Shown: one piece after another, positions 1 to 64,000 of the stretch
Layout of the letters: every line of letters begins with the position of its first letter
Position numbering within the stretch: the stretch's first letter is position 1
NCBI GenBank assembly: GCA_046347485.1
Contig: JAXMGB010000012.1
Span: 47,808-111,807 of the forward strand
Length of the DNA: 64,000 nucleotides
Direction of reading: 5' to 3'
Source: Methylotetracoccus sp.
Lineage (GTDB): Bacteria; Pseudomonadota; Gammaproteobacteria; Methylococcales; Methylococcaceae
The notes under the pieces: generated by a model
Told to the model about the DNA's origin: nothing
The model's input: only the letters and a program-made list of their open reading frames with translations
The model's database searches: none
Position numbers and translations under genes: made by a program

Positions 1-3000
1 GACGACGCTCGGGACGGTCGTCGCCGGCCACAGCGTGCACGGACAGTTAGCCGGCGGCGGATCAGTGAGGGTCAGCCCGATCTGCGAGGCGATGCTCTGG
101 ACATTGCCGCTGTCGTCGATGGCCCGGCTTTTCACCGTGACCGACCCGGGCTGACTGAAGATCCAGCTGTAACTCCAGCTGTTGGTGCCGGTTGCCGGCT
201 GCCAGGTCGTCCCGCCATCAACGGACACCTCGACGCCGGCAACCACACCTCCGCTATCCGTGGCGGTCCCGGAGATCGTGATCGAATTTCCGGTATTGAC
301 CGTCGCGCCATCGGTCGGCGTCACGATGGATGCGGTCGGCGGCGTCGTATCCGATGACTGATTGGCCGTGACCAAGCCGCTTTGCAGCGAAGCCGGCTGC
401 GCGCCCATATCGGCGAACAGGTTCACGGTCGCCTGCTGCATCCGGACATCGGCCGAGTGACTGGCGTTCGGCGTATTGGTCGGATCGTAGTCATGGTTCC
501 CGTCCAGGCCCCACGACCAGCGCATCGATCCGGCACCGAAGACCAGCGCCCCACCGCTATGGCGGTACAGGGTCAGGTTGTGGGTTGCCGTTCCCGGCCC
601 ATAGGTCGAACCGTAATCGAGCAGTTTGTAGGGCACCGATACCGTCGTCGACGACAGCTTGATCAGGCCCGGCGGCTGGAAGCCGTTGTTCAGCGCCTCG
701 TCGAATTCGGGACCGAGTACGCCGATGGGAAGCGTCGCGACCTGATTCGGCGAGAGCGTGGCGATACTCGTATTGCGCCAAAGCCGAAGCTTGCCGAGCG
801 CCTCGGGCACCGCAAGGGGCGTCTCGGCGCTGGCGGTCGAACAACAGTTGACGGTGAAGATCGTTCCGGTCAACCCGTTCTCGGGACGTCCACCGTCGGC
901 CGGCGGCGAGAAACGCGGATCGCGCCATGTGCCTGTCCACGCCGAGGTCGGGTCGATCTTGGCGTTCGCGTGAGTTTCCTTGTACGAGACCAGCGTGCGA
1001 TAACTCGTATTGGATCCATCGATGCTGGGTTCCCAGCGCGTCTTCCAGAAGATTTCGTTGCCACTGAGGAACGCGAGATTCACGCCGGCGTTGCGCGCCG
1101 CCTCGACGTTCGCCCGCTGCGCGCCGGACCAGTATTCATCATGCCCGACCGACAGGAACACCTTGTGCTCGAGCAGTTCGGCGCCGTAGCGGTCCGCGTC
1201 GATGCCACTGATGTAGCTGACGTCGTAGGCATTGGCCTCGAGCCAGCGAATCAAAGGGTATTCGAGCGCAAACAGCCAGCTTCCCGAGGTCGGCAAGGTG
1301 CCGTCCTTGCGGGTCAGGAATGGCCGGTTGTAGCTGACCTTGTATGCCCGACCGGCCGGAGCACCCTCGTAGAGGCTGTTGCCGCCGTAGTTGTTGTACG
1401 CCTGCCAGGTCGTATCGGATGTCTGGAAGACGAGATCCGACTGCCCTCCATCATCCCGGACGATGAAGACGATGTGGCTCGCGCCGCCGGAATCCGCTCG
1501 CACTGGCCGCGCGATGTAGACACCCGACGCGGCATCGGCCGGCACGGCCCACGTCGCCGACACCGCCCAGTTGCCACAGTCGACCAGGCCGGTGTTGGCA
1601 TCGCTCAAACACGCGGGTTGCGTCTGCGGCAATGTCGCACTGGGCTGTATCGTCGCGACCTTGCGGGCGCCGTCGCCGTCGTAATAGCCGATCCGGTAGA
1701 TGTCGATCAGGTAGCTGGCGGCATTCGTGTTGATTTTGAAGGTGACGGTTTCCCCGCGATTCACGCTGAAGCCGCTGGCAAAGCCTTGAATCGTCAAGTC
1801 CCCGGCCGCCGTCACATCCCATTCGGCCGCCGGATTACCCGTCTTGCAGTTCTCGGCGAACACCTCGTTCGGCGGCGATGCGCAGACATCCGTCGACGCC
1901 GTCGTGAACGTCCAGGTGTAATCGTTCTGCAAGGCATTTCCGGCGAGATCCTTGACCCGTGGATCCGTGCCACCACCCTTGACGGTCGCGGTATACGTCG
2001 TCGCCAACGACAGCGGAGCGCTCGGGGTCAACGTCGCGCGGCGCGACGCCGGAGAATAGGTTACCGACGCCGACATCGGCGGATCGCTGCCCTGCTGCAG
2101 AGTAAACGTGCTGCCGGACATCGTCGCCGGGTCGATCGCCTCATTGAAGGTCACCGTGACGGCCTTGGCGACACCCACCGCACCAGCGTTGCTGACCGGG
2201 ATCGTCGTCGAGACGACCGGCGGCGTCGTGTCCGGAGGTAATGTGGTGTCGTACACGACGTCGACCCAGTAGTTCGCGGAGTTGAACGTCTGCGTTGGAA
2301 ACCCGCCGGTCGCGGTGTAGACGTATACACCGTTAGGACCGCTGACATTGTTCTGCAGCGCATGCAGCGGCGCATTGTCCACGCCCGCACTGGCGAAGAA
2401 GGGTGCGTTGCCGGAGTAATGCCCGTTCGGCGCGAAGTACGAGGCGACGTAGACCGTGTTCGCGGTGATCGCAACCGGGGTCGTGAAATTCGCCTGCTGC
2501 CACCCCGTGGCCGTTTCCGATGTGAATGTGACCGAGGCCAACTGGTTGCCGCCGGTGGTCCACAGGTGGCCGACGTGCGTACCGGTGTTGCTGCTGCCCT
2601 TGTAGAAGCGAATGCCGGTGATGTAGCCATTACTATCGGCGCGGAACTTGACGCCGACTTCGACCGCAGACGAATCGTTCGCCGCAAGCGTTGACGGCGT
2701 TGCCGTCGAAGGCCAGATCGTGCACGGGCAGGTCGGACCGGCCATCGGGGCAACGTCCCCCGAGACGGCGGATGGCGCCGTCGGGCGCACCGCGGACGGC
2801 GGCGCCGAGGGCAGAGCCCCGGAACCAACACCTACGCCGCCGCGAGGCGAGGCTTTCCCATGACCTGCATCCTCGCGCGGACGCCCAGTGTCCAGATCCC
2901 AGACGATGAACTTGCCAGCCGCCCCGACGCTGGTCAGGATGTTCCGGCGCGTGCTGAAAGCCAGCTTGAGGACCGTATCCTCATCATGCGCGGCCAGCGT

Positions 3001-4038
3001 TCGATCCAGTCCTCCGTCCGCGGTGCGCCAGAGAAATATCCGCTCACTCTGACCGGCACTCGCGAGCAGACGACCATCCGGACTGAACGCCAGGTCGGTC
3101 ACGCTCGCCCCGACGTCACCGAGCATCGTCGACAGCAGTTCACCACTCCGGGCGTCCCAAAGCCGAACCTGAGCATCGCTCGAACCGCTCGCCAGCAGGG
3201 CGCCGTCCCGACTGAACGCGAGCGCGACGACATCGCGGCCATCGTGCGCCGCCAAGACCTTGAGCGTTTCCCCGCTGGCCGCATCCAGCAGTGTGACGCG
3301 CCCCGTTTCATCGGTGACAGCGATCTGGTGCCTATCCGGCGAAAAAGCCAGGTCGACCACAGGGCTACCGATGTCCGCGGTGTTCGGTACGGACGAGACA
3401 GACTGCGCCGTCAACGCGCGGAAGCGTACGCGACCGCCTCGATCACCCACGACCAGCGTTGAGCCATCCGCGCCGAAGCCATAGCCGCGAATCTCCGCCG
3501 CACGCGGAACGAATGTCTTGAGCAGCTTGCCGGTTCCGACATTCCAAGCCGATAGACGTCCGTCTTCGGAGCGGGTTGCCAGGGCCTTGCCATCGGGACT
3601 GAACTGCGCGTCCAGACCGAGTGCGCCATGTCCATTGGTCAAGGTGACGCGGGGATTGCCCGAAACCACATCCCACAGTTGCACGCTGTTGTCACGAACC
3701 ACCGCGACCGTGCTCGCGTCCGGGCTGAATACGAGCTGTCGGGCTTCGCCACCAAAAGCCCCGGGAATCTGCAGGCGGGTTCGGCCGGTGGCGAGTTCGC
3801 GGACGCGCGCCTTGCCTTGACTGATTGGACCGGCAAGCAGACTGCCGTCGGCGCTGAACGCGAACGGACCGGGCCCCGTAGGCTCGGTCGTCACGGGGTC
3901 CGACGTACCTTGATTGGAGTGCGCAAACCGCAGCACCCATGAGGCACCATCCGCTCCGTAAAATCCGGCAAGCAGGGCCACGACCGTGCATCCGATCGCC
4001 GCGGCAAGTCCGAAGCGCATTTTGTTCGTCGGTCCCAT
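1..4038 (-). CDS. Large secreted multidomain protein, partial (runs off left edge): signal peptide, ~8 WD40 blades, Pro/Ser linker, DUF4082, Ig-like (Big_5), N,N-dimethylformamidase beta-subunit-like domain, Ig-like, second DUF4082
   Basis: Manual minus-strand translation is continuous in one frame. ATG at 4038 follows GAAGGAG; MRFGLAAAIGCTVVALLAG is a signal peptide; repeated LAFSPDG...VRLWD blades at 2880-3860; CPCTIWP...VEVGVKFRAD...NYWVDVV (DUF4082); DTTPPVV...VTFNEAIDP (Ig); TWQAYNNYGGNSLY and SVGHDEYW (DMFase-like); CPCTLWP again near position 45. Absent from the ORF track because there is no stop in the window. Confidence 0.9.
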   Translation of the reverse strand, partial: MGPTNKMRFGLAAAIGCTVVALLAGFYGADGASWVLRFAHSNQGTSDPVTTEPTGPGPFAFSADGSLLAGPISQGKARVRELATGRTRLQIPGAFGGEARQLVFSPDASTVAVVRDNSVQLWDVVSGNPRVTLTNGHGALGLDAQFSPDGKALATRSEDGRLSAWNVGTGKLLKTFVPRAAEIRGYGFGADGSTLVVGDRGGRVRFRALTAQSVSSVPNTADIGSPVVDLAFSPDRHQIAVTDETGRVTLLDAASGETLKVLAAHDGRDVVALAFSRDGALLASGSSDAQVRLWDARSGELLSTMLGDVGASVTDLAFSPDGRLLASAGQSERIFLWRTADGGLDRTLAAHDEDTVLKLAFSTRRNILTSVGAAGKFIVWDLDTGRPREDAGHGKASPRGGVGVGSGALPSAPPSAVRPTAPSAVSGDVAPMAGPTCPCTIWPSTATPSTLAANDSSAVEVGVKFRADSNGYITGIRFYKGSSNTGTHVGHLWTTGGNQLASVTFTSETATGWQQANFTTPVAITANTVYVASYFAPNGHYSGNAPFFASAGVDNAPLHALQNNVSGPNGVYVYTATGGFPTQTFNSANYWVDVVYDTTLPPDTTPPVVSTTIPVSNAGAVGVAKAVTVTFNEAIDPATMSGSTFTLQQGSDPPMSASVTYSPASRRATLTPSAPLSLATTYTATVKGGGTDPRVKDLAGNALQNDYTWTFTTASTDVCASPPNEVFAENCKTGNPAAEWDVTAAGDLTIQGFASGFSVNRGETVTFKINTNAASYLIDIYRIGYYDGDGARKVATIQPSATLPQTQPACLSDANTGLVDCGNWAVSATWAVPADAASGVYIARPVRADSGGASHIVFIVRDDGGQSDLVFQTSDTTWQAYNNYGGNSLYEGAPAGRAYKVSYNRPFLTRKDGTLPTSGSWLFALEYPLIRWLEANAYDVSYISGIDADRYGAELLEHKVFLSVGHDEYWSGAQRANVEAARNAGVNLAFLSGNEIFWKTRWEPSIDGSNTSYRTLVSYKETHANAKIDPTSAWTGTWRDPRFSPPADGGRPENGLTGTIFTVNCCSTASAETPLAVPEALGKLRLWRNTSIATLSPNQVATLPIGVLGPEFDEALNNGFQPPGLIKLSSTTVSVPYKLLDYGSTYGPGTATHNLTLYRHSGGALVFGAGSMRWSWGLDGNHDYDPTNTPNASHSADVRMQQATVNLFADMGAQPASLQSGLVTANQSSDTTPPTASIVTPTDGATVNTGNSITISGTATDSGGVVAGVEVSVDGGTTWQPATGTNSWSYSWIFSQPGSVTVKSRAIDDSGNVQSIASQIGLTLTDPPPANCPCTLWPATTVPSVV

Positions 4039-4205
4039 GGTTTGCCAGACTCCTTCAACAGTTGGGGTGCTGCGCCGTTCAGCGCGTCGGCCGGACTACC
4101 CGACCCGCGACTCGATACGGTCGCAACTCATCGTTATCGGCAACAACACCATCCAACCCGTATCAAGACGGTCGCTGCTTGCCCACATGCCTACGAAGAG
4201 CGGGA

Positions 4206-4221
4206 AGCAAGGCTTGGGCCA
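4206..4221 (-). promoter_or_regulatory. Sigma-54 -24/-12 promoter for the WD40/DUF4082 gene
   Basis: Minus strand TGGCCCAAGCCTTGCT matches TGGCAC-N5-TTGCW. Confidence 0.75.
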
Positions 4222-4295
4222 CTAACATATTTGTTATGTTAAACAGCAAGATGCCGGAGAAATGATATAGCGGGTGCGAATGCCGACGGGTCGAC

Positions 4296-4312
4296 TGTAA
4301 AGGAAGCTGACA
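4296..4312. promoter_or_regulatory. Enhancer-binding-protein site (PEP-CTERM-box-like)
   Basis: TGTAAAGGAAGCTGACA = TGT-N11-ACA, 75 nt upstream of the sigma-54 site. Confidence 0.7.
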
Positions 4313-4709
4313 GCGGTGCGCTGCGCGCTATCGGAAGTTGGACAGCGGCAATTCGGGAATGGACAGGGAGGCTCTGATCGATCCGGGACTTCCCGCGAAA
4401 CCGGGATGTACCGCCGAAATCGCGTGCCGTAGCCGATTGATTTCGTGAGATGAGGCGAAGCCGCGTTTGGCCTCAACAAGGCCAGGATGACTTTTGTTCA
4501 GATTTTGCCTGGTGGGCGCGGCAAGAGTTCGACGCGTTCAGCCCAGCAGGGCACGTCGATTCGAGGGGGATTTCCGGACCATGCGGATCGCAGGAACTGC
4601 TGGCGCTCGACCTAAGTAAGCCAAATGCCCGAGGGGCCGATGCCCCTCGGTCGCCGAAACATACGACGAGACAGGTTCGGATTATGGGACGGGTATCACG
4701 CTGGGGGAG

Positions 4710-6137
4710 CTATCGCGCACCCTTTCCAAAGAGGACGATCTCCGCGGTTTTCAGCAGTATCAGAAGATCGAGGAAGAAACTCCTGTTCTTCAGATAATAG
4801 AGATCGTATTGCAGCTTCTCCGCGGCGTCCTGCTCGGAATCCCCGTACGGGTAGCACAACTGCGCCCATCCGGTCAGACCGACATTGACCTGATGCCGCT
4901 GGCGGTAATAGGGAATCTTGGCCACGAGGTCACCGACGAACTCCGGACGCTCCGGGCGTGGCCCGACGAAGCTCATTTCGCCGCGCAGCACGTTGAACAA
5001 CTGCGGCAACTCGTCGATGCGGTGCCGCCGAATGAAAGCCCCGACCCGGGTAATCCTGGAGTCGTTGACCTGGGCCCAACGCGCCTGACGATCCGCTTCG
5101 GCGTCGATGCGCATACTGCGAAACTTCAGGATCTCGAACAAACGACCATTCAAACCGACCCGGGTCTGCCGGTAGATGATCGGGCAATTCCAGCCCTCCT
5201 CCAAGCGGATCGCCAGGACCGTCAACAACATCAACGGCCACACCATCGCGAGCACGGTGAAGCTCAGAATAAGGTCGCTCATACGCTTCACGACCGTGAA
5301 AATCGTGTGGCTCTGAAATCCCTCCGAGAAGATCAGATAGCTGGGGGAGATCAGATCGAGCCGCAGTTTGCCGAACTCTCGCTCGAAGAATGCCACCAAG
5401 TCGAGGACCTGAATTCCCGCGGCACGGCAGTCGACCAGTTCATCGAGAGGAATCGACCCACGTCGATCATCGACCGCGACGATGATCTCGTCGATTCGGT
5501 GGCGGGCGGCGAATGAAAGCAGCGGCTCACGAATCTGCAGCACGCGCCCCACATCGACGGCATTCTCGTTGCCATTGCCGGCAAACTCGGCGAAGCCGAC
5601 GATGTGAAACCCCCTCCTCCGGCAGCGCCGTTCCATGTGCGCTAGATTCTGTGCCAAAACACCCGACCCGAGCACGAGTACCCGCCGCTTGAGAATTCCG
5701 TGGCCAGCGGAACTCAGAGAAATCGCCCGCATCACGGTGATGCCTACCAGGGACAAGCCCTGGGCCGTCAATAGCGTGCGTGGATCGATCGCGAGACCCG
5801 GAAGCAAGAAAAACGTCGCCGCCAGCAGAAACGTCCCGAGCAGAAACGACGCGGCGATCCGTAGCAATACTCCGGGGAATATCCGGCGGTGGTCGTCCGG
5901 ATACGAACCCATCGCGATCAACCCGATCAGCATGATCGCCGAATAACCGAGCGCCATCAGCAGTTGCCAGCCAACCGAGCGACTACTCGGTTCACCGCTG
6001 GCCGCATCGATGCTCCCGAACCGCAACGCGAGATAGAAGGCGGTTGCGCAGACGACAAAGTCTAAGGCCGCGACGTAGGATTCCTTGCGGACGTAGAACA
6101 TCCGGAAGTTGTTCAGTTCGGTAACTCTGGTATTCAC
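4710..6137 (-). CDS. Priming polyprenyl glycosylphosphotransferase, PEP-CTERM/XrtA-system type (TIGR03013-like; WcaJ/EpsB family)
   Basis: N-terminal TM helices, RRVLVLGSG domain, KFRSM, RIDELPQLFNVLRGEMSFVGPRPERP, KLQYDLYY. GTG at 6137 with GGAG RBS preferred; ORF-track start is 6197. Confidence 0.92.
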   Translation of the reverse strand: MNTRVTELNNFRMFYVRKESYVAALDFVVCATAFYLALRFGSIDAASGEPSSRSVGWQLLMALGYSAIMLIGLIAMGSYPDDHRRIFPGVLLRIAASFLLGTFLLAATFFLLPGLAIDPRTLLTAQGLSLVGITVMRAISLSSAGHGILKRRVLVLGSGVLAQNLAHMERRCRRRGFHIVGFAEFAGNGNENAVDVGRVLQIREPLLSFAARHRIDEIIVAVDDRRGSIPLDELVDCRAAGIQVLDLVAFFEREFGKLRLDLISPSYLIFSEGFQSHTIFTVVKRMSDLILSFTVLAMVWPLMLLTVLAIRLEEGWNCPIIYRQTRVGLNGRLFEILKFRSMRIDAEADRQARWAQVNDSRITRVGAFIRRHRIDELPQLFNVLRGEMSFVGPRPERPEFVGDLVAKIPYYRQRHQVNVGLTGWAQLCYPYGDSEQDAAEKLQYDLYYLKNRSFFLDLLILLKTAEIVLFGKGAR

Positions 6138-6509
6138 ACGTTCGACTCCAGAAGAGATCCGTAACAAGTAGGGCCGCCGCTCACGCCGTTCGGGCATCCG
6201 CTAAGCATAGTCGACGAGCCAAAACGGTCTCGCGAGACCGGCAGCCGATACTCCTCGGCACGGCCATTCGGATGGGGACTCATACCCCGGACATCGCTCA
6301 ACCGAAGACATTCTGTTATAAGCTCACGCGTTGGCGTAGCATAGCCGTCTCATCCGCGCGGCAATTCCTTTTACCGGCACCCGAGAAAAGCATAGCCGCG
6401 AGCGGGAAGGCGCCGATATCGACGGGTCCCGCCGTCGCCAATGCCGCTGACCGGCGCCCAGGAAACGACCAACACGCGCTATAGACGACAACCATGCAGG
6501 ATGTTTCCA

Positions 6510-6525
6510 AGCATTACTCATGCCA
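6510..6525 (-). promoter_or_regulatory. Sigma-54 promoter for the sugar transferase
   Basis: Minus strand TGGCATGAGTAATGCT (GG-N10-GC). Confidence 0.65.
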
Positions 6526-6597
6526 CGGAAATAAGTCACATCGGAACAGTGACATAGGCGATTGCGCGAACAGCGATGTCGTGCCGTTCATTGATTT

Positions 6598-6614
6598 TGT
6601 AAAAATCACCTACA
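6598..6614. promoter_or_regulatory. Enhancer site TGT-N11-ACA
   Basis: TGTAAAAATCACCTACA, 73 nt upstream of the sigma-54 site. Confidence 0.65.
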
Positions 6615-6798
6615 GTCCGCCGACGCTCGACACGGGAACCCGGCTGGCCTCTCGGGGCGGCCCCCCGCTCCGGTCATCGGAACGCGCGAGGATCGGCCGT
6701 AGCCGCGCCACGTGGGCGTTTCGCGGCGCCTTACGCTCAGCCAGATGGCGCGCGACCGCGTGCTCCGGGCAGGGGGAACTCGAACCTGTGGCGATTCC

Positions 6799-6815
6799 TG
6801 TCAAGAATTCTTACA
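6799..6815. promoter_or_regulatory. Enhancer site in opposite orientation, upstream of the OM barrel gene
   Basis: TGTCAAGAATTCTTACA is the reverse-oriented motif (TGTC-N7-yTTACA). Confidence 0.5.
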
Positions 6816-6963
6816 GACGGCACGGGAAGCGCGTCGTCGCATCAACGCGGCTGACGAGCGCGCATCGCCCGGACACGCCGCGGCGCTCCGTTTCCATTTC
6901 GGCGCGTAGACTTTCCCGAATGCCACCCCGAATTTCGCTCAAGCAGCCAGCTGGTCGCCGAAC

Positions 6964-8982
6964 ATGAGAGACCGTCTCCGGATCACCCTGTTCAAAGCAT
7001 CCCGCGTGACTCCTCACGGCGCCCGAAGCCTCCGCTGCAGACCGCTGGCCAACCAGCCCCCGGCATCCGCAGGACCGACAGTCCGTGGCGAGGCCTCGTC
7101 GCTGGCCATCGTGCTGCTGATGGCCACGTCTGCCCAGGCCGGAGACTTCGATTTCCGACCCTCGGTGTCGGTAAGCGAGTTCTACTCCGACAACATCCGA
7201 CTCGCGCCTTCGGGACAGCGCAACGCCGCCTGGGTCAGCAACCTGATTCCCGGCATCGACATGCGCCATGACGCCAGTCGATTCAATTTCGATCTGCGCT
7301 ATCGGATGCAGAACCTCTTCTACGCCGGTTCCGACGCGCCGGCCAACCGCATCCAGAACTATCTGCAGTCGAACGCCAACGCGGAATTGATCGAGGACAA
7401 CATCTACTTCGGCGCACAGGCCAACGTCGGTCGCCTGATCGCATCGACCGGCGGCAGCTTCGCGCCCAGCAACGTCTTTTCGAGCAAGAACACGACCGAC
7501 TTCACCAGCGTACGCGTCAATCCGTACTGGCGCGGTCACATCAAGGGCTACACGGAGGGCTACGTCGGGGTCTCGTACTCGAACGTCGGCACCGGCGCGG
7601 CGACCGGAACCGGAACAACGACGACGACCGGCACGATTTCCGGCGGCAACTCCAACATCGTCGAGGAATACGCCAATTTTCAAAGCGGCACCGACCTCGA
7701 AGCGGTCACGTGGCGAGCCAATTTCGCGAACAGCGAGTTCAGTGGTACCGGCGGCCAAACCTCGTCGCTCGCATCGAACAGCACCTACCGCAGCGTCAAT
7801 GGCGAAGTCCGTTATCACTTCCTCGAGGATTACGCCGCGTTCGTGCGAGCCGGCAACTTCGACAACCAGCTAGAGGGAGTCAACGGCGGAGCCGGCGGCG
7901 TCAACAATGGGGCATACTGGACGATAGGCGGCGCCTGGAATCCCAGCACGAAGACCGCCCTGCAGGGTGGCTGGGGAGAAAACAACTACCTGGTCGCGGC
8001 CGAATGGCAACCATCGCGGCGTACCTCGATGCAAGTCACCTTTCGCGACAGCCGCGTCGGTGGATCATACGGCGGCGGCGCCGGCACCTATGGCGGCGGC
8101 GGTTATGGCGGGTCCTCGGCGTCCCAGGTCTACTATCCGCTGCAGCCCCGACCCAACTCGAGGCAGATGGAATCCGCATCCGGCCGCGCAACGGGATCGC
8201 GAGCCGTGGCTGGCGGCTCGCTGGTGTCCGAGGCCGATGTCGCGGCCGCCGAGGACGAGGCCATTGGCGGCTACGAGACGCCGACGATCTCTCCGTACAA
8301 CCAGCTCGGCGGGTTCAATTCCGGCACCACATGGAACGCGCTGTTTCGACACGCAACGCAGCGGTCGGCCTGGTGCGGCGCGTATTCCGAGGTTGCCCAG
8401 CCATTTCAGACCGGCCTGATCTACCAGTCGACATCATGCGCCCCGAGCCTGATCGGCGGCGTGTTGACCTCACTCCAGCCGAGTGGCGTGAACCCGATCA
8501 CGCAGGGAGGCGTGAATCCCCTGATTCCCAGCGGAGGGTTCTCGTCGCAACTCGGTAGTTTTGACATCAGCCAGCCTTCACTGACGAACCAGATCATCAG
8601 TCGCAAGCGGGGGGAGATCTCGTTTGCGCTGAATACCGGCAAGAGCAACGTCGGACTTTACGGTTACCAGGAGAACCGCAGCTACCAACCGTCGACCAAC
8701 GCGCAGGACGTGCTCGGTGTGGCGGCCTATTGGGAGTGGCATTTCGCACGACGCACGAGCACGCTACTGCGCTTTCAATGGCAGCAGATCAACAATAAGG
8801 ACAACGATCCGACGCAGAATTCGCGCAACGACTTCACGTGGGTCGCGGTGGCGTTGCGACGCGAACTCACGCGGAATCTGGAAGCTCAGGTCGGCTATCA
8901 ATATCTGCAGCAGGCGTCGAACGTCGCCGAGAACCGCTACTCGCAGAACGGCGTCTGGGCGTCGATCAGCCTGCAGTATTGA
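6964..8982 (+). CDS. PEP-CTERM-system-associated outer-membrane beta-barrel protein (TIGR03016-like)
   Basis: Signal ending ATSAQA, then FRPSVSVSEFYSDNIRLAP; alternating beta-strands; C-terminal YSQNGVWASISLQY barrel signature. Start uncertain. Confidence 0.8.
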   Translation: MRDRLRITLFKASRVTPHGARSLRCRPLANQPPASAGPTVRGEASSLAIVLLMATSAQAGDFDFRPSVSVSEFYSDNIRLAPSGQRNAAWVSNLIPGIDMRHDASRFNFDLRYRMQNLFYAGSDAPANRIQNYLQSNANAELIEDNIYFGAQANVGRLIASTGGSFAPSNVFSSKNTTDFTSVRVNPYWRGHIKGYTEGYVGVSYSNVGTGAATGTGTTTTTGTISGGNSNIVEEYANFQSGTDLEAVTWRANFANSEFSGTGGQTSSLASNSTYRSVNGEVRYHFLEDYAAFVRAGNFDNQLEGVNGGAGGVNNGAYWTIGGAWNPSTKTALQGGWGENNYLVAAEWQPSRRTSMQVTFRDSRVGGSYGGGAGTYGGGGYGGSSASQVYYPLQPRPNSRQMESASGRATGSRAVAGGSLVSEADVAAAEDEAIGGYETPTISPYNQLGGFNSGTTWNALFRHATQRSAWCGAYSEVAQPFQTGLIYQSTSCAPSLIGGVLTSLQPSGVNPITQGGVNPLIPSGGFSSQLGSFDISQPSLTNQIISRKRGEISFALNTGKSNVGLYGYQENRSYQPSTNAQDVLGVAAYWEWHFARRTSTLLRFQWQQINNKDNDPTQNSRNDFTWVAVALRRELTRNLEAQVGYQYLQQASNVAENRYSQNGVWASISLQY

Positions 8983-9049
8983 ACGCGTCGCACGACAGAA
9001 CAGCGCGCGCCACGCCCGAGACGCGCCGAGGTTTCCACGCTCCCGCCGC

Positions 9050-9964
9050 TCAGCCCCAGTAGCTCTCGTGAGAGGCGGTCTCGACGCGCTGAGTGCTTCG
9101 ATTCAGGATCAGCGATATCGGTGGCGCCCCGTTCAGATGGTCAAGGGCGTTCAATACGTCTCCACGGGACGTCTTGCCGGCGGCAACGACGAACACGATC
9201 TGGCCGGCGAGCCGCGCCAGCAGGCTGGCCTCGCTGGTCGCCAGCAAGGGCGGACCGTCGAGAATGATGACGCGCTCCGAGTAGCGCGTCGCCAGATCGC
9301 GAATCAACGACGCCATCTTCGCGCTCGCCATCAGTTCGTTGATATGACCGATGCGCATTCCGGCCGGAATGATGCGGAGGTTGGGGATATCGGTCTGCAA
9401 CAGGACGTCGCTGACCTCGAGGTCGGAGCGCTGCAACAGATCGGACAGGCCGACCTTCTCCGAGAGACCGAAAAGACGCGTCGCTCCGCTGCGGCCGGTA
9501 TCGCAGTCGACCAGCAGCACGGTGCGATCCACCTCCATCGCGATGCTCATCGCCAGATTCGTCGACATGTACGTCTTGCCGTCGCCCGGCCCGGCGCTCG
9601 TGACGAGAATCAGGTTGCCATCGATGATCGGTTGCTCGGTGAGCCCCGCGGCATTCAACAGGAGTCGCCGCTTGACGATCCGCAACTCCTCGGCCAGACG
9701 GCTGTTCAACAGTCGCGGTGACAGGATCCCGGCACGCTCGAGCCGATTCAGGTCGATGTGCACGCTGCGCGACGCAAGGCTCGTCGAAGGTCCGAACTCC
9801 GATTCCGAGCCATACCGACCGCCCCCTCGCGACCCATCGCCGGGTGCTTGCGCGTCTACCGCGCCGCGCTCGGCGCCGGGCGCCGCGGATTCGTGGGACG
9901 GGGCTCGCGCGTGGACCCGAGCTTCGGACTCGGTGCGTGAGGATGGCTGCGACGTCTCGTTCAT
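9050..9964 (-). CDS. XrtA/PEP-CTERM-associated tyrosine autokinase (BY-kinase, TIGR03018-like)
   Basis: AEELRIVKRRLL, Walker A GPGDGKT, VLLVDCD, IILDGPPLL. Confidence 0.88.
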   Translation of the reverse strand: MNETSQPSSRTESEARVHARAPSHESAAPGAERGAVDAQAPGDGSRGGGRYGSESEFGPSTSLASRSVHIDLNRLERAGILSPRLLNSRLAEELRIVKRRLLLNAAGLTEQPIIDGNLILVTSAGPGDGKTYMSTNLAMSIAMEVDRTVLLVDCDTGRSGATRLFGLSEKVGLSDLLQRSDLEVSDVLLQTDIPNLRIIPAGMRIGHINELMASAKMASLIRDLATRYSERVIILDGPPLLATSEASLLARLAGQIVFVVAAGKTSRGDVLNALDHLNGAPPISLILNRSTQRVETASHESYWG

Positions 9965-10069
9965 GCTCTAGCTCCAGGCCCCGTGGACCGACGCGGATGG
10001 CGCCCGTTGGTAAGCCGGGCGATCCGCTTGCTGGATTGACTGGGTCCCCTGCCAGGCGGGATATGCCAC

Positions 10070-11239
10070 CTAGCCGGTCGCGAACTGCCGCACACTCTGC
10101 GCGGGACGGCAGGCATCCGTCAATTCTTCGACGACCTTGTCCTGTTCGGCCATCGTCATCTGCGGGTAGAGCGGCAGGATGACGCATCGATCCTGCGCTG
10201 CCTCGGAGTGTGGCAGCGGAACGCGCAGTTCGGCCGTCGCATAGGCCGGCTCACGGTGCGTACACATGACGCCGCGCCGCGTTGCAACGCCACGATCGAG
10301 CATTCGCTGCATGAGCGCGCGTTGATCCACATGATCGGGCAACCGCACACAGTAGCTCTGCCAGTTGGAGCGCGCCCATGCGGGCTCTTCCGGTATGCAG
10401 AGGCCCGGGATCTCGGCCAGGCGCTCCGCATAGCGTCGTCCCAATGCACGCCGTCTCTCGATGATTTCCGGCATCCGCGCCAACTGGGCCCGACCGACCG
10501 CGGCCTGGATATCGGTCATCCGATAGTTGTAACCGACCGTCGGATAGGACTCGAAGATGACCTGCGCGGCGCCATGGCGAACGGTGTCCGGAACACTCAT
10601 CGCATGCTGACGGAGCAGGCGGAACATCTGGTCCCATTCCGCACGCGAGGTCGTCAACATGCCGCCGTCGCCGGTGCTCATGACCTTGCGCGGGTGGAAC
10701 GAGAAACAGGCGATGTCGGCTTGCGGCGCGCCGATCCTCTGCCAGTCACCGTTCCACAGGATCTCGCTGCCGATGCCGCACGCGGCATCCTCGATGACCG
10801 GCAATGCGTGCTTGCGCGCGACCGCCGTGATCGCCGCGAGATCGCAAGGCAGACCGATCTGATGCACGCACAGGATGGCCTTCGTGCGATCACTGATCAC
10901 AGACTCGATCTGGCTCGGATCCATGTTGTACGTCGCCGGATCGATGTCGACGAATACCGGCTCCGCGCCGCAATAGCGGACCGCGTTCGCGGTCGCGATA
11001 TACGAATGGCTGACGGTGATGACCTCATCGCCGGGTCCGACGCCCACCGCCAGCAGCGCGAGATGTAGGGCCGTCGTGCAGTTCGAGACCGCGCAGGCAT
11101 GCGCTGCGCCGACGTACTCGGCGAACTCCCGTTCGAATGCCGCGACCTCGGGTCCTTGCGTAATCCATCCACTGAGTATCACGCGGCGTGCCGCATCGGC
11201 CTCGCGGTCACCCATCTCGGGTTTGGTAATCGGTATCAT
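10070..11239 (-). CDS. DegT/DnrJ/EryC1/StrS PLP aminotransferase
   Basis: MIPITKP, SNCTTALHL, IEDAAC, FSFHPRKVMSTGDGGM, GYNYRMTD; start overlaps upstream stop (ATGA). Confidence 0.92.
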   Translation of the reverse strand: MIPITKPEMGDREADAARRVILSGWITQGPEVAAFEREFAEYVGAAHACAVSNCTTALHLALLAVGVGPGDEVITVSHSYIATANAVRYCGAEPVFVDIDPATYNMDPSQIESVISDRTKAILCVHQIGLPCDLAAITAVARKHALPVIEDAACGIGSEILWNGDWQRIGAPQADIACFSFHPRKVMSTGDGGMLTTSRAEWDQMFRLLRQHAMSVPDTVRHGAAQVIFESYPTVGYNYRMTDIQAAVGRAQLARMPEIIERRRALGRRYAERLAEIPGLCIPEEPAWARSNWQSYCVRLPDHVDQRALMQRMLDRGVATRRGVMCTHREPAYATAELRVPLPHSEAAQDRCVILPLYPQMTMAEQDKVVEELTDACRPAQSVRQFATG

Positions 11240-12208
11240 GACTTCACCCCTTGGTTGCTGGCGCGCCACCAGTCGACCAGGCGCGCCAATCCCTCATCGA
11301 GTCCGACTGGCACGGAAGCCGAGCAGGCGCTCCGCTCGAGGTATCGCCAGACGGCGCGGTGACCGGATTGCCCTGGTGCTCTTGCCTGTATTCGGGTTCG
11401 GAGTTCCGAACCCATGACGCGCAACAAGGCATCGGCCACGCGTAGACTCGCCTGTCTCGCTACCGCTTGCGACGTTGAACACATCGTCCTCGACGTCGGC
11501 CTCGAGAGCGAGGATGTTCGAGCGAGCGACGTCCTCGATGTAGACGAAGTCCATTGTCTGCGTTCCATCACCGAGAATCAGCGGCGACTGACCCGCGGCG
11601 ATGCGCTCCATCCAGCGGACCAGCACCTCGGTGTATTTGCCGTGGATGTCCATGCGGGGGCCATAGACGTTGAAGTAGCGTAAGGCCACGTACGGTAGCC
11701 CGTACATGTCGTTGAACGAGCGCAGCAGACCCTCGAGCATGATCTTGCTCGCGCCGTACCAGGTGCGATTGTTGTAGGGGTGATGGTCTTCGTGGGTCGG
11801 AAAGACCTCGGCGAGGCCGTAGATCGATGCCGAGGACGCGGCGACTACCTTCTTAACCCCGGCAGCCTGCGCGGCCTCGAGTACATTGAAGCTGCCGTCG
11901 CACATCACTCCCAGGGCCTCGCGTGGTTCCGCGGCACACGCGGTGATGCGCAGCGTGGCCATGTGGATCACCGCATCCATGCCCGCGGTTGCGCGATGAA
12001 CCGCATCGATGTCGCGGATATCATCCCGCACCAATGTCACACGCGGGTCCTGCAACGCCTGCTCGACGTTGGCCAGCGTCCCCCGGCTCAGGTTGTCGAG
12101 GATGACGATGCGTCCCGGCGAGTAGTCACGTAGCAACAAGTCGATCGTCGTGGATCCGACCAGGCCGCAGCCACCCGTGACGAGGATACTGGAATCTTTG
12201 ATGTCCAT
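11236..12208 (-). CDS. NAD-dependent epimerase/dehydratase (SDR) with several apparent frameshifts in its last ~170 nt
   Basis: VTGGCGLVG, YGASK, LRYFNVYGP, DFVYIEDVA. Expected C-terminal motifs (ADALLRVMGS, PEY, NPV.RRL, AERLLGF, GLDEGLARLVDWWR) are spread over three frames at 11290-11460. Confidence 0.85.
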
Positions 12209-12365
12209 GAATTCTGACCGTTTGGATCTGCTTGAAAGTTAGGTCCCGAAAAATCCCGGGGAACTCGGGGGGATGAACGATCCCGAGGGCGCCGCTTGAG
12301 CCGAACGGCTTATCGCGCACCGACCTTGTCGAGATACCTTGCATCGGGAAAGCGCTTGTACGCGA

Positions 12366-13391
12366 TCACCAGGGAGAGAACGGCTGTCCGAACGCGTGCG
12401 CCGGATGATCGGGTATCGAGACGTAGCGCAGCATTGCTTCGGCGGCCTTCAGACTGCCGCTTTGCAACCTGATGATCGGCTCCGGCCCGACTGCCGAGGG
12501 CAGTACGCCCATGTGTCCCAACGGCGGCGCTTCACGCGGCCAGAACTCGCAGCCGGCGGCGGTCAACGCCGCCCGATCGACATCACCCCAGTAGACCGCG
12601 ACCACGGCGCCTGGCCAGGTTTCAGCGATCGTCCTGATGTCCTCGGCGGAGAGGACCGGCGCGTCTCCCGGCGTCAGTGCAACGAGCACGGCGTCATAGG
12701 CGACATCGCGTGGCGCCGCATGCAGTTTCTCGACTCGGTCGACCGTCGCATTGGCCGACGTCAGATCGCGGACGATGAACGACCCGAACGCGTTGTCGCA
12801 CAACAGCAGAATGCGGCTCGAATAGACCGCAACCCCGGCATCGAAAAGCAACTTGACCGCCATCACGCCGAGGAACGAGAACACGTCGACCGCGCGGTGA
12901 CGCTCGTTCGTGCCCGTCATGCGGATTCCGCGCTTGCGGCACGCGGCGAGATCGATATCGCCATCGCGATACTCCCAGGCCTCGTACATCAGCGGTATCA
13001 CCGCGGTCGGCTTCATCCATGAGATCATCCGCGCGTCGATCGGCCTGACGTGACCACTGTTGGTCACGATGTCGGCCCGCGAGATCGCGGTTTCAGCCTT
13101 CTCCGTCACGACATCGACCCGCGCCGACACACCCGCGAGAGCTGCCAGCGACATGGTGTCGGCGGCTATCTGCGCAGCCGTGCCATAACGGGTCGTGCGC
13201 GTCACCGCGACGACCTGTCGAGCGCCGGCCATTGCCGCAAGTACCGGCGTGACCAAGTAGGCCCCCGAAGCCGCCTCGGTGAATACGTCGTAGCCACCCA
13301 GGTCGAGTTCGCAGCGATCGATGGCGGCCTTCATCAAGGTCACCAGGCGCCGGGGGTTCAAGCCCGGAACGGACGTCGCTAGCATGGTCAT
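12366..13391 (-). CDS. Uncharacterised protein with distant 2-hydroxyacid dehydrogenase-like features
   Basis: ATGA-coupled to the upstream DegT gene; ADIVTNSGHVRPID and DIDLAACRKRGIRMTGTNE resemble the 2-hydroxyacid dehydrogenase catalytic domain. Confidence 0.7.
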   Translation of the reverse strand: MTMLATSVPGLNPRRLVTLMKAAIDRCELDLGGYDVFTEAASGAYLVTPVLAAMAGARQVVAVTRTTRYGTAAQIAADTMSLAALAGVSARVDVVTEKAETAISRADIVTNSGHVRPIDARMISWMKPTAVIPLMYEAWEYRDGDIDLAACRKRGIRMTGTNERHRAVDVFSFLGVMAVKLLFDAGVAVYSSRILLLCDNAFGSFIVRDLTSANATVDRVEKLHAAPRDVAYDAVLVALTPGDAPVLSAEDIRTIAETWPGAVVAVYWGDVDRAALTAAGCEFWPREAPPLGHMGVLPSAVGPEPIIRLQSGSLKAAEAMLRYVSIPDHPAHAFGQPFSPW

Positions 13392-14491
13392 GTCGCGACC
13401 GTCAGTTGCTTCAGCGCCGCGGCTACCTGCTGCTGCATCGGGGCCGTAAGCTCGGCATACATTGGTAGCGACAGCACCTCGTTCGCTGCACGCTCGGCAT
13501 GGGGGAAATCGCCCTTCTGGTATCCGAGATCTGCATAGGCCGGCAGCAGGTGCACCGGAATCGGGTAATGAATGCCGGTCTGGATACCTTGAGCCTGAAG
13601 GGCATGCTGCCACTTCTCGCGTTCGGCGGTGCGTATCGCGTAGACGTGGTATACATGGCGCGCGTACTCCTTCGCTTCGGGTGTCGCGATACCGCTACCC
13701 GACAGCATCTCATCGTAGCGCGCGGCCGCGGCGCGGCGGCCTTCGGTCCAGCCTTCGAGGTAGCGCAGCTTGACGCGAAGCACGGCCCCCTGAATACCTT
13801 CCAGGCGGTAGTTGTAGCCTTTCAGTACATGGTGGTATTTCTGCTCCGCACCCCAGTCCCGCAGCATGCGGATCGTTCGGCGATAGTCATCGTTATCGGT
13901 AACGACCATGCCACCCTCACCGTAAGCGCCGAGATTCTTTCCCGGGTAGAAGCTGAAACAGGCCATGTCTCCAAGACTTCCTACGCGACGCCCCTTGTAC
14001 TCGGCGCCATGCGCTTGAGCGGCGTCCTCGATGACCACGAGCCCCCGGCGCTTCGCGATCTCCAGCAGCGGATCCATGTCGGCTGGTTGGCCATACAGGT
14101 GGACCGGGATGATCGCCTTCGTACGCTCGGTGATCGCCCCTTCGATCGCGTTGACGTCGATCGTGAACGTGGCCGGGTCGATGTCGACGAAAACCGGAGT
14201 GGCCCCGGTGTAGTAGATCGCCGCAACCGTTGCGACGAACGTGAACGGCACGGTGATGACCTCGTCTCCCGGACCGACGCCCGCGGCAAGCAGGGCCAGG
14301 TGCAAGGCACTAGTGCCGGTGTTGACCCCGATGCCGTGCTTGGCCTGGCAGTACGTCGCGAACTCGCTTTCGAATTCCGCGACCTCACTGCCGAGCGTAA
14401 ACTGACAACTTTCGAGGATGCCCTGGATCGCACTCGCAACCTCGTCCTTGATACCGGCGTACTGCGCCTTCAGATCGACGAACGGAATCAC
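13388..14491 (-). CDS. DegT-family aminotransferase (WbpE-like)
   Basis: MIPFVDLKAQY, PVHLYGQ, EDAAQAHGA, FSFYPGKNLGAYGEGG, IHYPIP. Confidence 0.93.
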   Translation of the reverse strand: MIPFVDLKAQYAGIKDEVASAIQGILESCQFTLGSEVAEFESEFATYCQAKHGIGVNTGTSALHLALLAAGVGPGDEVITVPFTFVATVAAIYYTGATPVFVDIDPATFTIDVNAIEGAITERTKAIIPVHLYGQPADMDPLLEIAKRRGLVVIEDAAQAHGAEYKGRRVGSLGDMACFSFYPGKNLGAYGEGGMVVTDNDDYRRTIRMLRDWGAEQKYHHVLKGYNYRLEGIQGAVLRVKLRYLEGWTEGRRAAAARYDEMLSGSGIATPEAKEYARHVYHVYAIRTAEREKWQHALQAQGIQTGIHYPIPVHLLPAYADLGYQKGDFPHAERAANEVLSLPMYAELTAPMQQQVAAALKQLTVAT

Positions 14492-15531
14492 TTGCTTCTC
14501 CCTTGGTTTTGAAGATGGATGGTCGCGCCGCGACCGCGCATCGAACTCGTGGCCGCCTCGATCAACTCGACGACCCGCAATCCCAGCATTCCTCCGGTAT
14601 GGGTCTCCTTACCCTGCTCGATGCACTCGACGAAATGAGTTCCTTCGACACGTAGAGCCTCGCTGGCGTCGATACGTGGCGCCCACATATCTCCGGTGCG
14701 ATAACCGACCCGCATCTCGTAGATCTGCTTGGGATCGTCGGTGAAACTGACACCCTTATCATAGACCTTGACCTTTTCACTGGGCTCGAGGTCGTCATAG
14801 GCGATCATCTTCTTGCTGCCGCCGAGCAGAATCTGACGCACCTTGACCGGTGCCAGCCAACTGACGCTGGTGTGCGCGATCATCCCCGAATCGTAGAAGA
14901 GGGTGATGTACGCGAGATTTTCCGGAGTACCCGGAAAGTGATTCGTGCCACTCGCCGATACCGCGGCCGGATGCTCGCCGAGCAGATAGTCGAGAATCGA
15001 GAAATCGTGCGCCGCGAGGTCCGAGATGACGTTGACATCGGTCTGGAACAAGCCGAGGTTCACGCGGATCGAGTCGTAATAGTAGACTTTCCCAAGGTCC
15101 CCGGCCTGAACCATCTCCTTCATCTTGGCGACTGCGCCGGTATAGATGAAGGTATGGTCAACGTTGAGAACCAGACTGCGCTTGTTCGCCTCGTCGATCA
15201 GCATTCGCGCCTGCAACGAGGTTTCAGTCATCGGCTTCTCGACCCACAGATGCTTGCCGGCTTTCAGTACCGCCATGCCTAGTTCGAAATGGGTGCTGAC
15301 CGGCGTCGCCACAGCCACCGCGTCGATATTGGGGTCCTGCAACAGGTCCTGGAACTGGGTCGTGGTCTTGACGCCCGGGTATCGTCGCTCGACGAGTTCG
15401 AGCTTCTTCGGGTCGAGATCGGAAACTGCCGCCACGCGGGCACCGGGCGTTTCAGAGAAATTCCTGACCAGGTTGGGGCCCCAATAGCCGTAACCGATAA
15501 TGCCGATATTGATCATGAGATCGAACTCCAT
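14488..15531 (-). CDS. Gfo/Idh/MocA oxidoreductase (sugar 3-dehydrogenase, WbpB-like)
   Basis: IGYGYWGPN, VEKPM, DLAAHD. Confidence 0.9.
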   Translation of the reverse strand: MEFDLMINIGIIGYGYWGPNLVRNFSETPGARVAAVSDLDPKKLELVERRYPGVKTTTQFQDLLQDPNIDAVAVATPVSTHFELGMAVLKAGKHLWVEKPMTETSLQARMLIDEANKRSLVLNVDHTFIYTGAVAKMKEMVQAGDLGKVYYYDSIRVNLGLFQTDVNVISDLAAHDFSILDYLLGEHPAAVSASGTNHFPGTPENLAYITLFYDSGMIAHTSVSWLAPVKVRQILLGGSKKMIAYDDLEPSEKVKVYDKGVSFTDDPKQIYEMRVGYRTGDMWAPRIDASEALRVEGTHFVECIEQGKETHTGGMLGLRVVELIEAATSSMRGRGATIHLQNQGRSK

Positions 15532-15650
15532 GTCGGTTGATTGATCCGGCGCGCAGGAAGCACCCCGGTTCTCCGCCTCCAGCGCAAGTCAGCGCTTGGC
15601 GGCTCGCACGGTTTCATAGACCCGACGCGAGAGGCTGGCGCGATCCGGCA

Positions 15651-16148
15651 CTAGTCGACCGTTGATTGGTCCGGCGTTTTGGTCCGCACGTCGCCGACGA
15701 CCCGCGCCGGAACACCGGCGACGACCGCAAAATCCGGTACGTCTCGCGTGACGACCGCACCGGCGCCGATCAGCGCGCCTTCGCCAATGACGACACCGCC
15801 GAGAATCGTTGCATGGGTGCCGATCGACGCTCGCTTGCGAACACGCGTCGTAACGACTTCCCAGTCGTCCTGGGTTTGCAATTCGCCTTCGTCGGTAACC
15901 GCTTTCGGATAGGTGTCATTGATGAACATGACACCATGGCCGATGAACACACCGTCCTCGACGGTGACGCCCTCGCAGATGAAAGTATGGCTGGAAATCT
16001 TGCAACGGGCGCCGATCGACACCCCTTTCTGGATCTCGACGAAAGTCCCGATCCGGGTCTCGGAACCAATCTCACAGCCATAAAGGTTCACGAGATCAGG
16101 ATGGTGAATAACCGCTCCTTCCCCCAGCTTGACGTCCTTAGTAATCAT
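15651..16148 (-). CDS. Hexapeptide-repeat acyltransferase (WbpD-like N-acetyltransferase)
   Basis: [42 protein letters not shown]. Confidence 0.9.
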
Positions 16149-16234
16149 GTTTCGTTACCTAGTTGGATACCTAGTTGACGGCCCCGAAGCGCTCACGCTC
16201 CAGCATGCGCGGAGCGAACCGACATGCACCATTA

Positions 16235-16250
16235 AGCAAGACGCGCGCCA
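16235..16250 (-). promoter_or_regulatory. Sigma-54 promoter for the amino-sugar operon
   Basis: Minus strand TGGCGCGCGTCTTGCT, with an AT-rich IHF-like tract upstream. Confidence 0.75.
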
Positions 16251-16323
16251 TATTTCCTACTCATTGATTTATAGCACCAATTTGACAAACAAGTGGGACC
16301 GGCCAGAGATCATGCCGGAGAAA

Positions 16324-16340
16324 TGTAAACTGGCCGGACA
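16324..16340. promoter_or_regulatory. Enhancer site TGT-N11-ACA
   Basis: TGTAAACTGGCCGGACA, 74 nt upstream of the sigma-54 site. Confidence 0.72.
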
Positions 16341-16565
16341 ACTCCGATCGTGTCGGCTCGCTGACTCAGCTGTGATCTATTCGGAGCTTGCCGCCCAGGA
16401 GGGATGCATCGCCGAAATCGATCGCTCTAGGCGGTTGATTTCGGCAGATGGGGCAAAACCAGGTCTGGCCTCACCGGCGTAGAACGAAGCCAGGGTGGCT
16501 GTTGTTCAGAGCGAGCTTCGGACCAGGCGCCGGAGCGACACCTTGCCGGCCGGACGTCGGCTCGG

Positions 16566-18926
16566 TCAGAGTGTTCGCGCCGTCGTGGGCCGGCCATTGA
16601 CAGTCACCGAGATTCCGTTTCCGACGGCGATATCCAGATCACGCGGTGGCTCGGCGGAGTAGGTCACGGCGCAGTGATCGCCATCGAGTACGAGACTGGT
16701 AGCCGGTCGCGGCGAATGGAGCGTCAATGAATTCGGGACGCGCACGGTACGAACATTCGCCGCCCACAGGACCCCCGCGGAATTCTGGTACACGAGATCC
16801 GCAACGGCCGAAATCTCATCGTCGTTCCACGATGCCGAACCGTCGAGACCGACCCTGAGCGTGTGGCTGCCGCCCCCTTGCGGTTCTTCGATGCCCAAGC
16901 GCATCATGCTGTCACCGACATCGAGGCTTGGCGCCCAATCGCCACCGGTCGACAGCACCGTGACAATCCGGGCCGGGCCCCTGTTATACCCCTGGAGCAC
17001 GACCGCCTGCCCCGGGACCCGGACGCCATAGCTCGGCGAATACCAAACACCATCATCGGGGTCTGTGCCGGACCGTATCGCCAACGCGCAGGACGAGAGC
17101 GAATTCGCGAGCACACGGCCATCAAGGACAGAACCGTTTGGCGCGGTCAGTGTGAAGCTCATCCGTGCAGCGTCCAAAGCGATTCGGCAGTCAGGATGAA
17201 CGTGAAGCAGGGACTCGATCGAGTGCTCCCCGATCGAATCGAGAAGGTCGACGATCAACCAGAATCCCGGCCGGACGACCGTCGCGATCCGCCGGTGCCC
17301 GACCGGATCGGCGAGCCGTCGGTATCCATCATGTTCGCCATCGACGAGATCGAACCACTCGGTGGCGACCCAACGCCGGCACCGCGATCTCGCCTGGCTC
17401 ACCCAGGATAATCGGTCACCCAACTCCGATTGGTCACAAGCGTCGACGACGATCGTATTGTGGGCCCGGGTCGAACGGAACGCGTCGCGCCAGCGGTAAT
17501 CGAGGTTATACGAGTAGGTCCCGCAATCGACAAGGAAGGGGAAACCCGCAGCATGCACCTGAAGGCTCAGTGCATCGGCATGACCATGCGCCGCGGGCCC
17601 ATGGCCAAGCGGCCCGCAGTCGAACACCGTCACGGGGCTCGAGGGCTGCCAGCCCCCTCGCAGCACGTAGTAGCCTCCCCCCGGATAAGTGGCCGACAGG
17701 TGCGTCGGCGTCGACCGGGGCAGGTCGGCGTACAGCGCAATAGCCTCCGGACCGCCGAGCCACAAGAGTTCCTCGCTGGGCACTCCGCCGAGCACCCCTT
17801 TGAAATCGCCCCGACCAAAGCACGCGGCTCCCATGGCGATCAGGCCATGGTAGTCCGTGGGCGCGTCGGCCCGGCACCATAGCCCGCGGGAGTCGTCACC
17901 GTCGCAATAGGCCGGGGCCGATCCATCCGGATATAGCGCGTCGGCGAGGAACTCCGTCATCCGTTCGACACGCTCGAGCGTGGATTTAGGGAACTCACGG
18001 CCATTGGCCGCGAGCATCGCCATGACGAGATAGAAATGATCCAGGCAGAAACGGTGGTAGGCGATGCTGCGCTCGACGTGAACGCCATCGGGCGTGACCT
18101 GCCGCGCGACCTCCTGATTCAACAGCGACAGACCGAGGTCCAGCCAGCGCGGTGAGTTATTGCACGACAGAAATAGCCCGCCGACGACCAGCGCAGCCGC
18201 TTCGCCGATCAAGTGGGTGTTCGTGACACGGCCGGTCGAAAGATTCCGTTCGATGAACATCATGTGCTGCGCCAGGGAGCGAGCGAAGCGCTGCTCGAAC
18301 CCCTCGTCGACCGCATCAGCGAAGAACGGATAAGCCATGATCCAGGAAATCGCGCGGGCCCCTGATTCGAGAGCGCCGATCCAATGAATACCCGTATAGA
18401 TCGGATTGTCATCGATCCAGTCGGAGATCTGCCGGACGATCTCCTGCCCATACGCGGGATCGTCGTCCAGCCAGCCGAGCTTGCCGAGCGTAAAAAAATA
18501 CTGGTGCTTGTTCAGTTCCCAGGCGAGCTTGATGTCGCCGAGGCGATCCGGTCCGCGGTAGACGATGTCGGGCGAAAACACCCGTGGCCACTCACGGCCC
18601 GAGACCGGGTCCAGCGACCAGGCAATGTGCGGCCCGTGCACGGACGGATGGCCGAGCAGATCGATGTGGTGTGTCCTGAGGCGCGCCGCTTCCTCGCGCT
18701 CGCGCTCACACGCGGCCGCGAACGATTGACGGTACAGCGCGATATAGGAGGTCCGGCGTGAGACATCGACCGGGTGCCGAAACGATGTGGATACGGCAAC
18801 CTTGCCGGGTTCGGCAAGGGGCAGCCCCCAGCGATATCGCAAGCGCAGAGCGCGGGACTGCAACCTGCGGCCGATCCGCGTGATCAGATCCTCGATCCGC
18901 CCGGGTTCGGCGGTGCCTGCGCTCAT
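16566..18926 (-). CDS. Heparinase II/III / alginate lyase family protein
   Basis: DIKLAWELNKHQY, NTHLIGEA, ERSIAYH, AHGHADALS, DCGTYSY, FRSTRAHNTI; ATG at 18926 coupled to the asnB stop. Confidence 0.88.
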   Translation of the reverse strand: MSAGTAEPGRIEDLITRIGRRLQSRALRLRYRWGLPLAEPGKVAVSTSFRHPVDVSRRTSYIALYRQSFAAACEREREEAARLRTHHIDLLGHPSVHGPHIAWSLDPVSGREWPRVFSPDIVYRGPDRLGDIKLAWELNKHQYFFTLGKLGWLDDDPAYGQEIVRQISDWIDDNPIYTGIHWIGALESGARAISWIMAYPFFADAVDEGFEQRFARSLAQHMMFIERNLSTGRVTNTHLIGEAAALVVGGLFLSCNNSPRWLDLGLSLLNQEVARQVTPDGVHVERSIAYHRFCLDHFYLVMAMLAANGREFPKSTLERVERMTEFLADALYPDGSAPAYCDGDDSRGLWCRADAPTDYHGLIAMGAACFGRGDFKGVLGGVPSEELLWLGGPEAIALYADLPRSTPTHLSATYPGGGYYVLRGGWQPSSPVTVFDCGPLGHGPAAHGHADALSLQVHAAGFPFLVDCGTYSYNLDYRWRDAFRSTRAHNTIVVDACDQSELGDRLSWVSQARSRCRRWVATEWFDLVDGEHDGYRRLADPVGHRRIATVVRPGFWLIVDLLDSIGEHSIESLLHVHPDCRIALDAARMSFTLTAPNGSVLDGRVLANSLSSCALAIRSGTDPDDGVWYSPSYGVRVPGQAVVLQGYNRGPARIVTVLSTGGDWAPSLDVGDSMMRLGIEEPQGGGSHTLRVGLDGSASWNDDEISAVADLVYQNSAGVLWAANVRTVRVPNSLTLHSPRPATSLVLDGDHCAVTYSAEPPRDLDIAVGNGISVTVNGRPTTARTL

Positions 18927-20776
18927 CCGTGAACCGCAAACTCGCCGGCCGATCCGGTATCGAGGAACTCCCTGCGCCACAACTCCAGGTTCAGGATCGA
19001 CCAGAGCTGCATGGTATTTCCCTGACCGCGCTGGAAGCGCTCGACCACATCGCGGACGTAGACCCCGTCGAGCAGGCCGTCGCTCAGGGTCTGTCGGTCC
19101 AGCAGCACCTCGATGAACGGGTTTCCCGGCGCCCGGAACCAATCGGCGATCGGCACCGGGAAGCCTTGCTTCCGACGGTAGATGATCTGATCGGGCAGCA
19201 ATCCGCGACTCGATCGCTTCAGCAGATGCTTGCCCTCCTTGCCCCGAATCTTCTGCTCGTCCGGGAGCGAGAAGGCGAATTCGACGAGCTTGTGATCCAG
19301 GAACGGCACGCGGGTCTCGATCGACGCCGCCATGCTCATCTTGTCCTGCTTCATCAGCAGAGCCACCAGGTAGGTCTTCAACTGGAAATACAGCAGGCGA
19401 TCGAGAAAGCCGCCGCCGCGCTGCTCCAGGCCTATCTCGCTCAACAGCGCGCCGTCATCCTCCGATCCCGGAGGCAACGGAATGCGACTCGCCGCGAGCA
19501 TCGCCTGGGAGTCACCGAGGCGAAACGCCCGCAGTACCCGATCAGTGTCGCTGGAGGCCAAGGTCTCGGCGAGTGCGCGCCACCGTGACGGCAGCGGCAA
19601 CCGGGCAACGGCCGTGCGGAGCGGGCCCGGAATGGCCGCGGCCCAGCGAGCGAGCCAGTATCCGCGAATATTATTGTCGTAGCCGGCGAGAATCTCGTCC
19701 GCGCCTTCGCCGGCCAGCATCACCGTCGCGACCCGCTTCGACTCCCGCGACAACAGGTACAGCGGAATGCTGGCCGGAAACATCATCGGCTCGTCGTGAT
19801 GCCAGACCAGCTTACGGACCAGTGAGAAGAAGTCCTCGGAGCCCAGCGTAAACTCGCGATGGTCGGCCCGGCAGTGCTCGGCCACCATCCGCGCCCAGCC
19901 CAGCTCGCTCTCCTCGCCCGGAACGAATCCGACCGAAAACGTTCGGACGCGATCGGTATGCCGAGCCATCAGCGCGGTGATCACGCTGGAATCCACTCCA
20001 CCCGACAGAAAGGCCCCAAGCGGCACGTCGCTGATCATGCGCAGGCGCACCGACTCCTCGAGCAAGGGCAGGAATTGGTCGGCATCGCCTGCGGCCTCCC
20101 CCTGCTGGGGTGCATCCCAGTACCGCTGCACGGACCAGCCATGCGCATCGGCGAGCAGCACATGCCCGGGTGGAAGTTGCTCGATGCCGCGGAACAAGGT
20201 TCCGTGACCGTACGGGTGACGGTAGACGAGATAACGCCGCAGACCCACGGGGTCGATTTCCGCGGGGACATCGCCCGCCTGCAACAGCGCCTTGATTTCC
20301 GAACCGAACACAATCGAGCGCCCCGGCGTGGCGAAGTACAGGGGTTTGATGCCGAGCCGATCCCTCGCCAGCAATAACCGGCGGCGGCGCGCATCCCATA
20401 GTGCGAACGCAAACATGCCGCGGAACCGCTGCACGCACTCCGCGCCGAGTTCCTCGTACAGGTGGACGATCACCTCGGTATCGCTGTGGGTCGCGAACAC
20501 GTGGCCCCGCGCCTCGAGCTCCTCGCGTATCTCGGCGAAGTTGTAGATCTCCCCGTTGAACACGACGGTGACGCTGCCGTCCTCGTTCGACAAGGGCTGA
20601 TGCCCGCCGGCCAGATCGATGATCGACAGACGGCGATGCCCCAATCCGACCGGGCCCTCGACGAACAGGCCACCGTCGTCCGGACCCCGATGGACCATGA
20701 TGTCCCGCATCGCCAAGCACTCGTCCCGATCGACCGGTCGCCCATCGAGATTGAAACGTCCACTGATTCCGCACAT
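18923..20776 (-). CDS. asnB: Asparagine synthase (glutamine-hydrolysing)-like amidotransferase 1
   Basis: MCGI, HRRLSIID, FNGEIYN, SGGVDSS, GEGADE, RVPFLD, RKQGFP. Confidence 0.93.
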   Translation of the reverse strand: MCGISGRFNLDGRPVDRDECLAMRDIMVHRGPDDGGLFVEGPVGLGHRRLSIIDLAGGHQPLSNEDGSVTVVFNGEIYNFAEIREELEARGHVFATHSDTEVIVHLYEELGAECVQRFRGMFAFALWDARRRRLLLARDRLGIKPLYFATPGRSIVFGSEIKALLQAGDVPAEIDPVGLRRYLVYRHPYGHGTLFRGIEQLPPGHVLLADAHGWSVQRYWDAPQQGEAAGDADQFLPLLEESVRLRMISDVPLGAFLSGGVDSSVITALMARHTDRVRTFSVGFVPGEESELGWARMVAEHCRADHREFTLGSEDFFSLVRKLVWHHDEPMMFPASIPLYLLSRESKRVATVMLAGEGADEILAGYDNNIRGYWLARWAAAIPGPLRTAVARLPLPSRWRALAETLASSDTDRVLRAFRLGDSQAMLAASRIPLPPGSEDDGALLSEIGLEQRGGGFLDRLLYFQLKTYLVALLMKQDKMSMAASIETRVPFLDHKLVEFAFSLPDEQKIRGKEGKHLLKRSSRGLLPDQIIYRRKQGFPVPIADWFRAPGNPFIEVLLDRQTLSDGLLDGVYVRDVVERFQRGQGNTMQLWSILNLELWRREFLDTGSAGEFAVHG

Positions 20777-20781
20777 CGCGC

Positions 20782-21909
20782 TCAGGCCTCCCGTGCCAGC
20801 AGGCTAAGATACTCATCCTCCAGCGCATCCATGCAGCGGCGGTAGTCGGCACGCTCGGCGACCTGTCGACAGCCTGCCGCACCCAGCCGCAGACGACGTT
20901 CAGGGTCATCGGACAATTCGAGCACGGCCCGGGCCAAGGCATCCGCATCGCGCACCGGCACCAGCACGCCGTTCTCACCATCGACGAACCATTCCGCGCA
21001 ATACGGCAACTGGCTGACGACCATTGCGGCCCCACAGGCCGAAGCCTCGAGCACCGTAACCGGAAATCCATCGGAGGATGGGACCGACACGACGACATCC
21101 GCGAGGTTGTAGAACAATGGCATCGTGCGATTGTCGACCGACGGGATCAAGCGATACGAATCCCCCAGGCCACGCTGTTCAGCGGCCTCGGCAAGTCGGA
21201 GACGACCCGTCTCGCGCGTTGGATCGTACATCTGCAGGCATACTGCCCTGGGTACGCGTCGCCGCACCTCGACGAATGCATCGATGACGACATCGAGGTT
21301 GTAAAGCGCCTCGTCGACCTGGTATCGCGGACTGAACACGATGAACGCATCCTCACTCAAACCAAGCGAGTCGCGCAGGCCGGCGATTTCGAGACCGGGA
21401 CGATACCGCGCCAGGTCAACGCCCCGCGGCAACAGCAGCAACCGGTCACGGGGTATGCCCAGGCCCTGCGAGGCATCGATCATATGCCGGCCGGTCACGA
21501 CGATGCGGTCGGCCGCCCTGGCCGCCGCGGAGGTCAGCCAGCGCTGGAACGCCGGCCGGCCACCGTACTGCTCCGGCAGCAGATCCCCACCATAGGCATG
21601 CATGACGAACGGATGATGACCGGTGCTCCAGCCATACCATCCAGGGCCCCAGGCGTTATGCGCGTGCACGATATCCGGGCGAACATGACGAACCAGACGA
21701 CGGAGTTGCAGCATCCGTGCGACGACCTTTGCCGGGCCCGGTACCGACGGCTCCGGCAGCGCGTGCCACTGCACGCCGGGCCACGGGCCAGCGGCTGGCA
21801 CGGCGGGCGGAATGGGCACCATGTGTAACTCGTGCCCTCGATCCAGGAAGGCGTCCACTATGGCCTTGATCTTGAATGCTGCGCCGTTCCCGATGTGCAG
21901 GATCCTCAT
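20782..21909 (-). CDS. Glycosyltransferase family 4
   Basis: MRILHI, PDIVHAH, DGFPVTVLEASACG, NGVLVP; alternative start 21948. Confidence 0.85.
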   Translation of the reverse strand: MRILHIGNGAAFKIKAIVDAFLDRGHELHMVPIPPAVPAAGPWPGVQWHALPEPSVPGPAKVVARMLQLRRLVRHVRPDIVHAHNAWGPGWYGWSTGHHPFVMHAYGGDLLPEQYGGRPAFQRWLTSAAARAADRIVVTGRHMIDASQGLGIPRDRLLLLPRGVDLARYRPGLEIAGLRDSLGLSEDAFIVFSPRYQVDEALYNLDVVIDAFVEVRRRVPRAVCLQMYDPTRETGRLRLAEAAEQRGLGDSYRLIPSVDNRTMPLFYNLADVVVSVPSSDGFPVTVLEASACGAAMVVSQLPYCAEWFVDGENGVLVPVRDADALARAVLELSDDPERRLRLGAAGCRQVAERADYRRCMDALEDEYLSLLAREA

Positions 21910-21952
21910 CGGTCGGTTCTCCGGCTGTTCACCAATCGCGCGCGGCATGCCA

Positions 21953-23824
21953 TCAACCCCGCCCATGGACATCGCGGTACCACACCTCGAATGCATACAG
22001 GGCAAAGACCTGATGGTTGCGGGAGTCATCCCCGCGGAAGAACGCCTCGGTAAGTTGGCGCAGTCCCGCCGGATCGAACAGGCCATGCCGGTTACCCCCG
22101 TGCAAGGCGTCGACGATGTCATCCTTCAAAACGGTCCTGAGCCAGGTCGCCAACGGTACGCTGAACCCCTGCTTGCGCTTGCTGAGCACTTCCTCGGGCA
22201 GGTACGGGGCGACGACACGCTTCAGGATGTACTTGCTGACACCGTCGCGTAGCTTCAAGCTCGACGGAATGCGCGCGGCGAGCTCGACCAGCCGATGATC
22301 GAGCAGCGGCACGCGGGCCTCGATCGACGTCAGCATGCTCATGCGGTCGACCTTCGTCAGGATATCGTTCGGCAGGTAGGTCTTGACGTCGTACTCCATC
22401 ATCCTAGCGGGCCATGAACGGCCCGCCCCATCGCCCAGGAACGGTAGGTGATGCCGGTATGGATCGAGCCCGTGAGCAGCCTCGGCCAAGGTTCCGGAAT
22501 AGAGTGCCCGACGATCCGCATCGTCGAATACCGCCATCGCGTCGAGGATGTACCGTTCGTACGGCTTATCGAGCTGCCGCAGAAAGTTCCCGCCCGGGAT
22601 GCCCTTCGGCAGAGTCCGCGCCAGACGGCTCAGCACGGTGCGCACCGGCTGCGGCAAGCGGGACAGCTGCTGCTGGTAACGTGGTCGGAGTTGCCGCCAC
22701 GGATAGCCGCCGAACAATTCGTCGCCGCCGTCGCCGGAAAGGACTACCGTGACCTGCTCACCGGCCAAGCGCGACACGTAGTAGGTCGGGATCGCCGACG
22801 AGTCGGCGAATGGCTCGTCGAAATGAGCCAGCAACCCGGGTATGACGGAACGCGCCTCGTTCGGGTGCAGGATCAGTTCGGTGTGGTCGGTACGCAGATG
22901 ATCGGCGACGATGCGGGCGTCGGACGCCTCGTTGAAGGCCTTGTCGGAAAACCCGATCGAAAAGGTCTTCACCGGCCGGTCCATCAACCGGCTCATGATC
23001 GCGACGACCGCGCTCGAGTCGATGCCACCGCTCAGGAACGCGCCCAGCGGAACATCGGCGACAAGTCGTATGCGGACCGCCTCGTGCAACAGTTCCGACA
23101 GCCGCGCCTCCCACTCCTCCTCAGGGACGCCCTGCTCGTCGTTGAACCGGACGTCCCAGTAGCGCGCGATGTTAAACTCCCCATTGCGCAGCGTCAGCGT
23201 GTGGCCCGCGGGGAGCTTGCGCACCCCCTCGTAGATGCTGACGGGGTCCGGAACACTGAGGAAGGTCAGATAACTGTGTACCGCCGCGAGATCGATCGTG
23301 CGCCGGGCCGCGAAGTCGCGATCGGCAACGAGCGCCTTCAGTTCCGACCCGAACAGGAACATATCCCGGTCGAGCAGATAATACAGTGGCTTGATGCCGA
23401 TGCGGTCGCGCGCGGCGAACAGCGTCTCGGTCCGCGCGTCCCAGATCGCGAATGCGAACATGCCCCGCAACCATTTGACGCAGTCCGCGCCGTACTCCTC
23501 ATACAGGCGCAGGATGACCTCGGTGTCGCCGCTGGTGTTGAAGCAATGTCCCCGGGCAATCAAGTCCTGCCTTAGTTCGGCGAAGTTGTAGATCTCTCCG
23601 TTGAACACGATCCAGACGGTACCGTCGTCGTTGCCCATCGGCTGGACCGAGGCTTCGAGGTCAATGATCGACAGACGGCGATGGCCGATTCCCACGTGGC
23701 GATCGACATACGTACCCGAGGCGGTCGGTCCACGGCTGCGCATCGTATCGCGCATCCGGTCGATTTCATCCGCGCTGACCCGGCGATCCCGGTCCAGATA
23801 CAGCTTGCCGCAGATTCCGCACAT
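21953..23824 (-). CDS. asnB: AsnB-like amidotransferase 2
   Basis: MCGICG, SGGIDSS, DEPFADSS, SGDGGDELFGGY, DILTKVDRMSM. Confidence 0.93.
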   Translation of the reverse strand: MCGICGKLYLDRDRRVSADEIDRMRDTMRSRGPTASGTYVDRHVGIGHRRLSIIDLEASVQPMGNDDGTVWIVFNGEIYNFAELRQDLIARGHCFNTSGDTEVILRLYEEYGADCVKWLRGMFAFAIWDARTETLFAARDRIGIKPLYYLLDRDMFLFGSELKALVADRDFAARRTIDLAAVHSYLTFLSVPDPVSIYEGVRKLPAGHTLTLRNGEFNIARYWDVRFNDEQGVPEEEWEARLSELLHEAVRIRLVADVPLGAFLSGGIDSSAVVAIMSRLMDRPVKTFSIGFSDKAFNEASDARIVADHLRTDHTELILHPNEARSVIPGLLAHFDEPFADSSAIPTYYVSRLAGEQVTVVLSGDGGDELFGGYPWRQLRPRYQQQLSRLPQPVRTVLSRLARTLPKGIPGGNFLRQLDKPYERYILDAMAVFDDADRRALYSGTLAEAAHGLDPYRHHLPFLGDGAGRSWPARMMEYDVKTYLPNDILTKVDRMSMLTSIEARVPLLDHRLVELAARIPSSLKLRDGVSKYILKRVVAPYLPEEVLSKRKQGFSVPLATWLRTVLKDDIVDALHGGNRHGLFDPAGLRQLTEAFFRGDDSRNHQVFALYAFEVWYRDVHGRG

Positions 23825-23868
23825 GACTCTATTCCTAAGCTCGGAGACTATTTCGGGAGGCAGACGGA

Positions 23869-25107
23869 TCAGCGCCGCGCGGACGTCGGGCGCACCCGGT
23901 AGCGGCCAGGCTGCAATCGAACGGTGACGAGATGGCGATGGCGGGCAAGGTCAAAACGGTAGGCCGTGTCGGGCAGGGCTGAACCATCCGGCGCGATGAT
24001 GTCGATCAACGGCTGGTCAGCCGTGCAGATCGCGGAACAGTCGGTGACCAAGCTCAGCGGCTTGCCCGCCGCGCCATCACAGCGAATCGAGAATCCCTCG
24101 TCGGTCACATCGTAAATCAGCGTCTGATCGCGCGCGGCCACATAGTCCGCAATCTCGCTACAGTTGGCATGCCAGACATCATGACCACGGAGGTATGCGT
24201 AGAGACGACGCAACTGCTCCATGTCATCGATGATGTTCGGCGTCTGGATCAGACCGTCCGGCCGGACCGGCGCGATATGCTCCTCGATCGCGATGAGCTG
24301 GCGTTGCTGCAGCAAGACGTCGATCTGACGACGCGCCCAGAAATAGCCGTGAACGGTCGACGGTAGGCCGACGAGCAGCCGCGGACCGAAATACTGTGGC
24401 TCGTAGTATCCGGGCGCGACGCGCCCGCTGTAGTCGCGCGGCATCCAGTCGCGACACCACCAATCGAAGCCGCTCGCATCGACGACTTCCTCGGCGAACT
24501 CGTTGTAGTCCCACCCGCCGTATTTGCCGCCGCGGGGACGGGACCCGGTGGCCCGCTCGAAGATCTCAAGACCCTTCCTAGTCTGTTCGAGCGCCGTGGC
24601 CAGATCCGGAAATCCGCGCCACTCCTGAACGAACTCGGCGGTCGTCGCACCGGGAGTTCCATGATTGTAGCCGTGATATGCGAGCTCGAAGCGCGGATCC
24701 CGAGCCAGCCCCGAAAAGAACGCGCGGGACTTTGCAGTCGCGTCGATCGGCGCCGAATGACTGAAAGGCTGATGCGTCGTATAGGCCGACAGCGCGCCGG
24801 CGACCACGAAGAAGGTGGTCCGGGCCTCGGGAAAGTCCCGCAGCAAGCCCTGCTCGAGGCTGCTCAGCGCGGATGCGGAGTCCCAGCATCCACCACCCCA
24901 GTCGCCGCCCGCTTCCCAGCACGCGCCGCCAGTGCGGCTGTGCCAGACATTCGCAAGATCATCGATCATCAGCACCACGGGGCTTCGAGCGTCATTCAGC
25001 CAGCGCGCCTTCTCGACGACCAGCCGAAACAGGCGGCGACCATCGCCGCGCCACCGTCTGCGCGCCGTGTACCACGTACGCCGTAAATGCTCCGCGAGCC
25101 TATCCAT
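23869..25107 (-). CDS. Polysaccharide deacetylase-like protein (DUF2334-like)
   Basis: LMIDD, TTFFVV, ELAYHGYNHG motifs of the NodB-like fold. Confidence 0.65.
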   Translation of the reverse strand: MDRLAEHLRRTWYTARRRWRGDGRRLFRLVVEKARWLNDARSPVVLMIDDLANVWHSRTGGACWEAGGDWGGGCWDSASALSSLEQGLLRDFPEARTTFFVVAGALSAYTTHQPFSHSAPIDATAKSRAFFSGLARDPRFELAYHGYNHGTPGATTAEFVQEWRGFPDLATALEQTRKGLEIFERATGSRPRGGKYGGWDYNEFAEEVVDASGFDWWCRDWMPRDYSGRVAPGYYEPQYFGPRLLVGLPSTVHGYFWARRQIDVLLQQRQLIAIEEHIAPVRPDGLIQTPNIIDDMEQLRRLYAYLRGHDVWHANCSEIADYVAARDQTLIYDVTDEGFSIRCDGAAGKPLSLVTDCSAICTADQPLIDIIAPDGSALPDTAYRFDLARHRHLVTVRLQPGRYRVRPTSARR

Positions 25108-25244
25108 GAGTCACGACCTCTGTCGAATCAGGACCATCGGCACTGCCTGCGCGGCGCCTCCGTCGAAGTATAGGCGGCTGGCCGACCGCCTCCCGGCCGT
25201 CGAACGAGGCGAGCCATGCCACACCCCCGCGGAGTGACCTGACA

Positions 25245-26201
25245 TCAGCGTCCAAGCAACAACTTCACAGCGCACTTGACGCTGGCGATACACGGCACGT
25301 CCCGAACCGCCTCGAACGCCGCGAGGACCCGCTGCCCCCAACCGCCACGCGCGGCGCGCTCGCGCATCACGTAGTCGCCCATCTGCGCCATCGACCCGCG
25401 CAACGCGCGCCGTTCACCGCGAGAGAGCGAGGCCCCATCGAATACCGCCTTCATCCGCGCGATCCGGTGCTTGTAGCTCGCGCTGATCTTTCCCTCGTAG
25501 CATCGGTCGCCGAGATTCTCGTCGTGACGGCGAATCAGAACGCCCGGATCATCGACGAACGCGCAGCGACCCCTAAGGGCTGCCTCCATGACCAATTGCG
25601 CTTCCTCGGTGTAGCTGATGCGGGGATCGAAACGAAGACCCCAGGACTCGAGGAATGAGCGCCGGAACATGCTGCCCTGGATACGGAACGGAAAGCCAAT
25701 CTCGAAAAGGGTCTGGAGCAGGTTCGCGCCGGATAGCCGGACTCCGTCGCCGGCGCGGACGAACGCTCGCTCAAGAAACCTGCCGACCGAATGCGCGAAC
25801 GACCGGTTATACGCGGCAGCCTCCTCGTCGTCGCCGATGAAGCGAAAATTCGCGAAGGCGAACATCGCATCCGGCGTCTGCTCCAGGGCCGCGACGAGCC
25901 GCGCCAGATGATCCGGAACCCAGAGGTCGTCGGAATCGAGAAAGGCCACAAGTGCCCCTGTCGCCGCGTCGATCCCGGTATTGCGGGCCGCACTGACGCC
26001 GGCATTCATCTGCGCGATGTAGCGAATGCGTGAATCGCGACTGAACTCCGCGACGACATCGCCGGTGCCGTCGGTTGAGCCATCATCGACGACGATGATT
26101 TCAATATCAGCGAAGGTCTGCGCCAGCACCGAAGCGATGGCCTCGCGGAGCAGGGCGGCGCGATTGTAGCTCGGGATCACCACGCTGACTGACGGCATCA
26201 C
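25245..26201 (-). CDS. Glycosyltransferase family 2
   Basis: VSVVIPSYN, VVDDGSTD, ARNTG, FLDSDD. Confidence 0.9.
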   Translation of the reverse strand: MMPSVSVVIPSYNRAALLREAIASVLAQTFADIEIIVVDDGSTDGTGDVVAEFSRDSRIRYIAQMNAGVSAARNTGIDAATGALVAFLDSDDLWVPDHLARLVAALEQTPDAMFAFANFRFIGDDEEAAAYNRSFAHSVGRFLERAFVRAGDGVRLSGANLLQTLFEIGFPFRIQGSMFRRSFLESWGLRFDPRISYTEEAQLVMEAALRGRCAFVDDPGVLIRRHDENLGDRCYEGKISASYKHRIARMKAVFDGASLSRGERRALRGSMAQMGDYVMRERAARGGWGQRVLAAFEAVRDVPCIASVKCAVKLLLGR

Positions 26202-26238
26202 CGATTCCTCCCCGGGCCGATTTGAGCGCAGCGATTCA

Positions 26239-27297
26239 TCATCGGCGCAGCCTCTCGATCAACGTCGCCGCCAACGCGGACCACCCGGTCCGGCGCCCGC
26301 AAAGCGACACGGTGCTCGACACGGCGATCCAGCGCGCCGGGTCTTCGCGCGACGATCGCTTGTAGGCATGCAATAGCACGTTTGCCAGGTGGCGGTCGGC
26401 GAAATCCCGCATTAGCCTGCGATCGGCGGGACCGAGCCGCTCGCACTCGACATAGGTATCGAACATGGTCCGAAAGCAATCCAAGGCCTGCCGCAGATCG
26501 GTGCCTCGAACCTCTCCGGGAATCATTCGGTTCAGCAGAATCCGTTGCACGGATTCCGACACCTCGATCCCGTAGTAGTCCCGGAGCGCCTCTCGCGTGA
26601 AATTCATGAACGTCGCGATCTGCTGCCCGGCGTGGCGATGCGAGACGCTGCCGGCAGCACAACGGAAGCGCAGGAGTCGCTCGGGCAGGTTTCGCAACAC
26701 GCGGCCCTCGCGGATCATCCGCAGCCAGAGCTCGAAGTCCTCCGAGTGCGGGGCATCCTCCGAGTAACGGCAGGCCCGCAGCACATCCCGTCGTCCCATG
26801 ACCGTGGGGTGGCACAAGGGATTCAGAAAGAACGAGAAGAAGCGAAGAACCCGCTCGTTGAAATGATACGGGTACGGATCGGACAGAAACGCGCCGTGCT
26901 GGTTGATGTACGTCACGTCGGTACACAGTACATCGGTATCTGGGTGCTCTTTGAAATACGCCACCTGGCGCTCGATACGTTGCGGCAACGCAATGTCGTC
27001 CGCGTCCATGCGCGCGATCAATTCCCCGCCCGCGAGATCCAGTCCACGATTCAACGTGCGGATCAGCCCCTGGTTGCCTTGGTTCGGGCACAGCCGTACG
27101 CGGGGGTCCTGCGCCGCGACCGCGGCGAGGATCGCGGCCGTGCCATCGGTGCTTCCATCATCGATCGCGAGAATCTCGAGATTCGGATAAGTCTGCTGCC
27201 GCAGCGACTGCAAGGTCGCTTCGAGGTACGCCTCGGCGTTGTAGCACGGCAGCAGTACCGTGACCAACGGACCCCTGGCGGCATCGAATTCAATCAC
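26239..27297 (-). CDS. Glycosyltransferase family 2
   Basis: VLLPCYN, IDDGSTD, RMDADD, HPTVM, EDFELW. Confidence 0.9.
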   Translation of the reverse strand: MIEFDAARGPLVTVLLPCYNAEAYLEATLQSLRQQTYPNLEILAIDDGSTDGTAAILAAVAAQDPRVRLCPNQGNQGLIRTLNRGLDLAGGELIARMDADDIALPQRIERQVAYFKEHPDTDVLCTDVTYINQHGAFLSDPYPYHFNERVLRFFSFFLNPLCHPTVMGRRDVLRACRYSEDAPHSEDFELWLRMIREGRVLRNLPERLLRFRCAAGSVSHRHAGQQIATFMNFTREALRDYYGIEVSESVQRILLNRMIPGEVRGTDLRQALDCFRTMFDTYVECERLGPADRRLMRDFADRHLANVLLHAYKRSSREDPARWIAVSSTVSLCGRRTGWSALAATLIERLRR

Positions 27298-28127
27298 GCG
27301 CCGCCCTCGAGCAGGGCATCGGTATGGGGCTCAAGCGGCAGCACGCGCTGCATGCGCCGGAATCGCCAGCGGAACAGCAGGTATTGCGCGAGCCCGAGAT
27401 CGATGGAGTAAAACGCCCGACTCTTCACGCGGTCGCGGTTAAGCGTCTGCACCGCCCCCCGTTCGATCGCGTTGATCGCCCGCGACATCATGTCGGCTCC
27501 GCGACTGACACAGCGGACGTACAGAGATGCCAGCGTATCGCCCCGAAAAACCGGTACGCTCTGCTGCTCGATGATCGAGCCGGTGTCGATCCCCTGATCG
27601 ACGAAATGAACGGTCACTCCAACCTTTTCCGGCTCGCCGTTGTAGAGCGCCCAGAAGATCGGATCGGCGCTGCGGTACTCGGGCGTTATGCCGGTGTGGA
27701 TGTTGATCGTGCCGCGGGGGGCCAACGTGAACACCTCGGGCTTGATGACCGTCGTGCCACAGACGACCAGCAGTTCCGGCGCATGCGCTTCGATGAAACG
27801 GATCGCCGCAGCATCGTTGATGTTCGGAACCGTGACCGACGGTACCTCGCGCACATACCCTCCACCAGGTCCGACCAGACCGGCGATCGTCGTCGCGTCC
27901 GCCGACGCGAGGAACCGACTCCTGAACCAGTTGAATGCAAGCTTGTTGAGCGTCTTCAGCCAGCCGTGACGCCTCAACATGCTGCGACGGCGCTCGACCT
28001 TGGTCGCCGCATCAGCAGCCAACGGGGGACTCTCGACGATGATGCCCGACACCTCATGGCGACCGAGCAACTGATTGACCAGCCAGATATTCGACGGTGT
28101 CTTCGAGGTCAGAATCACGATATTCAT
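27294..28127 (-). CDS. Sugar N-formyltransferase (formyl_trans_N family)
   Basis: INIHTGITPEYRS, GVTVHFVDQGIDTG; the Asn-His-Asp catalytic set is present. Confidence 0.85.
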   Translation of the reverse strand: MNIVILTSKTPSNIWLVNQLLGRHEVSGIIVESPPLAADAATKVERRRSMLRRHGWLKTLNKLAFNWFRSRFLASADATTIAGLVGPGGGYVREVPSVTVPNINDAAAIRFIEAHAPELLVVCGTTVIKPEVFTLAPRGTINIHTGITPEYRSADPIFWALYNGEPEKVGVTVHFVDQGIDTGSIIEQQSVPVFRGDTLASLYVRCVSRGADMMSRAINAIERGAVQTLNRDRVKSRAFYSIDLGLAQYLLFRWRFRRMQRVLPLEPHTDALLEGGA

Positions 28128-29509
28128 GATGCGCTCGTCTCCGAGGGATTTGGTGGGCGCGGCTTCGTCACCAGCGAGAGTAGAATTCCGAAGAACACCC
28201 AGTAGGTCGGACCGACATTCACCGTAAACATGTGCATGTCGGGATAGCTGCAGACCAGGAACCCGGTCACACCGACCGTCAGGCCGAACACAGTAGGAGT
28301 CTCATCTCCCGCTCCACCGCGCGCTGAAATCAGGATCGACCGGCGCAGCAGCGCCGCATTCGCCAGCAGGAACAGGATCAGCACCGGCAGGCCGGCATAC
28401 GAAGCCGCCTGCAGATAGGAGTTGTGCGGGTTGTCGAACAAGCGCCCGTACTTTTCCTCATACCCCGCAGCCTGCAGGGCGTCCCGGTATTGCATCTCGC
28501 CGAAACCGATACCGAGCAAGGGATTGTCCGCGATGATGCCGCGCGTATAGGTCCACATCGTCTTGCGCGAAGCACTCTCCTCGGTCGTCTCCTCATCGAG
28601 CGCCGAAAACCGCTCGATCGCGTGCTTGTAGAAACCGGGCATCGCCAGCGAAAAGACCAGAACGAATACGCTCAGAATCGCCAACCTGCGCCGCCGCGAC
28701 AAGCCTCCGCAAGGCCCGACCACCAGCAGCATCACAGACGCGGCGAAGGCCGCCAACGGGGCTCGTGACTGAGTCTCCACGAGCGAAAACACCAGGGACA
28801 ACAATCCCACCAGCGCGAACATCCGGAAGAACCCCGATCGCTCCCGCAACCACCAGATGAACGAGACCGGAAACACCAATACGACAAAGGCCCCGAGAAA
28901 GTTCGGATTGAGCAGAAAGCTGCCGAACCGTCCGTGCTTGCGGTTCACGTAGTACTCGGGTTTACCCAGCATGTCGCTCTTCAGCAGCCAGCGGTCGAAG
29001 AAAATGTCCCAGAAGCTGAATAAGCCGATGATGATGACAAGCGCCATCAGGCCCAGGAAGAAGCGCCGGTAATCCTCGCTCGAATGCAGTCCGCGAATCG
29101 CGATCGAGAAAGCGATGATCTGCGGGATGACGATCCCGCGGTATTCGAACAGCGCCTTCATCATCGGTTCGGCGCGGAATACCGCCAGGAACAACAACAG
29201 GAAATAACCGGCGACGCAACGTCGCACGAAGGCCCGCGGGGGCTGGTCGGGCGGCGCCGGCGGTCGATTGAACCAGAGTAACAGTGCGCAAAGTTCCGAG
29301 AACCGGATACTGCCCTTTTCCAATCCCGGCAGATACATTCCGGTGTTCATGAAACCGTCGACGATGATCAGCAGACCGACGTAGAGCGCCAGGCCGATCG
29401 CCTGATCCTTGCGAAAAGCGATTCGCCAGAGCGACCAGACCAGCAGCAGCAAGAGACCCGGAATGAAGAACCGCTGAAAATGCAGCAGCGGTGTCAGATA
29501 CGCGGCCAA
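28124..29509 (-). CDS. O-antigen ligase/Wzy-like polymerase
   Basis: Multi-TM; NPNFLG, TQSRA, PLLGIGFG, PHNSYLQ. Confidence 0.82.
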   Translation of the reverse strand: MAAYLTPLLHFQRFFIPGLLLLLVWSLWRIAFRKDQAIGLALYVGLLIIVDGFMNTGMYLPGLEKGSIRFSELCALLLWFNRPPAPPDQPPRAFVRRCVAGYFLLLFLAVFRAEPMMKALFEYRGIVIPQIIAFSIAIRGLHSSEDYRRFFLGLMALVIIIGLFSFWDIFFDRWLLKSDMLGKPEYYVNRKHGRFGSFLLNPNFLGAFVVLVFPVSFIWWLRERSGFFRMFALVGLLSLVFSLVETQSRAPLAAFAASVMLLVVGPCGGLSRRRRLAILSVFVLVFSLAMPGFYKHAIERFSALDEETTEESASRKTMWTYTRGIIADNPLLGIGFGEMQYRDALQAAGYEEKYGRLFDNPHNSYLQAASYAGLPVLILFLLANAALLRRSILISARGGAGDETPTVFGLTVGVTGFLVCSYPDMHMFTVNVGPTYWVFFGILLSLVTKPRPPNPSETSAS

Positions 29510-29515
29510 CCTGAG

Positions 29516-30649
29516 TCACCGAACGGACGGCGCGCGCGACGAGACCCGTCGAAACAGCAGCACGACGGCAATCGCCGCGCCGCCGCCCAGCATCAGCAGC
29601 AACACCGGCGACGTCGCCTTCAGCCGATGCCACAGATACTTCGGCCAGCCAACGCTGACCTGCACATCGGGTATCGTATCGTCCCGCGGCGCCGGAGCCG
29701 CTTCGGCGCGCTCGGCAGCGAGTTCGCGCGCGGTGACGACCGGAATCGAGCGCCTCTGCAGGTGATCGAGAATCGCGGCGAAATTTGCCTGGGCCTGCGC
29801 ATCGGCGACCGGACTGCCGTCACCGCCGCGATGGGACAGGAACGAGAAACTGTGCAGGAAGACGACCAGGTACGGCAGATCGGCGTCCTTGACCGCATCG
29901 ACGGCGGCCACCGCCTCGTCCACGCCATCGAACCAGTCGACATCGATCTTTCGCACACGACGAGCGGGCTCGACCAGCGTTCCGCCGCTGCCGGGCGATT
30001 CCGCGCGCTGGTAGATCGTCACCGGTATCTCGACCAGGGAGCCGAGCATGACGGGCAGGTTGCGGGGCAGCCCCAATCCGTCGAGTTGGCAATGCGGATG
30101 GCCCCAGAAATACGAACTGTCGACGACGATGCCACTGCGGCGCAACGCTTCAAGGGTGTCCTCGTTCGCAGCGTAATCGCCGGCCCGATGGGCGACGACC
30201 GGCTGCCCGGTCCATGCTCGCAACAGGCGAACGCCCTCACTGATGATCGCGCTCTGCTCGTCGAGGCTGTATTGATTCATTCCGGGACGCTGCGGGTCGT
30301 ACATCCATTGTGGATGCGTGTGCAACGCCAGATCTTGTCCGCCCCCTTGCAACTGCGCGGTTATGCCACGCAGGGCCGACTCACCCCACTTGATCTGCTC
30401 ATAGACGTTCAGGAAGAAGGTTCCAGACATGCCGTGCTGTTGCAGCATGCGTACTATGCCCATCAGGCCACAATCCGGCGCCCCCGGGCACGCGGCAACG
30501 ACCTGCTCGGGCAGCGTGAAGCGATCATTCGACTCGACATCGATCGTGATGATCGCCCGCGTCTGTGCGGTTGCCGACCCGGTGTAGCCGCCCGCGACCA
30601 GAATGACGATCAGCAGTAATGCCGCCCGGCCCAATGCTGATTTAGCCAT
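29516..30649 (-). CDS. Exported polysaccharide deacetylase with C-terminal membrane anchor
   Basis: Signal MAKSALGRAALLLIVILVAGG; ITIDVE, TFF, LHTH, HRAG, LHSFS motifs; C-terminal hydrophobic helix followed by RR. Confidence 0.78.
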   Translation of the reverse strand: MAKSALGRAALLLIVILVAGGYTGSATAQTRAIITIDVESNDRFTLPEQVVAACPGAPDCGLMGIVRMLQQHGMSGTFFLNVYEQIKWGESALRGITAQLQGGGQDLALHTHPQWMYDPQRPGMNQYSLDEQSAIISEGVRLLRAWTGQPVVAHRAGDYAANEDTLEALRRSGIVVDSSYFWGHPHCQLDGLGLPRNLPVMLGSLVEIPVTIYQRAESPGSGGTLVEPARRVRKIDVDWFDGVDEAVAAVDAVKDADLPYLVVFLHSFSFLSHRGGDGSPVADAQAQANFAAILDHLQRRSIPVVTARELAAERAEAAPAPRDDTIPDVQVSVGWPKYLWHRLKATSPVLLLMLGGGAAIAVVLLFRRVSSRAPSVR

Positions 30650-30834
30650 CGACGAATCCACTCGGCAGGCGGCCGCCCAAATCGGCGTGCATCGCCGTGT
30701 CCTCGGGGTGCTGTGACTCACGCACTCGGTCCTTACCTGGATCAAGCATCGCTCGGAATCGATCCGAGCGATGGTGAACGGAATTCGGGGCAAGATCGGA
30801 TGAGCTTACCCCGAGATTTGGAGGCATGCGCCGA

Positions 30835-32328
30835 TCAGGGAACGACGCGCAGATTCGTCGGTGGATTCAACGCGCCGGACGTCGAGCCATACTCGATCGC
30901 GCCGATGTCGAACGCTCCGCTACTCGGTCGCAGTGCGCCCAGGTAATCGACGGTCACGCCGCTGGAGAACAGCGATTCACCGGCATTGACGGCCGCTGCA
31001 GTCGACTTCAGCGACAGGAAGGACGCGGTCGACGAACTGTAGGAACCGAAGACGCTGTCCCTTGTTCCGGCGAGCGCCTTGGAACCGCAACTCGTCCCCG
31101 ACTCGCACAGATTATTGGCAGTCACGAACCCGGAACCGCGGTTGATCGGGTTCAATCCGCTGGCATTCGGGTACAGCACGATGTTGTTCTTGACGGTCCC
31201 CTGGCAACCATCCGAATAACAGGAGATACCATGACTGCTCGTGCTGAGCGGAGTCGCCTTGGCGTAGTCGTAGATGGTGTTGTTCAAGATATACGTATTC
31301 GGGAAATCGCCGACCAGCACGACCCCGCCCCCACCCAAGCTGAACATGATGTTGTTCTTGACGTAGAAGTCGCTGATCGAACCGCCGCAGGATGCAGCGG
31401 GCTGAACGGCATTACTGACCTGCCCGAACCCGCAACTGTTCGTCCCGGTATCGTGGAAGGCGTTACCCTCGACATAGGTGAACGTCCCCGATTTCCTCGG
31501 CTCGACCTGAATGCCGCGACCGCAGATGTTTCGGACGATATTGTTCAGGAAGTACACGTAACTGTGAGAAGTGTCGCCAGCCGCGCAACCGGTACCGCCA
31601 CCGGTATACACGCCATAAGGTGCGCCCGGCTTGTTAGCATCATAGATCTCGTTATTGACGATCCAGATGTGATCGTAGGTTCCAGCCCCCGTCGCGACAC
31701 CCAGCGCCGGTCCGTAGCCCCCGGCCGAATGGATCCGACTACGCGCAACAGTCACATAGTTGCTGCTGACGATCAGCGTGTAGGCATTCTGATCATTCGG
31801 GGAGTTTGCGCCGACGAAATCAAACTGCATCGTCGGACCGCCGTCGACCACCAAGTGGTGCACACCGCTTCCTTGAATGGTATTGGCACCTCCAACCCCG
31901 CCGCCCCCGGTCGTCGACATCGTGACCATATTTCCGTCACCGGGCCAGGGCTTGATGACGATCTCCTTGCCTACCGCACCATAAAGCGTACCGGTCACGA
32001 TCATCCGCCCGGTCCCTTTCAAATAGATATATGCCGGCCCACCTGCGGTACCTGGCTTTCCAGCCACATCGGTGATATTCCGGCAAGGCGAGGCTTGAGA
32101 ACATGTCGTCCCCGATCCCGACGACAGGTCGACATAGTACTTATAGGTCACCGACGCTTCATCGGGAACCGTCAATGGGTAAAACCTTGGCTTCGAATAT
32201 GCCAAGGGATCGATCCAGCTTATACCGCCCGTCGTCTGCGCAGCGTGCGCCGAATGACTCAACCCGAGCGCTACCACGGCGACAGAAGAACCTGACAGCA
32301 GCACACGCAAAAGATTCGAAAGTTTCAT
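30835..32328 (-). CDS. Secreted right-handed beta-helix (pectin lyase-like) protein with choice-of-anchor-Q-like tail
   Basis: Signal peptide ending SAHA; repeated xNNxxY/F strands; AAVNAG...DYLGALRP...FDIGAIEY. Confidence 0.78.
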   Translation of the reverse strand: MKLSNLLRVLLSGSSVAVVALGLSHSAHAAQTTGGISWIDPLAYSKPRFYPLTVPDEASVTYKYYVDLSSGSGTTCSQASPCRNITDVAGKPGTAGGPAYIYLKGTGRMIVTGTLYGAVGKEIVIKPWPGDGNMVTMSTTGGGGVGGANTIQGSGVHHLVVDGGPTMQFDFVGANSPNDQNAYTLIVSSNYVTVARSRIHSAGGYGPALGVATGAGTYDHIWIVNNEIYDANKPGAPYGVYTGGGTGCAAGDTSHSYVYFLNNIVRNICGRGIQVEPRKSGTFTYVEGNAFHDTGTNSCGFGQVSNAVQPAASCGGSISDFYVKNNIMFSLGGGGVVLVGDFPNTYILNNTIYDYAKATPLSTSSHGISCYSDGCQGTVKNNIVLYPNASGLNPINRGSGFVTANNLCESGTSCGSKALAGTRDSVFGSYSSSTASFLSLKSTAAAVNAGESLFSSGVTVDYLGALRPSSGAFDIGAIEYGSTSGALNPPTNLRVVP

Positions 32329-32858
32329 GACACTTACCCCTAGGAAATCGTTATATAAATCCCTGGCACAACCGCGACATCCCTAGCCCAGAACGATCAC
32401 GCACCGAGCATATCGTCTCGCGCCCTTACCAATTTGACGAGATACTTACAAATACAGCCATCATCGACAGGCAACAAAAGCGGATTCGCCCCCAAACCTG
32501 ACTATAGATCAACACAAATTCCCGAACAAGGCACTTCTGTGACCCAGTTCCCCTTACCTAACCCTATACCGCCGGAATGGTTTCCCTATCATCCAACCAG
32601 CATTGGCGACGTCCCGAACCGCAGGCCGAAAGGCCGAATCTGCCGCGAGTTCTCAGCTCTCCAAGAGAGAACCGCGAACCGCCCGCGACGCCATGGCACC
32701 GCCACTGGCTCTGCAAGAGGCGGACCAAACGGCACGCAGCCGGGGGACATGGCTGCTCCTGCAGGCTCAACCGATCCGGAAGCATCAGACCGGCTGGATC
32801 GTCGTCACCGGACGACAGCAGTCCAGGCGTCGCGCACAGCGCAAGCCGTTCGCGAAGC

Positions 32859-34724
32859 TCACGCCAGCCTTGCCGACCGCAGAGCTGTAAACACGCTTCC
32901 CATCCAATTCAGGTAAACCATCAGGGTAAAGATCTGTAGCGAGTGATCCTCGGCGCCCGCACGATGCCGTCGAATCACATCACACCAGACGTCACGATTC
33001 AGTATCTGCACGTATTCATCGCGATTGCGATCGAACTCGCCTTCGAGATCGGTCAGTACCTGGTGAGTCAGCAGGCCTTTGATCGGGGAACTGAACCCCT
33101 GCTTCCGACGATAGATGACATCCCGCGGAATGTAACGTTCGGCAACCTTTTTTAACAGCACCTTCAGTTGCCGACCGCGAACTTTCTTGCCCGGCGATAT
33201 ACTCAGCGCGAAGTCGACGAGATCGTTTTCGAGAAACGGCACCCGCGCCTCGAGCGAATGGCGCATGCTCATTCGATCGGTGATCATCAGTAGATCATTC
33301 ACCATATAGTTCTCGATATCATACCGATAGATCCGATTCATTTCGGCTTCCATCGCCTGATCCCAATATGCATCGAGTCGCTCGTTTCCGAATACGACAT
33401 CACCGAGAACCGGTGACAAGGAGACATCACCGAAATAATCGACGAATTTTTTGTAGGACTGCCGAAGATCTTCATCGACGCGTCCAACGAAAGACTTCAG
33501 GAGCCTGACCTTATTGCCGACAGCCCCGTGCCGCGAATCAGGCAAATGCTTGATGACAGAGCGCAGCAGTCCGCGCAAAGGCGCGGGTACCGAAAAGTAA
33601 GTCGGCAACGCAGCACATGCAAGATACCGATTGTACCCACCAAATAATTCATCTCCACCCAGACCTGAAAGACATACCTTCACAGATTCCGCCGCGAACC
33701 CGAAGATGAAATGATTTAGCATGACCGAGGTATCACCGACCGGCTCGTCCAGTTCGCCACATACGGCATCGAACAGCCCAGCGATACTGTCCTGCTGAAT
33801 ATCGGTATGGTGATGACGGGTGTGATACTGATCGGCAACCTGATTGAAGTACCGTGACTCGTCGAACAGCTTGTTGTCGCTGTAGCCAACGGAATAGGTC
33901 AGAACGTCGGGCGTCGATTTCGTCATCAGCGCGACCATCAGACTGCTATCGACGCCGCCACTCAACAAGGCCCCGACCGGCACGTCGCTTATCAGATGCT
34001 TGTCAACCGAACGGGCCAGAAGGTCCTCGATAGCATCGACGCACTCCTCATCCGACAACTGATTCTCGGTGAACTTCAGTTCGTGGTATCGAACGATGCG
34101 TGTCCTGCCCGTTGCCAGTTCGTATTCGAGATACGATGCCGGAGGAAGCTTCCGAATCTCATTGAACGGGGTTCGTTCGCCCTCGATGTACAACAGATGA
34201 AACAGGGAACGGATCGCCTCCCGGTCTAGCGTCAGATCCATTGAATGATTCAGGATCAACGCCTTCAGTTCCGATGCGAAAATCAGATGTCCGTCGCGGT
34301 CGATCGAATAGTAGAGCGGCTTGATGCCGAATCGGTCGCGCGCCAAGAGGATTGTGCCCCTGTTCCGATCGTAGAGCGCAAGCGCGAACATTCCATTGAG
34401 GTAAGTCAGGAATTCGATGCCGAGTTTCCGATAAAGGGCCAGGACCACCTCGGTATCGGTCCCTGAAGTCAGGTCGGCGATATCGAAGCGCCGCGCGAGC
34501 TCCCGGAAGTTGTAAACCTCGCCGTTGTAGGCGATGACCTCGCCCGCTTCCGGGGACAGGCGCATCGGCTGGTTACCCTTGGCGCTGAGATCGAGGATGC
34601 TGAGTCGCCAGTGCTCTAGCACGACGCCCCCGTCCCGGAATACCCCATAGTGATCGGGTCCACGATGCGCGAGCGCATCCTTGCCGATACTGATTCCCTT
34701 GCTGTTACCGTGAAGGCCACACAT
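32859..34724 (-). CDS. asnB: AsnB-like amidotransferase 3 (lower GC)
   Basis: MCGLHG, YNGEVYN, SGGVDSS, SGLGGDELFGGY, RVPFL, RKQGF. Confidence 0.92.
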   Translation of the reverse strand: MCGLHGNSKGISIGKDALAHRGPDHYGVFRDGGVVLEHWRLSILDLSAKGNQPMRLSPEAGEVIAYNGEVYNFRELARRFDIADLTSGTDTEVVLALYRKLGIEFLTYLNGMFALALYDRNRGTILLARDRFGIKPLYYSIDRDGHLIFASELKALILNHSMDLTLDREAIRSLFHLLYIEGERTPFNEIRKLPPASYLEYELATGRTRIVRYHELKFTENQLSDEECVDAIEDLLARSVDKHLISDVPVGALLSGGVDSSLMVALMTKSTPDVLTYSVGYSDNKLFDESRYFNQVADQYHTRHHHTDIQQDSIAGLFDAVCGELDEPVGDTSVMLNHFIFGFAAESVKVCLSGLGGDELFGGYNRYLACAALPTYFSVPAPLRGLLRSVIKHLPDSRHGAVGNKVRLLKSFVGRVDEDLRQSYKKFVDYFGDVSLSPVLGDVVFGNERLDAYWDQAMEAEMNRIYRYDIENYMVNDLLMITDRMSMRHSLEARVPFLENDLVDFALSISPGKKVRGRQLKVLLKKVAERYIPRDVIYRRKQGFSSPIKGLLTHQVLTDLEGEFDRNRDEYVQILNRDVWCDVIRRHRAGAEDHSLQIFTLMVYLNWMGSVFTALRSARLA

Positions 34725-34773
34725 TCAATCTGCTCCGCTACCCATGACCGCCGGGCCAGTCAGACAGGCCGAA

Positions 34774-35901
34774 TCAAGCATTTAAGATCCCGTTGAGAAA
34801 ACCGACCATGCGTCGGCCCTCGGTCTCCCAGGAGTATTCCTGCGCGGCATATGCCGCCTTTACCGACATCTCGCGATAAAGAGCGTCGTCGGTCAACAAA
34901 CGGCGGACCGCGGCAACCACGGCGGGTGCGTCGGTGGGGTCGACCGCGTAACCAACGCCGTGCATATCGACGATTTCCTTCCATAACGGAAAATCACTCA
35001 CGACGACCGGCAGACCCAGAGCCATGTATTCGAACATCTTCGTCGGCAGCGACTTGCGGAAATTCGGTTCAGGGAGCAGCAAGGCAACGCCGAGCTTGCA
35101 ACGCGCAAGCAACGGATACGCCTCGACGTTCCTGACCGGGCCCTGAATGATCACGTTATCTGACAATTCATGCTCGGCGACGTAACGCCGGGTGGACGCC
35201 TCCAAGGCATCGTCGGTAAACGGGCCGATCAGCAACAGGCGGATACCGGGCAGCGATTCCTTCGCTGAGCGAACAAGTTCCAGCAGTTCACGCACCCCAC
35301 GATTGACGCTGATGCTGCCGATGTAAACCAGCGTGTGCTCGTCCTTGGGGGTCCCTATGTAGTCGCGCAATCGATCCAGCAACGGGTAGTTGTGGACGAC
35401 GCAGGTCTTGGTCGACCTCGGAAAGTAGCTCTGGTACGCATCTTCGGCCAGCAAAAAGCCATCGAGAAGGTAATAGGACACGACCTGAAACAGTCGATAG
35501 ATCTCGGCGAACAGCACGCGCCTCAGCGGACCGAGATAGCCTTTCGTCTTGATATCGTTATAGGTGTCCTCGTGCATGTCCCAGACGACGCGTCGCCCCA
35601 GCAGCTTCAACAGCAAGCCGAGAGGCAGCAACTCAGGATCGTGCAGCAGGTAAAGATCGGCCTTGGCGCCGACCAGCGCCCGCAGCAGCGACAGATGCGT
35701 CCAGAGACGCCCGAGCTTCGATGTACTCTTCCGCAGAGGAATGACGCCGGGCAATCCGGGATCGGACGAGACCGGAGTCAGATAGATCACGTCGAATTCG
35801 CCACGCAGCGACGGAATCTGTTTATAGAAGATCCGCGTATCGTAGGTATCGTGCACCGTGGAAATTACCGCGACGCGCGGCTTGTGCTCGCGAGTCGTCA
35901 T
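34774..35901 (-). CDS. Glycosyltransferase family 4
   Basis: DTRIFYKQ, HDPELL, PTKMFEYMALGLPVVVSDFP. Confidence 0.88.
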   Translation of the reverse strand: MTTREHKPRVAVISTVHDTYDTRIFYKQIPSLRGEFDVIYLTPVSSDPGLPGVIPLRKSTSKLGRLWTHLSLLRALVGAKADLYLLHDPELLPLGLLLKLLGRRVVWDMHEDTYNDIKTKGYLGPLRRVLFAEIYRLFQVVSYYLLDGFLLAEDAYQSYFPRSTKTCVVHNYPLLDRLRDYIGTPKDEHTLVYIGSISVNRGVRELLELVRSAKESLPGIRLLLIGPFTDDALEASTRRYVAEHELSDNVIIQGPVRNVEAYPLLARCKLGVALLLPEPNFRKSLPTKMFEYMALGLPVVVSDFPLWKEIVDMHGVGYAVDPTDAPAVVAAVRRLLTDDALYREMSVKAAYAAQEYSWETEGRRMVGFLNGILNA

Positions 35902-35980
35902 GACGACGCGCCCCCCGCGTCGTTCGTCCACGGGGAGATCAAGGCCCGCACCGAAGGACGCGTTGAGGCCTCGTCCGATC

Positions 35981-37246
35981 TCATGCCGCGGAACCTGGCT
36001 TGGGGCGGCCCGCAAGTTCCTGCGCGCGGCGCCCATCGATCAGCCGGGTATAGATGTCGCGGTAGGAACCCACGATGACGCCCCACTCACGCTCGCTGCG
36101 AACGAACTGCCGCGCGGACTCTCCGAGACGCCTCATCCGCTCCGGGTCGTCCATCAACGCCTCGATGGCCGAGGCCAGGTCTGCGGCATCACCGCTGCGA
36201 AAGATCACACCGGTCGCATCGTGCTCGATCAGTTCCATGAGGCCACCGACATCGCTGCCTATGCAGACCTTACCGAGCGCCATGACCTCGAGCGGCTTTA
36301 ACGGCGTGACGCGCTCGTTGATCACCGCGCGGATTCGGGGATACACGACGAGATCCATGATTGAGTACCACGAGGCAACTTCGGCGTGAGGAACGTTGCC
36401 GGTGAACACGACCCCGGCCAAGCCCAACTCACGCGCCTTGGCCTCGAGCGCCGGACGGTCGGGCCCATCGCCAACGATGACCAGCCCGATCTTCTGCCGC
36501 TGTTCGCGGCATAAACGATAAGCATCGAGCAAGGTCGACAAGCCCTCCAGACGCCGCATCGAACCGACGAAGCCGATGATGAAGCAGCCAGCCAGACCGA
36601 TATCGGCGGCACGCCGCTCATCGCGCTCGGTTGGCTGGAACTTCTCGCTGTCGACGCCGTTTGGCACGACGACCAGCTTTTCAGCCGGCACTCCGCGCCG
36701 GATCAGTTCCTCGCGGATACCTTGCGCAATCGGCAGCACCAAGTCCGCCCGTTTCATCGCGCCAGTCTCCAGACCCCAGATCAATCGATATTTCCACGAT
36801 CCCGCCTGCCACCCGTCCTCGACGACCGCCGACTCACCCCATAGCGTCCTGACCTCATACACCAGCGGGATATCCAGCTTGCGGGCTGCCGGAAGCGCGG
36901 CGTATGCGTTCGAATAGGACGAGTGCGCATGCAGCACGTCGGGACGCTCCTTTTTCGCGATCTCCAGAACGGCCCTGCGGTATCGCGCCAGCATCGTTGC
37001 CCTTACCGCATAAGACAGCAGTTTCGAGCGCACCGAGCCCGGCGTGGGGATATGGTTCGTGCGGTAGTAGGCGATACCGTCATGACGTTCAAACGTGACG
37101 CTCGGATCCTTCGAGGGAAAGAACGGCGAGGTCACGACGACCGGTTCGAGCCCCAGACGCTTCTGGTGCTGCACGATCGCCCGAGCACGGATCGTATAGC
37201 CGGCCAGATCGGGGATCGATGTCTCGAGGATGTGCAAAACCTTCAT
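35981..37246 (-). CDS. Glycosyltransferase family 4, PEP-CTERM-associated type (TIGR04063-like)
   Basis: MKVLHIL..S.P..AGY..R, LHAHS, YEVR..W, VTPLKPLEVMA, SDVGG. Confidence 0.88.
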   Translation of the reverse strand: MKVLHILETSIPDLAGYTIRARAIVQHQKRLGLEPVVVTSPFFPSKDPSVTFERHDGIAYYRTNHIPTPGSVRSKLLSYAVRATMLARYRRAVLEIAKKERPDVLHAHSSYSNAYAALPAARKLDIPLVYEVRTLWGESAVVEDGWQAGSWKYRLIWGLETGAMKRADLVLPIAQGIREELIRRGVPAEKLVVVPNGVDSEKFQPTERDERRAADIGLAGCFIIGFVGSMRRLEGLSTLLDAYRLCREQRQKIGLVIVGDGPDRPALEAKARELGLAGVVFTGNVPHAEVASWYSIMDLVVYPRIRAVINERVTPLKPLEVMALGKVCIGSDVGGLMELIEHDATGVIFRSGDAADLASAIEALMDDPERMRRLGESARQFVRSEREWGVIVGSYRDIYTRLIDGRRAQELAGRPKPGSAA

Positions 37247-37333
37247 GCGATGGACTCCGTGAATTCCTATCCTGGACTGCGGGCAGTTACGTACGGTGAA
37301 TGCGGTACGCGCCGGTACCGGGTACACCAACCA

Positions 37334-38491
37334 TCATGCGTTCTGCCGCTCCGGGGCCCAGACCGTCAACTGCGCGCCCTTCAGCACATTGAACCAGGCC
37401 AGAATCAGCGCGTAGTTCACCAGCAGATAGTAATAGATCATATGGAGCACCCTGATCACGGCGCCTCCGCGCCCGTTCAATCCTCCCCGCCCGACCCATA
37501 AGGCCAGTAACGCCGTGATCGACGCAACGGCGAACAAGCCCCGGTAACTGCCGAGATAGGCCAACGCGGTCAGCGAAGCAGCTGCGCCGAACAGAAAGAG
37601 CGGCACCAGATAGCGCATCAACTTGTGCATCAGCAACTGGAAGGAAAAAATTCCGTATCGGAACGGATTGAACAGAGCCCGCATATGCAGCACACCGTTG
37701 ATGCTGCGCGTCAGGATGCGGACCTTGCGTCGAAATTCGCCCCCGTAACTGGTCGAGGCTTCCTCGATGGAAACCGCATCCGGTTCGTAGACGACGCGCC
37801 GACCGCGCATGACCAACGCCAATGGCTCGCAGAGATCACTGATCAGCGCGTGGTCGAGTTCGACGTAGTCCTCGCGACGGACTGCGTAGATCGAACCATT
37901 GGCGCCGATCAACGAGGACAGCTCGCTTTCACGCCGCTTCATGAATTTTTCGTAATCCCAGTAGGAACGCTCGCAGTCGCCGGCTCCCTCGGCGTCGGTT
38001 CGATAGACGAGCTGACCGCTGACGCACGCGACCTCGGGGTCGGCAAAATTCCGCACCAGCTTGCGGATCGCGTCCGGACGGTAGAACGCATTGGCGTCGG
38101 AGAACACGACAATCTCGCCTCGCGCGCCGCGTACGGCCTGATTCTGCGCGCCCGTCTTACCCATGCGCCGGACTGCCTGCAGCGTAACGCCGCGCGATCG
38201 ATAGGATTCGACGATCTCGTTCGTGCGGTCGGACGACCCATCCGACGCGACGATGATCTCGAGATGATCCGTGGGATAGTCCAGCGCCAGGGAGTTGTCC
38301 AGCTTGGCGGCGATGCAGGTCTCCTCGTTGTGCGCAGCGATGATCATCGTAACCTTCGGCTCGTCATCGCTAGTCCGGCGCGGCTTCGCACGGATCGCAC
38401 CCATCATGGCGAGAAACACCGGGTATCCTGCGGTGATCAGCACCACTGCCGCGACCGAGAACCACAAAGCGAATTCCAAAGCCTGTTCCAT
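37334..38491 (-). CDS. Membrane-anchored glycosyltransferase family 2
   Basis: IAAHNEE, SDGSSD, FSDAN, GANGSIYA, RRKVRI; terminal TM helices. Confidence 0.9.
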   Translation of the reverse strand: MEQALEFALWFSVAAVVLITAGYPVFLAMMGAIRAKPRRTSDDEPKVTMIIAAHNEETCIAAKLDNSLALDYPTDHLEIIVASDGSSDRTNEIVESYRSRGVTLQAVRRMGKTGAQNQAVRGARGEIVVFSDANAFYRPDAIRKLVRNFADPEVACVSGQLVYRTDAEGAGDCERSYWDYEKFMKRRESELSSLIGANGSIYAVRREDYVELDHALISDLCEPLALVMRGRRVVYEPDAVSIEEASTSYGGEFRRKVRILTRSINGVLHMRALFNPFRYGIFSFQLLMHKLMRYLVPLFLFGAAASLTALAYLGSYRGLFAVASITALLALWVGRGGLNGRGGAVIRVLHMIYYYLLVNYALILAWFNVLKGAQLTVWAPERQNA

Positions 38492-38557
38492 TTCTCTCTC
38501 CCGAACACTGCTCGCAAAATTACCCGGCTGACGCAGCCGCGGGGCTGGTTCCCCCGC

Positions 38558-40249
38558 TCACGTGCGCACCGCCAGAGCACGGTTGAACCACTGCCGCGCG
38601 TTGCCGAGGCGCCCGGCAAGCACTCGCCGCAACCCGTTCGGCAGCAGCATGCTGAATGAAAAGCCCCGATCGAGCCGGATCAGCCCTAGGAGCACACGCA
38701 GCCGAGCCGGGTAACACAGCCCACCGACGTTCTCGTCGATCACGCTGCCGAGGCTACGCGAGGTCGAGTAGAAATGTTTCAGCAGCAGATCGTATTCGCC
38801 GATGCGCTCGCGGAGCGGACCACTCCATTCGTCACGCGGCGTGCCAAGCGGAGGTATTGCCTGATACATCTCGGCCAGCAGCCGGTCCCAACCGGGCCCC
38901 GCATGCAGGTCGTCGACCAGGGCTTTGGTCCGGTCACCCAGTGCGCGGCGCCACTCCGGGTCGGCTATCAGCTCACTGACGGTCCGTCGATACGCCACGA
39001 GGTCCGCGGCACGCAGCATGGTATCGTCGAGCCCCGGCGCGCCAGCGTTGAGTACCTCGAGGGCGGTCGCGTCCTCGCCTTCCCGGTTGGGGATGTAACT
39101 GACCAGCGGCAAGCCATAACCCGCGGCCTCCAGCAGCGAGGTATTCGACGACACCGGAAACGAATCGAGGTAGATGTCGCCAGCGCGGAAATACAGATCC
39201 GTGTCGCTGCGGCGACCCAACGCGAGCACTCGACCGCCCGTCGCCGCACGAGCCGACTCCCATGGACCTGATGAATCGGGGCCGATCGCGACCACCACGG
39301 CTTTCGGATACTCGGCAATGATTTCCTGCAGGACGGTCGGGAATGGGGGGTCGCCCGCGGGCTCGTATTTGAGTCCTCGTGCAATCGTCAGCAACAACAC
39401 GGTATCGTCGTCGTAACCGAGCTGTCGCTTGGCCTCTGCCCGCGTCGGGCCGGGCCCGATCGGAAGCAAGGGTATCGGCAACAAACCGAGCCGCCGGGCG
39501 TCGAGCCCTCGACGCTCGACCGCCAGCGGTCGGGCGGAACGGCGGAGTTGAACGAAATAGTCGCCGATGCTGGCACCAAGCCAGAATTGATGGTCGGCCT
39601 GATCGAGGAAGACCACCGGAGGCATGCCATCGGGAACCGCGAATGCGATCAGTGGCACGACGTCCTCGGGATAGATGTGCAGGAACACGAAATCCGCGTC
39701 ACGGGCGAGATCCCGGAGCTGACGCGCGCGGCTCAGCGGATCCACGCTCGACTGATCCAGCACATGAACCCGCCCACCCGCCCGCTTGACGCTGTCCGTC
39801 AGCCCGTTCGGAACGCCAAAGCGTCCTTGTGAGGTGACCGCCAGCGAATGGCGCCGGGCGCCGTCTCGCTGTATCCACCGCCAGACGAAGCGGGTATCAC
39901 CCCCGACGTCACGAGCGGCCGTCAGCACATGAAGAACCCGGGGCGTAGCGCCTGGCTCGCCGATGTTCCGCGCGTCCTGATGGCGCTCGGACTGGAACAT
40001 CGCGCCGCCGACCTCGCGCAGGATGCGCTCCAGATCCGGGCTGGCGAACGCGCCATGGTGACTGTAGGACGCATGGGATGCGGCAATCTGCGAGACGACG
40101 GCCGCTTCCATCCAGCGCTTTCGCGACCGGAAGCGATCGGCAAGCCTAACGAGCGCCCGAAAGTCGGATCGCGCATCGACGATCGCCTGATGGTCTGGCG
40201 AAAAATCCCGGCCGGCAGCGTTGCCAGGCCGATCGATCAGCGAGCCCAT
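38558..40249 (-). CDS. GT-B fold glycosyltransferase (GT4-like)
   Basis: RVLHV...GGDTR, DIYLDSFP, LLEAAGYGLP; ATG at 40249 with GGAGG RBS. Confidence 0.72.
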   Translation of the reverse strand: MGSLIDRPGNAAGRDFSPDHQAIVDARSDFRALVRLADRFRSRKRWMEAAVVSQIAASHASYSHHGAFASPDLERILREVGGAMFQSERHQDARNIGEPGATPRVLHVLTAARDVGGDTRFVWRWIQRDGARRHSLAVTSQGRFGVPNGLTDSVKRAGGRVHVLDQSSVDPLSRARQLRDLARDADFVFLHIYPEDVVPLIAFAVPDGMPPVVFLDQADHQFWLGASIGDYFVQLRRSARPLAVERRGLDARRLGLLPIPLLPIGPGPTRAEAKRQLGYDDDTVLLLTIARGLKYEPAGDPPFPTVLQEIIAEYPKAVVVAIGPDSSGPWESARAATGGRVLALGRRSDTDLYFRAGDIYLDSFPVSSNTSLLEAAGYGLPLVSYIPNREGEDATALEVLNAGAPGLDDTMLRAADLVAYRRTVSELIADPEWRRALGDRTKALVDDLHAGPGWDRLLAEMYQAIPPLGTPRDEWSGPLRERIGEYDLLLKHFYSTSRSLGSVIDENVGGLCYPARLRVLLGLIRLDRGFSFSMLLPNGLRRVLAGRLGNARQWFNRALAVRT

Positions 40250-40277
40250 GCGTCCTCCATCGGAGACTGCCCCGTAA

Positions 40278-41954
40278 TCATGTACGCCCGACCTGATTGG
40301 CCGGAACGCCAAATCGAAACATGCGCTGCAGCGGGCGACCGATGAAACGGGCGCGCTCGGCGCGCGTCAGACCTATCAGCATCAGCACCGCCAAGGACGT
40401 GGCACCGGCGCTCAGCCCTTGGATGATGAGATCCACCCAGTTCAGTGCCGACGGACGCAACGTAAGCTCGAGCATACCGGCGAGCCTGGCGGGCCAATCG
40501 GCGCTCGCAAAGCCGCCATTGCCGATCCATTCGACCGCCCACGAATCGACCGCTTCGCGTTGTCCGCCGAGACGGATCAACGCCAGCAGCAGCAACTGCA
40601 CGATGCCCGCCATGATCGGTCTGATGCAGGCGCGCCTGACGAACTGCCCCACGGACAGGCCCATGATCCCGTGAGCGAGAATTGGGACGATGAGGAGATC
40701 CCCGATCACCGAGGCGGCAACGGTGGCGATCGCCATGCCAACCAGGCCGTAGGGGCCCACGAGGCCGAGCGCCAGACCGACGGTGATGATCGACCCGGTG
40801 ATCATCACCGACGCCACCGTACGCACGCGCCCGGCACCCATCAGAACCTGCGCGGCGATGTTCGTCGTATAGGTCGTCACGGTGCCGACCAGCAGGATTC
40901 GGAACAGCAATGCGACCGAGGGATAGGGCTGCCCATCGAGGAAGCCGGCGCCGATCCACAAGCGATAGAAGTCGGTCGCCCACAACTCGGCGATCAGCAC
41001 GACCGGAACCATGACCAGCATCATCAGACGCGATCCCTCGTGGTACAGTCGTTCGAGACGGGCATGATCTCCCTGTGCGTGGAGTTCCGCTGCGGCGGGA
41101 TACATGACCTGACTGATCGGACCCATCAGCGAGTTGACCTGCCGGGACAAGCCCGTCGCGAGTGCGAAATGCCCGACGGCGGCGATCGGCATGAACGCGC
41201 CGATCAGGATAGTCGGCACGTGCTGATAGACGTATGCATTGATCGAGATGAAGAAATTCCAGATCCCAAAGGACCCCATCTCGCGAATCCTGGCGGGCAC
41301 GACACAGCGCCTGGACACCTCGAGATCCGGCGCCAGCCGCGTTGCGACACGCCAGCGCAGCAGATAGTCGACGAGATTCGACGACGCGGTGGCGAGGCTC
41401 ACGCCAATCAGACCCCACCCCATCCGCAGCGCCACGACGACCGAAACAGCCGTCAGAAGGCGCGTCAGTACGCCGATCGCATTGGCGAGATCGAAGCGCT
41501 GCGTCGCCATGAATACCGACATGAACGGCGTGAACGTGAATTGAACGGCCGCACTGAATCCGACGACGAGGATGCACCAGAATGCCTCGTCACTGGTTTC
41601 GGCTGGCAGTTCGAACCAGTGGGGCGCGGCGAATGCGGCACCGACGCTCAGCACCATCATGAGCAGCCCGAGCACCGCGAGAGCCGCGACCGCGCTGCTG
41701 AGACATTCGCTGCACTTGTCGTATTCGCGGGTCGCTGCGTAGCGCGTCAGGTGCTGTGTGACGCCTGAGCGAAATCCGAGATCGAGCAATCCGTAGTAGC
41801 CGATGATGCTCGATGTCAGGATCCAGATGCCGTAACGGGCGGAACCGAGTTCGCGCAGCACGACCGGCGTCAGCAACAGGGTCACGGCCGCATTCACGGC
41901 AAAGCCGCCGAAGTTGCTGGCGACATTTCTGAGAATCGTTGCGGAACGGCTCAC
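40278..41954 (-). CDS. Oligosaccharide flippase (Wzx/MOP family)
   Basis: RNVASN, LG...YGIW, LLDLG; many TM helices. Confidence 0.88.
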   Translation of the reverse strand: MSRSATILRNVASNFGGFAVNAAVTLLLTPVVLRELGSARYGIWILTSSIIGYYGLLDLGFRSGVTQHLTRYAATREYDKCSECLSSAVAALAVLGLLMMVLSVGAAFAAPHWFELPAETSDEAFWCILVVGFSAAVQFTFTPFMSVFMATQRFDLANAIGVLTRLLTAVSVVVALRMGWGLIGVSLATASSNLVDYLLRWRVATRLAPDLEVSRRCVVPARIREMGSFGIWNFFISINAYVYQHVPTILIGAFMPIAAVGHFALATGLSRQVNSLMGPISQVMYPAAAELHAQGDHARLERLYHEGSRLMMLVMVPVVLIAELWATDFYRLWIGAGFLDGQPYPSVALLFRILLVGTVTTYTTNIAAQVLMGAGRVRTVASVMITGSIITVGLALGLVGPYGLVGMAIATVAASVIGDLLIVPILAHGIMGLSVGQFVRRACIRPIMAGIVQLLLLALIRLGGQREAVDSWAVEWIGNGGFASADWPARLAGMLELTLRPSALNWVDLIIQGLSAGATSLAVLMLIGLTRAERARFIGRPLQRMFRFGVPANQVGRT

Positions 41955-42020
41955 GTGCCGCCAGCCTCCTGAATCAGCGAATCGTTACAATCGAGGTAGG
42001 CGATCGATCGCCCGTGAGGC

Positions 42021-43157
42021 TCAATGCGCGCCCTCGTGCAGCAACGCATCGACGATGCGCTCGGCGGCCCGGCCGTCCCACAAGTCGGGGATGCGCCCGC
42101 GCGGAACATCGCCACGCAAGATCTTCTGCGCCCAATGGTGGATATCGGCACCGCGATTGCCGATGACGAAATTCGTACCGTCCTCGCAGGTAATCGGTCG
42201 CTCGGTGTTGAATCGCAGCGTCAGGCAGGGAACGCCGAGAACCGTCGTCTCCTCCTGCAGCCCGCCGCTGTCGGTAATGACCATTCCGGCATGCATGTTC
42301 AGATGGAGGAAATCCAGATAGCTCAATGGCTCCGTCATCCAGAGACCTTGCGGTTGCTCGGCGCTCGAAAAGAAGCGGCCGAATCCGAACTGCTCGATCA
42401 TCTTTCGCGTGCGCGGATGGATCGGGAAGACGATCGGCAACTCACGAGCAATTTCGTGCAACGCCTCGAGAATCCCGCCCAGCGTTTCCGGTTCATCCAC
42501 GTTCGACGGCCGGTGTAGCGTCAAGGTCGCGAATCCACCGGCACGAAGACCCCAGGTCTCCATCAGGCCACGGCCCCGGGCCAATTCACGATGCTTCAGC
42601 AGCGTGTCGATCATGACGTTGCCCACGAAGTGGACCTTTTCGGCGGCGACACCCTCGGCCGCCAGGTTCTGATTGGCGAAGCGGTCCGTCGTGAACAGGT
42701 AGTCACACAGGACATCGGTACACAAGCGATTGATTTCCTCTGGCATCTCCATGTCGCGCGAACGAAGGCCGGCTTCCACATGCGCAACCTTGACCCCTAG
42801 TTTCTTCGCGGTGATGGTGCAGGCCATCGTCGAATTCACGTCGCCGACGACGACGACGAGATCCGGTCGTTCGCTGAGGCAAACCTTTTCGAACTCGACC
42901 ATGATCCGCGCGGTCTGCTCGGCGTGCGAACCCGACCCGACCTCGAGATCGATATCCGGCCGCGGCATTCCCAGGTCGACGAAGAAGGAACGACTCATCC
43001 GTTCGTCGTAGTGTTGACCGGTGTGTACCAGCGAATGCGCGATTTGGTCGGGATGACGATTCATCGCATCGATGATCGGCGCCATCTTCATGAAGTTCGG
43101 CCGGGCACCCACGACATTGATCACTTTGAGCACGGTTTTCCTCTTGCCGTCCATCAC
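42021..43157 (-). CDS. wecB: UDP-N-acetylglucosamine 2-epimerase (non-hydrolysing)
   Basis: GARPNFMK, HTGQHYD, GDVNST, HVEAGLRS, TDSGGLQEE, TERP. Confidence 0.94.
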   Translation of the reverse strand: MMDGKRKTVLKVINVVGARPNFMKMAPIIDAMNRHPDQIAHSLVHTGQHYDERMSRSFFVDLGMPRPDIDLEVGSGSHAEQTARIMVEFEKVCLSERPDLVVVVGDVNSTMACTITAKKLGVKVAHVEAGLRSRDMEMPEEINRLCTDVLCDYLFTTDRFANQNLAAEGVAAEKVHFVGNVMIDTLLKHRELARGRGLMETWGLRAGGFATLTLHRPSNVDEPETLGGILEALHEIARELPIVFPIHPRTRKMIEQFGFGRFFSSAEQPQGLWMTEPLSYLDFLHLNMHAGMVITDSGGLQEETTVLGVPCLTLRFNTERPITCEDGTNFVIGNRGADIHHWAQKILRGDVPRGRIPDLWDGRAAERIVDALLHEGAH

Positions 43158-43390
43158 TGAAGTCGACGGCTCTCGGTTCGGATTGATTGGGGTGGCGACC
43201 GCTTGCCCGTCACGCAGTCCCGCGCCACTGAGCAGGTTTGACTCGATCGATACCGTGCCGCGTTACGGCCGGTACGGCGCCCCACACTTAGCCTAGGCCA
43301 TCTCCAGCCCTCCACGCGGTGGCGGCGCGGGGAGCCTGGCTCATTCATTGGCCCCTGAGATCGCGTCCGTCGCCGACGCACGCAGATCCA

Positions 43391-43406
43391 AGCAAAGACG
43401 ATGCCA
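43391..43406 (-). promoter_or_regulatory. Sigma-54 promoter for the wecB-to-lyase operon
   Basis: Minus strand TGGCATCGTCTTTGCT, near-perfect consensus. Confidence 0.8.
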
Positions 43407-43479
43407 CCGGAAAATATTCATTTCACAACAATCCCCTAGGATCTATCGCATCAAGCTCGGAGCGGACTGCGCAGCCGCT

Positions 43480-43496
43480 TGTAAAATCGCCGGACA
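43480..43496. promoter_or_regulatory. Enhancer site TGT-N11-ACA
   Basis: TGTAAAATCGCCGGACA, 74 nt upstream of the sigma-54 site. Confidence 0.75.
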
Positions 43497-43803
43497 GGCG
43501 ACGGACGCGGCCGACCCGGCCGTCGCCCCTTGCCGCATCGGCCGACCGCGAGCATTTCGTTTTCGCTCCTTTGACAGAACACGGTTCATCAACTACGCCT
43601 TAATGGACAGCTCGACCAAGGGCTGAGCGGGGGCCGTGTCAGCTCGGCGCAGCGCGCGAGTTGCCCCCTGATGACCTATAGAGCCGAACGATCCGCGCCA
43701 AGCACATGCCGGTTTTGCCGCGGTCAGCAACGCCCCGGAATGCCGTTAACAGCTACTCCCTCGTGTTTTCCGGTCCCCGGGGACCTTAAAGGAGCTCAAC
43801 ACA

Positions 43804-44034
43804 ATGAAAGCAATACTATTGCGACTGTTTACGGTGGCATCGTTCCTGTTCCTGACCGGGGCTGGCAACGTGGCCTTGGCTGAACGAAATCAGGGACATC
43901 CGACAAGCCCGCCGCGGGAATCCCGGCCACCGACGGCACCCGAGATCGACGCGACCGCCGGCGCTGCTGCCCTCGGGCTCCTCTCCGGCACGATCTTGCT
44001 GATTCGCGAGAGACGGCGCTCGCGACGCCATTAA
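43804..44034 (+). CDS. VPEID-CTERM (here APEID) sorting-domain micro-protein, 76 aa
   Basis: AAGGAG RBS; signal peptide ending VALA; Pro-rich spacer; APEID-TM helix-RERRRSRRH; directly upstream of an exosortase. Confidence 0.88.
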   Translation: MKAILLRLFTVASFLFLTGAGNVALAERNQGHPTSPPRESRPPTAPEIDATAGAAALGLLSGTILLIRERRRSRRH

Positions 44035-44080
44035 CCGCGTCCTTCCCGCATCCGGGTCCGGCGAGCCACCTGGCTGCCCG

Positions 44081-45778
44081 ATGCGGACGAACCGGATGAC
44101 CAGAACGATGCTGATGCTGCAATTCGACGCGGCATCTCGCGCGGGATTCCTGCTCGGATTGATCGGCTGCGAATTGCTCGGCCTGCGGGCGTTCTTCGCC
44201 GTGCCATGCCTGTATACGCCCGCTCCGTCGATCGTCACGACGCTCGATTGGCCGGTGCTGCTGCTGCATGGCGCTCGAGACGTATGGAAGTTGACGCTGG
44301 CGATCGCTGTGAGCTGCGTCGCGGTTCTATGGCCTCGCGCGGAATCCATCATCCACCGATTGCATCGCGCGAGCGTGGATCGGCGCACTGGACCGGCTCT
44401 TAGCTTGCATCTGCTGTCGTTTGCGGCGCTGTGGTTCGCGACCACCATGATTTTCGGCGATCCATATCGCGTCACCGGTGACGCGGCGTTCGCGGGCGTG
44501 CTTTGGTACTCACTCGTCGCGTTGACCCTGGCGTCCTGGTTGAACGCGATCGCGCCGGCTCGAAGCTTGATGGAGGTCGTGCGGGGCCATCGAATGCAAG
44601 TGTCGCTCGGCATCGGGCTAGGTTTCAGCGCCTGGCTGCTGCTGCGCATGTTCGAACGACAGCAGGCGCCGCTGGCGCAGCAAGAACTATGGTCCGCCTT
44701 GTCGAACGCGACACTGTGGATGGTCCAAGCGCTCGTGCGCCTTCTGTATGGCGAGGTCGTCTTCGATCCCGCCGCAAACCTGGTCGGAACACCATCGTTC
44801 CACGTCGAGGTCAGCTACGCCTGCTCCGGTATCGAGGGGATCTCGCTGATGACGATTTTCCTCGTGCTTTACGGATGGCTGTACCGCCAGGAGTTGCGCT
44901 TTCCGTACGTGCTGGTGTTGATCCCGTTGGGAGCCACGGCGATCTGGCTGGCGAACGCGGTACGGATTACGGCGCTGATCGTGGTCGGCTCATCGGTGTC
45001 GCGCGAGATCGCGATCGATGGCTTCCACGCCCAGGCCGGGTGGATCGCATTCACGGTGATCGCCCTCGGCGCGATCGTGATGACCCACCGAACCCGCTTG
45101 TTCACCCGGAGCACGTGGTCGTCGCCGAGGATTGACGAGCCGGCCCAACTGGCATCCGCTCTGCTGGCACCCTTCCTCGTACAACTCGCCGCGACGATGC
45201 TGACCTCTGCGATGTCGAATGGCTTCGACGCCCTTTACCCCCTGCGCGTGCTGGCCACGGGCGGGACATTGGTCGTATTCGCCTCACGCTACCGAAATCT
45301 GGGCTGGAGTGTGTCGCCCGAGGCGTTCGGGTTTGGCATCGCCGCCTTCTTGATCTGGATGATCCTTGATCCGGGGGCTTCGGGGACACCGACCCGCGTG
45401 CAGCAGAGCATCGAAGCGCTACCCTCATGGGCCAGCGCCTCCTGGATCGCCGCGCGAGTCGTCGGCGCGACGATCACGGTCCCCCTGGCGGAAGAACTCG
45501 CGTTTCGTGTCTATCTGCTGAGAAAGCTGACCGCAATGGACTTCGAGAACGTCGCACCGAGAGCATTCAACTGGGTTGCGTTCGCGGGCTCGTCGGTGTT
45601 GTTCGGCCTGCTGCACGGTGATCGCTGGCTCGCGGCCACGCTCGCGGGCAGCGCGTTTGCCCTGGCCCTGCGCCGACGCGGGCAAATCGGTGACGCGGTC
45701 GTGGCGCACGCAACGACCAACGGTGCGATCGCTTTGGTCGTGCTGCTCAACGGGCGTTGGGATCTCTGGGGAGCTTGA
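44081..45778 (+). CDS. xrtE: Exosortase E / CAAX (CPBP) protease fusion, VPEID-CTERM system
   Basis: Exosortase triad ACSGIEG (Cys), NAVRI (Arg), GFHAQAGW (His); C-terminal EELAFR, FGLLH, HATTN CPBP motifs. Confidence 0.88.
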   Translation: MRTNRMTRTMLMLQFDAASRAGFLLGLIGCELLGLRAFFAVPCLYTPAPSIVTTLDWPVLLLHGARDVWKLTLAIAVSCVAVLWPRAESIIHRLHRASVDRRTGPALSLHLLSFAALWFATTMIFGDPYRVTGDAAFAGVLWYSLVALTLASWLNAIAPARSLMEVVRGHRMQVSLGIGLGFSAWLLLRMFERQQAPLAQQELWSALSNATLWMVQALVRLLYGEVVFDPAANLVGTPSFHVEVSYACSGIEGISLMTIFLVLYGWLYRQELRFPYVLVLIPLGATAIWLANAVRITALIVVGSSVSREIAIDGFHAQAGWIAFTVIALGAIVMTHRTRLFTRSTWSSPRIDEPAQLASALLAPFLVQLAATMLTSAMSNGFDALYPLRVLATGGTLVVFASRYRNLGWSVSPEAFGFGIAAFLIWMILDPGASGTPTRVQQSIEALPSWASASWIAARVVGATITVPLAEELAFRVYLLRKLTAMDFENVAPRAFNWVAFAGSSVLFGLLHGDRWLAATLAGSAFALALRRRGQIGDAVVAHATTNGAIALVVLLNGRWDLWGA

Positions 45779-46045
45779 GATCCAGTCACCACTATCCAAG
45801 CTCGAAACCGACCACGGCATTTCGCCGAATCGTTAAGCACGACTTCACCCGACCGTCACCGGCGACCGATACGCGGCGATGCGCATTCCCGGTTAAAATC
45901 CGGTCGACGGCCTCCGGCTTGCTAGCGGCAGACATCGGACCAGTGCTGCGGTCGTCGATTCGACGGGAATCGCGCGAACCTTGAGTCCGCGCTCGGCCAT
46001 CGGCGCCGTCGGCCGATCGAGTCCCACGCGGACGGTAAACAGGAA

Positions 46046-46399
46046 ATGAACGCGGCCCGCATCAAGAGCTTCTTCACGTTGCTGGTGCTGGCCCTGATCG
46101 GCTTCGGGCCGATCTCGTTGACCGCCCTGATCGGCTTGTACGTGGTGGGCCGGCGGCCCGCCTGGTTCATCGAGCTTGTCGAAGCAGTCTACGGAGGAAA
46201 GAGAATTCGGCCGTCTCAGGCGCCGCGTGCATCGGCATACCTCCGCGCACGCTATACCGCCGCACTGATCGGCCTGCTGATCCTGGACATCGCGCCGATA
46301 CCCATCGTCGGCTCGATCGGGCTTTACATCGTGCTGGCGCGTCCGGCATGGTTCCTGCGCCTTTCACGAAACCTCTACGCGGGATTTGACCGGCGCTGA
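46046..46399 (+). CDS. Small membrane protein made of two internal repeats
   Basis: AGGA RBS; GPISLTALIGLYVVGRRPAWFIELVEAVY vs APIPIVGSIGLYIVLARPAWFLRLSRNLY. Confidence 0.75.
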   Translation: MNAARIKSFFTLLVLALIGFGPISLTALIGLYVVGRRPAWFIELVEAVYGGKRIRPSQAPRASAYLRARYTAALIGLLILDIAPIPIVGSIGLYIVLARPAWFLRLSRNLYAGFDRR

Positions 46400-46823
46400 G
46401 ACCGAGTCGGTACTCCCAGTCCATCCGTCGACCAATGGCGACCGCCCTGAATGTTCGGCACCGAGCGAGGAACGTCGGCATAGTGCCTTGAAGGGCAACT
46501 GCCGTGGAATGAGAAGCCCCAGACTGCATCGCCGCCAGGAGTAGGCTTGCGCCGAACAAGCGGCGCCGACGCGCATGTTGAGGACATCGGATCGAGAATC
46601 GCGCGCACTGGGCGACGATCAAGACGAAAAGAGAAATCCCGGATATTCCTGCGCCCGTACCAAGACGGTTCCGTGTTCGTTCCCTGTCACTACCCGGGAT
46701 TCGCGGCCATCCAGAGCGTCCCTTGCTCGGAATCCGGCCGACAGCGTTGATTTCCCCCCTGTCGCGGTGCCGATTAAACGCCCTATTGCCATACTCCGCA
46801 ATGGGGAATTCTACGTAGTGACA

Positions 46824-47447
46824 TCAACTTTCCGATTTGTATGTGCCGTGCAAAACGCCCATCCGGATCACCGCCGCGAGCGAGCGCGTGCCCATCTTCT
46901 GCATCAGGCTCTCACGATGCTTCTCGACCGTGCGCTCACTGATGCCCATCGCCAGCGCCATGACCTTGTTCGAATCGCCGTTGACGATACCGCTCATGAC
47001 TTCCCGTTCGCGCTGCGACAACTGGGAGAACAGCTCGTTGAACCGCTGTCGTTCCAGATCGCGCTGCCGGTTGGTCGTATCGATCGTCACCGCAGCGCGC
47101 ACCCGATCGAGGATCAGTTGATGCGCGGCGGGCTTTTCGATGAAGTCGAACGCGCCCGATTTCACCGCGTTGACAGCCATCGGTACGTCGCCATGCGCGG
47201 TCACCATGATCACCGGCAGATGGGGGCCCACCGTAGACAGGCGCTCGAGCAAGCGCAAGCCCCCCATGCCGGGCATCCGGACATCAAGCAGCATGCAGCC
47301 AGGGCTGGGGTTTCCCGGGCGCTGCAGAAACTCCTCGGCCGACTCGAAGAGTTCGACCCGATAACCCGCCGATTCCAGCAACCAGCGCAGCGACTCCCGC
47401 ATGTCCTGGTCATCATCGACGACGAAGACCGTTGCCTCAGACACCAT
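46824..47447 (-). CDS. FixJ/LuxR-family response regulator
   Basis: VFVVDDD, LLDVRMPG, FIEKP, LSQREREV...SNK...TVEKHR HTH. Confidence 0.92.
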   Translation of the reverse strand: MVSEATVFVVDDDQDMRESLRWLLESAGYRVELFESAEEFLQRPGNPSPGCMLLDVRMPGMGGLRLLERLSTVGPHLPVIMVTAHGDVPMAVNAVKSGAFDFIEKPAAHQLILDRVRAAVTIDTTNRQRDLERQRFNELFSQLSQREREVMSGIVNGDSNKVMALAMGISERTVEKHRESLMQKMGTRSLAAVIRMGVLHGTYKSES

Positions 47448-49053
47448 GATGGGTCTCCGCCCTGTGTATCGGCAATGCGATGTGCCATGTGACGCCATGC
47501 TCACCCGAGGATTGCAGAGTCATCCGCCCGCCATGAGCCTCGACGATCGTACGGCAAATCGATAAACCGAGACCGATTCCATCGGGTTTCGTCGTCAGAA
47601 ACGGCTCGAACAAATGCTGGGCGATTTCCTGCGCGAAACCGGGACCGCTATCGCTGATGCCGACCTCGACCTGTTGCGCCGCCGCACTCGACGCCCAGAT
47701 ACGCAGCTCGCGCCGGCCTACGTCGTCCGCCGCCATCGCATCGATCGCATTCAGGACCAGATTCAGAACGAGTTGCTGCAGGTAAATCGACTGCCCCCAG
47801 ACCGGGGGAAGTCCCGGCTGTATATTCAGCCGCAACCGTATTCGCTTGCGCTGCAGCTCACCGTGCACGAGTGGCAGCACCTCGCGGATGATGGCCTCCA
47901 GATCGACCCATTCGCGTTGCAGTTCGTGCTTGCGGACCAGATCGCGAATACCGGCAACGACCTCGCCGGCGCGAGTCGACAGCTTCAACATGTTCGTCAT
48001 GACCTCGCCGAGCGCCGGGTTCGCCTCGAGCAAGTCGCGGAATCGCAGCGTCGCGCCCCCCGCGTAATTGGCGATCGCCCCCAAAGGCTGATTCAGTTCG
48101 TGCGCCATCGTCGCAACCAGTTCGCCGGCGGTCGTCAGCCTCTGGGCGTAGCACAACTCATCCTGCTGCTGTTGCAGCCGTTCCTCCAGCTCCTTGCGAG
48201 CCGTGATGTCCATGTGCGTGCCAGCGGCCCGCAACGGGGTTCCGTCCGGTTCCCGATCGAAGACCTTGCCGCGCGTCAATACCCATCGCCAGCGACCGTC
48301 CTTCATCAACAAGCGATGTTCGACCTCGTAAGTCTCGGCCGTTCCATCGAGATGCGCATTCAGCCGGTCCATGACGGTAGGCAGGTCATCGGGATGGATC
48401 AACCCCAACCACTGGTCGAACTGTGGACGAATCTCGTCCAGCGAGTAACCGAGCATCGTCGCCCAACGTTCGTTGAACACTGCGATCCCGGTCTTCACGT
48501 TCCAATCCCAAAGCCCGAGATCGGCACCGGTCACCGCCAGGTCCAGACGTTCCTCACTGGCCCTGAGTGCCATCTCGGCGGTCCTGCGTTCGCTCGCCTC
48601 GCTCTCGAGCCGTTCGACGGCGCCGCGATGCCGGGAAATTTCGTCGCTGAGCTTGCCGTTGACGACCGCCAGTTCGGACGGGGTCGGAATCTTCAGCGCT
48701 CGCGGCATGACCAACCACAAGGAGACCGCGGTCGCCATCGACAACACCGCGGTTGCGGCCTTCAGCAGCCCCTGAACACCGTAGTGCGGATGCCACAAGG
48801 TCCAGACGTCGAACACATGAGTCGTGCCGCAAGCCAGAATGAACGCGGCAAACAGAATCAGGACCCAGCGATATAGAAAGTCGCGGCGGCGAAGGACGAA
48901 ATAGGCGAGCGCGAACGGGATCGAGTAATAGGACGCGGCGATCAGCGAATCCGAGATCAGATGCAGGCTCAACAGCCCTTCGTCCCACAGGAAACACATC
49001 CCATGGGGCATGAGGTCCCGGCGCGACAAGCCGCCCAGCAAGTTGTCGAACAT
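47437..49053 (-). CDS. Sensor histidine kinase: ETR1-like ethylene-binding TM domain + PAS + HisKA/HATPase
   Basis: SDSLIAASYYSIP and FAAFILACGTTH; PAS IHPDD; AHELNQPL, NLVLNAIDA, DSGPG, GIGLGL. Confidence 0.9.
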   Translation of the reverse strand: MFDNLLGGLSRRDLMPHGMCFLWDEGLLSLHLISDSLIAASYYSIPFALAYFVLRRRDFLYRWVLILFAAFILACGTTHVFDVWTLWHPHYGVQGLLKAATAVLSMATAVSLWLVMPRALKIPTPSELAVVNGKLSDEISRHRGAVERLESEASERRTAEMALRASEERLDLAVTGADLGLWDWNVKTGIAVFNERWATMLGYSLDEIRPQFDQWLGLIHPDDLPTVMDRLNAHLDGTAETYEVEHRLLMKDGRWRWVLTRGKVFDREPDGTPLRAAGTHMDITARKELEERLQQQQDELCYAQRLTTAGELVATMAHELNQPLGAIANYAGGATLRFRDLLEANPALGEVMTNMLKLSTRAGEVVAGIRDLVRKHELQREWVDLEAIIREVLPLVHGELQRKRIRLRLNIQPGLPPVWGQSIYLQQLVLNLVLNAIDAMAADDVGRRELRIWASSAAAQQVEVGISDSGPGFAQEIAQHLFEPFLTTKPDGIGLGLSICRTIVEAHGGRMTLQSSGEHGVTWHIALPIHRAETHHGV

Positions 49054-49233
49054 CGCCCGCTGTCTCCGCGAGTCTTCCGGCTGCGGCGCGGCGGCTGGCC
49101 CCCACCCAGCCAGGCACGACGTCCGCGGCAATGTGACGTCTAGTACGATTCCATCATGTCGCGCCGGCGCCGATCAAGCCCGAGCAGCATAGGCGGCACC
49201 GGCGGCCGACGACATGCGCGACCATCGACTGAT

Positions 49234-49632
49234 TCAGCTCTGCTCCCACGGAAGGCCCCGAAAACGCCATCCGCCCACCGTTCCGCGGTGCTTGGCGGGA
49301 TCGAGCGGGCCCTCGAACCCCTCATCGATGTTGGCGAGGTTCCGATAACCGGCGGCCAAAAGCGCCCGCGCCGCATCCATCGAGCGCTGGCCACTGCGGC
49401 ACATCACCAGGATCGGCCGGTCGAACTCTACCGCGACGCAGCGGACATCGTCCAGGAAATGCGTGTTCGGGGCCCAGTCCGGCGCGGTTTTCCATGGAAT
49501 GTTCACGGCGCCGACCGGATGGCCGACAAAGGCGAACTCCAGCGGGTCGCGCACATCGAGCAACAGGCTTCGGGGATCCCGCTGGATGCTCTCCCAGGCC
49601 TCGACGGGCCCGATTCGGGTGATCTCGGTCAT
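49234..49632 (-). CDS. Rhodanese-like domain protein
   Basis: LLDVR, GHPVGAVNIP, CRSGQRS, GFEG; GGAGG RBS. Confidence 0.9.
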   Translation of the reverse strand: MTEITRIGPVEAWESIQRDPRSLLLDVRDPLEFAFVGHPVGAVNIPWKTAPDWAPNTHFLDDVRCVAVEFDRPILVMCRSGQRSMDAARALLAAGYRNLANIDEGFEGPLDPAKHRGTVGGWRFRGLPWEQS

Positions 49633-49648
49633 CGTTTGCCTCCGGTGA

Positions 49649-50239
49649 TCATTCAGCCGCTCGTTGTCCGACAAAATAGGCCTCGTCCCTACGGCCGGCA
49701 TCCGGGTCGCCACAGCGCGCGTCCTCGCGGTAAAACCGCACGATCAACGGCGCGAACATTCGTAGCAGCTCATTCTCCTCGAGCAGGAATTCGGCCGATA
49801 CCGGACCGGCCGACCCGGGCCTTGCTCGCACGAAAGTCTGGTAGTACAGCAACCCACCCGGCTTGAGTGCCGCGATGATCGAACCCGTGAGCTCTCGCTG
49901 CAGAAAGCGGGATACGACGATGAGGTCGAAACGGCGCCGGGGCCACTCGATGCGCCCGACGTCACGGACCTCAGCCTTCACGTACCCCTCCCGTTCGAAC
50001 GAGCTGCGGGTCAGCGCGGCGATCGCAACCGCGGAAATGTCCCACGCGGTGACCGAGAAACCGCGTCCGGCAAGATACAGCGCGTTGCCACCACGCCCGC
50101 AAGCCAGATCGAGCGCCTCCCCGCAACGCGGCAACAAGTGCGAATTGGCCTCCAGAACCCAGGCGGGCTGCGGCGGAGTATCGGAATCAAGCCCCGCAAG
50201 GTAGCGCGCATCCCACTTGGCGGCCGCGGAATCGCTCAC
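49649..50239 (-). CDS. Class I SAM-dependent methyltransferase (TehB-like)
   Basis: KWDARY, ALDLACGRGGN, FDLIVV, LKPGG. Confidence 0.88.
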   Translation of the reverse strand: MSDSAAAKWDARYLAGLDSDTPPQPAWVLEANSHLLPRCGEALDLACGRGGNALYLAGRGFSVTAWDISAVAIAALTRSSFEREGYVKAEVRDVGRIEWPRRRFDLIVVSRFLQRELTGSIIAALKPGGLLYYQTFVRARPGSAGPVSAEFLLEENELLRMFAPLIVRFYREDARCGDPDAGRRDEAYFVGQRAAE

Positions 50240-51624
50240 GCCCGCCGCGCTTGTGGCATGAAACTGTCGATCTGGAACATCTGTTCGATGACCGGGATCA
50301 GTTTTTTATCAAGCAGGAACATGATGACGTGATCGCCTTCCTGAATAACCGTGTCGTGATGGACCTGAATCACGTCGTCGCCACGAACCAGTGCGCCCAT
50401 GACGACCCCCGGTGGCATCTTGATGCGGTCGATCGGAATACCGACCACGCGCGATGTCCCCGGTTGGCCATGGGCGATCGCCTCGATCGCCTCCGCGGCC
50501 CCGTGACGCAGGGAATAGACCCTGACGGCGTCACAGCGACGGATGTGGCGCAACAGCGCGCCGATCGTCGACTGTTGCGGCGAGATCACCAGGTCGACCA
50601 GATTGTTGCCAATGAGGTCGGCATAAGCCGTCTTGTTGATCAGGCTGATCACCCTGCGCGCGCCCAGTCGCCGGGCCAGCATCGCCGACAGGATATTGGC
50701 CTCGTCGTCGTTCGTGATCGAACAGAATACGTCCGTGTTCTCGATATTCTCGCTGATCAGCAACTCCTTGTCCGAGGCATCGCCGAGCAGGACGACGGTG
50801 TTCGTCAGGTCGCCGGCGATCTTCTTGGCACGTTTTGGATCCTTCTCGATGACCTTGACCTGATAGCGGTTCTCCAAGGCCTGGGCGACGCGCTTGCCGA
50901 TGTGCCCCCCGCCGGCGAACATCAAGCGCTTGTAGGGCTTCTCGACTTCCCGCAATTCGCTCATGACATCCTTGATCTCTTCGCTGGACGCGACGAAGAA
51001 CACCTCGTCGTTGGCCTGTATCGTCTCCCTCCCGTTCGGGATGACCGGCTGCCCCTGACGGAAGATCGCGGTGATTCGGGCATGCACATTCGGCATGTGT
51101 TGATGCAGTTCGCGTATCTCGCGACCGACCAACGGCCCGCCTTGCAGCGCGCGCACCGAAGCGAGCCGCACCTTGCCATCGGCGAAGTCCAGGACCTGGG
51201 ACGCGCCAGGATATTCGAGGAGTCGTTCGATGAACTGCGTGATGATCTGTTCGGGACTGATCACGACGTCGATAGGGATCGCGTCCTGGGCGAAGATCTC
51301 CGGATAGCTGAGATACTCGAGCGCACGGACCCTGGCGATCTTCTTCGGGATCTTGAACAGCGCGTCGGCTATCTGGCAGGCCAGCATGTTCGTTTCGTCG
51401 TCGCTGGTCACGGCGATCAGCATGTCGGTTTCGTCGGCTCCGGCGCGCTTCAGCACGGTCGGATGCGCAGCGTTGCCCTGGACGATGCCGATGTCGTAGC
51501 GATCCTGCAAATCCCTGAGCAGATGGGATTGCGTATCGACGACGACGATGTCGTTGCGTTCGCTGGCCAGGCTCGCGAGCACGCTGGTGCCGACCTGCCC
51601 TGCCCCGAGAATTATGATTTTCAT
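50236..51624 (-). CDS. trkA: Trk potassium uptake regulatory subunit TrkA
   Basis: MKIIILGAGQVG, two RCK_N/RCK_C pairs, GAAEAIEAIAHG. Confidence 0.95.
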   Translation of the reverse strand: MKIIILGAGQVGTSVLASLASERNDIVVVDTQSHLLRDLQDRYDIGIVQGNAAHPTVLKRAGADETDMLIAVTSDDETNMLACQIADALFKIPKKIARVRALEYLSYPEIFAQDAIPIDVVISPEQIITQFIERLLEYPGASQVLDFADGKVRLASVRALQGGPLVGREIRELHQHMPNVHARITAIFRQGQPVIPNGRETIQANDEVFFVASSEEIKDVMSELREVEKPYKRLMFAGGGHIGKRVAQALENRYQVKVIEKDPKRAKKIAGDLTNTVVLLGDASDKELLISENIENTDVFCSITNDDEANILSAMLARRLGARRVISLINKTAYADLIGNNLVDLVISPQQSTIGALLRHIRRCDAVRVYSLRHGAAEAIEAIAHGQPGTSRVVGIPIDRIKMPPGVVMGALVRGDDVIQVHHDTVIQEGDHVIMFLLDKKLIPVIEQMFQIDSFMPQARRA

Positions 51625-51678
51625 CGATTTAAGCCGAAAAAGCGGAAGCGCCACTCAAAGCCGGGAGGCGTCCGCGAA

Positions 51679-53043
51679 TCAGCGTCGCTCCTTGAAGTTC
51701 ACGCCAAGCGAATTCAGCTTGCGATACAGATGCGTACGCTCGAGCCCGATCGCCTGCGACAATCGAGCGACGTTGCCGCCGTATTTTTCCAGATGATACT
51801 CGAGATAGGCCTTCTCGAACTGATCGCGAGCTTCCTTCAGAGGCAAGCCGAAAAAGTCCGGCTGTCCTTCCGGACGCGCGAGATTCATCGCCTCGCCCAG
51901 GGCCGAGCGCACTTCGTCCAGTGAGACCTCGCCACCTGCCCCAAGGATCATCAAGCGCTGAACAAGGTTCTTCAGTTCGCGAATGTTGCCGGGCCAGGAA
52001 TAATTGCGCAGGAAATTCTGCACCGCGACGGGGAAACGGCGAAACGGAATCTTCTCCCGCGTCACGAAATGATCGACATACATGCCCAGGAGCTCCGGTA
52101 TGTCTTCCGTGTGCTCGCGCAGCGGCGGGATCTTCAAGGTCACCGCGTTCAGCAGGTACAGCAGTTCGCGACGGAAATTGCCGGCCCGTACCTCCTCCTC
52201 GAGGACCTTGCGCGAGGACGCGATTACACGTACGTCGACGTTGATCGGGTCGCTGCCGCCTACACGCGAGAAGGCCCGCGACTCCAGCGTGCTCAGCAGG
52301 CGCAATTGAGTCTCGTCGTCCATGTCGGCGACTTCGTCGAGAAACAGGGTGCCGCCGTGTGCCTGCTCGAGTAGCCCACGATGGATCTGGCCGGCGGATT
52401 CGCGGCCAAAAAACTCGATCGCCGAATGGTCCGGCGCCAGCGTACCCACACCGACATCAATGAATGGACCGTCGCGACGCGGACTCATCGCATGAAGGTA
52501 ACGCGCGAATGTCTCCTTGCCGCAACCAGGCTCACCGAGCAGCAGGACGCGCGCATCGTGCTGCGCGACCTTCTTGATCTGCTCGCGCAACCGCTCCATG
52601 GCGGCGCTCTTGCCGACCGGTTCCACGACCGGTTCGACGCGCCGCCGCAGGCCGAGATTCTCGCGCCTGAGGCGCGCACTCTCCAGCGCACGCTCGACGG
52701 TCACGAGCAGTTTCGCCATCGACAGCGGTTTTTCCAGGAAATCGTGCGCACCGAGCCGCGTTGCCTCGACTGCGGTTTCGATCGTCGCGTGTCCGGACAT
52801 CATGATGACCGGACAGGTCACGTGGCCGCTGCGCATCCAGTCCTTCAGCAGCGTGATGCCATCCTCGTCGGGCATCCAGATGTCGAGCAGGATCAGGTCG
52901 GGTAACTGTTCGTTCAGATACTTGCGTGCGGCGCACCCATCCTCAGCGCTCGCGACCTCATAGCCTTCGTCTTGGAGGATCTCCGACAGCAATTGTCGGA
53001 TATCCGGTTCGTCGTCAACGACCAGAATCGTGGACTTAGTCAC
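51679..53043 (-). CDS. ntrX: NtrX-like REC-AAA+-HTH response regulator
   Basis: LLDIWMP, GEPGCGKE, LFLDEV, WPGNIREL, ERTHLYRKL; conserved gene context. Confidence 0.88.
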   Translation of the reverse strand: MTKSTILVVDDEPDIRQLLSEILQDEGYEVASAEDGCAARKYLNEQLPDLILLDIWMPDEDGITLLKDWMRSGHVTCPVIMMSGHATIETAVEATRLGAHDFLEKPLSMAKLLVTVERALESARLRRENLGLRRRVEPVVEPVGKSAAMERLREQIKKVAQHDARVLLLGEPGCGKETFARYLHAMSPRRDGPFIDVGVGTLAPDHSAIEFFGRESAGQIHRGLLEQAHGGTLFLDEVADMDDETQLRLLSTLESRAFSRVGGSDPINVDVRVIASSRKVLEEEVRAGNFRRELLYLLNAVTLKIPPLREHTEDIPELLGMYVDHFVTREKIPFRRFPVAVQNFLRNYSWPGNIRELKNLVQRLMILGAGGEVSLDEVRSALGEAMNLARPEGQPDFFGLPLKEARDQFEKAYLEYHLEKYGGNVARLSQAIGLERTHLYRKLNSLGVNFKERR

Positions 53044-55240
53044 TCGTCGCTCCCACAGTTGCGCGCGTGTTTTGGGCCGGAGCCCGAGAGGCGATCGGCA
53101 GGCGAATCACGAAGCGCGCGCCGCCCGGATCGGACGACTCGAGGCGGATGCTGCCACCGTGCTCCTCGATGATCTTCTTGACGATCGCCAACCCAAGACC
53201 TGTGCCTTTGGCCTTCGTCGTGACATATGGTTCGAAAATCCGGTCGGCCTGTTCGACAGGTATGCCCGGTCCGTCGTCCCAGAACACGAGCTCCACGTTC
53301 GATGCGCGCGCGTCGTCCGCCATCCGCGCAAGGATTCCGATCTTCCCGGGCCGCTCGGCTGGCGCGGCTTCCTGCGCATTCTTGATCAGATTGTGCAGCA
53401 CTTGGCGCATTCGAACGGGGTCTGCAACGATCCCGGGCAGGTCGGGTGCCAACGAAAGCTCGAATTCTAAACCACTCTGCGGCGGATAGAGGGCAACCAC
53501 CTCCTCGATCAGATCGGCAAGCTCGATCTGCTGCAACTGCATGATCGCCGGTCGCGCGTATTCGGCGAACGCGTTGACCATCGTTTTCATCGCCTCGACC
53601 TGCTGCACGATGGTGCGCGTCGCCCGGTCGAGGAAGTCGACCTCGACACCGCCAAGATGCTCGCTGAGCTTCAGTTTCAGCCGCTCCGCCGACAGCTGGA
53701 TCGGCGTCAGCGGATTCTTGATCTCGTGCGCCAGACGCCGCGCGACCTCACTCCAGGCCGCCTGTCGCTGGGCCTGAATCAGCGCCGTCATATCATCGAA
53801 AACGACGACCGCACCCTGCCAGCTGCCGTCGCGACCGAACAGCGGGGTGCCACGGCACAGCAGTTCCTGTCGACCCTTGGGTCCATGAAACGCGAATTCC
53901 TGCTGCCAGGCCTCCTCGTTACGGGCCAGACGCTTCTCGACGAGCAGCATGAGGTCACGCAGGTGCGGATGCGAGGCGCCGATTTCGGCAACCGAACGGC
54001 CGACGTTCGCACTGAGACCCGCGTGCAGTATCCAGTCCGCCGCGTGGTTGGCGGTCAGGATCCGCATCGACGCGTCGAAGCTGAGCACCCCCGATGACAG
54101 ATTGGCCAGGACCGTCTCGAGATAGGCCCGCTGGCGCTCGACCTCCCGCCGCGAGCGATGCGCCTCGTCGCGCGCGTCCGCGAGTTTCTGTGTCATCGCG
54201 TTGAACGACTCGACGAGGAAACCGAGCTCATCCCGCTGCTTGACCGGCAGTCGCTGCTCGTAACGGCCCTCGGCGACGGCGCGTGTACCCTGCGCGAGAT
54301 GGCGCACCGGTGCGACGATTCGACGAATGCTGATGAAGGCGACCCAGATTGCCGCCAGCAGGCTCAGCATCAGCACCAGGGACAGCGTCACCGAGAAGCT
54401 CTGCTTCAGCGAATTGCGCAGAAAACCGAGTTCCTTGTGCTGAATGTATGCGGACTCGACGGTCTCGGAAAGTTGTGACACCCGGACCGGCAAGGGGTAC
54501 AAGGCCTGCAGGAAATACGACGCGTCCTCCGACAAGGACGCCAGCGCCCGCACCTGCAAATGGCCTCGCGAGTCCGGTTCGAGCCCGATGAATGACTTTC
54601 CGGGCTTGACCTGCAGCAGGGTGCCGGCATCCGGCAGATCGGGGATGATCAGGCCCGGCTGCGGTCCGCTCGACGCGATGATCCGGCCCTGTTTCGAAAA
54701 CACGGTCAGTTCGCCTTCCTCGGCGCCGAGCCTCAGTTCGTCGAGCGTCAGCGCGATCTCAGGCAAGGACGAGGTTTCCAGTTGTCGTGCGCCCTGCTCG
54801 GTCTGCTTCAGGATCGCCCGCATCCGTTCGTCGATCGCCGCCTGTCCGAGTTGCAGGGCATCCTCCATCGCATTGTCGATTCGCACGTCGAACCAGCTGT
54901 CGATGCTGCGCTGCAGAAACTGCATCGAGAAATAGAACACGATCGACGCTGGCGTCAGCGTCAGCAGAATGAACAGGAAGACCATTCTCGCCGTCAGCGC
55001 CGAACCGGCGGCCCGGCTTCGCAGTTGCTTGATCAGCCAGAACAGGTTCATACCGACGAGAACGAGCAACAGCACCGTGCCCAGCGAGTTGCTCAGCAAT
55101 AGCAGGGTGTAGATCTCGCCGAGCTGCGACGAATCCTGCGTCGCCATGCTCATCAGATGCAGCGAGGTCATGATCGCCGCGAACAAGACGACGACGATCA
55201 GGCTCAGCGGCGGCTTCAGTCGGATTTTTCGAAAGACCAT
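53036..55240 (-). CDS. ntrY: NtrY-like HAMP-PAS sensor histidine kinase
   Basis: SIDSWF, HAMP, AWSEVARRLAHEIKNPLTPIQLSAERL, GTGLGL. Confidence 0.9.
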   Translation of the reverse strand: MVFRKIRLKPPLSLIVVVLFAAIMTSLHLMSMATQDSSQLGEIYTLLLLSNSLGTVLLLVLVGMNLFWLIKQLRSRAAGSALTARMVFLFILLTLTPASIVFYFSMQFLQRSIDSWFDVRIDNAMEDALQLGQAAIDERMRAILKQTEQGARQLETSSLPEIALTLDELRLGAEEGELTVFSKQGRIIASSGPQPGLIIPDLPDAGTLLQVKPGKSFIGLEPDSRGHLQVRALASLSEDASYFLQALYPLPVRVSQLSETVESAYIQHKELGFLRNSLKQSFSVTLSLVLMLSLLAAIWVAFISIRRIVAPVRHLAQGTRAVAEGRYEQRLPVKQRDELGFLVESFNAMTQKLADARDEAHRSRREVERQRAYLETVLANLSSGVLSFDASMRILTANHAADWILHAGLSANVGRSVAEIGASHPHLRDLMLLVEKRLARNEEAWQQEFAFHGPKGRQELLCRGTPLFGRDGSWQGAVVVFDDMTALIQAQRQAAWSEVARRLAHEIKNPLTPIQLSAERLKLKLSEHLGGVEVDFLDRATRTIVQQVEAMKTMVNAFAEYARPAIMQLQQIELADLIEEVVALYPPQSGLEFELSLAPDLPGIVADPVRMRQVLHNLIKNAQEAAPAERPGKIGILARMADDARASNVELVFWDDGPGIPVEQADRIFEPYVTTKAKGTGLGLAIVKKIIEEHGGSIRLESSDPGGARFVIRLPIASRAPAQNTRATVGATSD

Positions 55241-55842
55241 CGGTAGGCCGGACTGCCGAGATACCAGCTCGGCGAAAGATAGGCAAACGGGCGCAATGGC
55301 AGTGGCAGCGCTTCGATGTCGAGCCAGATCGAAAGACTCGCGCGGTAGCGCTGGTCCGCTTCGACTCGCGACGCGGGCATCACAGGAACCCCGCGAATCG
55401 AGCCCATCTCGGCGAGCAGTGCTTCGAGGCTCGCATAGCTCTGCGCAGGCCCTCGATCACTGTACTGCATCAGATACAGCTTGCCGAGCGGGTGATAGCG
55501 AATGTCGAGACGCTCCCGGAAATCCGCGATCCGTTCATTCCACCAGAAGCGGCGCTCGCGATCGACTGTACAGCGGATGACGAGGGTCAGAGGGACGCCG
55601 TTTGCCAGCGCTTCGATCGAGTCGGCACTGAAGGCATAGCGCGCATCGCCATCCAGCACATAAACCCCGCCAATCGGTCGCAGTTCGGCGCGCTCGACCG
55701 AGAAACCATCCCTCGCCTCGCTCGCTGCAACGGCGAATAGGGCTGCGGCGGCCACGAGCAATCGCCCCCAATGCCTTGGGCCGGCGGGGACGCTCGACCC
55801 GGTGTCCGTCGGGTGCCACCCTACCCCGGCCCCGATGCTCAC
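55216..55842 (-). CDS. DUF4390 domain protein
   Basis: ALANGVPL, YHPL, LDIEALPLPLRP; canonical position between rsmB and ntrY; GTG overlaps the rsmB stop. Confidence 0.85.
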   Translation of the reverse strand: MSIGAGVGWHPTDTGSSVPAGPRHWGRLLVAAAALFAVAASEARDGFSVERAELRPIGGVYVLDGDARYAFSADSIEALANGVPLTLVIRCTVDRERRFWWNERIADFRERLDIRYHPLGKLYLMQYSDRGPAQSYASLEALLAEMGSIRGVPVMPASRVEADQRYRASLSIWLDIEALPLPLRPFAYLSPSWYLGSPAYRWSFEKSD

Positions 55843-57140
55843 GGCGCCTTGCACAATGCGGCGTAGAAAAATCCGTCCATACCGTTCTCCCCGACCAGGA
55901 TCTGCCGGCCAGCACCGGCCGGGCGCCCCCAATCGACGGTGAGCGGCGCCACCCGCGCATCGGCGTGCCGCGACATGAACGACTGGATGGTACGCTCGTT
56001 CTCGTCGCGCAATACCGAGCAGGTGGCGTACAGCAGGCGGCCGCCAGGCCGCAGCGTCGGCCAGATGGCCGTTAGCAGGTCGAGTTGCCGAGTCGCGAGC
56101 GCCAGGATATCCGAGGCCTTGCGCAGCAGCTTGATATCGGGATGGCGCCGTATGACGCCGGTCGCAGAACATGGCGCATCCAGCAGCACGCGATCGAACT
56201 GTCGGCCATCCCACCAGTCGGACACGCGCGTCCCGTCGCCGACCACGACCGTCGCGGTCAGCCCGCCGCGCCGAAGATTGTCGAGGATCAGACGGGCGCG
56301 CTCCGGAGAAAGCTCCAGCGCGACGACTTCGCCGACATCCGGGCAGGTTTCGATCAGATGCGCCGTCTTGCCGCCCGGGGCCGCGCAGACGTCGAGCACG
56401 CGGTCACCCGGATTCACCTGCAACAGTTCCGCGGCGAGTTGCGGCGCTTCGTCCTGCACCGAGACGATCCCGTCGTGAAAACCGGGCAACGTGTCGACCG
56501 CGCAGGCCTCGTCGAGCAGCAGGGCATCGGCACAGTGCTGCCCCGGCCGAGCCGGATGGCCGGCCTCGCTCAATTGCCGCTGGTAATCCTCCCTGCGGAT
56601 CCGCTGCCGGTTCACGCGCAGGCTCATCGGCGGATGGCGGTTGTTCGCGGCGACCATGGCCTGCCACTCCTCCGGCCAGTCACGCTGCAACGCGGTCAGC
56701 AGCCATCGGGGATGGGCCGAACCCGCTTCGGCCTGCCGGCCGAGTTCGGCATCGAGCCGCGTTTGCTCCCGCAGGTAACCGCGCAACACCGCGTTCAGGA
56801 AGGGCTTGGCCCAAGGGGTCCGCTTCGCCGCGGCGACGGTCTCGCTGACTGCCGCGTGCGGCTGCACGCGCATGTGCCGGAGCTGGCACAGGCCGACCAG
56901 AGCGAGACTGCGGACGAAGGAGTCCTTCACTGGACGCGACGCCAAGCGACGCAGCAGGAAATCAAGCTCGACGTACCAGCGACAGACTTCAAACGCGAGC
57001 GCCTGAACGAAAGCGCGGTCCTTGGGGGAAATACTCCGCGGCGCCAGATCGATCAGCACCGCCGAAAGCGACTCGCCACCGACGGACACACGTTCGACCG
57101 CACCCGCGGCAAGCGCGCGCGCGTTGTCCTGCTCAGTCAC
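55839..57140 (-). CDS. rsmB: 16S rRNA m5C967 methyltransferase
   Basis: NusB-like N-terminus, VQDEA, DVCAAPGGKT, DAPCSATG, YATCS. Confidence 0.95.
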   Translation of the reverse strand: MTEQDNARALAAGAVERVSVGGESLSAVLIDLAPRSISPKDRAFVQALAFEVCRWYVELDFLLRRLASRPVKDSFVRSLALVGLCQLRHMRVQPHAAVSETVAAAKRTPWAKPFLNAVLRGYLREQTRLDAELGRQAEAGSAHPRWLLTALQRDWPEEWQAMVAANNRHPPMSLRVNRQRIRREDYQRQLSEAGHPARPGQHCADALLLDEACAVDTLPGFHDGIVSVQDEAPQLAAELLQVNPGDRVLDVCAAPGGKTAHLIETCPDVGEVVALELSPERARLILDNLRRGGLTATVVVGDGTRVSDWWDGRQFDRVLLDAPCSATGVIRRHPDIKLLRKASDILALATRQLDLLTAIWPTLRPGGRLLYATCSVLRDENERTIQSFMSRHADARVAPLTVDWGRPAGAGRQILVGENGMDGFFYAALCKAP

Positions 57141-58059
57141 CGAAATACAGCGGGGGTCGATGGGCGCGAATGAATTCCTCGCCGCGGATTGCCCGCCGGC
57201 TGGGCAGTTGCACCTCGGTCAAGCGGAGCACCCCGGCCCCGGTCGCGACATCACAGTCAGTCCGGCCAGGCAATACGGTCCCGGGAATCAGGCCCGACGC
57301 ATCCTCATTCAGCGCATGAGCCCGCCAGATACGCAGCGGGGCATCGCCGAATCGCGTCTCGGCGACCGGCCAGGGATTGAAGGCCCGGACCTGACGCTCC
57401 AGCGCCGCAGCCGACCGGTTCCAGTCGAGCACGGCCTCCTGCTTGGTCAGCTTCTCGGCGTACGTAACCTGCGACTCGTCCTGAATCTCGGGTTCCACCG
57501 GCCCGGTGGCGAACTCATCCAGCGTAAGCCGCAGCGCCTCGGCACCGAGCTCCGCGAGCCGCTGCTGGAGTTCGCCGGCCGTCTCGTCGGAATTGATGCT
57601 GCAGCTGACGCGGCGGTACATCGGCCCGGCGTCCAGCTTCGCCTCGATACGCATGATCGTGACCCCGGTCGAGTCGTCGCCGGCCAGCAGTGCGCGTTGA
57701 ATCGGTGCGGCACCGCGCCAGCGCGGCAACAGGGACGCATGGACGTTGATGCAGCCCAGGCGTGGAATTTCGAGCACGGCCTGCGGTAGTATCAGTCCAT
57801 AGGCGACGACGACCATGAGATCGGCGCCCAGCGCATGCAGTTGAGCGTGCTGCTCCGGCGAACGGAGGGTTTGGGGCTGCAATACGGGAATGCCGAATGA
57901 TTCGGCAAGCGCCTTGACAGGGCTGGCGAGTAGCTTGCGCCCACGTCCAGCCGGGCGGTCGGGCTGGGTCAGCACCGCACAAACACGATTGGATGATGCC
58001 AGGCAAGCCTTCAGGCTCGGCACGGCGAATTCGGGCGTCCCGGCGAAGATCAGATTCAT
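57133..58059 (-). CDS. fmt: Methionyl-tRNA formyltransferase
   Basis: FAGTPEFA, QPDRPAGRG, HASLLPRWRGAAPIQR. Confidence 0.96.
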   Translation of the reverse strand: MNLIFAGTPEFAVPSLKACLASSNRVCAVLTQPDRPAGRGRKLLASPVKALAESFGIPVLQPQTLRSPEQHAQLHALGADLMVVVAYGLILPQAVLEIPRLGCINVHASLLPRWRGAAPIQRALLAGDDSTGVTIMRIEAKLDAGPMYRRVSCSINSDETAGELQQRLAELGAEALRLTLDEFATGPVEPEIQDESQVTYAEKLTKQEAVLDWNRSAAALERQVRAFNPWPVAETRFGDAPLRIWRAHALNEDASGLIPGTVLPGRTDCDVATGAGVLRLTEVQLPSRRAIRGEEFIRAHRPPLYFGD

Positions 58060-58127
58060 CGTTGGGTGACAGGCGAGCGGGCGCGGCGAACGCACACGCC
58101 CGGCGTTAGATGGAGAGGTAGGTATTC

Positions 58128-58664
58128 TCAGAGCGCCGAGGCTGCGGGTTGCGCGGGTTTGGCCGCCCGCTGGCGCTGTTCCTTGCGAATACGTTTCCGA
58201 ATCAGTTGGCGTTTCAGCGCAGACAGGTGATCGACAAAAAGGCGCCCTTCCAGATGGTCGATCTCGTGCTGGATGCACACGGCGAGCAGTCCGTCCGCGT
58301 CGAACTCGAAGGCATTGCCGAGTGCATCGTACGCGCGGACACGCACCGCCTCGGCCCGCTTCACCTTCTCGAATATCCCCGGCACCGAAAGACAACCCTC
58401 TTCCATTTCCTCGTTTCCGCGCCGTGTGATCAACTCCGGGTTGATGAGACACAGCGGTGTATTCTTTTCCTCGGAGATATCGATGACAATCACGCGTTTT
58501 TGCACGTTCACCTGGGTAGCGGCCAAGCCGATCCCGGGCGCGGCGTACATGGTTTCGAGCATGTCGTCGACCAGTTGCCTCAGGTTCTGATCGAAAACCT
58601 CGACCGGCGAGGCCTTTTTGCGAAGACGCTCATCGGGAAATTCCAAAATGGTGAGGAGTGCCAT
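58128..58664 (-). CDS. def: Peptide deformylase
   Basis: [20 protein letters not shown]. Confidence 0.97.
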
Positions 58665-58799
58665 GGTTCCGACTGAAACTGATTGCCGAGGTCTGGATTT
58701 TAGCCAATTCGCCCGGCACTTTGAACGATACTGCGGGAGACTGCAGCGGGCCGGAAAAGTTTCGCACCTGACAGTCACGTCCAGAGCGAGGTCCGCACG

Positions 58800-59864
58800 A
58801 TGACATGGCGCATCCTTCTTGCCGCCCTGCTCGTGGTCGCTGCGGCCGGCGAGGCCACCGAGCGCGTCCCGCTGAATCCCGCCCACCCGACACGCTACAC
58901 GGTCGCTCCAGGCGACACATTGTGGGAGATTGCAGGCAAGTTCCTGACGAACCCATGGCAATGGCGGACGGTCTGGCGGCGCAACCCGCAAGTGCGCAAC
59001 CCCGACCTGATCTACCCGGGCGACGTGCTGGAACTTTCGGAAAGCGGCGGACAGCCCCAGGTCTATGTCGCCGAACCATCCGAGGTTCGATTATCCCCAC
59101 GCGTCCGTGTCGAACCGCTGGAGGCGGCGATTCCGACCGTACGCATGGAAGCGATACGCCCTTTCCTGACCAAGCCGCGCGTACTGACCGAGGACCAGAA
59201 CGACGATGCGCCTTACATCATCGGGCTCGCCGAACGGCGAATCGTCGGAGGAGCGGGCGATCTGATCTATGTGCGCAATCTTCCGGCCGGGCCGCAACGA
59301 ACGTTTACCGTTTATCGCGGCCGGCAAGGCTATCAGACGTACGAGTCGCATGGCTACAAGCCATACCAGGCCTATCGCGACGGTGAGACCGAGGAGATTC
59401 TCGGTTACGAAGGACTGTACGTCGCCGATGCCGAACTGGTGGCACCGGGCGACCCGGCCACGCTCAGACTGCTGCACAACGAGCGGGAAGCAGTCATCAA
59501 CGACCGTGTGCTGGCCGCGCAGTGGGACCGCACGGGGCTGTATGTCTTTCCCCATACATCGCCGAAGCCGATCCGCGGCCACATCATCAGCGTTCTCGAG
59601 GGCGTCTCACAGATCGGACAATATGCCGTCGTCGCGCTGGACCGCGGCACGCGGGACGGTATCGACGTCGGCCACATATTCGACGTGTTCCAGAGCGGCT
59701 ATCCGATCTACGACATGCAAGGCACGTTCGGATCGAAGATTACGTCGCCGGAACGGCTCGCCGGTTCCCTGATGGTCTTCCGAGTTTTCGAGCGAGTCAG
59801 CTATGCGCTGGTCCTGGAGGCCGATCATGCGATCCATGTACTCGACTTCGTGCAGACGCCGTAA
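58800..59864 (+). CDS. LysM peptidoglycan-binding protein (TsaP-like)
   Basis: Signal peptide, [13 protein letters not shown]...NPDLIYPGD; position between def and dprA. Confidence 0.9.
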
Positions 59865-59903
59865 GGCGGCGCGGACATCGACGAACTGAGGTTCTGGCTG
59901 GCG

Positions 59904-60962
59904 TTGGCTCGGGCACCGGGCAGCGGCGGGCGACAACTCCGCGCGCTGCTCGATACCCCGGGGGCTCCGCGCGCCTTGTTCACCGAGTCGGCCAACGCGC
60001 TGCGCAAACTGGGCGCCTCCGCACCGCTGATCGACTATCTGCGCGCACCCGACTGGACTCGAGTCGATGGCGACCTGGATTGGTTGTCACAACCGCGTCG
60101 CATGTGTATTTCACTGGGCGACCCACGTTATCCGGCCCTGCTGCGTGAAATCGCCTCACCGCCTACGGTTCTGTACGTCGACGGAGACCCCGACGCGCTC
60201 GACAGGCCATTGATCGCCGTGGTCGGCAGCCGCAACCCGACCCCTGCCGGAACGCGAACCGCGTTCGACTTCGCCGGCGCGCTATGCGACAGCGGCGCCG
60301 CCATCTCCAGCGGTCTCGCGGTCGGCGTCGATGCCGCCGCCCATCAGGGCGCGCTCGCACGGCAAGGAACGACGGTCGCGGTCGTCGGGACGGGCCTCGA
60401 CGAGGTCTATCCACGCCGCCATCGCCGCCTGAGCGAATCGATCGCCGAGTCCGGCGCCGTGGTCTCGGAATTTCCGCCGGGTACACCGGCGCGCCCCGCG
60501 AACTTTCCGCGCCGCAATCGGGTCATCAGTGGTCTCAGTGTCGGAACCCTGGTCGTCGAGGCAACTCTGCGTTCGGGCTCGCTGATCACGGCGCGGCTGT
60601 CGCTGGAACAGGACCGGGAAGTCTTCGCGAGTCCCGGCTCGATCCATAATCCGCTCGCCCGGGGCTGTCATGCGTTGATCAAACAGGGCGCGAAGCTCGT
60701 CGAAACGGTCGACGACATCCTCGAAGAACTCGGTGGATTCGGGCTCAGGAGGACTGGCGGGACTTTACCGGAGGCCATGAACGAACTCGACAAGGCAAGT
60801 GCGGAACTGTTGAAATTTGTTGCGTGGGACCCCACCTCCGTGGATACTCTAGTTGCAGCTACCGGCTTCAGCGCGGAACAGGTGACATCAATTCTGGTTC
60901 TTCTGGAACTTTCCGGACACATCGCGTCGACCGCCGCTGGCTGTTACTGCAGAACCACCTAA
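59904..60962 (+). CDS. dprA: DNA-processing protein DprA
   Basis: VVGSRN, SGLAVGVD, FPRRNRVISG, SGSLITA; true start probably ~59871-59886. Confidence 0.93.
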   Translation: MARAPGSGGRQLRALLDTPGAPRALFTESANALRKLGASAPLIDYLRAPDWTRVDGDLDWLSQPRRMCISLGDPRYPALLREIASPPTVLYVDGDPDALDRPLIAVVGSRNPTPAGTRTAFDFAGALCDSGAAISSGLAVGVDAAAHQGALARQGTTVAVVGTGLDEVYPRRHRRLSESIAESGAVVSEFPPGTPARPANFPRRNRVISGLSVGTLVVEATLRSGSLITARLSLEQDREVFASPGSIHNPLARGCHALIKQGAKLVETVDDILEELGGFGLRRTGGTLPEAMNELDKASAELLKFVAWDPTSVDTLVAATGFSAEQVTSILVLLELSGHIASTAAGCYCRTT

Positions 60963-61006
60963 CGGAGCAGGACACCCACTCACGGTGTCGTTGCTCGGGG
61001 CGCCGA

Positions 61007-61474
61007 ATGAAAGAAAACGTCGTCGATGTGCTGATCTATCTGTTCCAGAACTACATGGATGCGGAGGAGGACCAAACTCCGGATCCCGACATCCTCAGGG
61101 ATGAACTGCTCGAGGCGGGTTTTCCTCGCAAGGAAGTCAACCGGGCATTCGAATGGCTGGAATCCCTGGCGGATCAGCATCCGATCGGAAGCTTGTCGAC
61201 ACCGTCGTTCCGAGTATTTTCTCCGCAGGAGAAGTCAAAGCTCGACACCGAGTGCCGAGGCTATCTGATGTTTCTCGAACAGTCGGGTATCCTGTCATCG
61301 ACGAGTCGCGAACTCGTCATCGACCGCCTGATGGCCTTGCACGAGGACCCGATCACGCTGGAGAACCTTAAATGGGTCGTACTGATGATTCTGTTCAGTC
61401 AGCCCAGCGAGGAAGCCGCGTACGCCCGAATGGAAAACCTGGTGTACGACTCGATACCCGCCTACCTGCACTGA
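61007..61474 (+). CDS. smg: Smg / DUF494 protein
   Basis: VDVLIYLFQNY, AFEWL, RELVIDRLMAL, LKWVVLMILF. Confidence 0.92.
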   Translation: MKENVVDVLIYLFQNYMDAEEDQTPDPDILRDELLEAGFPRKEVNRAFEWLESLADQHPIGSLSTPSFRVFSPQEKSKLDTECRGYLMFLEQSGILSSTSRELVIDRLMALHEDPITLENLKWVVLMILFSQPSEEAAYARMENLVYDSIPAYLH

Positions 61475-61690
61475 GCGGGCGCGTCTGCCGCGACCGCAAC
61501 TGAGCCGGCCGGCGCCGGCCTTCCAAACGCGGATCCGCATCGGCAACACGGAAACACTCGAAACCGCGCGCCGGCGCGTGCATACTCTTGCGCCGGAGCC
61601 CTACCCGCCGACGGTCGTCCTGCCAGCAGGCCGCCGTGCGTCGCGCGGCTGTCCGACCAGCACCACATCGCCTTACCGTTGATAGAGCTC

Positions 61691-63997
61691 ATGAACCAGA
61701 ATTTGGTCATCGTCGAATCCCCGGCCAAGGCACGGACGATCGAAAAGTACCTGGGCAAGGACTTCCGGGTATTCGCGTCCTACGGCCATGTTCGAGACTT
61801 GGTGCCGAAGGAGGGCGCGGTCGACCCCGATCACGACTTCGCGATGAAGTACGATCTGATCGAGAAGAACGAAAAGCACGTTCAGGCGATCGCGAAAGCA
61901 GCCGCCAAGGCCGACGCGCTCTACCTCGCGACCGACCCCGACCGTGAGGGCGAGGCAATTTCCTGGCATCTCTACGAGATCCTCAAGGAGCGCCGCGTGC
62001 TGGAACAAAAACCGGTGCATCGCGTCGTTTTCCACGAAATCACCAAGCGCGCGATCACCGAGGCAATCGAGCACCCGAAGGCCCTGTCCGAGGACCTGAT
62101 CGCCGCGCAGCAAGCGCGACGTGCGCTGGATTACCTGGTTGGGTTCAAGCTGTCACCGCTGCTGTGGAAGAAGATTCGCCGCGGCTTGTCGGCCGGCCGG
62201 GTACAGAGCCCGGCGCTGCGAATGATCGTCGAACGGGAACTCGAGATCGAACAGTTCCAGAGCCGCGAATACTGGACGATCGAAGCGGCGCTGCGCGCGA
62301 CCGATCAACAGATTCGCGCGCGGCTGACGCATTACCAGGGCGAGAAGCTCGAGCAGTTCAGCGTCGTTAGCGACGAGCAGGCGGCGGGCATCCGGCAGGA
62401 ATTGCTGCAGCACGCGCAAGGCCGGCTGGAGGTCGTGAAAGTCGAGGAAAAGGAGCGCAAGCGCAACCCGGCCGCCCCGTTCACGACCTCGACGCTGCAG
62501 CAGGAAGCGGCGCGCAAGCTCGGCTTTTCGACGAAGCGAACGATGACGATTGCGCAGCAGCTGTACGAGGGGATCGACCTGGGGGGCGAAACCGTCGGCC
62601 TGATCAGCTACATGAGAACCGACTCGGTGACATTGGCCGGCGAGGCGATCCAGGAATTTCGCGAGATGATCCGCGAACGGTTCGGGCCCGAGAATGTCCC
62701 GGACCAGCCGCGCATCTACAAGACCAAGAGCAAGAATGCGCAGGAAGCGCACGAGGCCATCCGTCCGACCTCGGTCTACCGCACGCCTGAAGCCGTCAAG
62801 GCCCATCTCAGCCCCGACCAATTCAAGCTCTACAGCCTGATCTGGAAACGCAGCGTCGCGTGCCAGATGATTCATGCAACCATCAGCACGGTCGCCGTCG
62901 ACTTCGCCTGTGGCCCCGGAAACGTATTCCGGGCAACCGGTTCGACCGTCGTCCACCCCGGCTTCATGGCCGTTTACCTCGAAGGGAAGGACGACGCGCC
63001 GAACGAGGACGACGAGTCCTACCTGCCGGTCCTGACGGTCGGCGAACAGGTCGCACTGGACGATGTCATCGCCGACCAGCATTTCACCGAGCCTCCGCCA
63101 CGCTACTCGGAAGCGAGCCTGGTCAAGGCACTCGAGGAATACGGCATCGGTCGCCCGTCGACCTATGCCGCAATCATCTCGACCCTGCAACAACGCCAGT
63201 ACGTGACTCTCGAGAACAAGCGATTCATCCCGACCGACGTCGGCCGGATCGTCAATCGCTTCCTTACCGAGCATTTCACTCAGTACGTCGATTACAACTT
63301 CACGGCAAACCTGGAGGACGACCTGGATGCCGTGTCGCGCGGGGAGAAGAACTGGGTTCCGCTGATGCGGGAGTTCTGGGATCCGTTCAAGCAGTTGATC
63401 GAAACGAAGGACGAGAACCTCAAGCGCGCCGACGTCACCCATGAGTCGCTTGATGAAGCCTGTCCGGAATGCGGCGGGCAATTGTCGATCCGGCTCGGGC
63501 GCAACGGCCGCTTCATCGGCTGCACGAACTATCCGACATGTCGCTACACACGCAACCTGAAGGGCGACGAGCCCAGCGCGGCAACGCCCGAGGTCGTCGA
63601 AGGGCGCACCTGCCCGAAATGCGACTCCACCCTGGTGGTCAAGGAAGGCCGCTACGGAAAGTTCATCGGGTGCAGCGGCTACCCGAACTGCAAGCACATA
63701 GAACCCCTGGAAAAGCCAAAGGACACCGGCGTGCAGTGCCCGGAGTGTCACAAGGGTACGCTGATCAAGCGCAAATCGCGGTTCGGCAAGCTGTTCTATT
63801 CGTGCTCGACATACCCAAGCTGCAGCTATGCGGCGTGGAACCCGCCGCTGGCTGAACCCTGCCCGTCGTGCGGATGGCCGATCTTGACGATCAAGATGAC
63901 GAAGCGACGCGGAACCGAGAAGGTCTGCCCGCAGAAAGGTTGCGGCTTTGCCACACCGTACGAGGGCGAGGTGCCGGCCGAGAACACCGTCGCCTGA
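61691..63997 (+). CDS. topA: DNA topoisomerase I
   Basis: LVIVESPAKA, ATDPDREGEAI, SAGRVQS, YMRTDS, four C-terminal zinc ribbons. Confidence 0.97.
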   Translation: MNQNLVIVESPAKARTIEKYLGKDFRVFASYGHVRDLVPKEGAVDPDHDFAMKYDLIEKNEKHVQAIAKAAAKADALYLATDPDREGEAISWHLYEILKERRVLEQKPVHRVVFHEITKRAITEAIEHPKALSEDLIAAQQARRALDYLVGFKLSPLLWKKIRRGLSAGRVQSPALRMIVERELEIEQFQSREYWTIEAALRATDQQIRARLTHYQGEKLEQFSVVSDEQAAGIRQELLQHAQGRLEVVKVEEKERKRNPAAPFTTSTLQQEAARKLGFSTKRTMTIAQQLYEGIDLGGETVGLISYMRTDSVTLAGEAIQEFREMIRERFGPENVPDQPRIYKTKSKNAQEAHEAIRPTSVYRTPEAVKAHLSPDQFKLYSLIWKRSVACQMIHATISTVAVDFACGPGNVFRATGSTVVHPGFMAVYLEGKDDAPNEDDESYLPVLTVGEQVALDDVIADQHFTEPPPRYSEASLVKALEEYGIGRPSTYAAIISTLQQRQYVTLENKRFIPTDVGRIVNRFLTEHFTQYVDYNFTANLEDDLDAVSRGEKNWVPLMREFWDPFKQLIETKDENLKRADVTHESLDEACPECGGQLSIRLGRNGRFIGCTNYPTCRYTRNLKGDEPSAATPEVVEGRTCPKCDSTLVVKEGRYGKFIGCSGYPNCKHIEPLEKPKDTGVQCPECHKGTLIKRKSRFGKLFYSCSTYPSCSYAAWNPPLAEPCPSCGWPILTIKMTKRRGTEKVCPQKGCGFATPYEGEVPAENTVA

Positions 63998-64000
63998 GGC

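Follow-up and report, generated by a model that had tools for sequence, protein, structure and literature searches.

An ethylene-receptor-type histidine kinase and its overlapping response-regulator gene in a Methylococcaceae-like methanotroph

The window, that is, the whole stretch of 64,000 nucleotides that was analysed, carries on its reverse strand a sensor histidine kinase gene followed directly by a response-regulator gene. The pair probably forms a bacterial two-component system of the ethylene-receptor type, in which Cu(I)/ethylene sensing is passed to a REC+GerE regulator and whose design is closest to that of AzoEtr1. The kinase is a solid but ordinary further protein of this bacterial type: the kind is already known and its domain is catalogued in Pfam. 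The family of ethylene-binding domains has been discussed in reviews (PMC7700396), and ETR1_N numbers over 8,000 clusters at 50% identity. The features of the two genes are as follows.

47437..49053, minus strand: sensor histidine kinase, 538 aa (ETR1_N, PAS_3, HisKA, HATPase_c)
48985..49008, minus strand: N-terminal PHGxCxxW motif, residues 16-23, predicted periplasmic, upstream of the Pfam domain (conservation)
48688..48975, minus strand: ethylene-binding domain, residues 27-122, three transmembrane helices (Pfam PF25487, ETR1_N)
48214..48477, minus strand: PAS_3 domain, residues 193-280 (Pfam, E 3e-23)
47467..48126, minus strand: kinase core of the FixL/NtrB-like class, HisKA 310-375 and HATPase_c 422-529 (profile matches)
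47437..47447, minus strand: 11-nt overlap of kinase stop and regulator start (ATGGTGTCTGA), with GGAG 7 nt upstream, read as translational coupling
46824..47447, minus strand: cognate response regulator, 207 aa, REC and GerE (LuxR/FixJ/NarL-type HTH) (Pfam)

Results

Ethylene-binding domain

The kinase reading frame is intact and contains the strings given in the sequence-only reading; GGAG stands 9 nt before the ATG, and Met1 is invariant in 22 homologues. Residues 27-122 match positions 2-97 of the 97 in Pfam ETR1_N (PF25487) at 132.6 bits (E 6.1e-39), and a genome-wide search placed the match at the same position with 136.9 bits; the curated cut-off being 27 bits, this is far beyond chance. 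The seven residues D35, Y42, I45, P46, I72, C75, and H79 are all present, displaced by a constant +10 from D25...H69 of ETR1, and K98, corresponding to ETR1 K91, is present as well. In ETR1, D25, C65, and H69 coordinate or orient the copper, and K91 pairs with D25 (PMC10266040). For the ETR1 numbering, the published AzoEtr1 (PMC11819568) and the Pfam model served as intermediates. All eight residues are identical in AzoEtr1, the sequence of which was recovered from Azospirillum brasilense Sp7 (L004:3001-4578), and they are invariant in 22 full-length homologues and in 38 homologues of the ethylene-binding domain. The sequence-only reading, which had proposed an ETR1-type sensor with every Cu(I)/ethylene residue retained, is therefore borne out by both the Pfam match and the seven residues. 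Its description of the domain as plant-ETR1-type is right in that the domain is genuine and intact, but the arrangement is no plant peculiarity, since an ethylene-binding domain joined to PAS and kinase is that of the proven receptor AzoEtr1 (PMC11819568).

In the AF2 model (pLDDT 84.9), helices are predicted at residues 25-55, 62-84, and 91-120, each at pLDDT about 90. Their boundaries, which give positions along the helices, put D35, C75/H79, and K98 all near the same (periplasmic) ends, 5-10 residues away. The best fold matches of this model in the ESM Atlas are plant (Streptophyta) kinases of ETR1_N-GAF type, with TM 0.76 (over 120 residues) and 0.74, both sides of the comparison being predicted. 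A sequence search of residues 1-140 against the PDB returned chance GPCR matches only, at E above 1, and Foldseek against the PDB returned nothing at E 0.001 or better; no solved structure of an ETR1-type domain is available for comparison. Furthermore, P16, H17, C20, and W23 of the PHGxCxxW motif are invariant in the same sets of 22 and 38 homologues; AzoEtr1 has the motif too, as have the two paralogues of the same genome.

Kinase core and PAS domain

The catalytic residues H318, N431/N435, D468-G470-G472, and G492-G494-G496 are present and invariant in homologues. No GAF domain was found in the kinase by the Pfam scan, and PAS_3 stands in its place at residues 193-280, as the earlier reading had claimed. 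This domain may bring a second input, which counts against the ethylene-receptor reading, as does an overall identity to AzoEtr1 of only 34%. It could also be supposed that the membrane domain is a mere anchor or dimerisation module and that the cytoplasmic PAS_3 is the real sensor, of redox state, a metabolite, or light. The good PAS_3 match between membrane part and kinase agrees with such an arrangement, and so does the additional PAS-containing insert in relatives of the same genus. The eight pocket residues, however, are invariant in dozens of homologues while the cytoplasmic parts vary widely (PAS, none, REC, HWE kinases, GGDEF-EAL). A mere anchor is very unlikely, because selection of this kind on pocket residues would not be expected of one.

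Response regulator and pairing

The regulator contains D11, D12, D55, T83, and K105. In each of the seven orthologous loci examined, its gene comes next after that of the kinase; relatives retain the pair over identities of 97% to 48%, and the 11-nt overlap is identical at the relatives' loci L085 and L086. A search for related loci in named genomes was dominated by the FixL-like kinase-core pattern and gave mostly kinases that lack an ethylene-binding domain; orthologue context was taken instead from contigs found to encode the protein and from genome searches.

Identity with FixL/FixJ was considered and rejected, both proteins falling below the equivalog cut-offs. The NCBIfam FixL model NF041777 reaches 203.8 bits where the cut-off is 850, with residues 292-531 aligned to model positions 245-483, and its haem-binding PAS part has no match in the kinase. 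The FixL-like core proposed earlier thus applies to the kinase core and to nothing beyond it. The FixJ model NF006900 aligns over 1-199 of 203 and reaches 223.5 bits, short of its cut-off of 255; the overlapping regulator gene that had been proposed is present and its product is of the FixJ/NarL class, but it is not FixJ itself.

Transcription signals and the 3' element

A further conserved feature is located directly behind the regulator gene.

46612..46823, minus strand: conserved terminator-like non-coding element directly 3' of the regulator gene, a 3'UTR/terminator or an sRNA (conservation)

The last part of this element is a long hairpin, with its arms at 46694-46701 and 46635-46642, followed by a T-run at 46621-46634. 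Its identity to L085 is 94.2%, compared with 84-87% at third codon positions, and nhmmer recovers it from the corresponding position in L086 and L099 (E 2e-10 and 2e-8). Two compensatory pairs were observed in the hairpin by RNAalifold. The single-sequence fold gave z = -0.5, and hence no thermodynamic signal for the element. An Rfam scan of 45700-49400 returned nothing meaningful and no match for the element, and a metagenome pattern scan for it gave 0 matches. When 45700-49800 was scanned for sigma-70 promoters and terminators, no promoter was found and terminator counts were at chance level.

Neighbouring polysaccharide and exosortase genes

Polysaccharide and exosortase genes adjoin the kinase-regulator operon, and on this basis a link with them had been drawn from the sequence. 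The end of the regulator gene is about 1 kb from a gene for an exosortase-CPBP fusion (44081-45778) and a large polysaccharide locus, and the arrangement is identical in the 97% relative. In Azospirillum and Synechocystis, ethylene receptors are in addition known to alter traits of the biofilm or of the cell surface. The exosortase gene, however, is convergent to the operon and therefore not co-transcribed with it. Orthologous loci at 64%, 48%, and about 50% identity share only the kinase and the regulator, and at 64% and below no exosortase, epimerase, rhodanese, or TehB-like gene is located within 6-10 kb. Moreover, the polysaccharide operons carry -24/-12 sigma-54-like sites (4207, 16236, and 43392, with one mismatch each), which need an AAA+ activator and not one of GerE type. 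Direct control of the adjacent exosortase E / VPEID-CTERM and polysaccharide locus is accordingly regarded as unlikely, and the link proposed earlier comes down to adjacency.

Host, paralogues, and the sensed signal

The host is a Methylococcaceae-like methanotroph, as had been guessed: its genome has three pmoA-family loci and a canonical pmoCAB, and the closest named PmoA is that of Methylogaea oryzae (84%). The genome holds three ETR1_N copies with different outputs, namely the FixJ-type regulator, a hybrid-kinase phosphorelay adjoining a nucleotide cyclase, and a GGDEF-EAL fusion. ETR1_N was found in 27 of 33 sampled genomes of the host's family and in 20 of 33 from a second methanotroph family, at 1-5 copies each. 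Strict coupling of ETR1_N to pMMO is rejected across the order: families f6 and f8 have pmoA in 9/14 and 14/22 genomes and ETR1_N in none (0/14 and 0/22), while in genus g13 ETR1_N is present in 7/8 genomes and pmoA in only 2/8. The specific tie to methane oxidation suggested earlier is consequently not supported.

These data also bear on what is sensed. The domain might bind Cu(I) and report another pi-acceptor (CO, acetylene, propylene, or isocyanide) or copper supply, and not ethylene. Copper supply is of great importance to a methanotroph that depends on pMMO, such as this host with its three pmoA-type loci, and the three copies in its genome, the frequency of the domain in the two methanotroph families, and a literature search that found no published work on ETR1_N domains in methanotrophs are all in keeping with such a role. 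Against this, the seven high-affinity ethylene residues and K98 are the signature of ethylene binders in plants, a cyanobacterium, and Azospirillum, and ETR1_N does not track pMMO, as f6 and f8 on one side and g13 on the other demonstrate. A signal other than ethylene is therefore considered improbable. A broader proposal takes the ETR1_N sensors for a sensory system, present in several copies throughout the lineage, with which Methylococcaceae and Methylomonadaceae-type methanotrophs would perceive ethylene or Cu(I) status, the RNA-like 3' element possibly being part of the output, like csiR1 in Synechocystis; this appears quite unlikely.

Discussion

Proposed mechanism

With ethylene perception as the preferred reading, the following course of events can be proposed. 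The kinase would be held in the inner membrane by three helices, and these would enclose a pocket with Cu(I). According to the model, D35 of helix 1, C75 and H79 of helix 2, and K98 of helix 3 are predicted to lie at similar depth near the periplasmic face. The copper would bind ethylene or a closely similar pi-acceptor gas. The resulting change would probably travel through the D35-K98 bridge and helix 3 to the coiled coil and the PAS domain, so that autophosphorylation of H318 is altered. If the kinase behaves like ETR1 and SynEtr1, it should be less active in the presence of ethylene. The REC+GerE regulator, with which the kinase is translationally coupled, would then accept the phosphoryl group at D55, and transcription of the target genes in its regulon would change.

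Ethylene builds up in waterlogged soils. In wetlands and paddy soil it serves as a plant and soil signal, and at the same time it competes with methane for methane monooxygenase, which co-oxidises it as a substrate. If ethylene is bound, its perception by bacteria, which is proven for a cyanobacterium and for an alphaproteobacterium associated with roots, would be extended by the kinase and the two paralogues to Gammaproteobacteria that oxidise methane.

Comparison with known systems

FixL and FixJ, the oxygen-sensing two-component system of rhizobia, resemble the present pair in class, supplying the nearest named NCBIfam models for the kinase core and for a regulator with REC and a LuxR/GerE HTH.

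Arabidopsis ETR1 and ERS1 share with the kinase the Pfam ETR1_N domain, all seven ethylene-binding residues, and the Lys91 equivalent, and the predicted fold matches plant receptor models, as the TM of 0.76 indicates. The plant proteins differ in having GAF where PAS is located here, and the present kinase is without a fused receiver domain. The Cys4/Cys6 pair of the plant receptors is absent, and a conserved Cys20 is located in the N-terminal tail. Furthermore, the output here is presumably true His-Asp phosphotransfer to a transcription factor, and not CTR1/EIN2 signalling.

SynEtr1 (slr1212/UirS) of Synechocystis PCC 6803 is likewise a kinase with an ethylene-binding domain and phosphotransfer to an adjacent DNA-binding regulator (slr1213), but it has an additional phytochrome-like light-sensing domain. 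Just downstream of its regulator is the gene for the sRNA csiR1; in the present locus the conserved non-coding element occupies the position just 3' of the regulator, where it possibly represents no separate RNA.

The closest counterpart is AzoEtr1 of Azospirillum brasilense, a proven ethylene receptor. AzoEtr1(1-130) binds 14C-ethylene saturably, the protein keeps all seven ethylene-binding residues, with C75, H79, and D35 equated with C65, H69, and D25 of ETR1, and the variants tried in complementation of the biofilm response included D35A and C75A (PMC11819568). Both kinases consist of a three-helix ethylene-binding domain, PAS, HisKA, and HATPase_c, with 525 aa in AzoEtr1 and 538 aa here. 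The N-terminal 125 residues align gapless with identical numbering, at 57% identity over residues 16-125, and in both cases a response-regulator gene lies immediately downstream of the kinase gene. Differences are also apparent. A scan for sigma-54 -24/-12 sites found none in the 180 nt upstream of the kinase, and hence nothing that would correspond to the RpoN site reported for Azoetr1. The host of AzoEtr1 is a plant-root alphaproteobacterium, whereas the present one is a gammaproteobacterial methanotroph. Its partner AzoRR(etr1) is a 135-aa receiver without an output domain, whereas here the overlapping gene encodes a REC+GerE protein of 207 aa. Unlike the output-less receiver of AzoEtr1, a DNA-binding partner of the FixJ/NarL type would make the regulon directly mappable.

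The sensor kinase and its domains

The gene pair, carried by a methanotroph, is interpreted as encoding a putative ETR1-type copper/ethylene-binding sensor kinase and its FixJ-class partner, an assignment supported by sequence comparison and modelling. Membership of the N-terminal domain in the ETR1_N family is essentially certain, and the pair is probably a true two-component system that responds to Cu(I)/ethylene. The kinase (P0001, 538 aa) was translated from the minus-strand ORF 47437-49053. A longer, TTG-initiated frame exists, but the ATG at 49053 is preferred because GGAG lies 9 nt before it and Met1, invariant in 22 sequences, aligns with the first residue of the homologues.

Pfam domains of P0001 (residues)
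27-122, ETR1_N (PF25487), profile positions 2-97 of 97, E = 6.1e-39, 132.6 bits against a cut-off of 27
193-280, PAS_3
310-375, HisKA
422-529, HATPase_c

No GAF domain was found in the Pfam search, in agreement with the sequence-only reading of a PAS rather than a GAF domain. The FixL-like core proposed there was borne out in part: the kinase core resembles those of FixL, AtoS and ZraS-type proteins, but the FixL model covers residues 292-531 only, with 204 bits against a cut-off of 850. The catalytic residues (H318, N-box and G-boxes) are intact. Orthologues at three loci from the same genus and family (L101-L103 in genomes G009, G004 and G001) have lengths of 670-705 aa, with an extra segment that repeats region ~125-208 of the window protein (coiled coil and start of PAS).

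Ethylene-binding residues

The receptor AzoEtr1 of Azospirillum brasilense Sp7 was located on plasmid ABSP7_p1 (L004:3001-4578, 525 aa), where the first codons agree with the published cloning primer. Overall identity between P0001 and AzoEtr1 is 34% (BLASTP), while the first 125 residues align without gaps and with identical numbering, reaching 57% across residues 16-125. AzoEtr1 D35, C75, H79 and K98 correspond to Arabidopsis D25, C65, H69 and K91, all seven residues needed for ethylene binding are kept in AzoEtr1, and saturable 14C-ethylene binding has been shown for its residues 1-130 (PMC11819568); what Asp25, Cys65, His69 and Lys91 each do has been described (PMC10266040). All eight P0001 residues compared (D35, Y42, I45, P46, I72, C75, H79 and K98) are identical in AzoEtr1 and show no variation among the aligned homologues (22 full-length, 38 N-terminal). 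The claim of an ETR1-type domain with every binding residue retained is thus upheld by the full-profile match and the identity with AzoEtr1.

A further motif, PHGxCxxW, is located at kinase residues 16-23 (48985-49008, minus strand), N-terminal to the Pfam domain; it is invariant, occurring in AzoEtr1, both own-genome paralogues and all aligned homologues. The motif is not known to have been described before. It is predicted to be periplasmic and could serve as a dimer-disulphide or copper-entry site.

Predicted fold and topology

An AlphaFold2 model of residues 1-140 gave a pLDDT of 84.9 (~90 within helices), with helices at 25-55, 62-84 and 91-120. Its top ESM Atlas matches were Streptophyta ETR1_N-GAF kinases (TM 0.76 and 0.74 over 120 residues), so that the model, like the gapless alignment to AzoEtr1, bears out the proposed N-terminal domain. 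No solved structure of the fold was found by PDB sequence search or by Foldseek against the PDB. The loop between helices 1 and 2 is strongly basic (R55-R57/R62) and is therefore placed in the cytoplasm, which would make the N-terminus periplasmic. In the model, D35, C75/H79 and K98 would then each be 5-10 residues away from a helix end on the periplasmic side.

The partner regulator and a conserved 3' element

46824-47447, minus strand, regulator gene (207 aa, REC and GerE domains)
46612-46823, minus strand, non-coding element immediately 3' of the regulator gene

The regulator gene has its own GGAG, and the overlap with the kinase gene that had been noted spans 11 nt. Its top NCBIfam model is FixJ (223.5 bits, below the 255-bit cut-off), consistent with the FixJ class originally proposed, and residues D11, D12, D55, T83 and K105 are intact.

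Over the 224 nt past the regulator stop, the window and L085, the locus of a 97%-identical relative, share 94.2% identity, against 84-87% at third codon positions of both genes and 79-86% in other intergenic stretches. The element recurs at the corresponding site of L086 (E = 2e-10) and L099 (E = 2e-8), the loci with 64% identity, and was not found by nhmmer in L100-L103 or elsewhere in the own genome. In its consensus fold a T-run follows a long terminal hairpin, two pairs of which are compensatory; there was no Rfam match, no thermodynamic signal and no metagenome match. Both a 3'UTR/terminator and an sRNA are conceivable, the simpler interpretation being a conserved 3'UTR that includes the terminator of the operon. 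An sRNA gene, csiR1, lies downstream of the SynEtr1 regulator (PMC11819568), a parallel that may hold by analogy.

Genomic neighbourhood

Upstream of the kinase, after a gap of 180 nt, the same strand carries ntrY, ntrX, trkA and the genes of a TehB-like methyltransferase and a rhodanese. Downstream of the regulator, ~425 nt of non-coding sequence precede a convergent membrane-protein gene, an exosortase-CPBP fusion gene and the polysaccharide locus.

46046-46399, plus strand, 117-aa membrane protein, between regulator and exosortase genes
44081-45778, exosortase-CPBP fusion gene, convergent to the kinase-regulator genes

The 117-aa protein has no Pfam match, is 85% identical in L085, and contains an apparent internal duplication of a ~35-residue unit with the motif LYV/I...RPAWF occurring twice.

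Control of the adjacent EPS locus had also been suggested. L085 has the same neighbourhood, including a VPEID-CTERM peptide gene. Only the kinase and a FixJ-type regulator are common to L086, L099 (64%), L100 (48%) and L101-L103 (~50%), and no EPS, exosortase, rhodanese or methyltransferase genes occur within 6-10 kb there. Sigma-54-like -24/-12 sites on the minus strand (4207-4221, 16236-16250 and 43392-43406), each with one mismatch to TGGCAC-N5-TTGC, precede the polysaccharide and VPEID-CTERM operons; such matches number 51 in the window against 61 expected, not above chance, and only their positions are suggestive. Promoters of this type require an AAA+ activator, not a GerE-type regulator. 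Since the neighbourhood is not kept at ≤64% identity and the polysaccharide operons carry sigma-54-like sites, the EPS link is reduced to adjacency. It is plausible only in a general sense, by analogy with known bacterial ethylene receptors, which affect biofilm.

Host, distribution and paralogues

The assembly (2.7 Mb, 59% complete) contains three pmoA-family loci, including one canonical pmoCAB. Among named PmoA proteins, the one from Methylogaea oryzae is nearest (84%), and the top uncultured match reaches 88%; the host is therefore a Methylococcaceae-like methanotroph, a possibility that had been raised. The third pmoA-family copy (L107, G000:C4:119085-119791, minus strand), ~7.5 kb past the right end of the window, is split, with profile positions 3-153 in one frame and 148-238 in another, which reflects either a frameshift that made it a pseudogene or a misassembly.

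Genomes with ETR1_N and the pmoA family among 121 genomes of the host's order
Host family f1: ETR1_N 27/33; pmoA 22/33
Genus g13 (within f1): ETR1_N 7/8; pmoA 2/8
Family f10: ETR1_N 20/33; pmoA 33/33
Family f7: ETR1_N 3/8; pmoA 7/8
Family f6: ETR1_N 0/14; pmoA 9/14
Family f8: ETR1_N 0/22; pmoA 14/22
Seven remaining families pooled (f6 and f8 included): ETR1_N 0/46
Whole sample: ETR1_N 51/121; pmoA 93/121

Carrying genomes have 1-5 copies. These counts indicate that ETR1_N is lineage-typical, yet not tied to methane monooxygenase, and the suggested relation to methane metabolism finds no support from conservation. The own incomplete genome encodes three ETR1_N proteins, each with a different output; besides P0001 these are

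G000:C5:48573-50654 (L104:6574-8652), plus strand, EBD-HisKA-HATPase-REC-REC hybrid kinase, Ser at the Pro46 position
G000:C15:26500-30717 (L105:6501-10715), plus strand, EBD-PAS(x4-5)-GGDEF-EAL protein, ~1,300 aa, all seven binding residues

where EBD denotes the ethylene-binding domain. The C5 paralogue lies within a signalling cluster (L104, G000:C5:42000-57000), beside a divergently transcribed gene for a HisKA-REC-adenylate/guanylate cyclase; directly 3' of the paralogue is a single-domain REC gene, and then come a PAS-GAF and a multi-PAS hybrid kinase.

Comparison with known ethylene receptors

By phmmer, residues 1-140 matched 8,462 of 1.84 billion cluster representatives at E ≤ 1e-3, of which 1,595 had E ≤ 1e-30. 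In a word-indexed search the domain was fused to numerous kinds of output, among them PAS-kinases with Azospirillum and Methylocaldum annotations. That many proteobacteria have such domains with diverse outputs is already stated in reviews (PMC7700396); no open-access literature on such receptors in methanotrophs was found. The window system is of the known bacterial ethylene-receptor kind, and the closest known receptor is AzoEtr1, from which it differs by its DNA-binding partner and its host.
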